From Pelagomonas calceolata (Eukaryota): 64,000 nt of DNA. The position numbers and the translations under genes are program-made. Position 1 is the first letter of the stretch. Each line of letters starts with the position of its first letter. The notes under the pieces were generated by a model. It saw only the letters and a program-made list of their open reading frames with translations. It searched no databases and was not told where the DNA came from. Shown in pieces: positions 1 through 64,000 of this stretch. The stretch is taken from assembly GCA_918797485.1 (NCBI GenBank), contig CAKKNE010000002.1, positions 3,906,001 to 3,970,000 on the forward strand, in the 5' to 3' direction.

Positions 1-65
1 TAAAGTCGAGCCGTTAGCGATCAATAGGCCTCGTGAAACGAGGATACAAAGGCAGCACGCAGCTC

Positions 66-89
66 GCTAGTGTGTTACATGCCGCTAGC
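66..89 (+). promoter_or_regulatory. Recurrent bipartite CTAG motif
   Basis: GCTAGTGTGTTACATGCCGCTAGC, 48 bp before ATG 137. Confidence 0.7.
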
Positions 90-136
90 TAAAGCTAAGG
101 CTGCACGCTCAAAAGCAGCAGCACGGATCATAATTG

Positions 137-1237
137 ATGGTCAAAGCGAGGCCAAGACTCACCCAGCGAGCCTTTCTGGCCGGCTGCCTAGTACTAGTGC
201 CTCTGCTGCCTCTTGCACTGATGCAGGGCAAGGCTGCGCCAAAAGAGGTGATCTGGGGCATCATCGGCTGCGGCGATGTGGTAGAAAAGAAATCAGGACC
301 GGCGCTACAAAATGCACCGCGGAGTCGTGTCGCGGCAACGATGCGTCGAGACAAGGCCAAGGCCGAAGACTTCGCGCGGCGCCACGGCATCCCGAGAGCC
401 TACGACGACGTCGACGCATTGCTCGCGGACCCCGAGATCAATGCGGTATACATCGCCACGCCGCCGGGGTCGCACTTGGAAATCGCTCTGAAGGTTGCCG
501 CGGCCGGCTACCCGCTCTACGTCGAGAAGCCGGCCGCTCGCACCGCGAAGGAGTGCGAGACGATGGAGAGGGCTTTCTCGAAGCTGCCGCTCTTCGTAGC
601 TTATTACCGCCGCGCGTACCCGCGTTACGTGGCGCTCCGCGACGCGCTCCGCGGAGGCCGCCTCGGCACTATTCAGAGCGTCTCCTACGTCTTCGCCCGG
701 CGGCCGGCGCCGCCGCGCGCCGGCGACTGGCGCCACGACGCGGAGCGCAGCGGTGGTGGTAGGTTTGTCGACATCGGCTCGCACGCGTTGGATCTCATCG
801 ACTTCCTGCTGGGGCCGCTCGAGCGCGTCCGCGCGTCGGCGACCGGGCCCGCGGGGCAGGTTGAGACGCGCGTCGAGATGCACTTCCGCATCGTCGGAAC
901 TAGCATCGATGGCACGGCGACGTGGGATTTCGAGGCGTCGGAGGCCGAGGATCTGCTCATTATTTCGGGTTCGGAGGGCTCCGTGCGCGTGCCAGCAGCG
1001 ATGAATGGCCGCGAACTGGTGTGGCCGGACGGCGTCGAGAGCTACGACCCGCCTGACCCGGTCCAGCTACCGCTCGTCACAAAAGTGGTGGACGCGATCC
1101 TCGACGGCTCGGAGTGCCCGTCGACAGCAAGTTCATCGACGCGGACGTCGCGCGCCATCGACGCCGCCCTTGGTCATTATTACGGGGGGCGAAGTGACGC
1201 GTTCTGGGCGCGGCCCGAGACGTGGAATGTTGTGTAA
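137..1237 (+). CDS. Gfo/Idh/MocA family NAD(P)-dependent oxidoreductase
   Basis: WGIIGCG Rossmann start, AVYIATPPGSH, YVEKP, GGGRFVDIGSHALDL motifs; first ATG at 137; hydrophobic N-terminal extension. Confidence 0.92.
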   Translation: MVKARPRLTQRAFLAGCLVLVPLLPLALMQGKAAPKEVIWGIIGCGDVVEKKSGPALQNAPRSRVAATMRRDKAKAEDFARRHGIPRAYDDVDALLADPEINAVYIATPPGSHLEIALKVAAAGYPLYVEKPAARTAKECETMERAFSKLPLFVAYYRRAYPRYVALRDALRGGRLGTIQSVSYVFARRPAPPRAGDWRHDAERSGGGRFVDIGSHALDLIDFLLGPLERVRASATGPAGQVETRVEMHFRIVGTSIDGTATWDFEASEAEDLLIISGSEGSVRVPAAMNGRELVWPDGVESYDPPDPVQLPLVTKVVDAILDGSECPSTASSSTRTSRAIDAALGHYYGGRSDAFWARPETWNVV

Positions 1238-1240
1238 GAA

Positions 1241-2752
1241 CTATGTCTTAACCCCCGTCATGGACGGCCCGTCCCACGTGACGACGCAGCCGCCCGTCGG
1301 CGACTCTAATGAATCATCGCAGCTCGCGTCCGCGTCGTTGTCGAAGGCCGGCTGGCCCGTCGACCGCACGAGATCGCCGAAAATGCGCCCCGTGACCGCG
1401 CAGACCGCCGCGCGGTTCGCAAAATCTTGGAGAGGGATCTCGACGTAGTGCGTGTTCACCGTGCCGACCGCGAAGGCCGTACTACCGCCAAGCGCGCCGT
1501 GCGCCGCGTGCTGCGCCAGTCGCGAACAAAAAATCGTGTCCGCCGCGTTCGAAGGGGCGGAGCGAACGGCGTAGCTCGGGTCCACGTATTTTAAGGAGAT
1601 TGATTCGAGGTTTGCCTTCAGTTGCGCACACAACCACGGCCCGACGTCCCCGTCGACCGTGACGGGACCGTTTCCGTCGATGACACGCGTGTTGACGCCC
1701 TCGGCCACGACGAGAATGCAGTGGTCCTTCTCGTCCAGCTTCTCGTTCACGTACCGTAACAACGCGTCCACCGAGAACGACTTCTCGGGCACGAGGCACG
1801 CGTCCACATCCCCCGGCGCCGCCAAGCAAGCGTGCACCGCCAGGAAGCCCGCGTCGCGGCCCATGAGCCGGACGACGCCCACGCCTCGCCTGTGCGGAAA
1901 TCAATCAGTGCGTCGGGTGCTCAGGCGGAGGACGAAGCGACGATTCTCAGATTTCCACACGGCGCCCCGCGGGAAGCTTCTAGCTTCGACGGACGCGACG
2001 TCAATAAACCTTTTCGCCTCCGTCACGGCCGTGTCGAACCCAAAGCTCCGGTCGATGAGCGGGATGTCGTTATCAATAGTCTTCGGCACGACGGCGACCC
2101 GACACTTCGAGTCTCGTTTCTGGAGTTCTTCGGACAGCGCCGCGGCGCCGCGCATCGTTCCGTCACCACCCACGACAAACAAGCAGTCCAGCGCCTCGCG
2201 CTCGACGGCGTCCGCTAGTTGTGCAGCAGGTATCTTCGGCCTCGAGGTGCCTAGTAGCGTACCTCCTTCTGCGTAGACGTTCTTTTTTCGCAGGACGCGG
2301 GCCAAGTCTACGCGTTTGCCCTGGGCCAGCCCTTCGTACCCGCCCTCGAAGCCCCAGACCCTCTCGACAAAGTACTGCATTGAAAGGCAGCGATACAATT
2401 CTTGCACAACGGTATTAAGTCCAGGGCAAAGGCCCCCACACGTCACAATACCACAGGTCTGAGCGGGTATTATCTCGCTTCGCGGGCCCGCCGCCGCGTA
2501 GGCCCGATCAATCAAATCGCCCTTTTCCGTCGCTGCGGATGCCAGGACTGCCGCGCCGTCGCCGACGAACGCCGTGTCGGAGCTGAGCGGGCTCGGCACT
2601 TTTGGACCATCGACTTTGTGCGGCTTGTGGACTGTGAGTGCGACACATAACTCGGCATCTTCGTCGCCGGCGTGCAGTCTTACGCGTGTGCGCAGCGGCC
2701 TGCTCGGGAGCTGCAGGGCTGTGGTGCAGCAGAGTGCTGCGAGGCGCCACAT
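1241..2752 (-). CDS. PFK: ATP-dependent 6-phosphofructokinase, 2 exons (2752-1971, 1889-1241), probable plastid presequence
   Basis: GIVTCGGLCPGLN, GGDGT, PKTIDND, MGRDAGF, KYVDPSY motifs; the two ORF-track pieces are in one frame and are joined by GC-AG intron 1890-1970; ATG at 2752 gives MWRLAALCCTTALQ. Confidence 0.93.
1890..1970 (-). mobile_element. Introner-type GC-AG intron (81 bp) in PFK
   Basis: Inverted termini CTGTGCGGAAATC (1890-1902) and GATTTCCACACGG (1950-1962), 11/13 match; flanking direct repeats CGCCTCGC (1882-1889) and CGCCCCGC (1963-1970); removal restores SFPRGVGVV. Confidence 0.85.
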
Positions 2753-2861
2753 TGGTGCACGGCTTTCGCGGTCGTGCGCAGCGACCAAAAAGTCGTCTTT
2801 TTGGAGCTGCCTTGGCGGCCTTATAGCTGCGGTTCGCGACGGAAAGGTGGAGCTTGTCTTT

Positions 2862-2884
2862 GCTAGTGTCTTACAAACGCTAGC
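2862..2884 (+). promoter_or_regulatory. Recurrent bipartite CTAG motif (divergent spacer)
   Basis: GCTAGTGTCTTACAAACGCTAGC. Confidence 0.7.
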
Positions 2885-3068
2885 TAGAAGCCGCCGCAGG
2901 GCGCGTACCTCTGAGCGTGTGCCCACTAAAATAAGTTCGCACAATCTGGCTGCTCGTTTTTCGCTGGGCCGTCCATATATTAGCGCCTCACAAGCTGCTC
3001 TCTGAGTGCCTGACCCTCAGGCTGCTCTCTTGCTCTGACCCTAAGCTGCTGCTTCCTTGAGCTGACCT

Positions 3069-3779
3069 ATGGCAGCACCACCCATAATATCTGCCGCACG
3101 CGGCGCTGACGTCGAGACGCTCCGACGATTGCTTGCGGAAGGTGTGTCGCCAGATGAAATAACGTGGGGTTTCGGTAGAACGCCTCTTCATTGGTTGTGC
3201 AATCCCGACACCTTCAACCCGGTTATTTCCGTGAGTCCTAGTGAGGTCAGTGACTTCGTGACCTGCTTCAAGCTCCTTCGCGAAGCCGGTGCAAATTTGG
3301 AAGCGGTCGATGGTTGGGGGTACACACCACTTCAATGTGCGGCTTACAGTGAATTCCCCGAGTTGTTATCGTTGCTAGTTCAAGCCCGCGTTAATTTGGA
3401 TGCGAGAAGTAACGTTGGTACCACAGCGCTGCACCGTGCAGCACGTGTGTCAGATAAGAGGGCCGAAGATTGCGTCGACGTTCTCCTGGCCGGCGGTGCT
3501 TCCGTGAACGCAAGAGATAGCTCCGGAGAGACACCTCTCGACGTGGCACTCTCACATCATTGTCGCCGTGTGTGGCCTTTATTACTCCGCGCGGGCGCTG
3601 AGATCCCCACGAACAACACGCACCCGTACATCGTACGAGTCAGAAACGCCGGCAGCTTCAAGAAATACGCGCAAGCCCACCTGGCGAGGGTCGCGAAAAC
3701 TGTCGAGTCGAAGCTCGGCCTCCCCGCCCGGCCCGCGCGCCTCGTCGTCGAGTTCTGGCATCACGCGGGCTACTACTGA
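3069..3779 (+). CDS. Ankyrin repeat protein
   Basis: GRTPLHW, GYTPLQCAA, GTTALHRAA, GETPLDVA ankyrin repeats. Confidence 0.9.
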   Translation: MAAPPIISAARGADVETLRRLLAEGVSPDEITWGFGRTPLHWLCNPDTFNPVISVSPSEVSDFVTCFKLLREAGANLEAVDGWGYTPLQCAAYSEFPELLSLLVQARVNLDARSNVGTTALHRAARVSDKRAEDCVDVLLAGGASVNARDSSGETPLDVALSHHCRRVWPLLLRAGAEIPTNNTHPYIVRVRNAGSFKKYAQAHLARVAKTVESKLGLPARPARLVVEFWHHAGYY

Positions 3780-3801
3780 GTAATTTCACATGTTTCACAC
3801 A

Positions 3802-4509
3802 TTACCCTCCGCTCACGACGCAGCACGGGCACCCCTGGGGGTGCTCCGCCGCCGCGCGCTTCTCCGCCTCGGCGCGCTCTCGTACCGAAACGACGTGCGC
3901 CAAAATCTCCTCCGTCATGCGGATCGTCTCGCGGAGCTCGTCGAACTTCCCCTCGAGGAGCTTCTCCTGGTCCGGCGTCAGGTCGCCGTGCTCCCGCTTC
4001 AACGCCATGGCCCTTGCTAAATTCGCGCCGTACTGCTGGAGGTTCCTTCTTAAAGTCGCCTCGTCCGGCAGGTCGGGCTTCGGCTTCGGGGCCGGGGCCC
4101 AGCCCGCGCCGGGCGCCTCGGGCTTCTTCGAAGGTGGTGGCGGCTTCGGCCTTTTACGCCGCTTCGGTCGCTTCTCAATGAGCCGCCGCTTGCGGCCCGC
4201 CTCGCCAATAATCATAGCTATCGCGAGCGTCGTCAAAGCCAGCAGACCGTGCGCCGCCTGCGTCCGGCGCGGCGACCACCTTCCCACATCCTCCATCATG
4301 TCAGAGAGCCACCGTGTGGGTGAGGTCGCATAGTACACGCACCCGTCGAGCACTTGTTCGAGCGTCGGGGGCCAGGGCGCGTCGTCCGTCGCCTGGGTCC
4401 GCTTCCAGAGGAAGTACCACGTAATCAAAGCCGTGACCACTCTTGTGAAGAGCTTGCGTTTCCTTCTGCCCTTGCCGTGGACGCTGCCGCTCAGCATACT
4501 GGCTGGCAT
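3802..4509 (-). CDS. Hypothetical membrane protein with C-terminal coiled coil
   Basis: ATG-started 235-aa ORF, two hydrophobic segments, convergent with the ankyrin gene; no family recognised. Confidence 0.6.
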   Translation of the reverse strand: MPASMLSGSVHGKGRRKRKLFTRVVTALITWYFLWKRTQATDDAPWPPTLEQVLDGCVYYATSPTRWLSDMMEDVGRWSPRRTQAAHGLLALTTLAIAMIIGEAGRKRRLIEKRPKRRKRPKPPPPSKKPEAPGAGWAPAPKPKPDLPDEATLRRNLQQYGANLARAMALKREHGDLTPDQEKLLEGKFDELRETIRMTEEILAHVVSVRERAEAEKRAAAEHPQGCPCCVVSGG

Positions 4510-4643
4510 GGTGCCGGGGGCCCGCGGGGCAGCCTTCTTTGGTGGTCGACGGGGTCCCGGGCGGGGCGAAGGGATCCAAGGCCGCGTCGCCGGGCGTCGG
4601 ATGGCACAAATTAGCGCGCAGCGCCTTGGAAAGACGCTGCCTT

Positions 4644-4667
4644 GCTAGTGTCTTACAGACCGCTAGC
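4644..4667 (+). promoter_or_regulatory. Recurrent bipartite CTAG motif (divergent spacer)
   Basis: GCTAGTGTCTTACAGACCGCTAGC. Confidence 0.7.
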
Positions 4668-4860
4668 GCGATTAATTTTGCGGCAGCACCGCTCATGCCG
4701 AGGCTCTAATCGAGCGCATCACGCGGTTGCGTAGGCTCAGCAGCGCGTGCGGGACAGCATCGATCACCGGCGTCGCGCCTGAATCGAAATTGTTGACTGA
4801 AACGAGTGCCCAGGAGCTCAAATCAGGAGGGTCAGTCACAGCGGTTGCGCGCGAATACGA

Positions 4861-7800
4861 ATGGCCACCATCGACCTCACACTCTCGGACGACGAGACGC
4901 AGCGCCCGCCGGCGCCGGCGCCGGCCGCGCCGCCGCCGCGGCGCCGGAAACGCGACGTCCTCGACAGCAGCTCCTCGGACGGCGAGGCGCCGGCGCCGGC
5001 CCCGGCTGCGCCGAGACGTAAAAAACGCGACGTCCTCGACAGCAGCGACGACGACGAGGCCGCGCCCGCGCCCGCGCCGGACGACGAGGCCGCGGCGACG
5101 GCGCGCGCCGCCGCGAACCTGAAGCGCGCCCTCGCCAAGCCCCAGGACCTCACGCTCTCGTCCGACGACGAAGAGCAGCAGCCGAAAAAGAAGCCGAAGA
5201 CGGCCGAGCCCGCCGAGCCCGAGAACGTCGTGAGCCGCAAGACCGTCGAGGGGGCGATTACGGCGGCCGCGAAGTGGCGCGGCGCCCACACGCGTATTTC
5301 CGGAGGCGACGACGTCGACGAGGACGAGGACGTCGCGAAGGCCAGGCGGTTGATGAGAACGACGCAGTCTTATGAAGATGTCGAGTTCCCCGCATCGATC
5401 CGGTCCCTGAAGGGCAACGAGCACGAGCAGCCGCCGCCTCCCTCAGATCCGTCGCAGCCGCCGTCGTGCTCCTGCGGCCATCGAGCCGGGAAGTCCACCG
5501 TAAAAAAGGAGGATTCGGAGAACAAAGGACGGCCCTACTGGCATTGCGCGAATCGTAGGTGTGGTTTATTCCAGTGGGCCGACCGCCCGCCGCCGAAGCC
5601 GCTGACCTGGGCGCGCATGGACGCGAGCGTGCCCGTCGTGACGGACGCCGGTTTTTCTGCGGATGACCTCGCCCAGGGCGGTTTAGGGGACTGCTGGTTC
5701 CTCGCGGCGTTGTCCGTGGTGGCCGAGCGCCACGATTTGATTGCGCGGTTATTTGTGGAGACACCTAGGAACTCAAGTGGAGCGTACGCTTTGAGACTGT
5801 TCATGGACGGCCTCTGGACGACTGTGGTCGTAGACGACCGCCTGCCGTGTACCGAGAAACCTCGACGAGAAAATATGGTCGCGGACGTCCGAAGAGCACC
5901 ACTCATCAACGCGTCCAAGGCGGCGCGCTTAGCTTATGTACGTTCTAGATGCGCCCAGACCGAAAGAATGACGAACGTGCCGACGCCGACGCTCTGGGCC
6001 TCGCTCATCGAAAAGGCCTACGCCAAAGCACATGGGTCCTACCAAAGTATCTCGGGAGGCCAAATCGCCGAAGCGTTGCTGGACCTGACGGGCTGCCCGA
6101 CGTTCGCCATGAATCTGGGCGACCGCGATTTTGATTCGGAGAAGCTGTGGCGGAACCTCGTGAAGTGGAAACGACTCAGCTACCCGATGGGCTGCGCTAC
6201 CGATCCGGTACCTGATTTGAGAGAAGTCGGGTTATGTGGCAGTCACGCTTATAGCATAGTGGATTGTAGGACCGTGCGGTACCGGGGCAACGACGAGCGG
6301 TTACTGCGGATTAGGAACCCGCACGGCGTGGGGGAATGGAACGGCGACTGGAGCGACCAGAGCGACAAGTGGAACGAGGTGTTTCGGACGGAGCCGGGCA
6401 TGGTCCGTCCAACTAGAGATAATGATGGTACCTTCTGGATGGATTATACGCACTTTCTGATGGGGTTCTCGCGGGTGGACGTCTGTGCGGCGCCTCCACA
6501 GGTGAACGCTCGTTCATTTGGGAACAGCTTCCCTCCGAAGAAAGCTGCTTGGAGAGTGGGAGCGTGTTTTTATAGAGTTAGGGGCGAGGGTGATGTGTTT
6601 GTGACGGCCCTGCAACCAACTAAAAGAGGTGCCTGGTGCCGCGCGGACCGCAAGAAATCCTATAGACCGGGCGACGTGCAGGTCGTGGCGTACGATCTGC
6701 GGACGAAGAAGGTGCTCGGGGCTTTATTAAGGGGCGCGGACGTCTACGACCGGGGCGCGTTGGCGGTCAATCTCCGAGGCAAGGACGTCCTCATCTATGT
6801 TTATGCCTTGGGCGCGAACCCGGCGGCGGCGGAGACGCGGGCCGCGCAGCCGTTCCGCGTGAGGTTCGTCTCCGTGGACGGCCCGCTACAAGTCGAGGAG
6901 CTCGATTTTGAGAGTAAGCGCCACGGGGCGATGGCGTTGGAGGTGTTACATGGTGCCCTCACACGCCCGAAGGAGCGTACAGACGATTTACTGTTCGCGG
7001 CGGCGCGCGCGCCGTCGCTCAACGTCGTCAAATCGCAAAACGGCGCGACGTGCGCGACGACGCAGGGCGAGGGCCTGGTCGTCGTCACGATCGTCAACGA
7101 AAGCGACCAGTACAAGACGGCCGCCGTCGTCTGCTACTGCAAAAGCGCCCAGGCGCGGTCCGTCGACGGCGTGCTCGAGAACGTGAAGGATCGGGCCGAC
7201 GCGTACTACGAGCGGTTGAAGGCCTTGACGCCGAAGCCCGACCCGCGGGCGCCGCCGCAGCGGGGCCCGCGCTTCCCGGCGAAGTGGAAGGCCTTTGTCG
7301 CGACGGCGGACCTGCCGCCCCGCAGTCGGCGCGTCGCGCTGGCCGTCGTGCGGTCCGGGAGCCAGTACGAGCTCGGGGACATCGATTGTGCTTTTTATGA
7401 TGCGGCGCCGCCCACAAAAAAGGGCCAGCAGCGCATCGACGCCTTCGTGGGCGCGTCGAAGTCGCGCACGGCGCTGGATGCGGACGGCCTCTTCGCGGCG
7501 GTGGCGCTGCCCGAGGGCTACACCGGGGCCGTGCCCGCCGCCGACGATGATTTGGAGGAGGCGCTGCGGCGGTCTCAGCGTGATAATGTGGAGCACGACG
7601 ACCTCGAGGACCTCGCCGAGGCCATTCGGCGGTCGCGCGACCGCGACGACGACCTCGCGGAAGCGCTGCGCCGGTCGCGCGAGGACGCGGCGCCCCGGGA
7701 TCCGGACGCCGAGCTCGCCGAGGCGCTGCGGCGGTCGCGCGAGGACGCGGCGCCGCCCCGTCGGGACGTGGTCAAGACGGACCGCGACCACCCGATCGTC

Positions 7801-7920
7801 CTCGACGACAGCCAGGAGGAGGTCGGGCCGATCGTGTTGGACGAGTCCCAGGAGGACGCCGCGCCGGCGCGGCCGTCGGCGGAGGAGGTCCGCGCGGCGC
7901 GGCTGGCGCGGCTGGGGTAA
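4861..7920 (+). CDS. Calpain-family cysteine protease with GRF zinc finger, SIM-like motifs and four UIM-like repeats
   Basis: QGGLGDCWFLAALS, EKAYAK, HAYSI, RIRNPHG catalytic motifs; CSCGH...NKGRPYWHCANRRCGLFQWAD zf-GRF; L(E/A)EA(L/I)RRS x4. Confidence 0.92.
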   Translation: MATIDLTLSDDETQRPPAPAPAAPPPRRRKRDVLDSSSSDGEAPAPAPAAPRRKKRDVLDSSDDDEAAPAPAPDDEAAATARAAANLKRALAKPQDLTLSSDDEEQQPKKKPKTAEPAEPENVVSRKTVEGAITAAAKWRGAHTRISGGDDVDEDEDVAKARRLMRTTQSYEDVEFPASIRSLKGNEHEQPPPPSDPSQPPSCSCGHRAGKSTVKKEDSENKGRPYWHCANRRCGLFQWADRPPPKPLTWARMDASVPVVTDAGFSADDLAQGGLGDCWFLAALSVVAERHDLIARLFVETPRNSSGAYALRLFMDGLWTTVVVDDRLPCTEKPRRENMVADVRRAPLINASKAARLAYVRSRCAQTERMTNVPTPTLWASLIEKAYAKAHGSYQSISGGQIAEALLDLTGCPTFAMNLGDRDFDSEKLWRNLVKWKRLSYPMGCATDPVPDLREVGLCGSHAYSIVDCRTVRYRGNDERLLRIRNPHGVGEWNGDWSDQSDKWNEVFRTEPGMVRPTRDNDGTFWMDYTHFLMGFSRVDVCAAPPQVNARSFGNSFPPKKAAWRVGACFYRVRGEGDVFVTALQPTKRGAWCRADRKKSYRPGDVQVVAYDLRTKKVLGALLRGADVYDRGALAVNLRGKDVLIYVYALGANPAAAETRAAQPFRVRFVSVDGPLQVEELDFESKRHGAMALEVLHGALTRPKERTDDLLFAAARAPSLNVVKSQNGATCATTQGEGLVVVTIVNESDQYKTAAVVCYCKSAQARSVDGVLENVKDRADAYYERLKALTPKPDPRAPPQRGPRFPAKWKAFVATADLPPRSRRVALAVVRSGSQYELGDIDCAFYDAAPPTKKGQQRIDAFVGASKSRTALDADGLFAAVALPEGYTGAVPAADDDLEEALRRSQRDNVEHDDLEDLAEAIRRSRDRDDDLAEALRRSREDAAPRDPDAELAEALRRSREDAAPPRRDVVKTDRDHPIVLDDSQEEVGPIVLDESQEDAAPARPSAEEVRAARLARLG

Positions 7921-7991
7921 AGATGTGTAAGATGTGTGCGTGTTGACTACTAGCTTACACAGGGCCTCTTCATAGGAGGGTCAGCCGCGGC

Positions 7992-9383
7992 CTACAAGGC
8001 GCGCTCGGCGATCGCCGCGGTGAGAGTGGCCACGACCGCGTCCCGCCGGCTTGGGAAACCGCACGTCCGCGCGACGTCCATCGGTGTCAGGCCGGCGGGG
8101 ATGGGGAAATAGTCTGTTCCCACGACATCTTCATCCGTCGCGGCAGCAGTCGTCTTAGCGAGCAAGTCGGCGCCGCTAAGCACCAGCGTTCGCATATTGT
8201 ATCGGAGAATTTCGAAGTCATTCTTGTCGGACTCAGTTAATGCGTCGTACACCGTAATATGGAGCGCCGTGAGGCCATTTAGGAAGACCTCCTCGGTGAC
8301 GTCCTCCCAGCTCTGCAAACCCGCGGCTCTCCACACAGCACACGCAAGGCGCTCGAGCTGAGGCACATCTAACACGGCCGACTTGTCCGCGGCGAAGCGA
8401 AACGCCCTAACTAAAGCGGCTCGCACGCCGCCATCGGGATTTTTTTCACGACCGGCCGCCAGCACCAGCCGACGTGGGATAGCGCGAGCGCCACCCATGG
8501 CTTCGACGAGAGTTGTAGCTTGCGCTTCCCCAAGTACGGTCCCACTACCAGTGCCAATGGGAATTGGGTCAATCACTGTCCGCCAGAACGTCTGTCTTGT
8601 CCTAGCTTCGTCTAAGTTGCCTCTTCGATTGTCGAGATCGACCAAGACGCAGCCGACGGCCAACAGGGAGGCTCGGGAGCGCTCGTACGCGGCGAGCGAC
8701 TCCTTCGACCGCTCCTGGTCGCGCGGATCCAGGCCGCTCGCGGCGCGGAGGAGCTGTGGGGGCCGCGGCGACGTCAGCAAGACGCGGTTGTCTCGGTACA
8801 GTACGTCGGCCGTCGACTGGTGGGCGCCGTCCGCGTACCGCCACGTTACAGTCATACCCTCGCTCGGCGGGGGGAAGTAGCCTTGCCTTCGCGCGTCCTG
8901 GATCTCTTGTCGCGCAGCGTGTTTAACGGCCATAGCAGGGTTCTTCTCCTTGGACACGTCGAGCTCTAATTTTGCCGCGCGCAGCGCGTTCCGCGCCGGC
9001 TTGCACACCTCCTCGAGGCGCAGCACCGTGCGGTAGCCGGCAAAGTTCAAAACCTTGCTTGCGTTACCGTCCTTCTGCAGTACGACGCGCACGAAGGCCG
9101 CGCCGCTGTTTTCCGACGGCTTCAGGCGCTTCGTCGCCGACACGCTGTCTGCGGTGTCCGCGTTCGACTCGGCGGCGTCCGCGGCGGCCGGCGCAGCGAG
9201 CGCGCCTCTGACCGCGTCGGCGTCGGCCGAGCGCAAAGCTGCAGCCAGCGCCGGCGACGCAGCTTCTAGCGCCGCGATCGCCGCGGCGCAGCGCTCGCCG
9301 CCGCTGGTGACCCAGCTCTCGAAGCTCGCCGCGAGATCGTCCGCCGGCGTCGTGTCGGAGCCACTTGACGCTGCTGCACCCAT
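7992..9383 (-). CDS. Hypothetical protein; possible N-myristoylation, weak F-box-like and ankyrin-like segments
   Basis: ATG 9383 gives MGAAASSG; GLTALHIT and GLTPMDVA resemble ankyrin turns. Confidence 0.6.
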   Translation of the reverse strand: MGAAASSGSDTTPADDLAASFESWVTSGGERCAAAIAALEAASPALAAALRSADADAVRGALAAPAAADAAESNADTADSVSATKRLKPSENSGAAFVRVVLQKDGNASKVLNFAGYRTVLRLEEVCKPARNALRAAKLELDVSKEKNPAMAVKHAARQEIQDARRQGYFPPPSEGMTVTWRYADGAHQSTADVLYRDNRVLLTSPRPPQLLRAASGLDPRDQERSKESLAAYERSRASLLAVGCVLVDLDNRRGNLDEARTRQTFWRTVIDPIPIGTGSGTVLGEAQATTLVEAMGGARAIPRRLVLAAGREKNPDGGVRAALVRAFRFAADKSAVLDVPQLERLACAVWRAAGLQSWEDVTEEVFLNGLTALHITVYDALTESDKNDFEILRYNMRTLVLSGADLLAKTTAAATDEDVVGTDYFPIPAGLTPMDVARTCGFPSRRDAVVATLTAAIAERAL

Positions 9384-9526
9384 CTCTGTTACGCGTGCCG
9401 CACGCGCACTATTGTTTTTTCTCTGTATCTGCGTCAGTCGCAGAAAAGCTGTAGGTACCTTGAGTCCTGCAACCAATCAATACCGACGATTGGTGGAGGC
9501 ACAAAGGCCACAGCTCTCCGGTGGCT

Positions 9527-9550
9527 GCTAGTGCCTTACTGGCCGCTAGC
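9527..9550 (+). promoter_or_regulatory. Recurrent bipartite CTAG motif
   Basis: GCTAGTGCCTTACTGGCCGCTAGC, upstream of the - strand ATG 9383. Confidence 0.65.
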
Positions 9551-9633
9551 GGCTACGCGTGTTTTCGGTCCCATGCGTGCCGCGAGCCGACGACGAGAGA
9601 GAACAAAGTCACAACAAACCCCCATTATTAGTA

Positions 9634-10215
9634 CTACCGCAGCGCGTCGAACGCCGCCCGCTCCTTGAGCACGGCCTTGCACCGCTGCCGCATCAAAGCG
9701 CAGAATTTGGGATACGACGCCGCGGCGAGGAGCATCGTCGCCGACTTGTCTATCGGTAATTTCAGCTTGGACCCGTCATCCGCACCTGCCCTAATCCGCG
9801 CCGAGAGCTCGTCCATGCGCTCGCGCCGCGTGCCGTCGTCGTCGAATTGGGACGTCACGAACTCCTCCAGCGCCTCGGAGACGCGCGCCTCGAACTCCTT
9901 GTAGAGCGTGAAGAACTCGGGCTTTTGCTCCTCGTTCTTCGACGAGCCCTCGAAAATGAGACAGTGCGCGTCCATCCACTCCCGGAACCCGCCCTCGCAC
10001 TCCGGCGCGATGATGCGCCGGTAGATGTGCGCCGTGGCCCTCCTCAATAGCCCGTCGGTGCCCTGCCAGTAATCACCTAATTCCTCGAGCGGCGCGTCGT
10101 CGCCCGGTCTTAGGGAAGGCTTGGGCTCGGCCTTGGCCTCGTTCCTTGTATCATCGTCGTCCTTCGCCTCGCCCTTGCAGCTCGGCTTGTCTTCATCACT
10201 GTCATCCTTTTTCAT
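9634..10215 (-). CDS. BART (ARL2-binding)/CFAP36-like domain protein
   Basis: FREWMDAHCLIF...EEQKPEFFTLYKEFEARVSEALEEF...LLAAASYPKFCALM pattern; ATG 10215. Confidence 0.75.
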   Translation of the reverse strand: MKKDDSDEDKPSCKGEAKDDDDTRNEAKAEPKPSLRPGDDAPLEELGDYWQGTDGLLRRATAHIYRRIIAPECEGGFREWMDAHCLIFEGSSKNEEQKPEFFTLYKEFEARVSEALEEFVTSQFDDDGTRRERMDELSARIRAGADDGSKLKLPIDKSATMLLAAASYPKFCALMRQRCKAVLKERAAFDALR

Positions 10216-10690
10216 GCTCCAAGCTGGTGTCCCTGGAGTTGGTGCTGGATGCTGCGAACGACTCGCGCGCCGGGCCAACGGCGGGCACGAGGCGCCGTGG
10301 CGGGCCGTCCGCGGGAGCAGTGGTTCGCTCTGCCGCGCGTGGGGCAGCCTTTTGCAAGGCCTGCCTCCAAACCCTATGGCCCGTGGCCCGCGCGGTCGAA
10401 GGGGGATCCAAGTATAGATTCGTCTCGACGCGCACGGACTCGTGGGCTTATGGATACGGCCACGTGTCGATTTTTGCGCAACCCGTACGCTAAAATTGCA
10501 AAACTCACGGCGCCACAACCAAACTGCCTGCCTAATCTACGCCTACAGACCGCGCCAAGCCAAACACCTCTCTGTGCGCTGTCGAATCACTGTGAGGCAG
10601 CTGAGCACGAGAAACTGCGCGCGTAACGACGCCCGCTACATAGATAACGAGGCGAGTGCTGAAGTGCCCGTTTTCACCGAGAACGCGACG

Positions 10691-11587
10691 ATGGCTGCCC
10701 TCGAAGAAGCCGCGGCCCGGCTCGCGAACGTTCAGCTGACCGACGACGCCGCCGCCGCGCCGCCGGCGCTGGCGCAGCCGCAAGCGCCGCCGCCGCTCGG
10801 CGCAACTCTACAAACGCAACCCCAGGCGCCGCCGCCGCCGCCGCTGCTCGGCGCCGCGCTACAAACGCAACCCCTGGCACCACCGGCTGCGCCGCTGCCA
10901 CCGACGACGCCCGCGCTCGGCCGGCCGCGCAGCGCGTCGACGGCCTCGGCCATCAGCGAGCTCACGGCGACGCCCGCGACGCAAGCGCCGCCGTCGACGG
11001 CGCGGCGCACGCCCGGCGGCCGCCGGTCGACGGCCTCGCCGGCCTTCTCGCCGGCCTTCAGCACCATGTCCGTGCGCGGCGAGATCCGCGTGCCGAACCG
11101 CCGGTCGACCTTCGGCAGCACGACGTCTTCATTAAGAAGCAGCGGCTCGCACCCCTGGACGGCGGCCGCCGCGGCCGCCGCGCGGCGCGGCCAGGAGGAG
11201 GCCTTCCGGCGCGAGGCGAACGAGGCGAACATCATCCGCGCCGACGAGGCGACGACGACCATGACGATCCGCCCGGACTCGCCGCCGCAGCGGCGCTCGC
11301 TGCTCATGGACACGCTCACGCGGCAGCTGCGGCGCGAGCAGCGCGACTCGGGCGCGACGCGGTCCGTCGGCCGCGAGGCGCCGCCGCCGTCCGGCGACGG
11401 CCTCGGCGCGTCGCCGGCGACGCCGGCGCCCGGCGCGCGGCGGCGGCGCACTGCTGCGCCGCCGAGCGACGTCACGAACACGACGGCGCGGCGGCGACCC
11501 ACGTCGAAGGCGGGAAAGAAGCCCACGCCAGCACTCGCCAGGCGCGGCCGGGCGAAGGATCAGCCGTCGATGCTCGGCTTCCGCTAG
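10691..11587 (+). CDS. Low-complexity Pro/Ala/Ser/Thr-rich hypothetical protein
   Basis: ATG 10691, strong GC3 bias, internal repeat LQTQP; no domain recognised. Confidence 0.5.
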   Translation: MAALEEAAARLANVQLTDDAAAAPPALAQPQAPPPLGATLQTQPQAPPPPPLLGAALQTQPLAPPAAPLPPTTPALGRPRSASTASAISELTATPATQAPPSTARRTPGGRRSTASPAFSPAFSTMSVRGEIRVPNRRSTFGSTTSSLRSSGSHPWTAAAAAAARRGQEEAFRREANEANIIRADEATTTMTIRPDSPPQRRSLLMDTLTRQLRREQRDSGATRSVGREAPPPSGDGLGASPATPAPGARRRRTAAPPSDVTNTTARRRPTSKAGKKPTPALARRGRAKDQPSMLGFR

Positions 11588-12159
11588 GCGTATCGCGGGT
11601 AAAGCTAGAAGTACCCAACCTTGCCCGATGGCGTCCAGGGTGGAGAGTAATCCTCGCGAACGTTCCTCGCGGCTCCCTAGGCAGAGCGGGAATTAAGCTC
11701 TGAACTTCACTATTCGGGGTCAGTCGTTTGCGTCTGTTTTCAGCCACATCCGCCTGAAGGCTATATATATGCTATACTATGTACTAAGTATATGGCGCGC
11801 GTATAGCGGCGTATATATACGGATTCCTAGTGTGTTGATACGCTAGATCACTAGGCCTTGCGGCTCGCCAAAATACACCAGCGACTGACGGTGCCATCTA
11901 CCGTCCAAATGGTACATCATATCAACTCCAGCTCAGTTTTCATACAAGTTGGACGGAACCGGAGCCGACGGCCCGCGCTCGGAGGGCGGGAAAAGAATTC
12001 TACTAGACAACTCTCGCGTTTATGTTCGTTTTTTCCCGTTTGTTAGTGGTAGAGTCCATCTAGGCCGATTGAACCATTACCTATCTATATTAGGGGCTCC
12101 GTTAGAGCCGCGCGAAACGACCAATCCGCGCCCCCACGTTTGCACATAGAAGAGCTCAG

Positions 12160-12535
12160 AACCTAAACCTGCGAGTATCAGCGACGCCACCATCTAGATG
12201 GACCACAACGCCGTTATTCTATTCACGATCGACCGACTTGCCCGTTCTCCGCGGACGACGGTGCGTACGCGGGGCACTGAATTGGCCCCAGACCGGTAGT
12301 TTATAAAGTAAATTTGCGTTTCAGGCGCTTCGGTTGTGGGACGGGCCAGATAACCGGCCTGACTGTGTACTACATTGCTCCGAGACCCAAAGATGCTCGG
12401 CGCGGGTCGTCGTTCTCGCGAGCCCACGATCTGGCTCAAATCGGCCCGAGACCCAAACCTGCGACCATCAGCCCGTGTACCTTCACCATGAACCATGACG
12501 CGATCATTTGTTCCATGATCGACCGACTTGCACGA
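12160..12535. repeat. Degenerate direct repeat at 290-bp offset within a gene-free, lower-GC region
   Basis: AAACCTGCGA at 12165 and 12455; ATCGACCGACTTGC at 12228 and 12518. Confidence 0.7.
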
Positions 12536-13157
12536 GGTCCAGATGCAGATGTTCACGTCCCCAGCGCGGTCGGCCCAAAGTACCCTTCTCGTGGTGTAGA
12601 TGGCATATACTTGTAGTTGACTATCGGTGGGGTAGTATGGGGCCCGACGAGACCGCTATGACGATTCCTGGGGCCCTAGAGAAATTGACGTTTTTGACGG
12701 GAACTGGGCGCGATCGGGCCCGAATTGCACACTTTTTTCGGATGCAGATCGGCTCCCGGACGCCCTCCGGGATATGTCTGGGGTCGGGTAGTCGCCTACG
12801 CCGCATGCGCCCGTACTTGGAGCTCCCCAGAGAGCTTTGGATCGAAATCTTTGGCAAATCATGGTCCAGAGCAATAGAGCGCAGAGGACCTTGCCTATAT
12901 GTATGCACCGATGGGAGCGCCCGCGCATGCGGCGTAGGCGGTTACACACTACTACTAACGACCCTAGGCGACCCCGGGGAGACCTCAGGACCACGAATTG
13001 ACAGATTTCCACTGACGCGGCCGTCATGCGGGACCGTCAATATCGCGAATTAAAAAAATTAATTTTTTTGGCCCCCAGGACGTGCCCCATTGATCTCTTT
13101 GGACCAGTAGCGAACCGAACGGTACTCGAACGGCTGCATGTCGAATCGATTTTTTCC

Positions 13158-13181
13158 CTAGTGGCCTTAAGGCGCGCTAGC
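13158..13181 (+). promoter_or_regulatory. Degenerate bipartite CTAG motif
   Basis: CTAGTGGCCTTAAGGCGCGCTAGC, upstream of bestrophin. Confidence 0.5.
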
Positions 13182-13403
13182 ATCATCGAGGATGCGCATA
13201 CGTACAGCTCGAAGCCTTCGTCTGCTAAGCCGACTCACGTGGTTTCTATAAACAGTTTTGGCTGCGCGCGCGGCCACACGCAGTCGTAGCTATATAGATA
13301 AGCACATAGAGCAGTACCATAGGCTTTGCAGGCTAGCACAGCTCAGGCACGGCAGCTACGAGAACGTAACACGCGACGCTCGTAAAAGACACACAGCAAC
13401 CAC

Positions 13404-14612
13404 ATGGCCGCCGCGAAATCCTCCGCGGACCGGCACGCGTCGGACACAGCCGTCGACACGGTCTGGCCCGATAGAACGCAATCACCACCGACCACGCCGT
13501 CGACACCGGACACTCCAGCAAGAGAACAAGAACGCCTCGCGCACCTGCGCACGAAGGCCGCGCGGGCCTACGCGAGTTATGATCCGAAGCACTGGACCAG
13601 CCACATCGTCACGACGCGCGGCCGCAGCGGCCACCACGTCTGGCAGCCGTTATTGTGGGTGTTGCTCGTGTCGATCTTCGCGGCCTGGAGCGCGCAGAAC
13701 GCGGAGAAGCTCGGCGTGTCGCAGCGGCGCTGGAACAAATGGTTGCTGAAGATCGAGCCCGTCGAAGCGTTATTGCGGCTCGTCATGTCCTTTTTGCTCG
13801 TGTTTCGACTAGGTAGAAGCGCCCAGCGCTACTGGGAAGCCCGACAGAAAGCAGGAGCATTAATCGAAGTGTGTCGAGTGATCGCGTCGACGGCCTGCGC
13901 GCACATGGTCTTCGGCGACGATCTTCGAAGGGTGGAGCATCGCATGCACTGGCCCAAGGCACCACCCTCAACGGAAGAGAAGGACGAGGTCTGGATGAGC
14001 ACGACGTGCAGTCCGGCGTCGGCGATCTGTCGGTGGGTCGTCGTTTTTCCGATCGCGGCGAAGAATTACTTGAGGAGCGAAGGCGGTGATCCGAAGGAGC
14101 TCGACGGACTGTTATCCACGGGTGAAGTGGACGAGTTATTTGCGGCCCCGAACCAGTGCCTCTACGTCCTAGATACGATGCGCGGCCTGTCGGCCTCGTG
14201 GGCGGCCAAAGCCGTACACAATGGTGCTTGCGCGGAAGTGGTAGCACAGGTCTTCGGGGCCCTGACGCGGCAAATAGATCTGCTGACGGGGACGTTTGGA
14301 GGCATGGAACGGATAAACAACACGCCGCTGCCCTTTGTGTATGTTTCTCATTTGAGAACGTCCTTGACGGTCTACCTAACTCTGGTACCGATTGTTTTCG
14401 CGCCTATTTGGTTGTGGGCGACGCCGCCTTTGACACTAATCGTCGCGTGGGCGTTGTTAGGTATTGAGGCGGCGGCCGTGGAGTGCGAGCGACCGGTCCG
14501 AGGCTGCGCGAACCACATGCCCCTCGAGGCTTTTTGTGCGGTCGTCGCCGACAACGTGCGCCAGACGCTCCAACACTCCGCGAGCATGGGGGCAAAATTA
14601 AGGAGTAGATAG
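13404..14612 (+). CDS. Bestrophin-like (UPF0187/YneE-type) anion channel
   Basis: FLLVFR...RYWEAR, ERINNTPLPFVY, LLGIEAAAVECERP motifs and TM segments. Confidence 0.9.
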   Translation: MAAAKSSADRHASDTAVDTVWPDRTQSPPTTPSTPDTPAREQERLAHLRTKAARAYASYDPKHWTSHIVTTRGRSGHHVWQPLLWVLLVSIFAAWSAQNAEKLGVSQRRWNKWLLKIEPVEALLRLVMSFLLVFRLGRSAQRYWEARQKAGALIEVCRVIASTACAHMVFGDDLRRVEHRMHWPKAPPSTEEKDEVWMSTTCSPASAICRWVVVFPIAAKNYLRSEGGDPKELDGLLSTGEVDELFAAPNQCLYVLDTMRGLSASWAAKAVHNGACAEVVAQVFGALTRQIDLLTGTFGGMERINNTPLPFVYVSHLRTSLTVYLTLVPIVFAPIWLWATPPLTLIVAWALLGIEAAAVECERPVRGCANHMPLEAFCAVVADNVRQTLQHSASMGAKLRSR

Positions 14613-15929
14613 TTAGATGGGGGAGGTGATCGTCATGCCTCCCAGCGAGAAGCTTCGATAGGACGCGAACGCCTGCTCGAAGTCCGCGACCAAATCCCTT
14701 GGATCCTCGACGCCGACACACACGCGGACGATGTCTTCCGGGAAGTCGCGCGACGCGCGCACCTCGGCCGGAATCGACGCGTGGGACATGTCGCAGGGAC
14801 AGCTGATGAGCGAGTGCACGGAACCGAAGGACACCGTGATGCTGAAAAGCTTCGTCGCGGAGACGACATGCTTTGATAATTCCACATCCCCGGTCGTGAA
14901 GCAGACGACACACCCGCCGCCCGTCGCTTGAGATAAATGTAATTCGCGGTCGGGATGATCGTCAGACGTCGCGTAGTAGACCTTGGTGACGAGCTTGTGC
15001 TGTCGGAGGTACGACGCGATGGCAATGGCGTTCTGTTGGGCCCGGTCCACTCTAAGAGCCATGGTCTTCAAGCCTCGCAGCGCCAAAAAACAGTCAAAAG
15101 GAGCTAGTCCAGTACCCTCGGCGTTCTGCACGAAGTACAATCTTTTAAATAAAGCTTCGTCGTCGACGCAACAAACGCCGGCCATCGTATCCGAATGACC
15201 GCAGATGAATTTCGTGGCACTATGTACGACGATATCCGCGCCTAGTGCTAAAGGCTTCTGCAACAGTGGCGACATGAGCGTGTTGTCCACTTCTAGGAGC
15301 GCATTGTGCTTCTTGCAGACGGCGGAGAGACCTCGCAAGTCGCAGACGCGCTGCATCGGATTGGTGGGACTCTCGACCATGACGAGCTTGACGCGGTCCG
15401 TGAAGGCCCGCTCCAACCGCGCGGGACCGTCGGGCCCGTCCATGGCCACGTACTTCACCGTCACGCCGGCCTCCTTCGCGCCCTTGGCTAGTAAGCGGTA
15501 CGTACCTCCGTACGAATCGTCGCTCAGCAACACCTCGTCCCCGGACGAACACAACCGCACGACGGCGGCTAAAGCGGCCATGCCCGTCGAAAATGCTAAA
15601 CAGTGGTTGCAGCCCTCGGCGTCGGCGACGGCGCTCTGTAGCGCGGTTCGCGTCGGATTGCCGGACCGCGTATAGTCAAAGTCCCCAAATTCCGTGGCCG
15701 ACGCCTGCTGGAAGGTCGCCGTCACGTAGACGGGCATGTTCGCGGCCCCGTAGGGGTCCGGTTGGGGCGCGTGGCCCTGCACTAATCTAGTTTCGACGCC
15801 GAGCGTCTTTGTGGAAGGCGCGCTGGCCCACTTCTTCGGTGGTTGCGAGAAGGCCTTCACGACATCTTTCGCTGCTTGGACGTGGCCCTTGGCTCTCAAG
15901 TAGTCGACGACCTCCTGCATGCCGGCCAT
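14613..15929 (-). CDS. metC: Cystathionine beta-lyase (Cys/Met metabolism PLP enzyme)
   Basis: DYTRSGNPTR, ESPTNP, VDNT, HSATKFICGHSD (PLP lysine), ITVSFGSV, PCDMSHASIP; beta- versus gamma-lyase assignment is inferred. Confidence 0.85.
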   Translation of the reverse strand: MAGMQEVVDYLRAKGHVQAAKDVVKAFSQPPKKWASAPSTKTLGVETRLVQGHAPQPDPYGAANMPVYVTATFQQASATEFGDFDYTRSGNPTRTALQSAVADAEGCNHCLAFSTGMAALAAVVRLCSSGDEVLLSDDSYGGTYRLLAKGAKEAGVTVKYVAMDGPDGPARLERAFTDRVKLVMVESPTNPMQRVCDLRGLSAVCKKHNALLEVDNTLMSPLLQKPLALGADIVVHSATKFICGHSDTMAGVCCVDDEALFKRLYFVQNAEGTGLAPFDCFLALRGLKTMALRVDRAQQNAIAIASYLRQHKLVTKVYYATSDDHPDRELHLSQATGGGCVVCFTTGDVELSKHVVSATKLFSITVSFGSVHSLISCPCDMSHASIPAEVRASRDFPEDIVRVCVGVEDPRDLVADFEQAFASYRSFSLGGMTITSPI

Positions 15930-16068
15930 GTAGCTGTTGCAGCGATACTTGTTTGCGGGTGCAGCAGTGCGGCGTCGACCGGTGTGCCAGTGCTAGCAAC
16001 GCAGGCACGCAACGCGTGTGATTTGCGGCAATACAGCCAAACGCAAGAGTGCAAGCCCCAAAATAGTT

Positions 16069-16090
16069 GCTAGCGTCGTATCGATACTAG
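16069..16090 (-). promoter_or_regulatory. Degenerate bipartite CTAG motif (divergent spacer)
   Basis: Reverse complement CTAGTATCGATACGACGCTAGC. Confidence 0.45.
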
Positions 16091-16298
16091 TTTTGACGGG
16101 AAGCGCGAAAGCGGCGCCTAATCGCCCACTAGAAGCACTCACAGATTCGCACCGCGTTGGTTCATACATTAGACATCGCTCCGGAGCCGCACGAGGCTTG
16201 CGCGCTCCACTAGAAGCACACACGCGATTCACCCAGCAGCCTATCCAAACTGCTGCGCACAAATCCGCACGATGCATGGATATAAGTGGATATAAGTG

Positions 16299-19200
16299 AT
16301 GGGCAAGGAGCGCGGCGGCGGCAGCACGTTCTTCGCGGCGCTGCTCGTGACCTGCGGCATCCTCTCCTTCGGGCTCCTGGAATGGCGGCTCTCGAAAACT
16401 CTGAGCCACCACCCCACGCGACACGAGGGCGACGGTCCGTGGCTGAAACCGCGCGTCTACCACCGCCGGAGGAATAGTGAAGGCGTCGGCAGCGGCGCGT
16501 CGTCCGCGGCCGCGGCCGAGGCCGCGGCGGCGCGCGCGGCCAGGGCCGCGGACCGCGCCTACGCGGCGTCGTTGACGGCGAAGGACGCCGCCGGACAAAC
16601 GAGGGCACAAGTTGCCGAAGAGGACGCGGCCTTCGCGGCGCACCTCGCCGTCGTCCCGCCGCCCCATCGCCGCGCCAAGGTCCCGCACGCGCCAAAAGCG
16701 CGGAACCCGCTGCGCTACTGGACCGCGACGCAGTCCGCCCGGGACGCCGAGCTGCTAAGGACCGGCAAGGTGCCTCCCGTGAAGTCGGAGCCGGAGACGT
16801 TTCTGACTTTTGTGCCTGACGTCGGTGGGTTTAACAACGTGCGCCTGGCGCTGGAGAACGTGCTGGTCATCGCGCGGGCCACGTCGCGGACGTTAGTGCT
16901 GCCCCCGCCGCAAACATGGTACAAGCTTGGTGATAAAATACATGCGTTGGAGGAGTTCTTGCCCGACCTATTGACTTCTCAAAGAGTTTCAGTGATCACC
17001 GCGCAACATTTCGTGGAAGACAAGCTGCCGAGGACGCACGCGCTACCACCACCATCAAATGTCGTAGACGTCGTGAAGGGGTGCCACCCGACGCACAAGG
17101 CTCCCGACTCGTGCTTCGTCTGGTATGCCTGGCTCGAGGAGCATTTTGGGCGTAACGAGGTCATCCCGGACGTTGGTCTAACCTGTCTCGTCTTCGGTTC
17201 ACTGAAAACGAACAAGTGCGGCCCCAAGACGTCGTCATTTACAACAAAACAACAAGCCCACAATCGAACTTTGCTAGATGGCTACGGTTTGTATGGAGCG
17301 GCCGAGGGCCCGATCCTCCACATGCGTTCGTCGGGCCAGGCCACGCATTTTCATGAGGAGATCGAGGCCAATAGGAAGGGTCGAGCAAAGGACAAAAAAA
17401 TAAAACCGATGGAGCCCGCGAGATTAGGGAGACTATTAGCGCCGTTCTACGCCTACGTCATCTTCCCCGAGCCTTCGGTGTCGAACTTCTACAAGCGTTT
17501 GATACGGGACGTCGTCCACTTCGACGACCGTATATATAAGTGCGCCCACGTTATAACAAGGTGGCTCGGTGACTATTCGTCATTACACGCGCGGCGCGGC
17601 GACTTCCAGTACTCTTCCCAAGGTACTGAGGAGGTCGTGCTGCGAAGTGTGAAGCGGGGCGAGGTGTTGTGGATAGCGTCGGACGCGTCCTTCCGGTCAT
17701 TCAGCGCTTTTGAGAGAGCGGGCCGGCCTGTTGTTTCTTTAGCTTACTTGCTCGATCTACAACGGCGCCAAAAGCGGCACATCATCATCGAGCGGCGCCT
17801 GGACGGCCTGTCGATGCCGCCCCACGAGGTCTGGGCGGCGCTAGAAAATATAAGGGAGCACGAATATGGCGTCGTGGACGTCTTGGTGGCGGCCGAGGGC
17901 CGGACCTTCACGGGGACATGGTTTTCTACTTTTTCTGGGTTGATCCAGAGGATCCGCGGCTATCGCGGGAAAAATGATAGAGACACGTTCTTCTCTTCTC
18001 GAGAACGGTGGGCGGCCTTCCAGGGCTTCGAGAGCCCCAGGGCACCCTTGTACCAGCGCGAGTGGCCGGCGGCGTGGCGCGGCATCGATTCTGACATAGA
18101 AGCCGCGCCGTTAGCCGGCGAACGTTCCTATGATAGGGACGACGTCTGGCAGTTACAAAGAAGGTACCCCGCGCTCGATTCGAAGAGCTGGCACCCTCAA
18201 ACCGCCTGCGACCTCCCTCCTAAAATGCGCTACTGGTCGCCGCCCGAGACCTCCGACCTAGATAGGCGGTTGCTAAAAGACGGCCGCGTCCCGCCCCTCA
18301 ACCGCGACCGGTTCCTGACCTTCGTGCCCGATTTAGGAGGCTTCAACAACGTCCGCTTAGCCCTCGAGAACGTCGTGGTCTTGGCTCGCGCGACGGGAAG
18401 GACACTCGTCCTGCCGCCTCCCCAAACCTATTATTTGTTCACGGCCTGCAAGGAGAAGTGCGCCTTCGGGCTGGAGGAGTTGCTGCCGGGGTTACTCGCG
18501 AGGAAAGATTTGGTTATTACGGCTCGGGAATTCTTCTCCGAAGAGGTCCCGCGACTCAAGGTCGATCCTCCCCAACATTTGAGCGACGTCGTGGACCGCT
18601 GCACGCCCACGAAAAAGGCGGGCGACTCGTGCTTTCTGTGGTACGACTGGCTCGAAAGTAATTTCGGCGACCCGGAGCACTTCCCGGACGTCGGGCTGCA
18701 GTGCGTCGTCTTCGGGAACAAGTCAGATGATGGCATCGCGGACTTCTGCGCGCCGCGCACGCAGATCAATGGCGCCGTTGCGCGGCAAGTTGTGGATGGC
18801 GACGCCTACTACGGTACAAATACACCAATCTTGCATCTAAGGACGTGCGGCGTCGCGACGCACTTCCACGACGCCTGGCACGGCAAGCCCAAGGGGGATA
18901 GGACGGTGGAGCCCGCGCGCATGGGCCGCTTATTGGCGCCGTTCTACACGTATATCTACTTCGCGGATCCCGCAGTGAACAACTTCTACAAGCGACTCGT
19001 CAGAGATGTGGTAAGGGTCGACGAGCCGCGCGTCACGTGTGTTTCCGGAAAAATTGTGGAGTGGCTCGGTGGGAATTATGTAAGCGTCCACGCGCGGCGC
19101 AACGAGTTCCAGTTTGTGGAAGCGAAGACCGGAGTGTCAGATGCGGTGCGGAGGACCATGCCGGATTCTACTTCTACCGTCTACGTCGCGACGGACGAGA

Positions 19201-19652
19201 AGGACGCGACGTTTTTTGATGAGTTGCGAGCCCATCATCAGGTCGTGTTATTGAGTGAACTACTGGAGGCGGCTCAAAATGTTTCGCGGGGGCTCGCGCT
19301 CCGGTCCGGGAACTGGCCATCAAAAAGTGTTCTCCTGGCACTCAACCGCATCAACGGCAACGAGCTCGGCTTCGTGGATGCGTTAATAGCGTCGCAGGGT
19401 ACCGTTTTCACGGGCGCCTGGTTCTCGACCTACACCGGTCTGATAAATCGGTGGCGGGGCTACGGCGGCTTCCCTGATCAAAGTTCGTACTTCTCGACGC
19501 CGGGGCGCTTCAACGCGTTCCAAGGGTTTGAGAAGCCGCGGTCTCCACTATATATGCGCGAGTGGGTCGAGGGCTGGCGCGGCATCGACTCGGATTCGGC
19601 CGCGGCGCCGCGGCCCGGCGAGCGCGTCTTCGTCGACGGCGCTTACGACTAG
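16299..19652 (+). CDS. Type II membrane protein with two tandem GDP-fucose O-fucosyltransferase (POFUT-like) domains
   Basis: N-terminal TM; duplicated GGFNNVRLALEN...RTLVLPP, HARRGDF/HARRNEF, IASD/VATDE, FTGxWFSTF/Y. Confidence 0.85.
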   Translation: MGKERGGGSTFFAALLVTCGILSFGLLEWRLSKTLSHHPTRHEGDGPWLKPRVYHRRRNSEGVGSGASSAAAAEAAAARAARAADRAYAASLTAKDAAGQTRAQVAEEDAAFAAHLAVVPPPHRRAKVPHAPKARNPLRYWTATQSARDAELLRTGKVPPVKSEPETFLTFVPDVGGFNNVRLALENVLVIARATSRTLVLPPPQTWYKLGDKIHALEEFLPDLLTSQRVSVITAQHFVEDKLPRTHALPPPSNVVDVVKGCHPTHKAPDSCFVWYAWLEEHFGRNEVIPDVGLTCLVFGSLKTNKCGPKTSSFTTKQQAHNRTLLDGYGLYGAAEGPILHMRSSGQATHFHEEIEANRKGRAKDKKIKPMEPARLGRLLAPFYAYVIFPEPSVSNFYKRLIRDVVHFDDRIYKCAHVITRWLGDYSSLHARRGDFQYSSQGTEEVVLRSVKRGEVLWIASDASFRSFSAFERAGRPVVSLAYLLDLQRRQKRHIIIERRLDGLSMPPHEVWAALENIREHEYGVVDVLVAAEGRTFTGTWFSTFSGLIQRIRGYRGKNDRDTFFSSRERWAAFQGFESPRAPLYQREWPAAWRGIDSDIEAAPLAGERSYDRDDVWQLQRRYPALDSKSWHPQTACDLPPKMRYWSPPETSDLDRRLLKDGRVPPLNRDRFLTFVPDLGGFNNVRLALENVVVLARATGRTLVLPPPQTYYLFTACKEKCAFGLEELLPGLLARKDLVITAREFFSEEVPRLKVDPPQHLSDVVDRCTPTKKAGDSCFLWYDWLESNFGDPEHFPDVGLQCVVFGNKSDDGIADFCAPRTQINGAVARQVVDGDAYYGTNTPILHLRTCGVATHFHDAWHGKPKGDRTVEPARMGRLLAPFYTYIYFADPAVNNFYKRLVRDVVRVDEPRVTCVSGKIVEWLGGNYVSVHARRNEFQFVEAKTGVSDAVRRTMPDSTSTVYVATDEKDATFFDELRAHHQVVLLSELLEAAQNVSRGLALRSGNWPSKSVLLALNRINGNELGFVDALIASQGTVFTGAWFSTYTGLINRWRGYGGFPDQSSYFSTPGRFNAFQGFEKPRSPLYMREWVEGWRGIDSDSAAAPRPGERVFVDGAYD

Positions 19653-19972
19653 TGTCTTAGGTAATGTGTGTGTATTCTAACAAATCTGCTGCGCCCTCCG
19701 AGGTACAGGTTCGCCACGGACTCGTCCACTCCGGCGCGCGTGTCGTGTGGCCTTTCGCGCGCTCAGCCTTCGTCTCCAAAGGAGGTAGTCACTGGGGATC
19801 GGTCTCGAACCGAGCTCGACGATGCGGCACGGATGCGTGGTGTCGGCTAGTGGGTTCTGGATCGCGAACGTTCGGGGTGAGTTTTGCTCGAAATTGCACC
19901 ACACGTTTGACACGCGCGCGGCGCCCCCGGTACTTGACCCACGCTACTACGCCGCCAGGACAGGCCCCTAGC

Positions 19973-21748
19973 ATGGCCGGGGCAGCCTCATCGCCCAGCG
20001 CGCTGGCCGCCTGGACCTGCCCGCTGACCGGGCAGCTATTCGTGGAGCCGGTGCTCTACCTGGCCCCAAACGACGGCGCGGCGCAGATTTACGAGCGCGC
20101 GGCATTGGAACAGCAGCTCGCGTCGCTCGGCATCACCGGGGACGACCGCGGCCGCCTCGTGCCCGTGGAGGCCGTCCGGTTCGCCGTCGAGGCGGCGGTC
20201 GCGCGAGGTGAAGCGCCAGCCCCGGCGCGGGAAGCGTGGATCGGCGGCGCGCTCGCGGCGGCGGCGCGCGCTGCCCTGCAGACGCACGACCTCGGGTCCC
20301 TGCGGCGCGTCTGCGCCGCGGCGGCGGCCGCCGGCGACGCGCTCTCCAAGGATGGTGCGGCCCTTTTCGTCGAGGGCCTGCCCGCGGAGCTGCGGGACGA
20401 GGCGGAATCCATCCTGGATGCGAAGCAAGTCGACGTGACGCCGCTCCAGGCGCGCGCGCGCGGACGCATCGAACGGCGGCGCCACGCGGAGCGCATCGCC
20501 TTCGCTCTGCGCTGGAGCGCGCGCCGCGAGCGCCACACGACCACGCCGCGGTCGACGCGGCGCATCTCGTGGGACCCGGACCTGTCGCGCGAGGCGCCGT
20601 TCCCGTCGCCCCTGGCCGAGACGCCGCACCGCGACTGGCCGCTGCACGCGGCGACCTCGGCGCCGGCGTCGCCCGAAGCCGCGACGGAGACGCGCGGTCG
20701 CTTCCGCGTTTCAAGAGGCGCCGACGTCGTGCCGACGCCGCCGCCGACGCCGCCTCCGCCCCGCAAGCGGCCCTCCTGCGCCGCCACGCCGCCGGCGCCG
20801 CCCCGCGTGACGACGCCCCGCTCCCTGACACGCTTCCAGGCCGCGCGGCGCGCGGCCCAGGCGTCCGACAAGGCGGCATCGACGCTCCAGCGCGCCTGGA
20901 AGGCGCACCGGCCGGCCGCGCCCGAGCCCACCGAACCCACAGAGCCTTCGCCGCCGACGGGCCGCCGGGCGCGCACCTCGATGACGGGCCGGCCCGTCAC
21001 GCGCCGGACGCCGCGCAAGCGCGCGCCCGTCTGGGCCTCGCCGGACGGCGCCGAGGCCGCGGCCGCGGCGGCCGCCGGCCGCGCAGCGACTGCCGCTGCG
21101 ACTGCTCAAGCCGCGGCGCGGGAGGCCGCGACCGCCGCGGACGCCGCCGAGGCCATCGAAGAGATCGTGGGCGCCGTCCTCGACACGGTCGCGGACGAGC
21201 CCTCGGACGTCTCCGCGGACGCGCCCTCGGACGTGCCCTCGGACGCGTCGGACGCGCCCGTGGCGCCGCTCGCGGTGCCCGAGGAGCTCGACGCCGACGA
21301 GCCCGCGCCGGGGCCCGCGACGCCGCCGGCCCGCCCGGCCGGGGCCCCGCACGCCCGGCCGGCCAAGTCGCCGCGGCCCGACGGCGAGGAGGTCGCCGAC
21401 GTGAGCTACACGGAGTCCGAGCTCGCCGTGCTCTGCACGCCGGCCGCCGCGACGGCCTCGCGCGAGCTGGCGGCCGACTCCATCAGCGCTTCGCGCGAGA
21501 CGCCGCGGCCGCCGAGCGCGCGGCGGCCGCGGCGCGCTACGCCGCGCGCGCTCGCGAGCCCGCTGCGCTGCGCCACGAACGAGACCCCGAAGGTCGTCCC
21601 GGGGCCGAAGCCGGCGCTCCCGCCGCGGCCCAAGAAGATCTCGCCGCGCTGCGTCACCGCGTTCCCGCCCGCCGAATCGCCGCCGGCCGCCAAGGATTCC
21701 CTGCCCCTCGTCCTGCCCGGCGGCCGGAAATTGCCGCCCGTCGTTTAG
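19973..21748 (+). CDS. Degenerate U-box protein with IQ-like motif and Pro/Ala-rich tail
   Basis: WTCPLTGQLFVEPV...IYERAALEQ; AASTLQRAWKAHR; ATG 19973. Confidence 0.6.
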   Translation: MAGAASSPSALAAWTCPLTGQLFVEPVLYLAPNDGAAQIYERAALEQQLASLGITGDDRGRLVPVEAVRFAVEAAVARGEAPAPAREAWIGGALAAAARAALQTHDLGSLRRVCAAAAAAGDALSKDGAALFVEGLPAELRDEAESILDAKQVDVTPLQARARGRIERRRHAERIAFALRWSARRERHTTTPRSTRRISWDPDLSREAPFPSPLAETPHRDWPLHAATSAPASPEAATETRGRFRVSRGADVVPTPPPTPPPPRKRPSCAATPPAPPRVTTPRSLTRFQAARRAAQASDKAASTLQRAWKAHRPAAPEPTEPTEPSPPTGRRARTSMTGRPVTRRTPRKRAPVWASPDGAEAAAAAAAGRAATAAATAQAAAREAATAADAAEAIEEIVGAVLDTVADEPSDVSADAPSDVPSDASDAPVAPLAVPEELDADEPAPGPATPPARPAGAPHARPAKSPRPDGEEVADVSYTESELAVLCTPAAATASRELAADSISASRETPRPPSARRPRRATPRALASPLRCATNETPKVVPGPKPALPPRPKKISPRCVTAFPPAESPPAAKDSLPLVLPGGRKLPPVV

Positions 21749-21793
21749 AGTACGCCAAGCCTAAGTACTCCTCAACAACATTACACGCGGCTC

Positions 21794-23452
21794 CTAGACG
21801 CCGTCGTCGGTCCCGTCGTCGCTTCCGTCGTCGTCGACGCGCGCCCTCTTCGCGGAACCCTCGTGGAGGTCCTCGGCCTCGGCGAGCTCGGGGTACGCGC
21901 GCCGCTTCGGCCGCACCCACCGCACGGGCTCCGCCGGCGCGGGGTCGTTCGGGTCGCGCCAGTACTTGCGCTTCGGGGCGACGGGCTGGTCGGGGGCCTC
22001 CTTGAAGCCGTGGACGGGGATGTCCAGGACCGTCGGCGGGCGCAGCATCGCCACGTCGTCGTAGCGTCCCGTTCCCTCGATCAACCGGTAGCCCGTGATG
22101 TCCGGGAGGCCCGTCTCCGACGCCGCATTCGCGAAGAGCGTGCCCGGGTGGCGCCGCGACACGCAGAGCCGCGGCCCCGCCTCCTCGTCCGACTGCTGGG
22201 CGTGGACGTGGCCGAAGACGCAGAGCGACGGCGCCTTGTGTTGCGACAGGGCTTGGGCGAAGGCGTCGCAGCCGCAGCGCCGCTCGCGCTGCACGAGGTC
22301 CAGAATACCGTAGGGCGGTCCATGGGCCACCATAATCACACCTCGGTCACAGTCCGCCCGTTTGAGGAGCGAGTCCCACCTTTGTAAAGACTCGGCGTGG
22401 TCGTCGGGCCGGATGCCGTTGTGGCCTGACGCGCAGGGGATCTGATCTGCCTTAGTCTGCTGGTCCGTCAAGGGGATGAGCGGCGTCACGGGACTGCCGA
22501 TGACGCGTAGCTGCGCCGTGTTTCCACCAATGGTCTCCACATCAACATCGACGTGCGTCTCCCGCAAGACATGGATCTGACCAGGATAACTACCTTGGAG
22601 CAGCCGGACCACGGCGTCCGTCGCCTCTCTCGCCGTCCGGCCCCAGGGCCTTCTTCGTTCGGTCTGCCAGCGATGCGCTACTCGATCCATGGCGCCGCAC
22701 GAGTCGCATAAGTCATCATCACAAAGTAACCCGTCGTGGTTGCCGCCAATCACGATGATGTGACAGCGGGGCCGCGCGTCGATGATGTCTCTGAATAAAG
22801 TAGCCCAGGCCTCCACCGACGCCAATTCCTTCTCGTGGCCCGTTTCCAGTATGCCCTTGGCCCTCCGGTCGATGCCGCGGCCGCTCTCCGTCGCCAATTC
22901 ATCATTTTGCTCGAGGCCTAGGTCGCCGGCGAAGATGGCGAGCCCTATGTCGGCCGGCGCGTGGTCCCGGAACCACTCCGCCGTGTCGACCCTTCTCCGA
23001 TCTTCCCCGTCCCCCACGAAGTAGGCCTTGTCCCACTGGTGCCGGTGGAGATCGGCGAAGCAGGCGCACCTTATTTTCTGGTCGTCCTCGTGCGCGCTTT
23101 CGATTCTTAATTCATGGGTGGTCTCTAACTCATCATCCGTGTCCTCAAAGGTGTCGAAGTACGAGAACTTGGCCTTGCGCGCGAGGAGCGTGCCGGGCCT
23201 TGGGGGCGGTGGGGCAGGCGGCGCTTCCGGCGCCGGCGCGGGGCCGGCGTCCTGCGGCGCCTGCAGCGCTGCCGGCGCCTCCTGCTGTGACTCCGTCGCC
23301 ACTGGTGCGGCCGCTGGCGCCGCCGCCGTGGCCGGGGCGCGCCGCGGCGGCGGCAGTGAGTCCTGAGAGTCGGCTGTCAAATCTGTTACTGGAGGGCCCA
23401 TCAGCTCTACACTATCGTCATCATCCAGCGTAAGGTCTATTGCGGAGGCCAT
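21794..23452 (-). CDS. Calcineurin-like metallophosphoesterase (MPPED-like) with N-terminal SIM-like motifs
   Basis: ADLH, FAGD, GGNHD, AHGPPYG, VFGHVH motifs. Confidence 0.85.
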   Translation of the reverse strand: MASAIDLTLDDDDSVELMGPPVTDLTADSQDSLPPPRRAPATAAAPAAAPVATESQQEAPAALQAPQDAGPAPAPEAPPAPPPPRPGTLLARKAKFSYFDTFEDTDDELETTHELRIESAHEDDQKIRCACFADLHRHQWDKAYFVGDGEDRRRVDTAEWFRDHAPADIGLAIFAGDLGLEQNDELATESGRGIDRRAKGILETGHEKELASVEAWATLFRDIIDARPRCHIIVIGGNHDGLLCDDDLCDSCGAMDRVAHRWQTERRRPWGRTAREATDAVVRLLQGSYPGQIHVLRETHVDVDVETIGGNTAQLRVIGSPVTPLIPLTDQQTKADQIPCASGHNGIRPDDHAESLQRWDSLLKRADCDRGVIMVAHGPPYGILDLVQRERRCGCDAFAQALSQHKAPSLCVFGHVHAQQSDEEAGPRLCVSRRHPGTLFANAASETGLPDITGYRLIEGTGRYDDVAMLRPPTVLDIPVHGFKEAPDQPVAPKRKYWRDPNDPAPAEPVRWVRPKRRAYPELAEAEDLHEGSAKRARVDDDGSDDGTDDGV

Positions 23453-23526
23453 TTTGGGCTCAAAGTCAATGTGCGGCCGTACCCGCGGTTCCGCTCACCC
23501 GTCGAGCACGGTTCGGCTTTTGTGCG

Positions 23527-23550
23527 GCTAGTGTCTTACATGCCGCTAGG
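23527..23550 (+). promoter_or_regulatory. Recurrent bipartite CTAG motif (divergent spacer)
   Basis: GCTAGTGTCTTACATGCCGCTAGG. Confidence 0.7.
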
Positions 23551-23610
23551 TCGAGCAATTGGACTAGGCCAGAGTCTGGCGACAGCGATCAAATTTTTAC
23601 GATCTAAATA

Positions 23611-24920
23611 ATGGTGGTTGTTCACCCTCATTTCCAACTGTTTCTGTACGTGTTTACCTTAGTCGCCGCGGTATGCTTAGGCCTCCTCTTTGTCAAGCAA
23701 AAAGGAGTAGCAGACGCGGCGGACACCCCGTCGACGTATCAGGTCGGCGCGAGGGTCGAGCTGGTCGGCCTGAGGAAAGCTTTGCTTAATGGCGCGACGG
23801 GTCATGTGGTCAAGGAGCTCGACGAGGGCACCGGTCGTATCGCCGTCAAACTCATCTCAGGGCGCGAGGTTGCGATCAAGCCAGAGAACCTCAAGGCCGC
23901 CGACCTCGACCAGATTTTGGAGAACCAGAGTCACGTGGACAAAAAATATAACGAGGCCGTCGCGGTCGCGGTCGAGGCGTGCGCCGAGGACACGAAGGGG
24001 CAGATGTGCTACATCTGCATGGACGGCGCGGCCAAGGAGGCCTCGTGCGCGGGTGCGCGTGCCGCGGCGGGAACGGTTTTGTGCACGTGTCGTGCCTGGC
24101 GCGGCAGGCGAAGGTTTTGGTCGCGGAGGCCGAGGAGAAAAATTTGGGCCCCAAGGTGTGTAGTGAGAGGTGGGCGAGGTGGCAGTCGTGTCGCCTGTGC
24201 GAGCAAGATTACCACGGCGTCGTGGCGGGCGCCCTCGGGTGGGCGTGCTGGAAGACGTACGTAGGTCGGCATGAGATGGAAACGGCTCGGCAATTGGCGA
24301 TGAGCTCGCTTGGGACCGGCTTGTTCGCCGCAGACCACCGCGAGGACGCTTTGTCCGTGTACGAGGCGAACTTGTCTATACTACGGCGCGTTGGCGCAGA
24401 TGAAGAGAGCATGCTCAACGTGCAGGGCAATCTTGCGTGCACGTATCACAGACTAGGACGCCTTGAAGAGGCAAAAAGTATGCGGCGAGACTGCTACTCT
24501 GGGTGGTTGAAGCTTAAGGGTGCGGAACACCCATCAACCCTCTTCGCAGCCAACTTCTACGCGACGTTGCTAAACGTAGTTGAAGCCAAGGCACTGTTGT
24601 GCAAAATTATACCCGTGGCGCGACGCGTCCTCGGCGATTCAGATGATCTCACGCTCAAGATGCGATGGGTTTACAGTCAGGCACTCTACGGTGACCCCGG
24701 CGCCTCGCTCGACGATCTCCGCGAGGCCGTGACGACACTCGAGGACACTGCACGCATCGCGCGGCGCGTGCTCGGTGGCGAGCACCCGCTCACAACGGGA
24801 GTTGAGAAAACTCTAGGAAAGTCGCGGGCAGCGTATGATGCGCGTCGGGGCGTTTTAGAGGCTCTAGCTGGAGGCCACGGCGTCGACCTGGCAGCTCTAA
24901 GACAGACCTATCGCGCCTAA
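23611..24920 (+). pseudogene. RING-CH (RINGv) + TPR-like protein with a frameshift near 24040 (pseudogene or sequence error)
   Basis: Frame 1 ends CYICMDGAAKE; the other frame continues GLVRGCACRGGNGFVHVSCL and kinesin-light-chain-like RRVLGxxHP repeats; one extra G in AAGGAGGCCTC would join them. Confidence 0.75.
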
Positions 24921-24933
24921 GGAGAATCAAATA

Positions 24934-26154
24934 TTAAGCCTTCCCCCGCTTCAAGTCCTCCCGCCGCGACGCCTCCTGGATGTCGATCTTCGCCTGGCTT
25001 TGCGCGGCGATGCCCCGGATGCCTTTATCCGAGGCGTTGAACTTCGGCAGCCAGTGGTCCTTGAACCAGGCGATGGTCTCGGCCCAGCCCTGTTCGTAGG
25101 GAATGATCGGCTCGAAGCCGAGGTCGCGCTCCGCATTCACAATGTCGAACCACCGGTGCATCGTCAATACTCTAACGTTGAACGGGTTCAGCTTGATTGT
25201 TGTACGTAGCACAATCTCGAGGCCTCGACAGACATAAGCTAAGGGCGTTAGAAACCACGTCGCCAAATGAGTTTTATCCCACAACGACGTAAAGCCCATG
25301 CCCACCACGGCTTTATCTAACTCTTTCCAGAAGATGAGGTACTGTTCGTCGTTCGGGTGGGTCCTACCATCTGTCGTGATGTAGAACTTTCCCAGAGCTG
25401 GCGAGTTTTTCTTGAGGGCCCGTTCGGCAATAATTAACCCGTGGCAGTAGTTGTCGACGTGCGTGAAGCAAATTCTATTAAATCCCTTGCCGAAGACGCG
25501 TAAGCGGCCCGTCCCCGCCGCCTCCAATAAATTCGGCAGGAATAAATTATCTCTCGGACCATACACCTGGTGCGGCGCGACACTCACCGTCATCAACTCG
25601 TCACAACAGGCTGCTCTTACCGCAAGTTCCGCCCGAGCCTTCGTCGCGGCGTACTCCTGGAGGTAGGATTTGAGCGGTAACGAGGGCATCTCGTCCTCCC
25701 TCAACCCGTCGACGTCGGCGCCCGTGAACCGCGTCGACGGCGACGACGAAAAGACGAGCTTCGGCACGCCGTGCTTCCGGCACGCATCCAAGACATTCAG
25801 CGTGCCCTCGTAGTTGACGCGCGTGTAGAGAGGCGTCGGGTGGAAGGGTCCGACCGCTGCGGCGTTGTGCCAGACGCAGTCGGCGCCTTTTATCGCCGCG
25901 GAGACGCCCTCTTTATCGGTCACGTCGCAGACGCGCCAGTCGATGGCCGGGTGCTGCCACGCGTCCTTGGGCGGCGGCACGATGTCGAGGGAGATGACCT
26001 TTTTGGCCCCTCGCTCGACTAACATCTCAACGAGCCGTTGCCCGACGAAGCCCGTGCCGCCGGTAACGACGCATACGTTCGGTACGGGCGGCCTTGGTTT
26101 GCTGGATGCCGCCTTTTGTAATGGGGACGACTGGGGCGCGAGGAGCGGGGCCAT
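24934..26154 (-). CDS. NSDHL: 3-beta-hydroxysteroid dehydrogenase / sterol-4alpha-carboxylate 3-dehydrogenase (NSDHL/ERG26-like)
   Basis: VTGGTGFVG, VNYEGT, YAATK catalytic motif, VYGPRD, FTHVDN; ATG 26154. Confidence 0.8.
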   Translation of the reverse strand: MAPLLAPQSSPLQKAASSKPRPPVPNVCVVTGGTGFVGQRLVEMLVERGAKKVISLDIVPPPKDAWQHPAIDWRVCDVTDKEGVSAAIKGADCVWHNAAAVGPFHPTPLYTRVNYEGTLNVLDACRKHGVPKLVFSSSPSTRFTGADVDGLREDEMPSLPLKSYLQEYAATKARAELAVRAACCDELMTVSVAPHQVYGPRDNLFLPNLLEAAGTGRLRVFGKGFNRICFTHVDNYCHGLIIAERALKKNSPALGKFYITTDGRTHPNDEQYLIFWKELDKAVVGMGFTSLWDKTHLATWFLTPLAYVCRGLEIVLRTTIKLNPFNVRVLTMHRWFDIVNAERDLGFEPIIPYEQGWAETIAWFKDHWLPKFNASDKGIRGIAAQSQAKIDIQEASRREDLKRGKA

Positions 26155-26593
26155 GGCTGAGACCGTGGCGAGGAGTGCTAATGAGCGCGCCGTTCTTGCA
26201 GCGGTTTTGCGACGGCTGGGGCGCGGCTGCTTTTTTGAACAGCTCACAAGTGTTCGCAGAGCAGCGTATGCCGCGCACGGCTGCAAAAACACACGCTGAC
26301 AAGGCCAATCGCAGTACCTTATCTTATCTCTATACCTTGTACGTATATATGATACGAGACTTACAGCTCGATGGCGTCGGCCGATGTTGAACGACGCTTG
26401 CCGAAGATGCGTCCGAGGCCGCCCCAGGCGCCCCAGGGCACCGCGCGCACGGCGTCGGCCGCGACGAAGTCTTTCCCGGGGGACGTCTTAAGTGAGTGGA
26501 GTGCCTTAGCGCACGGGGAGGGGAAAGGGAAGAATCAGACGACGGCGCGCGCGCACGCGGCCCGGTGCGTGCCGATCACGCGCGTCAGGGCCA

Positions 26594-27151
26594 TTACCAC
26601 GCCGGCATCAAAGCCGGGGCCGCGCGGCAGCGCCGGGGGAGCGCGCGCGACGGCGGGTGCCACTCCGCCTCATGCAGGCACCGCGCGAGCGCGGCGTCGT
26701 TTTCCTCCTGGCGCCGCCGCCGCGCGAGCGCGTCGTCGTCGTCGCCGTCAGACTCTGACCAGTCGTCGTCGCTGCTGTCTGACCTCGGCCGCTTCGGCGC
26801 GGGCGCGGCGGCGTTGTCGTCGCTGAGTTCGGCCTCTTCTTCTTCCGCCGGCGCCGGAGCAGGCGGCGCGGGCGGCGCCGCGGCGGGCGCGGCCTCTTGA
26901 GCCGGCTGCGGGCCGGGCGACGGCGGCGACGGCGGCCGCGGGGCTTCCTCGCCTTCTCCTTTGAGCTCGCGCCAGGCCGCGAGGAAGCGCGCGCGCGAGA
27001 CCGGCGCCCACGCTTCGAGATTTAAATGCTCGGAGAGCATATGATCAGAGAGCCACCGCAAATCCTCTAGCGACTCGACTACCGCTCTCACCTCGGCGCG
27101 CCGGGCGTCCGTGCCGACGTTCGTCAGTAGCCACGAGTCTAAGTCGGCCAT
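26594..27151 (-). CDS. Hypothetical acidic/Pro-rich protein; 3' end uncertain (possible further exon to ~26360)
   Basis: ATG 27151 MADLDSWLL, GC3-biased; a coding-like frame ALHSLKTSPGKDF...IEL* follows a pyrimidine tract and AG near 26505. Confidence 0.5.
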   Translation of the reverse strand: MADLDSWLLTNVGTDARRAEVRAVVESLEDLRWLSDHMLSEHLNLEAWAPVSRARFLAAWRELKGEGEEAPRPPSPPSPGPQPAQEAAPAAAPPAPPAPAPAEEEEAELSDDNAAAPAPKRPRSDSSDDDWSESDGDDDDALARRRRQEENDAALARCLHEAEWHPPSRALPRRCRAAPALMPAW

Positions 27152-27178
27152 TTTGCCCAGGCAAAAGTTGGCGCCCAA

Positions 27179-27202
27179 GCTAGCGGCCTGTAACACACTA
27201 GC
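27179..27202 (-). promoter_or_regulatory. Recurrent bipartite CTAG motif (divergent spacer)
   Basis: Reverse complement GCTAGTGTGTTACAGGCCGCTAGC. Confidence 0.7.
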
Positions 27203-27326
27203 AATCACGAGGAGCTCGCATAAAAATCGCAGCAGTGCCTTAGCCGAGGTCTGCCACGCCTCCAAGGACGCAGAGAAAGACTCCGAGCAGCCCACCGCTC
27301 GCTCCCAGCGAAGAGCCGCCAGCGCT

Positions 27327-28274
27327 ATGGGCATCCGCGACTGGAAGTCCTGGCTGAGGCGCGACGACCCGCGCGAAGAGGCGACGGAGGAACTCGTCCA
27401 GGCCCTGCCCGGGTCGAAGTCCGCCGCGGAAGATTTCTCGTTGGTGGACGTGCCGATCCAGGGCGGCACGCTCCGCGTTTTTTTGCCGTCGCGTTTCCCA
27501 CACGACAAGCCGACGCTGCAACTGCTGCAGCCGACGCGCCACGAGTTTGTGGATCGATATAATCAAGTGAAGTACCCCGGGTTAGACAACTGGTCCCACA
27601 AGACGGACATTGTTAGCGTGGTCCGGGAGGTCGTCGAGGCGCTGCACAAGCCGACCGCGGCGCCCGCCGTGGAGACGAGGCCGAGTTTGGAACGGCCGCC
27701 TTCCGATAGATCGATCCAGGCGCCGGCCGTGCCCGACCGCATCGATGCGGTGGAAGCGATGTCCACGAAGGAACTGCGCTGTTTGGATGAAGACGGCGTC
27801 CGGGACCTCGTCGAAGCGCTCCCGCAAGTGACGGTCATGTCCCAGATGCTCGCGGACCTACGAAACACAAACCTCGAAAGCGCGGAGCGCGTCCGCGCCC
27901 AGCGCGAGGCCGCCTCGATCAAGGACGCGGAGGCGCAGGCGCTACGCATGCGCCTCGCGGACGACGCGGCGGCCTACGAGGCCCTGCTCGCGCGCGCCAG
28001 GACCCTGGAGCCCGCCGACGCGCTGGCCGAGGCCGCGCGGGCCTACGAGGCGCGCGCGCGCGAGTGCGACCAGACGTCCCTCGCGGTCCTCGACCGCTGG
28101 CAGGACGGGAAGTGCGACCGGCCGACGTTTTTGGAGGAGTACGTCGAGGCGCGCGCGGCGCACCACGAGGCCCGCGTCCTGGCGAAGCTCGCGGAGATAA
28201 AAAGGACGCGGCCGCCCCTGACGCGCGAGTCGCCGCGGCCACCGCTGCCGCCGCGGACGCGGTCGTACGGGTAA
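27327..28274 (+). CDS. VPS37: ESCRT-I subunit VPS37-like (UEV-like N-terminus + Mod(r) domain)
   Basis: LRVFLPSRFPHDKP UEV-like segment; coiled coil; FLEEYVEARAAHH Mod_r signature. Confidence 0.8.
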   Translation: MGIRDWKSWLRRDDPREEATEELVQALPGSKSAAEDFSLVDVPIQGGTLRVFLPSRFPHDKPTLQLLQPTRHEFVDRYNQVKYPGLDNWSHKTDIVSVVREVVEALHKPTAAPAVETRPSLERPPSDRSIQAPAVPDRIDAVEAMSTKELRCLDEDGVRDLVEALPQVTVMSQMLADLRNTNLESAERVRAQREAASIKDAEAQALRMRLADDAAAYEALLARARTLEPADALAEAARAYEARARECDQTSLAVLDRWQDGKCDRPTFLEEYVEARAAHHEARVLAKLAEIKRTRPPLTRESPRPPLPPRTRSYG

Positions 28275-28290
28275 GTAGATATTTAGATTT

Positions 28291-28730
28291 CTAAGAGGCG
28301 TGCCCGCCGCGCCGCTCGAGTTCCTCGACGATCATTGCCCTCAGAGCGTGGTTCGGTATGAGCTGGAGCGACGCCAGCGGCTCGTTGGTGGTGGGAGATG
28401 TGCGCGCACCAGTAGCAAACCATTGATCTATCGCGCAGCGCTGCGCGGGGCGGGGCGTCAACGACCGATCGATGCACGCGAGACGGGACGCGGGCGACGA
28501 ACCTCGTACGTATGCCCATCCGCGGCCATGCACGGATCGCTCATCACTTCGGTTGTGATACAGCAATAAAATTTCGAGGGCAACTCGTCGCGCCCTATCT
28601 GCAGCCGCGCTATCTCTGCCCGGTGCGCGCGCAATGTCTCCTCTAGCACGCTCTGATGCTTTGCCACGTCGAGTAAGTCGTCCGTCACGAGCTTCTTCGC
28701 CTTCCCGCGAGCGGCCGAGGAGCCGGTCAT
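28291..28730 (-). CDS. Small U-box protein, 2 exons (GT-AG intron 28441-28502)
   Basis: PSKFYCCITTEVMSDPCMAADGHTYE|RCAIDQWF...TSPTTNEPL...LIPNHALRAMI after splicing. Confidence 0.85.
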
Positions 28731-29246
28731 TCCGATTCTGACTGCTCGACCACGTACCAAGGAGCGTGGAGCGGCTGGTTGAAGGAGTTTGTGCTGTAAA
28801 ACATACGGTACATATCCGTCACTTTGGACACTTTCCAATTGTCAAGCGGCTGGTTGAAGGATGTTGCATCTTGAAACATATATGCCATGATCGTCACATT
28901 GGACACGTTCCACTTGTTGAGCGGCTGGTTGAAGGAGCGTGCGCCACTAAACATACAATGCATATCAGTAACATTGGACACGTCCCAATTATTGAGCGGC
29001 TGGTTGAAGGAGCTTGCGTGGTCAAATATACCAGCCATCAAACATATAACTACACAACTAAAAAAAGTATCTAGTGTATATTTATCTTTTACTAGTAAAT
29101 TAGAAAATCTAATTAGTGGTACCAAGGAGCGTGGAGCGGCTGGTTGAAGGAGGTTGCGTCCGCAAACATATAATTCATATTCTGTCCAATGTGACGAATA
29201 TGAGATGGATGTTTGCAGACGCACACTCCTTCAACCAGCCGCTCAA
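28731..29246. other. AT-rich foreign-looking insert of DUF285 (BspA-like, FNQPLNxWxVSNVTxM) repeat fragments
   Basis: Four FNQPL units on - (28727-29037), a second C-terminal fragment on - (29113-29182), one unit on + (29185-29246); sharp GC drop relative to the flanks. Confidence 0.88.
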
Positions 29247-29336
29247 CATGGCGCGCGCGAAACGCCACCGTCGGGGGGTGCATAAAGATCCTTTCGCCGG
29301 AGCACGCCAGTCCACAATAGCTAGGGTTAAACAAAC

Positions 29337-32300
29337 TTAGTCATAGGTCGCCATCAAACTCCGGCAGTCGCCGCCCGCGGACGCGAGCATCGTATTAAAC
29401 CGGCCCTGGACAGCACCGATCAGGTCCGAGGCGACGGCGCGCTCCTTCTCGAGGTTTATCGGTGCGGACGGCGCCGCGCAGGCCATCGATGCGGGCCCCG
29501 ACGTGAGGTCCGCGAGCGGGCCGTCCGGCCCCGTCCACGGCGCGCGCGACTCGAGGTCCTTGGCCAGCTGGAGGGCCGCCAGGGCGTCATGGCGCCAGCG
29601 GCTCGCGTTGCAGTATGTAGTCGAGACGGCCTTGGCGAAATGAGTCGCCGAGCTCTCGAGAGACACGGGACCGAGGAAGGGCGACCTGCCCTGTAAAGCA
29701 GCTTCCCGCGCGGCGGTAGGCAAACCGCGACTGCCATCAATGGTCGTCGCGATGGGCAGGCCGTGCTCGAGCGCGAGCCAGACTTTTGTGGAAATTCCCG
29801 AGGGCACGTCGGCCGGCGCCGCAAAGACTCGCGAGCGCCTGAGGACATTCCCAACATTGTCCAGGCGGCCGGGCGCCCAGACCCGCGCGGACGTGTGGGG
29901 CGGCCGGCCTCGCCCGACGTTTTCGGCCGAGCACACGCGCTGAATTTGCTCGGCATCGTTTTTACTGCGAGCGTCCTTGCACGCGGCTCGAGCCTCTTCC
30001 GCCCAGACGACGGTCCCCGCCAGCATCAGGTTGGCGTTGCGCAGCTCGTCGCACCCGCCATCCACATCGGAAAGCGAAGATATGGCCGGCAGCGCCTCGC
30101 GGAGCAGCCACCGGACCACTTTCCGGTTCGAGTACGTACCTCCACCAACAAATACCAGGTCTTTCCGGGCCGCCCAGGTCTGGGCGTGCGCGTCCCAGCC
30201 TTTGCGGGCCGTCTGCGGGTCGATGCGCGCCCGAAAGGGCAGGACGCGGATCGGCGGCTTAGCCGCACTGATGGTCTCCTTCTTTAGTAATTCATGACCA
30301 ACGAAGTCCGCCGACACCTCCGATGGGGGCGACGCGCGCACCTCCTCGAAGGCCCTCGAGTCGTCGTCGCTGATCGAGAGGACGACCTCCACATCAGGAT
30401 GTCCGTACAACACGCGCTCCGCCTCGCGCACGTTCTTCCAGTAGTTCGGCGCGTCGCCGCGCGCCGCGGCTACGGACTTTGCCCTAGCGTACTGCACGTC
30501 GTCGGAAACTAGCGCTAATCGGATCTTCCTTCTTCTTAACAGGCCCAATTCGCGGACGACAGGCAGTAATAGCAACGGTATGGGCGCCGCGTCCCTCCTA
30601 TAAAACCACGTCGTCCCGATGACCACGTCCACCCGTTGCTTCGCTAGGCGCGGTGCCGTCACAGCCTTCAAATCGGAGGACACAGCGAAGACCGCGAGGT
30701 TCGAATCTTCGCAGCCGGCGATGTCCAGGTCGCGCACCATCTTGGCGGGCAGGGCCTCCCACTTCGACGAGAACTCTTTTGGTGCTTTGGCGTCGCGATG
30801 GGCCAAAATCACACGGTGGCCCGCGCGGCACGACCACGACAAGATCTGGCGGATGCGCACGTGGCCGCCCTCGTAGGGCGTCGGGAGCTTCTCGTAGGCC
30901 ACGAAAATCGTCAGGGCGGCGCCGGCCACCGTCGCGTCGTCTATGAGTTCAGCTTCGAACTCCGGCCGCGCCCGCGCCCGCGCGCAATCCGAATTATTCC
31001 GGCGCTGGGGGCACGTCTGCGTCGAACACCACTTGTTGACCTCCTCCTGGATTACACTTGAAGGCAATAGTTGGATACCCGGCAGGGCCGCACATCGCGA
31101 CAAGTCCACATCAGCACCCAACCGGTCCCAGAGGTACTGGTAGGAGTGCATGCCCAGGGCCTTGAGCCGCGGCTTGTTCGGCCCCGAGAAGAAGTTGAGG
31201 GCGTAGGCCGACGCCGGTGCCGGGAGTCGAATCGTGCCGTGCGGCGCCGCGGCCGCGTCGACACCACAACAACATCTCGAGACCACATCTTCCTGTAAAG
31301 TAGCCGTCAGGAAGGCGGCGGATTCCAATGTTGTGAAGAAGGTGCCGGCGTGGTTCTCGCAGACCTCGGTCCGCTTTTGGAGCAGCGCGTCCTTCTGCAA
31401 TTTGCGAGCCTCGGCCTTGGACGCGTCCGGCGGCACGCCGTCGCCAGCTAAATGAAAAGTCCAGCGCTTGCCACCTAACACGACGGCCCGTCCGACATGC
31501 GCCAGCGACGCCATGAAGGCGCCGCCCCAGGGCGAGAAGCCCGGCGTTAGTGCCGTCGGCGCCTGGAGGCGACTCAGCCAGGACCTCGGGAATACGAGCG
31601 TATCGTGGCCCAGGTGCGGCTCGCCCACGCTCCGAAACACGTCATCCAGCGTCTCAAACGCGCGCGGCGCGATCTGTCTTCTAGTAATAGACCAGGCCGT
31701 GCGCAACGGCCTCCTTTCATCTAACACGAGCTGTTGGAGGTGAACGTAGAAGTGCGGATGTATTAGGATATCAGGATTGGTCAAAACGACGTAGTCCGCC
31801 TCGTGGTTATGCGCAGCGCACTCAAGCAGGTCCGACACCAGTGGTAATCTCATCCCGTTCGCCGTAATCACGCCGTTCCCCAGCTCGCACGCCCGCCGCA
31901 CGGGGAAGCGCGTCAAGATGCGTTGCGCGTCTCGGTCGTCGTGCCTTGCTGCCGCTACGAGCTCCACATCAATACCTGATCTTGTTGCGACCCTCCAAGC
32001 GCTACTTAGAGCCTCATGAGCGACCTCGTCCTCGTTGATCGCCTCGCCACCGATGGTCGTGTGCGCGTGCGGCTTACTGCGGAAGAAGGGGTTCGTCACG
32101 TGCACGAAGCGCGGCCAGGCCACGGGCGTGCCGTGCGTGGGCCTTCGGAAATCCCTACCGTCCATGACCTGGGCCCGCTCGGGCAGCGAGTCCACAAAAT
32201 TATTGCCCCAGTGCTTTCTAACTGGAGAGAAGAGCAGGCGCCTTCTTTGATTGCCGTCGTCGTCGGGCTCGCCCTCGTCCTCTTGCTTTGGTGTCGGTGC

Positions 32301-33998
32301 CGGCGTAGGTTCCGCGTTAGTAGTGTTGACCTCCTCGGCGAAGGCCCCCCTCAGCAACAAGGCGGCGTCCGTGTCCTCCTTGAGTCGATCGTCGCCGTCA
32401 TCGTACCCATGAGCCGAGAGCCACCCACCAAATCCCTCCGTGACCCTCCTAAGAGCCAAATAGACGTCGCAGTGCGGCACCCTTCTTTGAACCTCATCTA
32501 AGACAATTCGTTTCGAGTAGGCCTTCGGTTTTGAGGTGGCCGCGTGGACGTGGCCGGCCCCAAAGCCGGTGGTCGAGTCCCAGCACTTGCGCGGCTGGTG
32601 CCTTCCTCGCTTCGGCGAGTTGGCCCCTCTCTGACACGACGTCGGCTTCCGATTCGCGAGCTCGTCGACGTGTTGGACCACTGCTGAAGCGTCGACGGCG
32701 TTCTCGTTTCCCAGAACGGCTCTACTAAGTCGCTGGACCTCGCTCGTATAATTCAACTTCATGCGCTCATACACAGCATCGTAGCAGACGTAGGGCGCCC
32801 AGTGCGCGTACTGCTGAAATCTCAAAGCAACACCATGAGATCTTTGGGTCCGCGTGGACCCGGTCGGCGCGAAGCAGGCCCCGAACATAAGCATCGACGA
32901 CAATACCACATCCCGCACGTCGCGGTGGGACGTCAGGATCACATCGACCTGATTTACCAAGCGAGGCACGAAGATGTGCGTCTTCAGCACGCAGATGCGG
33001 GAACTCAGACAAGCGTCGAACGCCGCGGCGTCGCCGTCCGCGTGCGCGCCGTGGACGGCGTACTCTTCAGCAGAGAGGCGCCTTCTTTGAACGTACTGCT
33101 CGAGCATGCTCTTGACGGCGTTGTACTGCCACGTGCTGCCGCTCCGCGACAGGCCGGTCACCAAGACCCTTACGCCGAGCCACGTGTTGTTCTGCGATCG
33201 TCGCGCGCGGCAGGGCACTGCTTTACCGGTCGCGAGCGCGTTGGCCTCGGCGTGCGCCGCGCGGCGCGTCGAGTTGACGCGGTACTTCGTGTCGACGGCG
33301 ACGACGGCGCGCGACGCCTTCTTCGGCGTCGCGACCGGCGCGGGCGTCGCGCGGTCCCGCGGCTCGTAGCGGTCCGGCGTCGGCGCGGGCGTCGTCCGGT
33401 CCCGCGGCTCTTCTTTTGGCGTAGCGACCGGCGCGGGCGTCGTGCGGTCCCGCGGCTCGTAGCGGTCCGGCGTCGGCGCGGGCGTCGCGGGCCGCGGTGA
33501 TGGCCGCGGCGACGGCGCGGGCGTTGCTAGCTTCCTCGCGCGTTCGGCCGCCAGCCGCGCCGCCTCCGCGCGTTCGGCCGCGGCGCGCTCCTCATCCACC
33601 TTTTCTTTTTGTGCGCGCCGCTCCTCCGCCGCGCGCTCGGCCTCCATCTGGTGTCTCCGCCGCTCGGCCTCGGCCGCTGCGCGCTCCTCCGCGTCAATCT
33701 TAGGCGTTTCCACGCGCATCGTCGACGGCGCCGGCGTCGGCCGCGGGCTGTGGACGACGCGCGGCCAGGGCGCGTCGCCGGTCCAGGCGTCGCGCGCCTC
33801 GGCGCGCCACGTCTCGAGGAGGCCGCCCTCGCGCTCCGCCGCCGCCGCACTATGTAGTTGCAGCATGTGCCGCGCGTTCACCGCGAGCGCGCACACCACG
33901 GCGAAACCGATCAGCGCGCACCACGCCGGGCGTGATGAGCTTTGCGTCCCGTGGCGGCGCTCCCGTGGCCAGGGCCGCGGCTCGCGCGGGCGGCGCAT
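29337..33998 (-). CDS. Large type II membrane protein: sulfotransferase-like domain, GT-A-like region and C-terminal GT-B-like glycosyltransferase domain
   Basis: N-terminal TM, TPAP stalk repeats, LVTGLSRSGSTW...LKTH...HRDVRDVVLS, LTNPDI, FVGG...GISTKVWLALEHGLPIATT. Confidence 0.75.
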   Translation of the reverse strand: MRRPREPRPWPRERRHGTQSSSRPAWCALIGFAVVCALAVNARHMLQLHSAAAAEREGGLLETWRAEARDAWTGDAPWPRVVHSPRPTPAPSTMRVETPKIDAEERAAAEAERRRHQMEAERAAEERRAQKEKVDEERAAAERAEAARLAAERARKLATPAPSPRPSPRPATPAPTPDRYEPRDRTTPAPVATPKEEPRDRTTPAPTPDRYEPRDRATPAPVATPKKASRAVVAVDTKYRVNSTRRAAHAEANALATGKAVPCRARRSQNNTWLGVRVLVTGLSRSGSTWQYNAVKSMLEQYVQRRRLSAEEYAVHGAHADGDAAAFDACLSSRICVLKTHIFVPRLVNQVDVILTSHRDVRDVVLSSMLMFGACFAPTGSTRTQRSHGVALRFQQYAHWAPYVCYDAVYERMKLNYTSEVQRLSRAVLGNENAVDASAVVQHVDELANRKPTSCQRGANSPKRGRHQPRKCWDSTTGFGAGHVHAATSKPKAYSKRIVLDEVQRRVPHCDVYLALRRVTEGFGGWLSAHGYDDGDDRLKEDTDAALLLRGAFAEEVNTTNAEPTPAPTPKQEDEGEPDDDGNQRRRLLFSPVRKHWGNNFVDSLPERAQVMDGRDFRRPTHGTPVAWPRFVHVTNPFFRSKPHAHTTIGGEAINEDEVAHEALSSAWRVATRSGIDVELVAAARHDDRDAQRILTRFPVRRACELGNGVITANGMRLPLVSDLLECAAHNHEADYVVLTNPDILIHPHFYVHLQQLVLDERRPLRTAWSITRRQIAPRAFETLDDVFRSVGEPHLGHDTLVFPRSWLSRLQAPTALTPGFSPWGGAFMASLAHVGRAVVLGGKRWTFHLAGDGVPPDASKAEARKLQKDALLQKRTEVCENHAGTFFTTLESAAFLTATLQEDVVSRCCCGVDAAAAPHGTIRLPAPASAYALNFFSGPNKPRLKALGMHSYQYLWDRLGADVDLSRCAALPGIQLLPSSVIQEEVNKWCSTQTCPQRRNNSDCARARARPEFEAELIDDATVAGAALTIFVAYEKLPTPYEGGHVRIRQILSWSCRAGHRVILAHRDAKAPKEFSSKWEALPAKMVRDLDIAGCEDSNLAVFAVSSDLKAVTAPRLAKQRVDVVIGTTWFYRRDAAPIPLLLLPVVRELGLLRRRKIRLALVSDDVQYARAKSVAAARGDAPNYWKNVREAERVLYGHPDVEVVLSISDDDSRAFEEVRASPPSEVSADFVGHELLKKETISAAKPPIRVLPFRARIDPQTARKGWDAHAQTWAARKDLVFVGGGTYSNRKVVRWLLREALPAISSLSDVDGGCDELRNANLMLAGTVVWAEEARAACKDARSKNDAEQIQRVCSAENVGRGRPPHTSARVWAPGRLDNVGNVLRRSRVFAAPADVPSGISTKVWLALEHGLPIATTIDGSRGLPTAAREAALQGRSPFLGPVSLESSATHFAKAVSTTYCNASRWRHDALAALQLAKDLESRAPWTGPDGPLADLTSGPASMACAAPSAPINLEKERAVASDLIGAVQGRFNTMLASAGGDCRSLMATYD
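33330..33490 (-). repeat. Coding tandem repeat (TPAPTPDRYEPRDR / TPAPVATPK stalk)
   Basis: Repeated CGGTCCCGCGGCTC and GGCGCGGGCGTCG units. Confidence 0.8.
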
Positions 33999-34455
33999 GC
34001 TTTTTTGTGGTGGGCTGCTTCTAAATGGCCGTCACGGCTGCCCCATTTGCATCCGTACCATTGTGCAATTCGCTGTCGCAGTGCGGAGGCTGCAATAATT
34101 TTTAGCACCACTTCGATGGTGACGGGTTTTCGGGATCCAGAGGAGCAGGCAGGGGGCGCATCGACGCGTCTTCTACGTTTCCACGCGGTTTGCGACGCCC
34201 TACTTTTTTCGGCGGTGGCGGCGGGTTTGGAGAGCAGGTTTGTATCTCAAGCTAATGAGAGGCGGCAGCCCGCGGCTGTGCAGCGACGGGCGTACCGAGC
34301 TGTACGCATCACTCATTGCATCGGCGTGATGACGGCTGCGGACCGGGACCACGCGTGAGGCACCGTGTGCGGCTGCCCTTGCCATAGCCTCCAACCAAGC
34401 CGCGGCGCAGCGATCGCGGGACGACCGCCACGCCGTCGGCGCAGCGATCGCCGGG

Positions 34456-34968
34456 ATGGCCGACGAGGCCCGGTCGACGGCCGACGAGCCCCGGAGCCCG
34501 CTGAGCCCCGGCGGCCACGAGGCGGTCGATTTGGGCGATGACGACGGCCCGGTGACGTACCAGGCGTGCGACTTCGCGGATTTGGATCGAGTGGGAGACC
34601 GCGACGCCGTGCCGGTCTACAACGTGGACCCGCGGAACGGGACTCCAAAAAGGGGGTCCAAGGACGTTAAGTTGGACGTGCCCTGGCCGCCGCCCTCGCC
34701 GCCCCTGTCGCCGACGGAGGAGGCCCAGCAGCTCGTGAAGATGATGATGTGCGCGGGTTTCGACGAGCGCGGCGTCACGTACGACGAGGCCGTCGGCCCG
34801 CCGCCGCCGCCGTACTCGCCGCGGAGCCCGCCTTCTACTGAAGACCACGCGGCCCAGGACCAGGACTCGACTTGTGATGACTCGGGCGACGAGGTCCTCC
34901 AGGATGGTCCGAGCGTCAAGGCGCACGGGCCGCCGGACCCGGCCGCGGACGACCGCCGGCCGGGCTAA
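34456..34968 (+). CDS. Hypothetical acidic Pro-rich protein
   Basis: ATG-started, GC3-biased, divergent from the 1553-aa gene. Confidence 0.5.
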   Translation: MADEARSTADEPRSPLSPGGHEAVDLGDDDGPVTYQACDFADLDRVGDRDAVPVYNVDPRNGTPKRGSKDVKLDVPWPPPSPPLSPTEEAQQLVKMMMCAGFDERGVTYDEAVGPPPPPYSPRSPPSTEDHAAQDQDSTCDDSGDEVLQDGPSVKAHGPPDPAADDRRPG

Positions 34969-35023
34969 TTATCTGTGAATGAATTGATATATACACTAAC
35001 TATCCCGTCGACGGGATATGTTA

Positions 35024-35869
35024 CTAGTCGCCCTTCGTCGGCTGCGACCGCACCAACACTAACAAAGCGTCCTTCACCGGCTTGCCCCAGACGAGCCACT
35101 CGCACATCGGCAGCCCCACGACCAAGCCGACAGCCTGGCCGCCCATGAAGGCCGGCCAGGACTTGGGCGTGATCGACGCGAACGTGTCCGTGAAGGATCG
35201 GCCGATCGTGACCGCGGGGTTCGCGAAGGACGTCGAGGACGAAAACCAGTAGCCCGCCGTGATGAAGAGGCCCACGAGCATGGGCACGTCTCCCTTCGCC
35301 TTGATGCCGCCAAAGATCGTGAGGAGTAAGCCTAGCGTCGTCAGGGCCTCGGAGAAGAACTCGCCCCAGCTGTCGCGGTCTTTCCCATCGAAATAGTAGA
35401 TCTTCTTCTGGAACATGGCGTGGGCGACGTGGGAGCCGAGGATGGCGCCGCCGATCTGGAACGGCACGAATAACGCGAACTTGAGCGAGCTCAGCTCGCG
35501 CTTCAGCCAAAAACAACAGGAAACGACGGGGTTGAAGTGGGCCCCGCTAATGCCGCCCAGCACACTAATCAGCACGTACAGGATACCCCACGTCGCCAGC
35601 GTGTTTCCGAGTAAAGCCACACCATCATCCGGGCTCAAAATGTCGCCGTGGTAGCCGCTCCCAACGATGACGGCCACGAGGAACATCGTCCCCAGGGCCT
35701 CCGCGAAGACCTGGCGCGCGAGCGACGCCTCGGGCTCCTCCGCCTCCTCCGCTTTTATCTTGTCTAAAGGAATGCACTTGCCCTCGACCATCACGCACTT
35801 GGCATCGGCTGGCGCGCAGCCCTGGCCGGCCTCGGCGGCGTCGAGTACTTCATCGCCTTTGTCTGACAT
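35024..35869 (-). CDS. MIP family channel (bacterial AqpS-like subtype)
   Basis: ISGAHFNPVVS and YWFSSSTSFANPAVTIGR boxes; about six TM segments. Confidence 0.9.
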   Translation of the reverse strand: MSDKGDEVLDAAEAGQGCAPADAKCVMVEGKCIPLDKIKAEEAEEPEASLARQVFAEALGTMFLVAVIVGSGYHGDILSPDDGVALLGNTLATWGILYVLISVLGGISGAHFNPVVSCCFWLKRELSSLKFALFVPFQIGGAILGSHVAHAMFQKKIYYFDGKDRDSWGEFFSEALTTLGLLLTIFGGIKAKGDVPMLVGLFITAGYWFSSSTSFANPAVTIGRSFTDTFASITPKSWPAFMGGQAVGLVVGLPMCEWLVWGKPVKDALLVLVRSQPTKGD

Positions 35870-36014
35870 GTTTGACTCAATGCTGCTTTCTTTTGATCGA
35901 TGCGGCGGCTGCGATAGCAGCGCTTATCGTGCGGTAGCAGGTTCAGACAGCCACGCTCGACCTCGACGCCGAGCAAGCCCACGATTCGCACAGGTGCGTC
36001 GGCGTCTCGTTTTT

Positions 36015-36037
36015 GCTAGTGTCCTTACGCCGCTAGC
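36015..36037 (+). promoter_or_regulatory. Recurrent bipartite CTAG motif (divergent spacer)
   Basis: GCTAGTGTCCTTACGCCGCTAGC. Confidence 0.7.
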
Positions 36038-36356
36038 TCAGACTCGACCCTTGCCACGCCATGCTTCGGAAGCCCTCTTCGCGTCACACGCTCAATCGCA
36101 TGGTCACGGTTTCCGGAGGGGTCCTGTGAGATCGAGACCCCCTCAGCAGAGATGCGATGCAGAGCATCGAATAAGCCGCCACGACGACTCATTGCCTTTA
36201 TCGTTGCGAGTTGCAGCTCCACGCAACACTCCACTACGCCACCGCGCTGCGCCAGTTCGTCGCGTGCATTGTGCGTTGCGAACAAGCACGCGCAAAGACA
36301 GCATCAGCAGAAGCCATTGAATTGCGCGACGTCGTGGTGCGCATAGATCAAGCAAA

Positions 36357-37151
36357 ATGTCGACGACCACGGTCCTCACGACCGAGAAGCCGAGGCAGTG
36401 GCTCGCGCGGCTCCGAGTTGGCAAGCGCGACGACGACTACATTCCCGAAAGGCTGAAGCACGCGGCCCGGCCCGCGACCAAACCGGACCGCACGCTCCAA
36501 CTGGTCTTCGCGCTCGGGGTGCTCGTCCCTTTTCTCGCGTTCGCGTTTCTCGACCCGGCGGGCGCCCGGGACGCGTTTGCGCTGCAGTATGCGACACTAG
36601 CACAGCTCCCTTCCTACATCATGACAGGGCCGTTCGTCGCCGCGGTTTTGTGTCTCTGCGTCGAGCGTGTTTGTTATACGCTCGTCTGGTGCTGCCCGAA
36701 GGCCTTCGCCGAGTTCTGCTCAAAGCATAACTTGGGGGCGCCCGTCGACGTCATCGTGCGATTATTCGGCGTGAACAAGTTCTTCCAACTGCTGGGCTTC
36801 GCGCACCTATATCTGTTGGGCGGGCTCGCGCCGCCGTCGTCATTGTTCGCGCTCGGCGTCGGCGCGACTCTGGTAGTGTGGGGCCAGGCGCTCAACGTAG
36901 GCATCTACCGCGCGATCGGCAAGGCGGGGGTCTACTACGGCTACAAGTTCGGCGTCGCCGTGCCGTGGTGCACGGGCTTCCCCTTCACGCTCGGCCTCGC
37001 GCACCCGCAGTACCTCGGGTCCGCGGCGACGGCGTACGGGTGCGTGCTGCTCTCGCTGACGGCGGCCCACGTCCCGGGCGGCTACGGCGGCCTCGCGCAC
37101 GCCCAGGCGCTCCTCTACGCCTACATGGCCTACGTCGAGCACAACCTCTGA
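36357..37151 (+). CDS. PLMT: Phospholipid N-methyltransferase (PEMT/PLMT family)
   Basis: GQALNVGIYRAIGKAGVYYGYKFG...PWCTGFPF...HPQYLGS. Confidence 0.88.
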   Translation: MSTTTVLTTEKPRQWLARLRVGKRDDDYIPERLKHAARPATKPDRTLQLVFALGVLVPFLAFAFLDPAGARDAFALQYATLAQLPSYIMTGPFVAAVLCLCVERVCYTLVWCCPKAFAEFCSKHNLGAPVDVIVRLFGVNKFFQLLGFAHLYLLGGLAPPSSLFALGVGATLVVWGQALNVGIYRAIGKAGVYYGYKFGVAVPWCTGFPFTLGLAHPQYLGSAATAYGCVLLSLTAAHVPGGYGGLAHAQALLYAYMAYVEHNL

Positions 37152-37349
37152 TGATGGACTGCGTGTCCTCCGTCCTCGAAATCTAATTGTTTATTTATTC
37201 TCGACTCGGAGCGTCTCGCGCAATGCGCTCCCGCCACGACGCGCGCCCATCGGGACTCGGGCGTAGCACCTACGCCATCGACGCGAGCGCTCCCGGAAAG
37301 TCCACGACGCGATACGCCTTCGACGCAAGTGCTCAAAACAACGACCTTA

Positions 37350-38468
37350 CTAGTGTCCGACGATGCCCCCGGCCTTCTCGGCCTCGCGCCGCTTCTGCCC
37401 AATTTCCTTCTTCGTCTCGGCCCAGGCCTTCGGCAGCTCAATCCCAAAAGTCTCGCACTCCCGCACCACGTCCTCGCGCGGCAGCCCCTCGACCGGCGAC
37501 ACGACCCGATCATACCTATGCTTGAACGTGTGCAAGGCCTCGATGTTCGCCAGGTACTCCGTATCTCTTTTATGCGCGTCGATGAGGAACTTGCCCTTGA
37601 AGCCGATGGCGTCGGGCTTGCCTGTGTGTTTTCGTGTGTTTTTGCGCCCCCACGCCATCGACGCGGCCTCTCTCTGTTCTCTCGGCAGAGGCCTCGCGCT
37701 TACTGTCCGACGCGACCTGGCGGACGCCGTCGACGCACCGATGGGCTCCATCTCGTCCGACAACCGGTAGATCAAGGGTATTCCGGTAGGAATTTCAAAG
37801 TCCCGGATGTTCTCGATCGCGATGTTGTCCATATGTTGTACCAAGCAGCGAAGCGTGTTGTTGTGCGCCGCGACCAGTACCCTCTTACCCCGCCGCATCG
37901 CCGGGACAATATTGTCGACCCAATAAGGTAATACTCTCTCTTGACACATCCTCAAACTTTCACCAGTGGGCAGGGCGTTCGGCCCCAGGTGCTGGTACCT
38001 TCGATCCCGCCCCGTCCAGAAGGGGTGGTCGGGGCGCATGCCGATCGGCTTCTTGTCGAAGCCGCGCCGGAACTTCTGGAGCAGTTCCTCGCCCATCTGG
38101 TCTTTCACCTCCTGCTTCGACATGCCCGTTAAAGCCCCATAATGCCGCTCGTTCAACCGCCACGACCGTCGGACCGGAATCCAGTGCTGGTCGCAGCAGT
38201 GGAGCGCGCTCCACAAGGTTCGTACCGCGCGTTTCAATAACGAAGTATGCGCTTCGTCAAATTCGAAGCCGTGCCTTTTGAGCATTATGCCCGCGTGCGT
38301 CGCCTCCTCGCGGCCCTGCTCCGTGAGGTCCACGTCGACCCAACCTGTAAATCGTTTCGACGCGTTCCACTCGGACTGGCCGTGTCTTAATAACACGAGT
38401 AGGTGCTGGGCCCGCGTTTGTGCTTTGCGTGGTCTTTGTCGCGTGAGCAGTCGCGCGGCGCGGAGCAT
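37350..38468 (-). CDS. gpmA: 2,3-bisphosphoglycerate-dependent phosphoglycerate mutase with mitochondrial-type presequence; in-frame intron 37622-37738
   Basis: LRHGQSEWN..RFTGWVDV, WRLNERHYGAL, AAHNNTLR, EIPTGIP; 117-bp GT-AG segment reads as non-homologous sequence in the ORF. Confidence 0.92.
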   Translation of the reverse strand: MLRAARLLTRQRPRKAQTRAQHLLVLLRHGQSEWNASKRFTGWVDVDLTEQGREEATHAGIMLKRHGFEFDEAHTSLLKRAVRTLWSALHCCDQHWIPVRRSWRLNERHYGALTGMSKQEVKDQMGEELLQKFRRGFDKKPIGMRPDHPFWTGRDRRYQHLGPNALPTGESLRMCQERVLPYWVDNIVPAMRRGKRVLVAAHNNTLRCLVQHMDNIAIENIRDFEIPTGIPLIYRLSDEMEPIGASTASARSRRTVSARPLPREQREAASMAWGRKNTRKHTGKPDAIGFKGKFLIDAHKRDTEYLANIEALHTFKHRYDRVVSPVEGLPREDVVRECETFGIELPKAWAETKKEIGQKRREAEKAGGIVGH

Positions 38469-38927
38469 GGTGTGCTCTGGCAGTGCGTTGCTCTTGCAAT
38501 GCAATGCAACTACCGCTTAGGTTTGAATTTTGAGCTGCGGTCTGCAAGGCCGATGAATTATTATTAATGAACAGTGACTTGCCGTTCTAAACTGCCGCGT
38601 CGGCTTCGCGTACGCTGCTCAGAGCTAGGCTGGTGTGTGGCATGATGAGCTCCTCGAGCAAATCGCGCCCGGTGCTCGAGAGGTCTCTACTTCGACTTGA
38701 TATGTATCCCTTCACGGTGCGACGCATGGCTGGCCCTGAAAAAATGCGGCTCGTAGCTTTGGAGACGTGCCCCAGGCGAGCTATTTTGGTCCGCAATTAC
38801 GGCACGCACAGCTGCGTGCACGCCGCGGCTGCAGCAGTATTCGACGCATCGCTGCGTTTCCTGTCGCTATCCGAAGTTTGAACCGTCGCCGCGACCGGCA
38901 GCAGGAGTACAAGCAGTAGCAGCCAGC

Positions 38928-40576
38928 ATGGCGCCGGCGACACCAGATCTCGAGGCCCAGGTCCTCGCGGCCTTACAATCAACGCCAAAATTCGACACCT
39001 ACGCGCAAGCCAAGGCGTTAAATGTCGACCACCAGGCGCTCGTCGGAGCCGTCAAGTCGTTATGGGCCGACGGCTACGTGACCATGGACCAGAAGAGTTG
39101 TTCGTGGCTCAACGCCACGAAGGAGGGCTGCGACATCTCGAAGAACGGCTCGCCGGAGTATAAAGTGTATGCCGCGGTCTCCGCGGCCGGATCACTACCC
39201 GTCGCGGACCTCGAGAAGAGTGTAGGCAAGGCCAGCGCCAAGGTCGGTCTTGGTGCCGCCATGAGAGAAAAATGGCTCAAGAAGGGTGGAGACGGTAGCC
39301 TGTCGGTGGCGAAGGAAGGGGTTGCCGACGCGACGCGCAAGATGCTCGAGCCCTTCGTTGGATTGAGCGAGCCGCCGGCGACGCCTCCAGTACTACAAGC
39401 GAACGACGAGAAGCAATTATTAAGACGAAAATTACTCAAAAAAGAGACTTTGAAACAGTTCGAGGTCGCGAAGGGTGCCAATTATTCCTTGGAACGCAAA
39501 AGGAAGCAGGGCGACTTGTCGGTGGACATGTTGAGAGATGGGTCCTGGAAGACGGCGGATTTTAAGGCCTACAACTATAACGCCGTCGGCGCGCCCGTCG
39601 GCGGCGGCTACTTCCAGCCTTTGTTGAAAGTGAGGGCAGAGTTCAGAAAAATATTGATGGGCATGGGCTTCGAGGAGATGCCGACCTCCAAATGGGTCGA
39701 ATCGAGTTTCTGGAACTTCGACGCGCTCTTCCAGCCGCAGTCGCATCCGGCTAGGGATGCCCACGACACGTTTTTTGTCAAGGAGCCCGCTTCCACGCTG
39801 AAGTGGCCCGCGGACTACTACGAGCGCGTGAAGAACATGCATGTAAGTGGTGGTAGTGGTAGTATCGGCCACCGGTGCCCGTTCGACGAGGGTGAGGCTC
39901 GGAAACAAATATTAAGGACGCATACCACGGCGGTGTCGGCTAGGATGTTGTACCAGCTCGCGAACCGCGAGGGCGGCTTCCGGCCGGCGAAGTACTTTTC
40001 GATCGACCGCGTGTTCCGGAACGAGACGATGGTGCGCGTCGGCGTCCCTTTTGTATTTTGATTCGCGTCGATGGCGCGATGTGGCGCGGCCGCGACGCCG
40101 TCGGCGCGGTGATGCCGACCCCCCCGCACGCCATCGACGCGATACACAAGACGCGACCCCCAACAACGCAGGACTCGACGCACCTCTGCGAGTTCCACCA
40201 GGTCGAGGGCCTCGTCGCGGACTACGACCTGAATCTAGGTAATCTCAAGTGCATCATCCGGACCTTCTTCGCCGAGATTGGGATTACGCAGCTGCGCTTC
40301 AAGCCCGCGTTCAACCCCTACACCGAGCCGTCGATGGAGGTGTTCGGCTACCATCCCGACTTAAAAAAGTGGACGGAGATCGGGAACTCGGGCATCTTCC
40401 GGCCGGAGATGCTCGCACCCATGGGGCTGCCGCCGAACGTGAGGGTGATCGCGTGGGGCTTATCGCTCGAGCGGCCGACGATGATCAAGTACCGCATCGA
40501 CAACATTAGGGATCTGTTCGGGCACAAGGCCGAGCTCGCGAAGACGGAAGCGGCGCCGATCTGCGTGTTCCCCTAG
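38928..40576 (+). CDS. FARSA: Cytosolic phenylalanyl-tRNA synthetase alpha subunit, 2 exons (intron 40032-40171)
   Basis: [67 protein letters not shown]. Confidence 0.96.
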
Positions 40577-40778
40577 TGTAAGCTTTCGGATACGCGTAGT
40601 TCTTCGCCCTGGGAACGGGTTTTTCAGCTTATGGCGACTCTTTTAGGACGCCCGAGCACGACCTGACAGCACAGTTTAGGGCAGGCGTCTAACAAAGGTG
40701 TGGCCCTGTCGCTCCTCGCGTCCCGGGAGGCCGCTGTTCAGCGACACGAAACGTCGAAACCACCCACTGCAATTGGCT

Positions 40779-41831
40779 ATGGCGAAGAAGAACTACTACG
40801 CGGTCGCCTCGGGCAAAAGGACCGGCATTTTCGACTCGTGGGACGAGGCCAGGCCCTTAGTGGAGAGAGTCCGCGGCGCGCTACACAAAGGCTTCGCGAC
40901 GCGCGACGAGGCGGAGAAATGGCTCGCGGAGCAATCTGGCGGCAGAGGCGCGGAACCGGCGCCGGGCGACGCGGCGCCCGGGGCGCCGCCGCCGCGCCCG
41001 CGGCTCGGGAAGACGAAGGTCGGCCGTCCGGCCGGGAACCGCGACGTCGCCGCCGACCTCGCGGCCGCGATGCCCGAGGCCCTGGCGCGCCAGCGGCGGG
41101 ACGTAGCGAGGAGCGCGCCCTCTCCGGCGGCCGGCGAGCGGCGCGACTTCGGCCTCAACCTGCCGGCCACCGCGTCGCGCGACGCCTACCGGAACGCCGT
41201 GGGCGCATTCCCGGGCATGGCGGCCCACCGGCGCCCGGCCGCGCCCCCCGTCGCCGGGGCGCCGCCGCTGCGCCGGCGCGACGGGCCGTCCGTGGGGGAT
41301 TTGCTAGAGGGACCGCCCAAGAAGAAGGCCCGGGCCGACACCGCGCCGGCGCCCTATCGGCCGAGGCTGACGTCAGCTGGTATAATACCGGCCGAGAATG
41401 GTGAGACGTACTTATACGGCGTGCCCCTGGGGCCGCCCCGAGGGATCACGGGGAACTCCGAAAAATTTGACCGTTTGCCGGCGCGCGACCAAGAGGTGTG
41501 CAGGGCGAGAGACGACTTTGATGCTAATGACGGAGAATACTTTCCTAACCTAACGGGCACACTTACGGACTGGGAGAATGAGATTTACTTGTATCTCCTC
41601 AAGCAGTACGGCCAGCCCCTGACAGGAAACTTCTACGCGGTTCGTGAGTTCAAACGGGAATTCGGATATCGCAAGTGGGAGTCGGTGAGAACTCACGTTA
41701 ACCGGTTCAACGGGGGCCAGACGACGCACAAGACGGGACCCCGGGGCGGCAAGATCAAGAGCACGGTGTACAAGGATTGGGTCGCGGCGCACGGGGGCGA
41801 GTGGGTCGGGTTCCAGTGGCGGCCCTTATGA
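40779..41831 (+). CDS. Protein with an RNase H1 N-terminal hybrid-binding (viroplasmin) domain and an unknown C-terminal domain
   Basis: YYAVASGKRTGIFDSWDEARPLV...HKGFATRDEAEKWL; no RNase H catalytic domain seen. Confidence 0.8.
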   Translation: MAKKNYYAVASGKRTGIFDSWDEARPLVERVRGALHKGFATRDEAEKWLAEQSGGRGAEPAPGDAAPGAPPPRPRLGKTKVGRPAGNRDVAADLAAAMPEALARQRRDVARSAPSPAAGERRDFGLNLPATASRDAYRNAVGAFPGMAAHRRPAAPPVAGAPPLRRRDGPSVGDLLEGPPKKKARADTAPAPYRPRLTSAGIIPAENGETYLYGVPLGPPRGITGNSEKFDRLPARDQEVCRARDDFDANDGEYFPNLTGTLTDWENEIYLYLLKQYGQPLTGNFYAVREFKREFGYRKWESVRTHVNRFNGGQTTHKTGPRGGKIKSTVYKDWVAAHGGEWVGFQWRPL

Positions 41832-41936
41832 GGACTAAATAAGAATGCGAGTTCATAATATTATCTCTCATCGCATATGGCAGCTTGTGCTCGCGCCAAA
41901 GTGGCTCACAGTTTTCTTATACAGCCACCAACGGCG

Positions 41937-43211
41937 TCATGACCCGTCCCATGGCGCCCCGAGCGGCGTCGGCCGCACGACCGACGCGACGAGGTCCGGC
42001 CGGGTACACGCGCCCGTCCCGTTCGCGGGCGGCCGGCCCGGGTCGCGCGCGACGCAGGCGCACGCCGTCTGCGCGGTACCGGGCAGGCGGCAGCAGCCGT
42101 GGGTCCGGTCGCGGCAGCACGGCTTCAGAGGCGGTACTGTCGGGTCGTCGCGGGCGCCGCGGTCCAGGAGCCGCAGCGCGGCCTCGGTCGCGGGCGACGC
42201 CTTCGCGTCCAGCTTCCGAGCTTGGGCGTCGAGCAGCGCGCGCCACGCGCTCCTCACCCACGGCTGCCGCAGGTCCAGCTTGTGGCCGCACGCGTGGCGC
42301 CGAAATATGTTGGGGTCCGTGCACCACGACTGCGTGCAGCCCCAGCAGTCTAGGTAGACTTGGCGTAGTTTCAAAAACGCCGCCGCCGCGCGAAGGATCG
42401 TCGGCGCGGCGACCTCGTGCGCGACGCCGCCGAAGACGCGCGCCGCCCTCGCGAGGTACGAAAACGCCTGCCGCGGCGCGTGGAACAAGTCGGCCTGGGC
42501 GGCGCAGACTTCGGCCGTGCCGAGTTCTCGGGCGGCTTCCTTGGCGAAATCGCGCACGCCGTGGCCCCAGGTCCAGTCTTGTTCATTCACGAGGTCCTCG
42601 AAACTCAGACACCCTTTGCCGTAGATGCGCAGGTGTTGGGACTCCGGCGGAGGCCCGGTCGGCGGCGCGTTGAGGCCCGCCGCGAGCGTCCAGATCGCGT
42701 CCGAGGGGAGCAAGCCTTTCGCAACCCGCCGCTGGAACGCGAGAGGCTGGATCCAGAAGTCCATGTGCGCCACGAGGACGCCCGACGGCGCGCGCGTGTG
42801 GCGCCAGGCCTTGCGCAGCCACTCCTTTCTCGGAGCGAAGACGTCTGCTCCATCAGCCTCCGCGAGATCCTCAAACAACCGCGCGTAGGTGGGCGTCCGG
42901 TGTTCGGCCCCAGCCCGGTCGACGAGGCAGCCCAGGCCGTGGGCGTCACAGTCGGTGGCGTTCAGCGGGGCGCAGGGGACCTGGCGCGGTCCGGCCCTGC
43001 CGTGGTAGACGCGGCCGCACCCCGGCTGGGGCCAGATGACGTACGCGACGCCGCCAAAGAACCGCTCGTAGCGGCGCGTGAGGTAGAAGCGGTCGCGCCG
43101 GGCTACGGTGAGGACGAGCAGCACTTTTTGGAGTGGTTGGTGCTGTCTCTGCTGTTGGGGCGTGGCGTTGGTTATCGCTGCCAGCAGGAGTGTCGCCCGC
43201 CACGGCTGCAT
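41937..43211 (-). CDS. Secreted protein, possibly DUF288/STELLO-like glycosyltransferase-related
   Basis: Signal peptide; GVLVAHMDFW, AQADLFHAP, HEVAAPTI, HKLDL motifs recalled from that family, unverified. Confidence 0.55.
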   Translation of the reverse strand: MQPWRATLLLAAITNATPQQQRQHQPLQKVLLVLTVARRDRFYLTRRYERFFGGVAYVIWPQPGCGRVYHGRAGPRQVPCAPLNATDCDAHGLGCLVDRAGAEHRTPTYARLFEDLAEADGADVFAPRKEWLRKAWRHTRAPSGVLVAHMDFWIQPLAFQRRVAKGLLPSDAIWTLAAGLNAPPTGPPPESQHLRIYGKGCLSFEDLVNEQDWTWGHGVRDFAKEAARELGTAEVCAAQADLFHAPRQAFSYLARAARVFGGVAHEVAAPTILRAAAAFLKLRQVYLDCWGCTQSWCTDPNIFRRHACGHKLDLRQPWVRSAWRALLDAQARKLDAKASPATEAALRLLDRGARDDPTVPPLKPCCRDRTHGCCRLPGTAQTACACVARDPGRPPANGTGACTRPDLVASVVRPTPLGAPWDGS

Positions 43212-43829
43212 GCTCTTCGAGTCACATGCTGCCCGGCACCACGTATGCGCTCAGTAAATGCTCTGCCTGCAGAGAGGCTGCATGCAGAGCTGCCTGCCTC
43301 TCCCTGGCCCTGATGCTAGAGGCCGCGTCACCCGAGCGCTGATCAGCGAGAGCCCGCCTTGATGCGTCGCCGGAGTGCCCGACGAGTGCTAGGTCACTCC
43401 CTATTTTAATCTAGCAGAAATGAATGTACGACGCGGGGGCCCCGAGGATCGCCCAGGACCATCCCCAGGGTAAGGATTAGCACGTAGCTTCGGCGTAGCC
43501 CGAGCGGTCTCTTTGTATGTAGGGTCGGTATAGGGTACATGTATTTTTAGGGATTATTTATTTATTTTCCCAATATACATATGTATGTGTACCTTAGGGG
43601 TCGGTGAGGGTAAATGCACTTTTTTGCGACTAATTTTTTAGGGTCGTCCTAATATTTACGGTCCGTATAGGGTAAAATGTATTGGTTAACGTATTTTTGG
43701 ATTATATATGTCCTTGACTGCTCGGCGTTCGGTCATCGTTTTTGGCATTGCGCCCAACGGCCTTGAAAATTGGTCTGCTTGACGTACGGGCCCTCCCAAG
43801 CCAAAAAAAAGCAAAAAGAAAGCGAAGCA

Positions 43830-43900
43830 TCGTTCAGCCGGGAATCGAACCCGGGGACAGTCGATGGCAACGACTGATGTTGCCACTACATCACTAAACG
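43830..43900 (-). tRNA. tRNA-Gly(GCC)-like gene, copy 1, atypical acceptor stem
   Basis: Cloverleaf CGTTTAG-TG-ATGT-AGTGGCA-ACAT-C-AGTCG-TTGCCAT-CGACT-GTCC-CCGGG-TTCGATT-CCCGG-CTGAACG-A; downstream T5/T8 Pol III terminator. Confidence 0.9.
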
Positions 43901-44695
43901 TGTTTTGGCGCGCGTGGATGGTTGTTTTACCAGGGATGCTGGTTCAGCTGTGGGGAGACCTGGCTAACTTTAGCTTAGCAGTTCTGTTTCGTCGCGGCGG
44001 AATTTAGCAAAGTAGCAAAGCGAGGCGGCATTTAAAAAAACAATATAGGGCGCGCGCGTGCAAGTGCCCGTGTACAGGCAGCAGCGACCCGAAGACAGCA
44101 AAATCGGCACTCAAAGCGCTGCAAAAAGCGGGAGACCGGAGCAGCAGCGTAAGCACCATGGGGCGACAGCAAAGCAGCAGGGTGGTGGTATTCAGGGCGG
44201 TCGCGGCGATGGCGTAACGGTGGGGCAGACACTCTCGGCGGGCTCCGTCGGGGCGGCGTCGCAGTGGCGCCATCTTCGCGCGGGCTGGGCGGCGCCGCTG
44301 CCGGTGAGTCCATGCGCCTCCCTATGCTCCCTATGTTGTTCTGCTGTCGCGCGTGAAGCGGGTGCAGGGCAGGCGGCCCGCCAGCGTCACCGGGTCGCTT
44401 GCGAAAGGCGCGGCGTGTTCCTCTCTGAGGCCGCTGAGCGAGGCCGTGGCGCGACATTCGACAACGCCCTCTTCGAAATCCGCCGGAAGCCGTCTGAGGC
44501 CGGCGCCCTCTCGACCGCGGGGGCTGCCCTTGTGCTGCGTGCGGTGCTCCGCCATGGCCGCGCGCGGTCAACAATGATGGGTAAACATTGTTGAGAAGCT
44601 GTGCTGTCGCCGGCACCGCTCCGCGCGCACGCCAAGGCCGAACTCGACGGCCGCGGGTTCATGTCGGCTAGTGGGTCTTTTCACTAGGCGACGAG

Positions 44696-45052
44696 TGAGG
44701 GGCTAGCCCGCCATACACTCGACGAAAAAGCGCTGAGGACTAGCTAGCCCGCCATTCGCTCGACGAAAAAGCGCTGAGGACTAGCTAGCCTACCGCGCAC
44801 CCGGGCCCGTCGCGCAAGTGCTGAGGACTAGCTAGCCCGCCATGCGCTCGACGAAAAAGTGCTGAGGACTAGCTAGCCCGCCATTCGCTCGACGAAAAAG
44901 CGCTGAGGACTAGCTAGCCTACCGCGCACCCGGGCCCGTCGCGCAAGTGCTGAGGACTAGCTAGCCCGCCATACGCTCGACGAAAAAGTGCTGAGGACTA
45001 GCTAGCCCGCCACACGGCTTGACGAAAAAGTGCTGAGGACTAGCTAGTCCTC
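44696..45052. repeat. Higher-order minisatellite: 8 copies of AAG(C/T)GCTGAGGACTAGCTAG(CC) with two linker types (41/47-bp units)
   Basis: Core starts at 44728, 44769, 44816, 44857, 44898, 44945, 44986, 45028; ends in the perfect palindrome GAGGACTAGCTAGTCCTC (45035-45052). Confidence 0.95.
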
Positions 45053-45089
45053 GGCCGCGCGGGGTGTCGTTGGGGCGCCGAGTTGGGGC

Positions 45090-45554
45090 GCCGGCGGAGG
45101 CACGGTCGGCGCCCGTTGAGGCCCGCCGCGAGCGTCCAGATGGCGTCCGAGGGGAGGAGGCCTCTCGCGACCCGGCGCTGCGCGGAAATTACATGGGAGT
45201 TACGAGCGACGCGTCGGCGACGCGTGTCTGAGACTTCTAAGCCACCGTCACGCCATCGCCGCGACCAGTTGCTTGAAAACACCGGCGCGCGCCTGAAACG
45301 CGAGGAGCTGGAGCCAGAAGTCCATGTGCGCCAGTGCAGCGCCACGCGACGCCATCGAGCGACGTGGCGTCGATCGATGGCATGCGGGTTCAGCTGCCGA
45401 AGAACCGCTCGTAGCGGCGCGTCAGGTAGAAGCGGTCGCGCCGGGCTACGGTGAGGACGAGCAGCACTTTTTGGAGTGGTTGGTGCTGTCTCTGTTGTTG
45501 GGGCGTGGCGTCGGTTATCGCTGCCAGCAGGAGTATTGCCCGCCACGGCTGCAT
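45090..45554 (-). pseudogene. Truncated, rearranged paralogue of the 41937-43211 gene
   Basis: 5' part near-identical; a diverged internal piece encodes AHMDFWLQLLAFQ|RRVARGLLPSDAIWTLAAGLN; an internal segment and the whole 3' half are missing. Confidence 0.8.
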
Positions 45555-46172
45555 GCTCTTCGAGTCACATGCTGCCCGGCACCACGTATGCGCTCAGGAA
45601 ATGCTCTGCCTGCAGAGAGGCTGCATGCAGAGCTGCCTGCCTCTCCCTGGCCCTGATGCTAGAGGCCGCGTCACCCGAGCGCTGATCAGCGAGAGCCCGC
45701 CTTGATGCGTCGCCGGAGTGCCCGACGAGTGCTAGGTCACTCCCTATTTTAATCTAGCAGAAATGAATGTACGACGCGGGGGCCCCGAGGATCGCCCAGG
45801 ACCATCCCCAGGGTAAGGATTAGCACGTAGCTTCGGCGTAGCCCGAGCGGTCTCTTTGTATGTAGGGTCGGTATAGGGTACATGTATTTTTAGGGATTAT
45901 TTATTTATTTTCCCAATATACATATGTATGTGTACCTTAGGGGTCGGTGAGGGTAAATGCACTTTTTTGCGACTAATTTTTTAGGGTCGTCCTAATATTT
46001 ACGGTCCGTATAGGGTAAAATGTATTGGTTAACGTATTTTTGGATTATATATGTCCTTGACTGCTCGGCGTTCGGTCATCGTTTTTGGCATTGCGCCCAA
46101 CGGCCTTGAAAATTGGTCTGCTTGACGTACGGGCCCTCCCAAGCCAAAAAAAAGCAAAAAGAAAGCGAAGCA

Positions 46173-46243
46173 TCGTTCAGCCGGGAATCGAACCCGGGGA
46201 CAGTCGATGGCAACGACTGATGTTGCCACTACATCACTAAACG
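46173..46243 (-). tRNA. tRNA-Gly(GCC)-like gene, copy 2
   Basis: Identical 71-nt sequence and poly-T terminator. Confidence 0.9.
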
Positions 46244-46504
46244 TGTTTTACAGCGTGGGATAGCTGGTTGTTTTACCAGGGATAGCTGGTTCAGCTGTGG
46301 GGAGACCTGGCTAACTTTAGCTTATAAATTGTTTCGTCGCGGCGGAATTTAGCAAAGTAGCAAAGCGAGGCGGCACGCGAAAAAACAATTGACTGCTCGG
46401 CGTTCGGTCATCGTTTTTGGCATTGCGCCCAACGGCCTTGAAAATTGGTCTGCTTGACGTACGGGCCCTCCCAAGCCAAAAAAAAGCAAAAAGAAAGCGA
46501 AGCA

Positions 46505-46575
46505 TCGTTCAGCCGGGAATCGAACCCGGGGACAGTCGATGGCAACGACTGATGTTGCCACTACATCACTAAACG
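46505..46575 (-). tRNA. tRNA-Gly(GCC)-like gene, copy 3
   Basis: Identical 71-nt sequence and poly-T terminator. Confidence 0.9.
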
Positions 46576-47574
46576 TGTTTTACAGCGTGGGATAGCTGGT
46601 TGTTTTACCAGGGATAGCTGGTTCAGCTGTGGGGAGACCTGGCTAACTTTAGCTTATAAATTGTTTCGTCGCGGCGGAATTTAGCAAAGTAGCAAAGCGA
46701 GGCGGCACGCGAAAAAACAATATAGGGCGCGCGCGTGCAAGTGCCCGTGTACAGGCAGCAGCGACCCGAAGACAGCAAAATCGGCACTCAAAGCGCTGCA
46801 AAAAGCGGGAGACCGGAGCAGCAGCGTAAGCACCATGGGGCGACAGCAAAGCAGCAGGGTGGTGGTATTCAGGGCGGTCGCGGCGATGGCGTAACGGTGG
46901 GGCAGACACTCTCGGCGGGCTCCGTCGGGGCGGCGTCGCAGTGGCGCCATCTTCGCGCGGGCTGGGCGGCGCCGCTGCCGGTGAGTCCATGCGCCTCCCT
47001 ATGCTCCCTATGTTGTTCTGCTGTCGCGCGTGAAGCGGGTGCAGGGCAGGCGGCCCGCCAGCGTCACCGGGTCGCTTGCGAAAGGCGCGGCGTGTTCCTC
47101 TCTGAGGCCGCTGAGCGAGGCCGTGGCGCGACATTCGACAACGCCCTCTTCGAAATCCGCCGGAAGCCGTCTGAAAGCCGGCGCCCTCTCGACCGCGGGG
47201 GCTGCCCTTGTGCTGCGTGCGGTGCTCCGCCATGGCCGCGCGAGCAAGAGAGTGCTATTGGTCTCGGGGTTTGTTTTCGCTCGCTTCGCGCGCGAGGACC
47301 ACACCCCGCTAGGATGGTTTGTTTTAAGGCATGTTGTTTATTCGGCCGCGCCTACTACGCCATCGTCGCCTTTGCTACGAGTCGACGCAACAGCGTTCGA
47401 AAAACCCGAACCCGAACCCATTGAAAATCAGCGCCAGCGGCCCGGCCGTGCCGCGAGGCAGCCCCGCCCCACCCGCAGCGATCGTCAAGAGCCAAAACGA
47501 TCTCGCAGTGGTAGGCACACGGCAGGAGACGGACGGCGGCAGCCCGAGGGCAGCCCAAAAACTCATAGAGCAGG

Positions 47575-49672
47575 ATGTTCAGCAAGCGCGCCTTCAACGC
47601 GCGGCGGCGCAAGACCCAGGCCCTCGCCAAGAAGCCCGTCAAAGTAGCCAATGAAAAACCTACAACAGAAATTTTCGTCAATCAGACCGTGATTCCCTTC
47701 AAGAAGACCTGCGACTTCTGCGAAGAGAAGCGCGCGGTTTTTCATTGCCCGAAATGCACGACGACGGCGACGGGTACCGGAGATTTTCTTTGCGATAGCT
47801 GTGATCTCGAGGTCCACCGCCACGTCAAGAGAAGAAATCATATTAGAACCCAAATCCCGGACGTCACGGCGCGGGAAGCGGTGCACAAGATCATGGGCTG
47901 CTTCAAGTACCTGTTGGCGCGCAAGGTCCTCGTGGCCAAGTGCCGCCTCGAGTTCCAGCGCTTCTTCGACCCCCCTACGAAGACGTACTTCTACTTCCGG
48001 CCGTCGATCCAGGTTTCTAGCCGGCGTCCTATGTACTTTCTTCGCGTCGCGGCGATGGCGTATGCTCCGGTCCGGTCCGTCGAACGCCCGCGTGGCGCCG
48101 CTCGAGGTCTTTGGCGCCGCGGCCGCGGCCGAGCCCACTTCAGAGCCTACGGCCAAGCCGACGAACGCGCATCGCCGCGGTGAGAGAGAACACGCCATCG
48201 CCGCAAGAGACAAAGCCAACACCACAAAAACCAACGCAGGAGACGTCCTGGCGCAAGCCCCTCTGCCTCAAGGAGGCGGAGCTCTGCCCCTACCCGTCCT
48301 TCGACGACTACGTCTTCCGGATCCAGGCGCGGCCACCGCGTCCGAGGGGCCTTCACTCGCGTCGATGGCGTACGGATGGACGCCGCGGCGCGTCGGTGGC
48401 GCGGTGGCGGACGAGGGCGCTGAGAGAGACGTAGACAGAGGGACATGAACAGCAACAACGCAGGGCCTCGCGCGTCACAAGGCCGCGCGCAACTACTTGA
48501 TCGAGCTCATCCGCCAGACCTACGACAAGATCTTCTCGCGGGAGTACACGCGCTTCTACTACCACTTCAACGGGAAGTCGACGCTCGTGCCGCGCGTGGC
48601 CTGGACGAAGCCGCGGTTCCTCTACTGGCGCGACCTCAAGGCGTTCAAGAGCGAGGACGTCGCCGCGCTGATGATCCAGAACCAGTGGCACGCCTACAAG
48701 GCGCGCCAGTTCATGATGAACGCCGTGCGCGCGCAGTACACCGTCAAGACGGACCCCCTGACGGGGCGCCTCATGTACACGAACGTGCACACGCACAAGC
48801 GCGGCTTCAAGAAGCCGCCTTTGTTAGGTAGCGAGGAACTGGATCCCGAGGACATGAGCCTCTGGGGCATTTATCGGCTGGGCGTGTTCTTCCGGCGGCT
48901 CGGTTATGGGTTCATCGCGCCGGAGCTCCGAAGGTTGATGCTGTGCGGAAATCACCATCGACGCGACGTCGTCCCCGTGATGCATCTGAAGGTATAACTC
49001 ACTGGTTGATTTCGACACAGGTTCGACGTGGACGGGGCGCTTCTCCTGTCCTTCGAGTGGCAGGACTACGTCGATTTAGGATTCACGCAGTCGCACGTCA
49101 TCAAGCGCGTTTTACTGCAAATAGAAAAAAGGGCCTTCTTCAAGAGCCACCGCGATTTACCCGTAACGCTAGTACGACGGGACCGGCTGCGATATCACCA
49201 CCGCGTGGAGAAGGCGGCGATCAGCATTCAGAGAAGGTACCGCGTCATCTACGCCGCTTTACAAAGGGCGCGCGCGGCCGAGCGCGAGCGCGTCGAGAAG
49301 GCGAAGAAGAAGGCCGAGAAGGACCGCAAGGAAGGAGGTTTGTGGTGGTCCGGGAAAATAAAAAATCTGCCCGTGCCGGACCACGGCAAGGTCTATGGGA
49401 ACCGGACGGTGGAGACGGTGCACGGCTGGGGCTCGTGGATCGGGGAAAAGTGGGTGCCCCTCGACGACAAGACGCGGCCGCACAAGCAGCGCTACAAGCA
49501 CAATCCCTTGAACGTGCGCTTCAAGTTCGCGCGGACCCTGCACTTCAAGAACGACGACGCGGTCCAGGAGCAGCGCGCGGCGTTGGTCGCGCGCTTGCTC
49601 GAGGAGGACATGCGCCAGCGCCAGGCCGAGGCGGCCGTGGCCGCGGCGGACAAGAAGGCGCGGCGGGCCTAA
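47575..49672 (+). CDS. B-box zinc finger / WW-like / IQ / SAM-like protein, 4 exons (introns 48013-48239 GT-AG, 48327-48463 GC-AG, 48934-49020 GT-AG)
   Basis: CDFCEEKRAVFHCPKC...LCDSCDLEVHRHVKRRNHIR; splicing joins YFYFRPSIQ|ETSWRKP, FRIQ|GLARHKAAR, ELRR|FDVDGALLL in frame. Confidence 0.8.
48934..49020 (+). mobile_element. Introner-type intron (87 bp)
   Basis: Inverted termini CTGTGCGGAAATCA (48941-48954) and TGATTTCGACACAG (49007-49020), 12/14 match; degenerate TSD GTT-GATG / GTTCGACG; same TIR as the PFK intron. Confidence 0.8.
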
Positions 49673-49848
49673 CGATGTGTGTGTGTTGATGGGGCGCGGC
49701 GACGGCGTTCAATGCGTTGCTCGCGCGCTGAGGCTGAGGCTGAGGCTAGTTACGTCGCAGGGTTCCCCGTACCCCTCCCGCTCCCCCCGGGCCCACCCGT
49801 CCGGCTGGACTAGGACGCAAGGGCTGAGTCGCATGGACTCGCGCGCTT

Positions 49849-49872
49849 GCTAGTGTCTTACAGGCCGCTAGC
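49849..49872 (+). promoter_or_regulatory. Recurrent bipartite CTAG motif
   Basis: GCTAGTGTCTTACAGGCCGCTAGC, upstream of ATG 50078. Confidence 0.7.
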
Positions 49873-50077
49873 ATCGCGGTCGTCTTGGCTTTTGTGGTCC
49901 GTGATCGCAGCGCCAACAGCTGCGCTGAGTAGCACAGACTATATTCCTCAATCATTTTGGGCTGCGCGCAGCCCTCGACGAGCGATTTTGGCAGCGCTAC
50001 GAGCGCTGAGCCGAGATCAGGCCAAGGCCACCCCAAGCGATCAGTGAGCGCATCTGACCCGCAGAACAGCAGCGATC

Positions 50078-53000
50078 ATGGCGCCTCCTCGGAGAGGCGG
50101 CCGAGGCGCTGCCAAGCCGGCGCAGCGCACGCACGCGGCGCCGAACGGCCGCGCGGCCGCGCCGACGCCACCTGCCGCGGGCGGCGGCCGAGGCGCCGCG
50201 AGGCCGGCGCAGGCGAGGCCGGCGCCCGCGGGGTTCCGGGTCGTGACGCCGGCGCCTGCGCGCCGCGCGGTCGTCACGCCGCCGCCGCGCGACCCCGAGC
50301 CCATCGCCCAGTACGTGCGCAATATTGAACAAGACAACGAGGAGCGCCTCGAGTGCAAGATCTGCCTCGACGCGCCGCGGGCCGTGCGCTTCCAGAAGTG
50401 CGGCCACTGCTGCGTCTGCACGGACTGCTACAACGAGCTGCTACAACTAGCGCCGGAGCACCGCAAGTGCCCGCTCTGCAACGTTCACATCGGCGATGCG
50501 CACTCCGTGCTCAAGACGCAGGCGGCGCTCCAGACCTTCATGGCGTCAAGGACGCGGGGCACGAACCGGCAGCAGCGCCGCGCCGCGGAGCAGCGCAAGG
50601 ACAAGGCGCAGCGCGTGCGCAAGCTGAGCCACGCCGAGGAGAAGAAGGCCCTGCAGCGCGGCCGGCGGACGCAGCTCGCCGACGGCGCCACTTTATTAGA
50701 ATACAAGGGCCTCTACGCCATCCTCGAGGGCGGCCAGCGGGCGACGCCCTTCGTCAAGCCGCCGCCCGTCTTACCGGCCGCGGCGCCGCCGGCGCCGCCG
50801 CGGCCGCCGGCCCCGCGGTCGGCCGCCGCCGCGGACCTGTTACTGCGCGCGGCCGTCGGCGCCGCGCCGGCCTACGCGCCGCCGCCGCGGCCGGTCCCGG
50901 TACCGCCGCCCCAGCGGTGGGCGGGCCCGCCGCTCGCCGCGCACTACGTCGTCATCGTCGACCACTCCGGCTCCATGAACGCCAAGGACTGCCTCGACGA
51001 CTGCGGCGGCAAGATTACACGGTTAGAAGCCGCCTACGACACATTACTAAACTCCTACGTGAAGGAGACGCGGGAGAACGCGCCGGACGGCAAGGACATC
51101 GTCGTATCCTTAGTAACGATGTCGACGAAAGCCGAGTGCGTCTTCGAGCGCTACCGCCTCGACCTCGCCGAGGACGCGATCGGCAACCACGCTAGGGTGG
51201 CGTACGCGCACGACCACGGCAATTATCTGCCGGCGCTGGCCGAGGTCGAGCGCCTCTTTAGCCAGCCCATCGACGCCGAGGGGTCCCACGCGCTCGGCGT
51301 TGTCCTACTAACGGACGGCAAGCCCTCGGACACGGTGACGGACCCGCGATTTGTGAGTCCGGCATTACGGGGCTACGACCGCATCATTGCGCAGCTCTCG
51401 TGGCTGCTGCGGGATCTCGAGCAGAAGGTCGACGAGCGCTTCCCACGCTTCGCCTGCAACTTACTGGGCATCGGCGCATCGCGGGCCGAGTTCAAGATCC
51501 TGGACGACGTCAACGCCGACATCAAGCGCGGGAGCGTGGACCACAGCGCGCTCGACTCGTCGCTGCTGTCGTCGACGATGACGTCCATGGCCACCACCAT
51601 GATGTCGAGCGTCCTCGAGACCTCGGTCTGCGCCGGCCGCGCCAAGCGCACGGTGCGCAAAGTTGCTCAAGAATCGGCCGACGCCGCGGCCGCCTCGTCG
51701 CCGCGGCGCCCGACCGAAGCCACGGACCCGTTCGACGCCGCACTGCCGTTCCTCACGCCGGCGCAGCGCCGGAACTTCGTCGATAACGACGTCACGTTGG
51801 ATTGCCTCGCGTTGCTGCACGACGAGGACCTCGACGACCTCCTGGAGGGCGACGACGGGGCGAAGTCGTCGTTCCGGATGCGCTACCCGGACCCAGCGGC
51901 CGCGGAAAGGGGCCCGTCCGTCGAGGAGGCGGCGGAGATGGCGCGCCGCGAGGTCGAGCGCCTCCGCGCGGAGGAGGAGGCGCGCGAGGACGCCCGCACC
52001 TCGTCCCTGGGCGAGAAGCTGGACGTCAAGGACCCGCACTGGCTCATCAGCGAGCCGGTCACGGGTGCGACGCTCTGGAACGGCGAACGGTTAGCCTGGC
52101 GAGACTTCGACGCACCGCGGATTCTAGCGAAGCGGCGCAAGTACTTCTCGGACGGCGCCGAGCGGCTGGCCTACCGCGGGGCGCTCGTCGAGCCGAACAC
52201 CGCGACGATTCTCGAGGACGTGGTTTTCAAAGAGTCAAAATTCGAGGAGGATCACGTCGTCGTGAAGCAGGAGGACGAGTCGGACGACAGCGACGACGAC
52301 GATGACGAGGAGGGCTTCCTCGCCCGAATGACGGCGGCGAGGAGCGGCGGGTTGGCAGCGAAGCATCGGGAGAAGCGCGACGTCAAGGAGAACGCCCACT
52401 CGGCCTACCACATAACCTTCTGCAAGGCGCAGTTCGAGGCGGGCCAGCTCGCCGTGGAATTTAACGCGGCGACGGAGCGGTGGGGGCGGCTGCCGCGCGT
52501 CACGTTCGTGACGTCCTCTGTCTACAAGTTCACGACGGGCGTGCAGGGCGAGCTCGAGACGACGCGCGTGTTGGGCGAGCCGCGGCTCCGCGGCGAGTAC
52601 AAGAAGTTCACGAACAACGCGGGCAAGAGCGCCGACTTCCCGGGCTCGGACATGGACTGCGGCCCGGTCGTCGAGCCCAAGCAGCGGGCGCAGCCGCAGC
52701 AGGGCCTGTCGGGTCTCGGCGCGATCGGCGAGGAGGACGAGGAGGACGAGAGTGACGACGAGCCCGAGCACCTCACGGCCGGCGAGGTGCCGTACAGTGC
52801 ATAAACAAATACTACGGCGCCTTCGACCTCACTGCCGTACATCACACATTATGCACACAGGTGCCGCAGGCGTTCTCGCACTTCAGCTACGAGTACTCCA
52901 GCGGCGCGCGCATGGTCTGCGACCTGCAGGGCTGCTTCGACCGCGAGCGGGGCTTCGAGCTCACGGACCCGTGCATGCTGTCGAAGGTCGGCCGCAGCGA

Positions 53001-54045
53001 GTCGGGCTACGGCCGCACGGACCGCGGGCTGCACGGGCTCGTGGACTTCTTCCGGACGCACAAGTGCACGCCGCTCTGCAAGGCGTTGGGGCTCACAGAC
53101 GCGCGCGTCCGCGAGCAGGAGCTGGTCGTCGAGGAGGCCCTGCGAAAGAAGGAGGAGCGCGAGGCCGGCCGCGCCGCCGCGGAGCGCGCGGCCGAGGCCG
53201 AGCGCGAGAAGCGCCGGCAGGCCAAGGAAGCGAAGCGCGAGCGCCGCGCCGCCGAGAAGCTCCAGGAGAAGAAGGTCGAGGAAGATATCGCTGCTGCGGC
53301 AGCCGAGGCTCGCGGCTTGCGCGCTCGGGCGGCGCGCGCGGTGAGCGGCGCCGTGAAGGGCGCCGCGAAGGGCGTGGCCGCGGCAGCGGGCGGCGCGGCG
53401 AACCTCATGGCGCCGGCGGTGCAGCGCGCCCAAATGCTGCTCAACGGCTCCGCCGAGGAGCTCGAGGACGCGGCGGCGGAGGCGGGCTATCCGCGGTCGG
53501 CCGCCGGCGTCGTCCGCTACAAGCAGTCGCTCCGCGACAAGGTGAAGGCCGAGGAGCGCCGCCTGGAGCGGAAGGCCGAGGAGGTCGAAAAGGAGCGGAG
53601 GAGGAAGGAGCGGCAGAAGGCGAGGAAGGCCGCGGACGCCGCTGCGGCGGCGGCCACCGACGAGCACAAGGACGAGGAGAAGGAGAAGAAACGCGTCCGG
53701 CCGCAGCCGCCGGCCGCGGCTTTTGAGAATAGCGACGAGGATAGCGACGACAGCGACGACGACGAGGGCTTCTTCGCGCGGATGACCGGGCGGGGAGCTA
53801 AGGCGGCCCCGGCGAAGGCGGCGCAAGCCGAGCAGGCGGCGATCGCGCGCGGGCGGATGGCCATCGGGACGGAGCACCCGATGTTTCCCGACAACTGCGG
53901 GCGGTGCGGCGCCCCCAACGCCTCGAAGATATGCGGCCGTTGCAGGGCCATGCATTACTGCAGCGCCGCCTGCCAGCGGGCAGACTGGGCGCAACACAAG
54001 GGGGACTGTTTCAATGCCGAGCTTATTGTGAGGCCGCGGGCCTGA
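50078..54045 (+). CDS. RING + vWA + alpha-kinase + coiled coil + MYND zinc finger protein, 2 exons (intron 52787-52860)
   Basis: CKIC..CGHCCVCTDC..CPLC; DHSGSM..LLTDGKP; FSDGAERLAY, KKFTNNAG, PQAFSHFSY, VCDLQG, LTDP, FFRTHKCTPLC; CGRC..CGRCRAMHYCSAACQRADWAQHKGDC. Confidence 0.92.
52787..52860 (+). mobile_element. Introner-type intron (74 bp) within the alpha-kinase domain
   Basis: 8-bp direct repeats GTGCCGTA (52787-52794) and GTGCCGCA (52861-52868); inverted GTGCATAA / TTATGCAC near the ends; ends in CACAG. Confidence 0.8.
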
Positions 54046-54119
54046 AGGAGGACGAAGAGGGATGATGCCCGGCGCGGCGCCGCCAAACTGTGTCACGAAT
54101 GTGTAAGACAAGACTAAAA

Positions 54120-55388
54120 TTAACGCTCGGCAAAAATCCAGAACGTCAGCGCGTAACGGTCGCGCCGCGCTTCGAGGACCTCGTGCTCAAGGAACGAATC
54201 GAAGACGACGACGCGGCCGGCCGCAGGCGTTATTTCCACGGTGTCGCCGCCGCTCTCGTCGTAGATGCGGAGCGCTCCGCCGTCCTCGGCCGCCCAGTCG
54301 AGATTCAGATAACAGATGCACGTGAGCGCCCGCGCGTTGCCGCAGACGCCGTCGGCGCCGCGCGAGTTGTCCGTATGCTTCCGATACCTGCCGCCCGCCC
54401 CGTAGCAACTGAGCATCGACGACGCGGGCACCGTCAGCGTCTCGCGCCACCGGCCGTCGGCGTTGATCGCCGCCGCGACGCCGCGCTGGAGCCGCGCCAG
54501 GCGCGCGAGCGTCGGGCAGCCGTTCGCCGCTAACTCATCGGCGCCGAACCACCCGACACGGTCGGACCGCGTGCCCGTCAGCGCCTGGAGCGTCGGCTTC
54601 AATTGGATGCCGAGGCTCTCCGCTTCCTGGCGCGCGGCGCGCGCGGTGTCAGCATCCAAGACGTCCTCCACGACAACATAGCCTTTCGCGAGCAACCCGT
54701 CAACGAGGCGCGACGACACGACGAACGCATCCGCCTCGGCGCATGCAGAGCTGCCCGCGGGCGCGCCGACGATCGCGCGCGAAGCCAGGTGATGGGTGCG
54801 CGTCATTTCGGCCGCGGCGGTCCGTCGCAGGACGTCGGCCCGGATTCGCGCGCGGAGCGTGCCCTCGTCGGCGCCGGGCGCCGCGGTCGCCAGCGCCGCG
54901 GCGCAGGCGCGCTCGACTAATACCTCCGTCTCGCGCCGCGTGGCCGCCGTCTGCGCGTCGGCCGCAGCCGACGCCGCCGCGAACTCGTCGGCGGCCAGCG
55001 GCTCGAGCAGGCGGCCGAGGCCCGGCTTTTCAAGCATCATGAAGCCGCCGTCGACTTGGACCCAGTTGTCCGCGGCGGGCGCGGCGCGCACGAGATCTCC
55101 TTGGAGGCGGCGGCCCACGACCGTCGCCGAAGCGTCTGGCGCTGCCCTAACAAAAACGAGCGCGTAGGCGACGCGGTAAGGCTGCAACGCTTCCACGAGC
55201 TCGAGCATCGTTTCACCGTCAAGGACTTCGGCGTCGTCGAGGGCGCGCTCCGCTGTCCGCAGCGTTGCCGCCTCCACGCGTGCGCGGCGGCATACGGCGC
55301 GTCTCGCTCGCGCGACGGTCGTCGGCCCGCGGCACGCGATTCGAAACTTCCGCGGCCCGTAGCGCACGTCGAGGGCGAACGGCGCCAT
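54120..55388 (-). CDS. EGLN/PHD-like 2OG-Fe(II) dioxygenase with N-terminal ubiquitin-like and SH3b-like segments
   Basis: RSDRVGW, YRKHTDN, RALTCICYLN..W..GGALR, HEV, RYALTFW; ATG 55388. Confidence 0.85.
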   Translation of the reverse strand: MAPFALDVRYGPRKFRIACRGPTTVARARRAVCRRARVEAATLRTAERALDDAEVLDGETMLELVEALQPYRVAYALVFVRAAPDASATVVGRRLQGDLVRAAPAADNWVQVDGGFMMLEKPGLGRLLEPLAADEFAAASAAADAQTAATRRETEVLVERACAAALATAAPGADEGTLRARIRADVLRRTAAAEMTRTHHLASRAIVGAPAGSSACAEADAFVVSSRLVDGLLAKGYVVVEDVLDADTARAARQEAESLGIQLKPTLQALTGTRSDRVGWFGADELAANGCPTLARLARLQRGVAAAINADGRWRETLTVPASSMLSCYGAGGRYRKHTDNSRGADGVCGNARALTCICYLNLDWAAEDGGALRIYDESGGDTVEITPAAGRVVVFDSFLEHEVLEARRDRYALTFWIFAER

Positions 55389-55594
55389 GGTTACTTGTCC
55401 TTCGGCTTCGACACGCGCGGCTCCACGATGTATTTGTTGACGGCTGTGGAGATGACTGTGGCTGTCAGGACCACTGCCACCATGCGTGCTACGAAGAGCT
55501 GATTCATTTGTCAGTTGCTGTTGCTGCTTTGCACTGTGAAAAAGCACGAATGTGGGAGGAGACGGCGCTCGAGCGTGGAAGGAGAAGGGGACGA

Positions 55595-55616
55595 GCTAGC
55601 GGTGTAAGACACTAGC
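55595..55616 (-). promoter_or_regulatory. Recurrent bipartite CTAG motif (divergent spacer)
   Basis: Reverse complement GCTAGTGTCTTACACCGCTAGC. Confidence 0.7.
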
Positions 55617-55755
55617 ACTTGCCTCGAGCGACTTTATACCATCGCTTGGCAGGGACGCGTTGTCAGCTCTTCCAGTGAATCACATTTATCCTGGCTAGAA
55701 CCTGAAAGGGCGTCCGACACCATACCCGGCTCACAAGGACCAAGGTTGCCTCTGC

Positions 55756-56334
55756 ATGCGTTTCGTATCAGTGGTCGTCGCCGCATTCTTACCATATCAA
55801 GGGGTAAGCATGAACGACCCGCAGGGCTTTCTCGCTCATTTGCGGGAGGAGGCCAATAACGGCAACGGGGAAGCCTTGCACGACCTCGGGCAGATCTATG
55901 CGGCGCCCCAATTAGCTCAACAGTTTGGGATCGAAGTCGATCAGCGCCAAGCGGTCGAGTATTGGCGGCGCGGCGCGGACCTTGACGATGCGCTGTGTCA
56001 GTCGAACTTCGGCTCCCGGCTAGTTAGAGGGTACGGCGTTGAAATGGATGAGGCCGCGGGTTTCCGCTACTACAAGCTGGCGGCCGATCAAGGATCTCTG
56101 GAGGGCCTATTTGGCGTGGCGGTCTGCTACGAGAACGGCGAGGGCGTCGCGGTGGACCTCGACGAAGCATGGCGCTTGATGAACTCAGCACTCGCCTTGG
56201 CGCAAGCGAATGGGGACCCAGGCGATTATACCAGCGATATCCACGCGGGGCTGGCGCGCATTAAATCCAAGCGAGGCGGTGGAAACGTCGCGATGGTGAT
56301 GACCGGACCAGATGGAACAGTCCGGACGTTCTAG
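55756..56334 (+). CDS. Sel1-like repeat protein (alternative start at 55810)
   Basis: ALHDLGQIY, QAVEYWRRGA, AGFRYYKLAADQG, CYENGEGVAVDLDEA. Confidence 0.88.
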   Translation: MRFVSVVVAAFLPYQGVSMNDPQGFLAHLREEANNGNGEALHDLGQIYAAPQLAQQFGIEVDQRQAVEYWRRGADLDDALCQSNFGSRLVRGYGVEMDEAAGFRYYKLAADQGSLEGLFGVAVCYENGEGVAVDLDEAWRLMNSALALAQANGDPGDYTSDIHAGLARIKSKRGGGNVAMVMTGPDGTVRTF

Positions 56335-56368
56335 GCGCCCCAGGACTAAAACAAGACCAACTTAACAA

Positions 56369-58072
56369 CTACGACGGCGACGCCGCAGGACCCCTCCGCG
56401 ACGAAAAGCGCCGAGGCCTGGGCGGGTCGCGCCGCCGGAGCCCTACCGCCAAATGCCGCGCGGGCCCTTCGTCCGGGAGAAATGCGGCAACATGCCTCAA
56501 AACGTCGTCCGGTAATTTTCCAATGTCTTTCAGCACGCGCGGCCCGGGAGCGCCGCAATCAATTAATGTGGCGGCAAGCGACACCTCGCCGCGCCGCAGC
56601 GCGTGCGCGAGCGGCGGCCGCGGCGCGGCACCACACAACGGCCGCTCAAAGAAATCGGGGCCCCGTCGGACGGCGTCGCGGTCCCGCGCCGCCGCGACGA
56701 GCAACTCGAGCGTCTTCGAACCATCGACAGACGCGCCGTCGACGCAGGCCGCGACCGGCGACCGCCGCCGGCCGTCCTCGCGCAGCGGGTCCGCGCCAGC
56801 GGCCAACAATACGCGAACGCAGTCGGCGGATGCGCGCCGCGCCGCCGCCGTCAGGGCCGTGTCGCGCTCGCCGCTCACTTCGCGCGCGTCGATGTCAAAC
56901 AGCCGGGCCCCGCAGAGCTCGGCGAGCGTCTTGGCGTCGCCGGCGCGTGCCGCCTCTTGCAACGGGCCCACGACCAGCTTGCCCGGACAGTGGGCGCCGC
57001 GCCTTGCGCCTCCTAACAATTCACGGACCAACGCGGCCCGCCCGCCGCCCGCCGCGGCCGCCAGCGCGGACCGGCCGTGCGCGTCGGGCACGAGAGGCGA
57101 CGCGCCGCCGGCGACGAGCGCGCGCACGATCGACGTCGTCGCCCCCTGCTTGACGGCGCGCTCGACGGCGTAATGCAGGGCCGTCCGCCCGTCGCGCTTC
57201 GACTTCGCGTCGATCGCAGACCGCCCCTTGCCCGGCGTCGCGTGGCACAACGCGCGCACGCACTCGACGGCGGCGCGGCCGCGCGCACTCGCCGCGCACG
57301 CGTGCAGCGGCGTCTCCAGCTGGCGGTCGCGCGGATACACGTCTGCGCCCGCGCTGAGCAGCGCCTGGACGCAGCCCGCGTGCCCGCGCGCGGCAGCTGC
57401 GTGCAGCGGCGTGCGGCCGCGCCGATCGCGGCCGTTCACGGCGTCGCGCGACGCTCGTAAAGCGAGCCGCAGCGCCGCGACGCGATTGTGGGCGCAGTGC
57501 GCCGCGAGGGCGGCCGCCGACGTGTCGGGCGGCGGCGCCTCGACAGACGTGTCCGACGACGTCGCCGACAGGTCGTCGTCGTCCGACGAGTCATCGCCGC
57601 GGGCCCGCGCGACGGCGGCGGCCGCGCGCGCCGCCGCGCCCGCCCGCGCGATGGCCGTCGCGCGCATCTTCGCGAGCGCCTGATCCGAGGCCAGGGCGGC
57701 GTCGCGGTCCTCGCGCCAGGCGTCCGCCGCGACGCGCCACCGCGCCCGCGCCGTATCGCTCGGCCGCGCCCTCCGGACCTCGAGCGGCGCGGGCGGCGGC
57801 GGCGACGGCGACCGCTGCCGGGCGGGCGGCGGCGGCGCGCGGGGCCAGACGGGTTCTGGTGGCGGTGGCGGCTTGGCGTTCCTGCTCTTGCGTGCTGGCG
57901 CGTCGGCGGCGCGCGGCTTGGGCCGCCTCGCATTGGCATCTGGAGGATTCTTCTTCTTCTTGCGCCGCCGCTGCTGCTTGCGCGCGACCGGTATCGGTAT
58001 TGGTGCGAGCACGAGAGGCGCTGGCAAGAGGGCCAGGACTGAGGGGTGAAACTCGGCAGCCTCAGGGTTCAT
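56369..58072 (-). CDS. Ankyrin repeat protein with N-terminal PAM2 motif and C-terminal F-box-like motif
   Basis: MNPEAAEFHP; GRTPLHAAA, ETPLHACA, GRTALHYAV, DTALTAAA; KLPDDVLRHVAAFL. Confidence 0.85.
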   Translation of the reverse strand: MNPEAAEFHPSVLALLPAPLVLAPIPIPVARKQQRRRKKKKNPPDANARRPKPRAADAPARKSRNAKPPPPPEPVWPRAPPPPARQRSPSPPPPAPLEVRRARPSDTARARWRVAADAWREDRDAALASDQALAKMRATAIARAGAAARAAAAVARARGDDSSDDDDLSATSSDTSVEAPPPDTSAAALAAHCAHNRVAALRLALRASRDAVNGRDRRGRTPLHAAAARGHAGCVQALLSAGADVYPRDRQLETPLHACAASARGRAAVECVRALCHATPGKGRSAIDAKSKRDGRTALHYAVERAVKQGATTSIVRALVAGGASPLVPDAHGRSALAAAAGGGRAALVRELLGGARRGAHCPGKLVVGPLQEAARAGDAKTLAELCGARLFDIDAREVSGERDTALTAAARRASADCVRVLLAAGADPLREDGRRRSPVAACVDGASVDGSKTLELLVAAARDRDAVRRGPDFFERPLCGAAPRPPLAHALRRGEVSLAATLIDCGAPGPRVLKDIGKLPDDVLRHVAAFLPDEGPARHLAVGLRRRDPPRPRRFSSRRGPAASPS

Positions 58073-58179
58073 CTTTGGTGGGTCCAAAATGTCATGATAC
58101 GTCGAAAGAATGATTTTATAGTGTGTGCGAAGCGTTTTAACTGGCTGCAGTCTCTCTCCGCGCCGCTTAAGGTCAGCTT

Positions 58180-58203
58180 GCTAGTGTGTTACAGGCCGCT
58201 AAC
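58180..58203 (+). promoter_or_regulatory. Recurrent bipartite CTAG motif (divergent spacer)
   Basis: GCTAGTGTGTTACAGGCCGCTAAC. Confidence 0.7.
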
Positions 58204-58272
58204 ATGATCGCGTCAATTGCTGCAGCGGAGCCAGTACGTGCAAAATAGTAGCTCATCGCTGGCAAATCCGTG

Positions 58273-59301
58273 ATGACGACGATGGACGCCAGTGCTTCGT
58301 TTTTCACGGCGCTACCGAATGACCTGCTGCAGCGGGTGCTCGTGGGCCTACCCTTTGACGACCACCACGCCGCCACTGGCGCGTGCCAAGCCTTCCGCGG
58401 CGTCATCACTGGCTCGCGTTTTCCCGCGCTACGCCAAAAGTACGGCTTCGCCGAGCGCGGCATCGTCACGGTCAGGCCCGCCGACAGAGGGCGCCAATAC
58501 GACGTGACCTCTCGCCTGCAAATTGTAATGGCGCACAAAAATGAAATTGTGGCAAGCATTCCACAAAATGAAATTCTGATCTCTGGCGGCTCGACGACTG
58601 ACGGCGGTAGCCGGCTGTTTGTCAGCACCAAAACACCGCCGTGGGACGCCACTCCCAATGAAGTTTTGACGGTGGATGTCTCGTCACGCCGATGGAAACG
58701 TTTCGCAACCCTGCCGCAGAAACTAATTGGCCACAGCATCGAGTGGCACGGCGGGCTCCTGTACGTCGCGGGTGGTTGTCGAGACGATGGGCCATCCTAT
58801 ATACTTAACTCTTTCAGCGCATTCAACGAAACAACTGGTTTGTGGGAAGCGTTACCTCCAATGCCAATTAAAACCCTGTGGGCGGCGTCGGGCATTATTG
58901 GCAACCAGTTGTTCATCGCGGGTGGTCGCAATGGGTTAAAGGCACTGCAGATTTATGACATCCCTAGCAGGACGTGGCGATTGGGTCCATGGATCCCAAA
59001 CTCGTACTCACGTTCCGCACAATATGGTGGTTTTGTTGTTGATGGGAAGTTGTGCTTGATGAATGTGCGTGGTAGCCCCATACTGGTCTACGACCCCCAG
59101 GCCAACACGTGGACCGAGGAGGCACCGCGCTCATTTACAATTCGTCTCGCATGCGTCCACGACGGCCGGCTTATCGTCTACCGAGAGAACTCAATCGTGA
59201 TCGCGCGAGCCAACGACGGCTCTTGGTTCCCCTACGCACACGTCGAGCCCCAGAGACATTGGTCTTACACATCTGTCTCCCGCTCTATCCTCCTCGGCTA
59301 A
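58273..59301 (+). CDS. F-box/Kelch repeat protein
   Basis: FTALPNDLLQRVL...ACQAFR F-box; LYVAGG, WEALPPMP, LFIAGG, VYDPQANTW Kelch repeats. Confidence 0.88.
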   Translation: MTTMDASASFFTALPNDLLQRVLVGLPFDDHHAATGACQAFRGVITGSRFPALRQKYGFAERGIVTVRPADRGRQYDVTSRLQIVMAHKNEIVASIPQNEILISGGSTTDGGSRLFVSTKTPPWDATPNEVLTVDVSSRRWKRFATLPQKLIGHSIEWHGGLLYVAGGCRDDGPSYILNSFSAFNETTGLWEALPPMPIKTLWAASGIIGNQLFIAGGRNGLKALQIYDIPSRTWRLGPWIPNSYSRSAQYGGFVVDGKLCLMNVRGSPILVYDPQANTWTEEAPRSFTIRLACVHDGRLIVYRENSIVIARANDGSWFPYAHVEPQRHWSYTSVSRSILLG

Positions 59302-59466
59302 CTAATCGGGCGACCCATATGTACCCTGTAGACTTCATAAGAGAGAATTACTAATGACAGGGGAATAGCGCGAAAAAAGACAGAGACTCCTGAGCTCGTC
59401 GTCGTCCTCGTCGTCCTCGTCGTCCTATCTGAACAAACAGCAGTATTTACACACAAACACAAAGGC

Positions 59467-62400
59467 TCACCAGTTGTCGTCGTCCGACTCCTCCGCGTCG
59501 CGCGCGTCCTCGAAGACCTCCTCCGAGGCCGAGGCGAGCTCGTCCGCCAGCGCCGCCCCGGCCCGCTCGGCGCGCTTCGACCGCAGCGCGTCGGCGGCCG
59601 CCGGGTTCGAGAGTGCGACAGCGAGCGTCTTTTCGGCCTCCGCTGCCGCGGCGACCTCGGCGTCCGACGCCGCGTGCTCGAGGTCCAAATCAATATCTCC
59701 GAAGAGGTCCGCGACGCCCGCGGCGTCCACCGCTATGGACAGACCCGCCACGAGGCTCCGCGCCAGCGCCGCGAGCACGGTCAGCCGCGACGCAGCCGGC
59801 GCGGTATAGGCGTCGCGCACGGCCTCGAGCGGAATCGCCAAGGACACGAAGCCGTCGTCCGCGCCGCGCACCAACACGTTGGCCGGGCCCGCGTACGGCC
59901 GCACCGCGTCATATGATGCAGTTAATGCCTCCAGGACGTTGACGGCGGCCCCGAACAACGCGTTATCATCATCACGCTCGCTTATGATGCACGCGTCTTC
60001 ACCGTTCACGCGCTTTGATACTTTCGGCGCGATGGCCGTCCTCCAGAGCTCGCACGCGCACCAGGCTGAACAGCACCGCGCGGCGCCGTTTTTTGAAGAC
60101 GAGGACTTGCGCACGTCGCTGCACGACGCGGCGAGGGCCCAGCCGTCGTCTATGGAATCCGCGGCTCGCATCAGCGCTCGTAAGCATCGTAAAGCGTCTT
60201 CATCTAGTTCGGGAAACGCCCGGTGGAGCCAGCCTCTTTCAGGTCTCTTCCTTATGAGTTCGGCGAGCTTGGCGCCTTCTCCACCGAGAGCGGCCGGGAC
60301 CTGCTCTTCTGTAGAGCCGGCCGCGGCGTCGGCACAGACCGCGTACGCGAGGCGTCCCCGTTCGTCCCTTAACGCATTCGCCGTCACATCTGACAATTGA
60401 GACGGTCCCTTTGCAACAACCATAGCGCACCGCAACGTAGCTATTTCTCCATCTAGCGTCGCGAGGCCCCAACGATGGTCGTCGGCCGTGAGCGCCCCGT
60501 GGCATCTATCTTCCGCCGCGACGGCGCAGACGCGCACGGCACTTGTAAGTGCACAAGCGAAGGCTAGAGCCTGGACTTGGGAATGCGAGGCCCGGCAGAG
60601 CTTGATACATGGTGTCACGACGGCGCGCGTGTCGGCCGCCAACTCGTGAAGCTGTTTTTCGGCTTTCGAGGGAGGTTGTAATTGAGCCGCCCGCAACACC
60701 GCGGCCCGATCGATGATGTAGAACCTCAACCACTTTTGCAATGAGCCGCTCTCCAGCGCTTTCAGAGCATCATCTGAAGATAATCGTAGGAACCATAAAG
60801 TAGTCGCCAAGGCGCGCTTACCTCTATCCAGGTCTAGCAAAGCGCAAGCCTCATCGATAACCTCGACGGCACCCAAATCACAACTCGCCAACGGGGCGCA
60901 CAACGTGGAAGCGAAGGCGCAACACGATGATGCGAGCGCCGTCGCCGCTTGTGACGCGTCCTCCGTCTTCCCCACGGCCAAGGGCCGAAAGCCGATTCTA
61001 AAAGTCTGGGCGACCATCTCCTTGTAGAACGTGGCCCGGAAGGCCCGGTGGCCCCGGAAGAAGGAAGCGGCGCCGTCTTCACTATTGACAGACTCAACTA
61101 AACCTGCAGGCGCCGCATCCCTTTTCAGCAACATCGCTAGGGCTTGCTCAACCAAAGGATGGGTCTGCTCCGCTGTTGTTGTCAGAGCGAGCCAGGCTCT
61201 AGCTTCTAGCAGGCGCGGGTCGTCTATGCTTGATTGGGCACTGCCAGAGAAGTCCCTCGTAACGAGGTCGCGGGCCTTTTCGCATGATATTAATGCCTTC
61301 GCGCGTTCATCTCGTGACGTTTCGAGGACCGCAATTAAGCATTGGGAGCTCGTAAACGTACGGACACATAAGCCTAAGACGTTTTCTTCACTCTCTTCCT
61401 TAACAGCTTCTTTCATGGCCTTGCGGGCTGCGACCGGGTCGTTCTTGGCGTCGGCTCTTTGTAAAGCGGCGCGGCACCTAGCTTGAGCGCCCGCGAGGCG
61501 CGCTAGTTGTCTTTCTTTGTCCGCGAGGGCCCGACACCTTTCTAAATCCGGCTGCACCGGCTCCAAGACCAAGGAATCACCTCTCAAAGCCGCGAGAAAC
61601 GCCGTCGCGTCCGGCGCTTGTACTAGTGAAGCATTTTCCAATGCAACAGAAAACGCGGCCGCACAGCCCCCGAATCTACAACGCCAGACCCGAATCTGTT
61701 TTCTTTGAGGCGCCAAGATGGCCAGATACAACGACTCCTCTCCATCATCTAATTGGAGCCAGGCGCATTGCGCATCTCTCACACCTTTGAACAATCGAAC
61801 GACGCGGCCGCTCCGCAGGTCCACAAGTAACACTCTGCCTTTATTGTCCGCGACGGCGCATAGTGTGGAAGTGGGCGCGACCCAGACCTTCGACGCCTGT
61901 CGCCTGCTGTCGTCGAAGCACGTCCTCCTGATGTGCAAGGTGCCTCGTTTTCCCGTCGAGAGGTCGACGACGCCTTCTTGCATTTCCTTGGGTTCGACCG
62001 GTCTTAACCACCGCCAGGCGGCCTTGATGAGGGATGACGAGGGCGGTTTTGCGACGAGCTCGGCGATGGTGGGCGACGAGCCGACACCAATCAACGTCTC
62101 CGCGTCGACGGGCGCTAGTGCTGTCGGCGGCTTGCTGAACGTGAAATGAGATGCGGTCGGGGCGCCGTCGAATTTTAAGCGGGTCAGGAGGCTACCGCTG
62201 CGGTACCACGCCTCTTGCGTCGCGCCGGGAGCGACGCACGCAGCGCCGGCCTCATCGCTGACTTTGAGCGTGTACGCCCACGCATCTCCACGTCTGATGC
62301 GCACGAGGCCGTCCTTGGTGCAGACTAATAATAGGTCTCCGCACCAGGCGAGATCATTAATGTCCTCGGCCTCGACGCGCGCGGCGGCGCCGCCTCCGAC

Positions 62401-62481
62401 CGGACCGACGTGGAACGCGTCCGGTTGCGTGGCGTAGGCGACGCGGCCGTCGTTCGAGAGCGTGAGGAGGAGGCGGTCCAT
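59467..62481 (-). CDS. RAB3GAP2: Rab3 GTPase-activating protein non-catalytic subunit-like
   Basis: AVADNKGRVLLVDLRSGRVVRLFKGVRDAQCAW...YLAILAPQRKQIRVW matches the RAB3GAP2 N-terminal signature as recalled. Confidence 0.8.
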   Translation of the reverse strand: MDRLLLTLSNDGRVAYATQPDAFHVGPVGGGAAARVEAEDINDLAWCGDLLLVCTKDGLVRIRRGDAWAYTLKVSDEAGAACVAPGATQEAWYRSGSLLTRLKFDGAPTASHFTFSKPPTALAPVDAETLIGVGSSPTIAELVAKPPSSSLIKAAWRWLRPVEPKEMQEGVVDLSTGKRGTLHIRRTCFDDSRRQASKVWVAPTSTLCAVADNKGRVLLVDLRSGRVVRLFKGVRDAQCAWLQLDDGEESLYLAILAPQRKQIRVWRCRFGGCAAAFSVALENASLVQAPDATAFLAALRGDSLVLEPVQPDLERCRALADKERQLARLAGAQARCRAALQRADAKNDPVAARKAMKEAVKEESEENVLGLCVRTFTSSQCLIAVLETSRDERAKALISCEKARDLVTRDFSGSAQSSIDDPRLLEARAWLALTTTAEQTHPLVEQALAMLLKRDAAPAGLVESVNSEDGAASFFRGHRAFRATFYKEMVAQTFRIGFRPLAVGKTEDASQAATALASSCCAFASTLCAPLASCDLGAVEVIDEACALLDLDRGKRALATTLWFLRLSSDDALKALESGSLQKWLRFYIIDRAAVLRAAQLQPPSKAEKQLHELAADTRAVVTPCIKLCRASHSQVQALAFACALTSAVRVCAVAAEDRCHGALTADDHRWGLATLDGEIATLRCAMVVAKGPSQLSDVTANALRDERGRLAYAVCADAAAGSTEEQVPAALGGEGAKLAELIRKRPERGWLHRAFPELDEDALRCLRALMRAADSIDDGWALAASCSDVRKSSSSKNGAARCCSAWCACELWRTAIAPKVSKRVNGEDACIISERDDDNALFGAAVNVLEALTASYDAVRPYAGPANVLVRGADDGFVSLAIPLEAVRDAYTAPAASRLTVLAALARSLVAGLSIAVDAAGVADLFGDIDLDLEHAASDAEVAAAAEAEKTLAVALSNPAAADALRSKRAERAGAALADELASASEEVFEDARDAEESDDDNW

Positions 62482-62667
62482 CGATGCGCGCTGGTTTGCT
62501 GCTTCGGCGCGCTGGTTTGGCTGCTTCGGGCCCCAAGGCGTGTGAAGCTATGCTCCGCCTCCAATTGTTACGGCTTCGTGCGCCAGCCCACAGATACCGC
62601 CAGAGCTGTGCGCACGTATCAGGTACAGCTCGTAAGGGCGCGGCCCCGGCAGCTCCCGCGTTTGGCA

Positions 62668-62692
62668 GCTAGCGGCGTATAAAGACACTAGC
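62668..62692 (-). promoter_or_regulatory. Recurrent bipartite CTAG motif (divergent spacer)
   Basis: Reverse complement GCTAGTGTCTTTATACGCCGCTAGC. Confidence 0.7.
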
Positions 62693-62853
62693 ACGCAGCG
62701 GTGGCCGGGCTGCACAGGCCGCAGAGCTGCATAGCTCATTGTCCTTGCACGGCAGAATAGCTAAACCAACTCGCACACTTAGCCTGCTACTCCCGCTGCA
62801 GCACTCGCTGTGCAGAAGCGGTCGATTCGCAGCACCACCACTGGCCAATAAGG

Positions 62854-64000
62854 ATGCCGCTCCCGGACCCGACCGGCCCGCACCGCGTCGGCGTCATCGA
62901 AGCGGACGTGCCTGCACGAACGGATGCCGGATGCGTACCGGTCGTCGTCTACTACCCGGCAATCGACGAACCCGACGCGCCGCCGTCGACGGCGCTCTGC
63001 GGCGCGACGAGTAGCGAGCCGGAGCAATTGCGGTGGCTCGACGCGCGCTACGCGGCGGCGCTCGGCAAGAGCCACCTCACGGGCACGCTTGGCGCGTGGT
63101 CCGCCGGGGCGTTGATGGGGAATTTGGGCCCCGCCGCGACGAATTACGAGGTCGTGCGCGCGGCCGTCGGCGCCGATGCCAAACCGCCACCGGCCGGCGG
63201 CTGGCCCGTGGCCGTCTTCTCGCACTCGCTGACGGGCTGGCGGCACGTGAACTCGAGCCTCTGCGCGGAGTTGGCCTCGCACGGCGCTGTCGTGATACAT
63301 ATGGAGCACGCCGACGGCACGGCCTGCCTCTGTACCTCGTCCGAGGACGGCCGCGTTTTGGCCGAGTACGTCGACTGGGCGCGCGAGAAGACAGAGGAGC
63401 TCAAGCAGAGTACGGACGACGTCGGCGCGGCCCTCGAGGCCTGGCGGCGGGCGCAGGTCGCGAGGCGCGTCGTCGAGATCGCCGCGGCGCTCGACGGTTT
63501 GGAAAAGATCTGCGCCCGCGTGCACAGGGGCGGCGCCTTCGCGCGGACGGCGTCGAATGTGGCAGTAATGGGCCAGTCGTTTGGGGGCGCCGCGGCGGTG
63601 GCGTGTCTGCGTGAAAGTCGCTTTTCGCATTGTTGCATCTACGATCCCTGGCTCGACGGCGTGGGCCCGCACCGGCACCCGCTCCCGGACGCGGACTACC
63701 AGGGGAAATTCTCACCGGCCCTGAAGAGACTCGCGCTCTGGTCCTGCGGCGCGAGCCCCTTACAGGAGTCCTGCGGCGCCAACTGGGATTCAATAATGGC
63801 GAAGGCTGGAGGTGTTGGAGTGAGGCACCACGAAGAAAAAGCTGGTCATTTCGCGCAGACCGACGCCCCCGTCGTCTTCGAGCAGGGTCCCCTTTCTTCA
63901 ATTTATTCAGCCCTCGTCTCCAAAGCGGACCAGAGCTCCGACTCCGAGACACTACTGAGAAGGTGCCTAGAGCAGACCGTAGCAGAACTAAGTAGCCTTT
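62854..64000 (+). CDS. PAF-acetylhydrolase-like alpha/beta hydrolase, 3'-partial (absent from the ORF track)
   Basis: Manual translation: MPLPDPTGPHRVG, VYYPA, WPVAVFSHSL, ELASHGAVVIHMEHADGTA, VMGQSFGGA, YDPW, GHFAQTD; open to the window end. Confidence 0.88.
   Translation, partial: MPLPDPTGPHRVGVIEADVPARTDAGCVPVVVYYPAIDEPDAPPSTALCGATSSEPEQLRWLDARYAAALGKSHLTGTLGAWSAGALMGNLGPAATNYEVVRAAVGADAKPPPAGGWPVAVFSHSLTGWRHVNSSLCAELASHGAVVIHMEHADGTACLCTSSEDGRVLAEYVDWAREKTEELKQSTDDVGAALEAWRRAQVARRVVEIAAALDGLEKICARVHRGGAFARTASNVAVMGQSFGGAAAVACLRESRFSHCCIYDPWLDGVGPHRHPLPDADYQGKFSPALKRLALWSCGASPLQESCGANWDSIMAKAGGVGVRHHEEKAGHFAQTDAPVVFEQGPLSSIYSALVSKADQSSDSETLLRRCLEQTVAELSSL

Follow-up and report, generated by a model that had tools for sequence, protein, structure and literature searches.

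The window, by which we mean the whole 64,000-nucleotide stretch analysed here, carries three genes that ARAGORN calls as tRNA-Gly(GCC). All lie on the minus strand and each has runs of five and eight T residues 13-27 nt downstream:

43830..43900, minus strand: tRNA-Gly(GCC) copy 1, with C1:G72, G2:C71, U3:A70 and A73; called by ARAGORN and Rfam
43883-43893 and 43841-43851 (approximate), minus strand: A box and B box of copy 1
43803..43817, minus strand: likely Pol III terminator of copy 1 (T5 and T8 runs)
46173..46243, minus strand: tRNA-Gly(GCC) copy 2, same sequence as copy 1
46146..46160, minus strand: likely terminator of copy 2 (T runs)
46505..46575, minus strand: tRNA-Gly(GCC) copy 3, same sequence as copy 1
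46478..46492, minus strand: likely terminator of copy 3 (T runs)

The three genes are identical 71-mers whose cloverleaf is fully paired. Their acceptor stem reads C1:G72, G2:C71, U3:A70, U4:A69, U5.G68, A6:U67 and G7:C66, followed by A73, and A10:U25 is also present; the T-loop and G18/G19 are standard. The paired cloverleaf, the first three acceptor pairs, A73 and A10:U25 had been described in the original prediction, together with the internal A and B boxes and the terminator, and all are confirmed here. On a 151-nt stretch, Rfam RF00005 aligned over model positions 1-71 with zero mispairs and scored 48.9 bits against a gathering threshold of 29. By sequence, the internal boxes and the downstream T run are those of a Pol III type 2 gene. 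A 56-nt core pattern matched three times in the window, compared with a mean of 0.00 in 100 shuffles. The gene was missed in Rfam scans of the whole 64-kb window, of 4.5 kb and of the L231 locus of a related species, most likely through filter loss, and as these misses illustrate, tRNAs of such a type can be lost by fast annotation filters. Editing of the 5' end was rejected by reasoning, the stem being already fully paired. In RNA run X15, a 363-nt contig spans the gene and both flanks; contigs of this kind cannot show transcription, and DNA was possibly present, so we gave it no weight. Elsewhere in the window, an ARAGORN call of tRNA-Ala(GGC) at 50821-50920 sits within a RING/VWA/alpha-kinase frame conserved in locus L246 and is likely a false call.

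The three copies arose from a duplication of about 2.3 kb and an exact 332-bp tandem duplication, and a repeat array separates copies 1 and 2:

43050..44044: direct duplication (about 1 kb), member 1, 97.3% identical to 45393-46389; contains copy 1 and part of a neighbouring gene
45393..46389: direct duplication, member 2; contains copy 2
46057..46720: exact 332-bp tandem duplication, source of copies 2 and 3 (46057-46388 repeated exactly)
44702..45047: repeat array separating copy 1 from copy 2, with about eight units of 41 nt and a 16-nt core found nowhere else in the window

In addition, 43714-44564 recurs at 46389-47242. The 5' flank of copy 1 has diverged, as originally observed: over the 100 nucleotides upstream, it shares 84% identity with copies 2 and 3. 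From 43256 to 43906, the units holding copies 1 and 2 show zero differences, so the identity of the three bodies, itself correctly reported, is explained by recent duplication or conversion and is in itself no sign of selection. The tandem junction forms its own contig in isolate runs X1 and X3, which belong to two studies, one of them possibly the source of the window. More generally, the window stretch is present in isolate runs (28-71 Mb of contigs) and in marine metagenomes. The window has a GC content of 63.8%; for the Pelagomonas calceolata genome, PMC9481584 gives 63.6% GC and 32.4 Mb.

Three identical copies within 2.7 kb had suggested the head of a young tRNA-derived SINE that amplifies locally. 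However, both flanks, including part of a protein gene, were duplicated together with the tRNA, and orthologs occupy the same, syntenic locus in another species, with no shared tail and with flanks that cannot be aligned. The contig depth of the gene in isolates, which is only a hint, is also just two to three times that of a single Gly(CCC) gene. We therefore give a SINE origin hardly any credence.

Several other elements were observed around the tRNA genes. In the related species, a counterpart of the 41-nt array (about 77%) separates the two tRNA copies, though the surrounding flanks are unalignable. Outside the window, the array is located at L231 3162-3310, L238 361-509 and L249 2686-2927, and it may act in regulation or recombination. 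AT-rich sequence containing a number of TAGGG and TTTAGGG words, resembling degenerate telomere repeats, follows downstream of copies 1 and 2 (43516-43672 and 45859-46015). In two field contigs (L230 754-1112 and L249 1-782), sequence 73-80% similar to window 3423-4195 lies upstream of the tRNA, which suggests a mobile or polymorphic insertion at the tRNA locus. A cytosolic-type phenylalanyl-tRNA synthetase alpha gene occupies 38757-40576, about 3.3 kb from copy 1, a proximity that is probably coincidental, and an RNase H1 N-terminal (Cauli_VI) domain is encoded by a reading frame at 40680-41828, near the duplicated region.

To look beyond the window, we scanned metagenomes with a pattern that fixed this D-arm and T-arm and left the acceptor stem and anticodon free; canonical GCC genes with G10 were beyond its reach. 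Of the 27 loci recovered, 11 have the anticodon GCC and 8 have CCC; the other 8 are AT-rich and have UCC or ACC. G72 was found in all 11 GCC loci, and C1 in all 10 that cover base 1 (L247 is one base short). The 11 loci collapse to four distinct sequences. Five of them (L230, L236, L239, L242 and L249), on independent metagenome contigs, are identical to the window gene. Another four (L231, L238, L246 and L247) come from one related species that shares the neighbouring genes, for the most part at 74-85% nucleotide identity; its tRNA, found at the syntenic locus in two inverted copies around the related repeat array, is identical to ours at 70 of 71 positions. The 100-nt flanks of these orthologs match at 0.43-0.48, the level of shuffled sequence, and fourfold sites in the neighbouring gene agree at 179 of 276 (65%), giving the 70/71 identity of the tRNA a P of about 2e-12 under neutrality.

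The two further GCC variants retain C1:G72 and are altered in pairs 2-5 on both strands: L235 has C1:G72, G2:C71 and G3:C70, and L245 has C1:G72, U2:A71 and C3:G70. Their source organisms are characterised just as GC- and CpG-rich, like the window. C1:G72 is thus kept in all four GCC variants. The Gly(CCC) tRNA of the lineage begins A1:U72, C2:G71 and has its D-arm, T-arm and A73 in common with the GCC tRNA. Across seven aligned GCC and CCC tRNAs, all 147 of 147 cells were paired and each of the seven acceptor pairs showed two-sided changes; these tRNAs are related to one another, so shuffle counts are not to be read as probabilities.

The argument that paired changes on both strands speak against simple decay is thereby upheld and, as judged from these alignments, G1:C72 and C2:G71 have truly been lost, and their loss is a conserved trait rather than decay. 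A decayed pseudogene or an assembly artefact could be invoked for a gene that Rfam missed in the larger scans. Against this stand the 48.9 bits on the short stretch, the identical gene in independent metagenome contigs and the tandem junction in runs of two studies, and the idea is largely refuted by the conservation, the neutrality test and the covariation; we consider it extremely improbable.

Among the loci with CCC anticodons, in L237 (about 2270-2449) and L234 (about 900-1079), the tRNA-Gly(CCC) follows 4-5 nt after the 3' part of a gene resembling tRNA-Leu(CAA). The complement of its 3' acceptor strand lies about 40 nt upstream of the D-arm, ARAGORN makes no call there, and the gene could be decayed, interrupted or dicistronic. 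L244 has an intact Leu(CAA) close to its Gly(CCC).

How unusual is this acceptor stem for a glycine tRNA? The eukaryotic glycine identity set is listed as A/U73, G1-C72, C2-G71, G3-C70, (G10:Y25):G45, C35 and C36 (PMC9976931). According to PMC9908026, the pairs G1:C72 and C2:G71 are conserved across the tRNA-Gly of all three kingdoms, and charging drops strongly when either is mutated; animal Gly acceptor stems begin GC (PMC9023262). The window tRNA has the anticodon bases C35 and C36 and the eukaryotic discriminator A73, and only these three elements of the list are fully satisfied; G1:C72, C2:G71, G3:C70 and the (G10:Y25):G45 core are absent, with A10:U25 in place of the last. Its body is nevertheless that of a glycine tRNA: over 56 positions, the best match was 50/56 for Gly, 42 for Thr and 26 for Tyr, in a Gly-enriched set of 361 tRNAs that includes 31 loci from a one-base-longer pattern, excluded from the acceptor-stem counts.

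Of these deviations, A10:U25 does not deserve the special status it was first given. Among viral tRNAs with the same D-arm pattern, 55 of 71 have NCC anticodons, and A10 occurs in 7 of 103 unselected viral NCC tRNAs; the canonical-stem Gly(CCC) of L223 has A10:U25 as well. The first pair is a different matter. None of the 103 distinct viral NCC tRNAs had C1:G72 in register (A1:U72 was found in 11), with 12 rows of apparent C1 being register slips from a longer D-loop and not scored as C1:G72. Direct scans of viral contigs for a Gly tRNA with C1...G72-A73 and for the window tRNA type returned nothing, and scans for viral GlyRS returned nothing besides one chance match. A side observation from AT-rich virus-like contigs (L229, L241 and viral loci L022 and L029) is a tRNA-Gly with the rare ACC anticodon beside UCC copies.

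The combination of C1:G72, A73 and G34 had been flagged as a set of determinants for eukaryotic TyrRS, and the literature supports this for the three elements (PMC9976931; PMC1934993). This raises the idea that TyrRS charges the tRNA, partly or mainly, with ambiguous decoding of GGC and GGU as the outcome. All three elements are indeed present; however, the set as originally given omitted U35, described as a critical determinant (PMC9976931), and the window tRNA has C35/C36 instead. In addition, L245 alters pairs 2-4 again, and the body lies nearest to Gly and far from Tyr.

Codon usage offers a direct view of the decoding role. We aligned an enzyme encoded in the window, whose best named relatives are pelagophyte (Chrysophaeum 77%, Aureoumbra 74% and CCMP2097 68%), with 119 homologs. 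Its 20 invariant glycine columns are encoded by GGC (8), GGT (5), GGG (6) and GGA (1). The share of GGC/GGT at these columns (13/20) does not differ from that among the Gly codons of the 17 Pfam-positive frames of the window (503/691, of which GGC makes up 400), revealing no avoidance (P 0.45), and at none of the 19 GGC/GGT positions is tyrosine the consensus. As far as these codons tell, the organism uses the standard genetic code and depends heavily on a reader of GGY. Heavy insertion of tyrosine is hard to reconcile with GGY at invariant glycines, so routine mis-acylation with tyrosine is not borne out, and we regard even partial Tyr charging as quite improbable.

Whether the window-type genes are the only readers of these codons was addressed by a census, as had been proposed. 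A search of runs X1, X3, X4 and X15 at 80% likeness found one other similar locus, whose ends match Gly(CCC) (A1:U72, C2:G71). A probe for canonical GCC tRNAs had no match in runs X1, X2 and X3; this zero may be false, and viral Leu, Ile and Arg tRNAs in the same probe likewise had no match in X1-X3. In the mixed run X4, the probe detected a canonical-type tRNA at a depth of 319, compared with a depth of 9 for the window locus; this canonical-type tRNA probably comes from another organism. The census is incomplete: it contains no Gly(UCC) gene, though GGA codons are used. It favours, and does not prove, that the window-type genes are the only GCC genes.

Since the GCC census is no proof of absence, the tRNA might instead be specialised or poorly charged, serving for instance as a regulatory RNA or a non-ribosomal donor of Gly, and coexist with a canonical GCC tRNA that escaped detection and carries out the decoding. 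Two observations would fit such a role: C1:G72 is retained as though under selection, and more than one copy lies around a conserved repeat array in both species examined. On the other hand, two different probes detected no second GCC gene, the D-arm, T-arm and A73 are common to the CCC tRNA of the lineage, the T-loop and G18/G19 are standard, and the change in GlyRS described below is clade-wide. We consider a specialised role unlikely, though less so than tyrosine charging.

We then examined the synthetase. In human GlyRS, Arg283 is reported, in PMC9908026 as a second-hand source, to make three hydrogen bonds with G1 and G71, and a conserved arginine is described as reading C2-G71 (PMC10164559). 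We picked position 283 from this literature before any pelagophyte GlyRS sequence was obtained. The P. calceolata homodimer-type GlyRS (P0408), which we infer to be that of the window's own organism, aligns with the human enzyme over about 670 residues, and its K312 corresponds to human 283 in a gap-free alignment. Lysine occupies this position in all 12 sequences of the pelagophyte clade (clade support 1.0, FastTree), which includes clusters named P. calceolata, Aureococcus anophagefferens, Pelagophyceae CCMP2097 and Chrysophaeum taylorii. The three sister sequences, Octactis among them, all have arginine, as do 102 of 107 other ochrophyte sequences (Lys in 4, His in 1) and 110 of 115 sequences from other eukaryotes (Lys in 2). 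Counted over 50%-cluster representatives, Lys is found at 283 in 13 of the 134 that could be scored. Five double-length rows were dropped from these sets, and two palm rows and two motif-less fragments were excluded.

Within motif 2, position 283 is the sole change among 21 conserved columns in pelagophytes; the anticodon domain keeps 29 of 32 conserved columns, and over the whole enzyme 9 of 283 conserved columns changed in the clade, eight besides the Arg283 site. Judged from the alignment and tree, the arginine-to-lysine replacement is conservative, a single evolutionary event in this clade and sporadic elsewhere. Independent replacements were seen in P0524 (Triparma verrucosa), P0540, P0520, P0527 and P0446, all with Lys except for His in Chrysoparadoxa; besides Triparma, two of the clusters that carry Lys independently group with diatoms. 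An interrupted eukaryote-type GlyRS gene at L273 1100-3430 lies in a contig binned as Gammaproteobacteria and is likely a contaminant. The lineage-specific GlyRS code offered among the original options has thus gained a counterpart in the enzyme, namely Lys in place of human Arg283.

Taken together, these results make it quite probable that pelagophytes charge this tRNA with glycine as their ordinary GCC isoacceptor, using a GlyRS whose recognition of the acceptor stem is relaxed. The original prediction had set an ordinary Gly-charged GCC isoacceptor of the lineage against its own more exotic options, and this case is most likely the true one; such a status removes those options and makes the change of identity itself interesting. 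The genes would be transcribed by Pol III from the internal A and B boxes to the T run, and the transcript would be processed and receive its CCA. Glycine charging would then proceed mainly through C35, C36 and A73, together with the overall shape. Once the arginine bonds to G1 and G71 were lost, other pairs may no longer have been penalised, and the stem could then have drifted by compensatory paired changes. A single GlyRS would have to accept C1 or A1, and G2, U2 or C2. C35 and C36 would keep TyrRS off the tRNA despite C1:G72 and A73, and the local duplications may provide dosage for the commonest Gly codon. Such swaps need not be lethal to charging: in a bacterial enzyme, C2-G71 is an identity element, yet the change to G2-C71 is reported to have a modest effect (PMC10464925).

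Pure relaxation does not predict that C1:G72 should persist in each of the four GCC variants, so there is scope for an active new contact. Glycine identity may thus have been rewired and not just relaxed, with Lys283 reading G72 of the inverted first pair in the GCC tRNAs; this would explain why C1:G72 is kept while pairs 2-5 turn over. We put it forward tentatively and lean against it. Were it true, the main cytosolic Gly tRNA would be unreadable by a canonical eukaryotic GlyRS and would carry three Tyr determinants that the cell must neutralise, and the lineage would present a natural, class-wide change of the acceptor-stem code along with a candidate orthogonal tRNA.

Under the preferred reading of relaxed recognition, it is likely, as far as the sequences allow, that the pelagophyte lineage relaxed an otherwise near-universal rule of glycine recognition. 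Here, an abundant alga of the ocean has both pairs inverted in what is likely its main Gly tRNA, and it belongs to a class whose enzyme is without the arginine; the combination represents a natural experiment on how an identity rule changes. Whether relaxation of the enzyme preceded drift of the tRNA becomes testable, with Triparma and the two diatom-grouping Lys clusters as replicate tests, and a tRNA poorly read by a host GlyRS may be of use in code engineering. Neither this tRNA nor the Lys change turned up in a search of the full-text literature, with supplements, subscription journals and tRNA databases, which may list the genes, lying outside its scope; in the pelagophyte genome papers, the word 'tRNA' is absent from the main text.

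Compared with the eukaryotic tRNA-Gly(GCC) and alpha2 GlyRS described for yeast and human (PMC9976931, PMC9908026, PMC10164559), the pelagophyte pair is alike in the GCC anticodon with C35/C36, in A73, in a 4-nt variable loop and in Gly-type D- and T-arms. It differs in having none of G1:C72, C2:G71 and G3:C70, in A10 for G10 and in Lys for Arg283. With the eukaryotic and archaeal tRNA-Tyr set (C1-G72, A73, G34, U35), the window tRNA has C1:G72, A73 and G34 in common; it has C35/C36 and not U35/A36, and a Gly-like body. Human mitochondrial TyrRS, described as indifferent to pair 1-72 (PMC9976931), provides a precedent for lost first-pair specificity; that enzyme is organellar and of class I, whereas the pelagophyte case affects pairs 1-3 of a nuclear tRNA and involves a class II enzyme. 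By analogy, the nearest precedent is the loss of A20 in the diatom tRNA-Arg/ArgRS system (Igloi 2022, PMC8975779). The text of that study contains neither Gly nor glycyl, and for Arg it regards Pelagophyceae as ordinary. The diatom case involves another amino acid, the D-loop instead of the acceptor stem and two synthetase paralogs; in both cases, however, nuclear tRNAs of stramenopiles dropped a near-universal element, and in diatoms, too, the synthetase was inferred to have become insensitive to the lost element.
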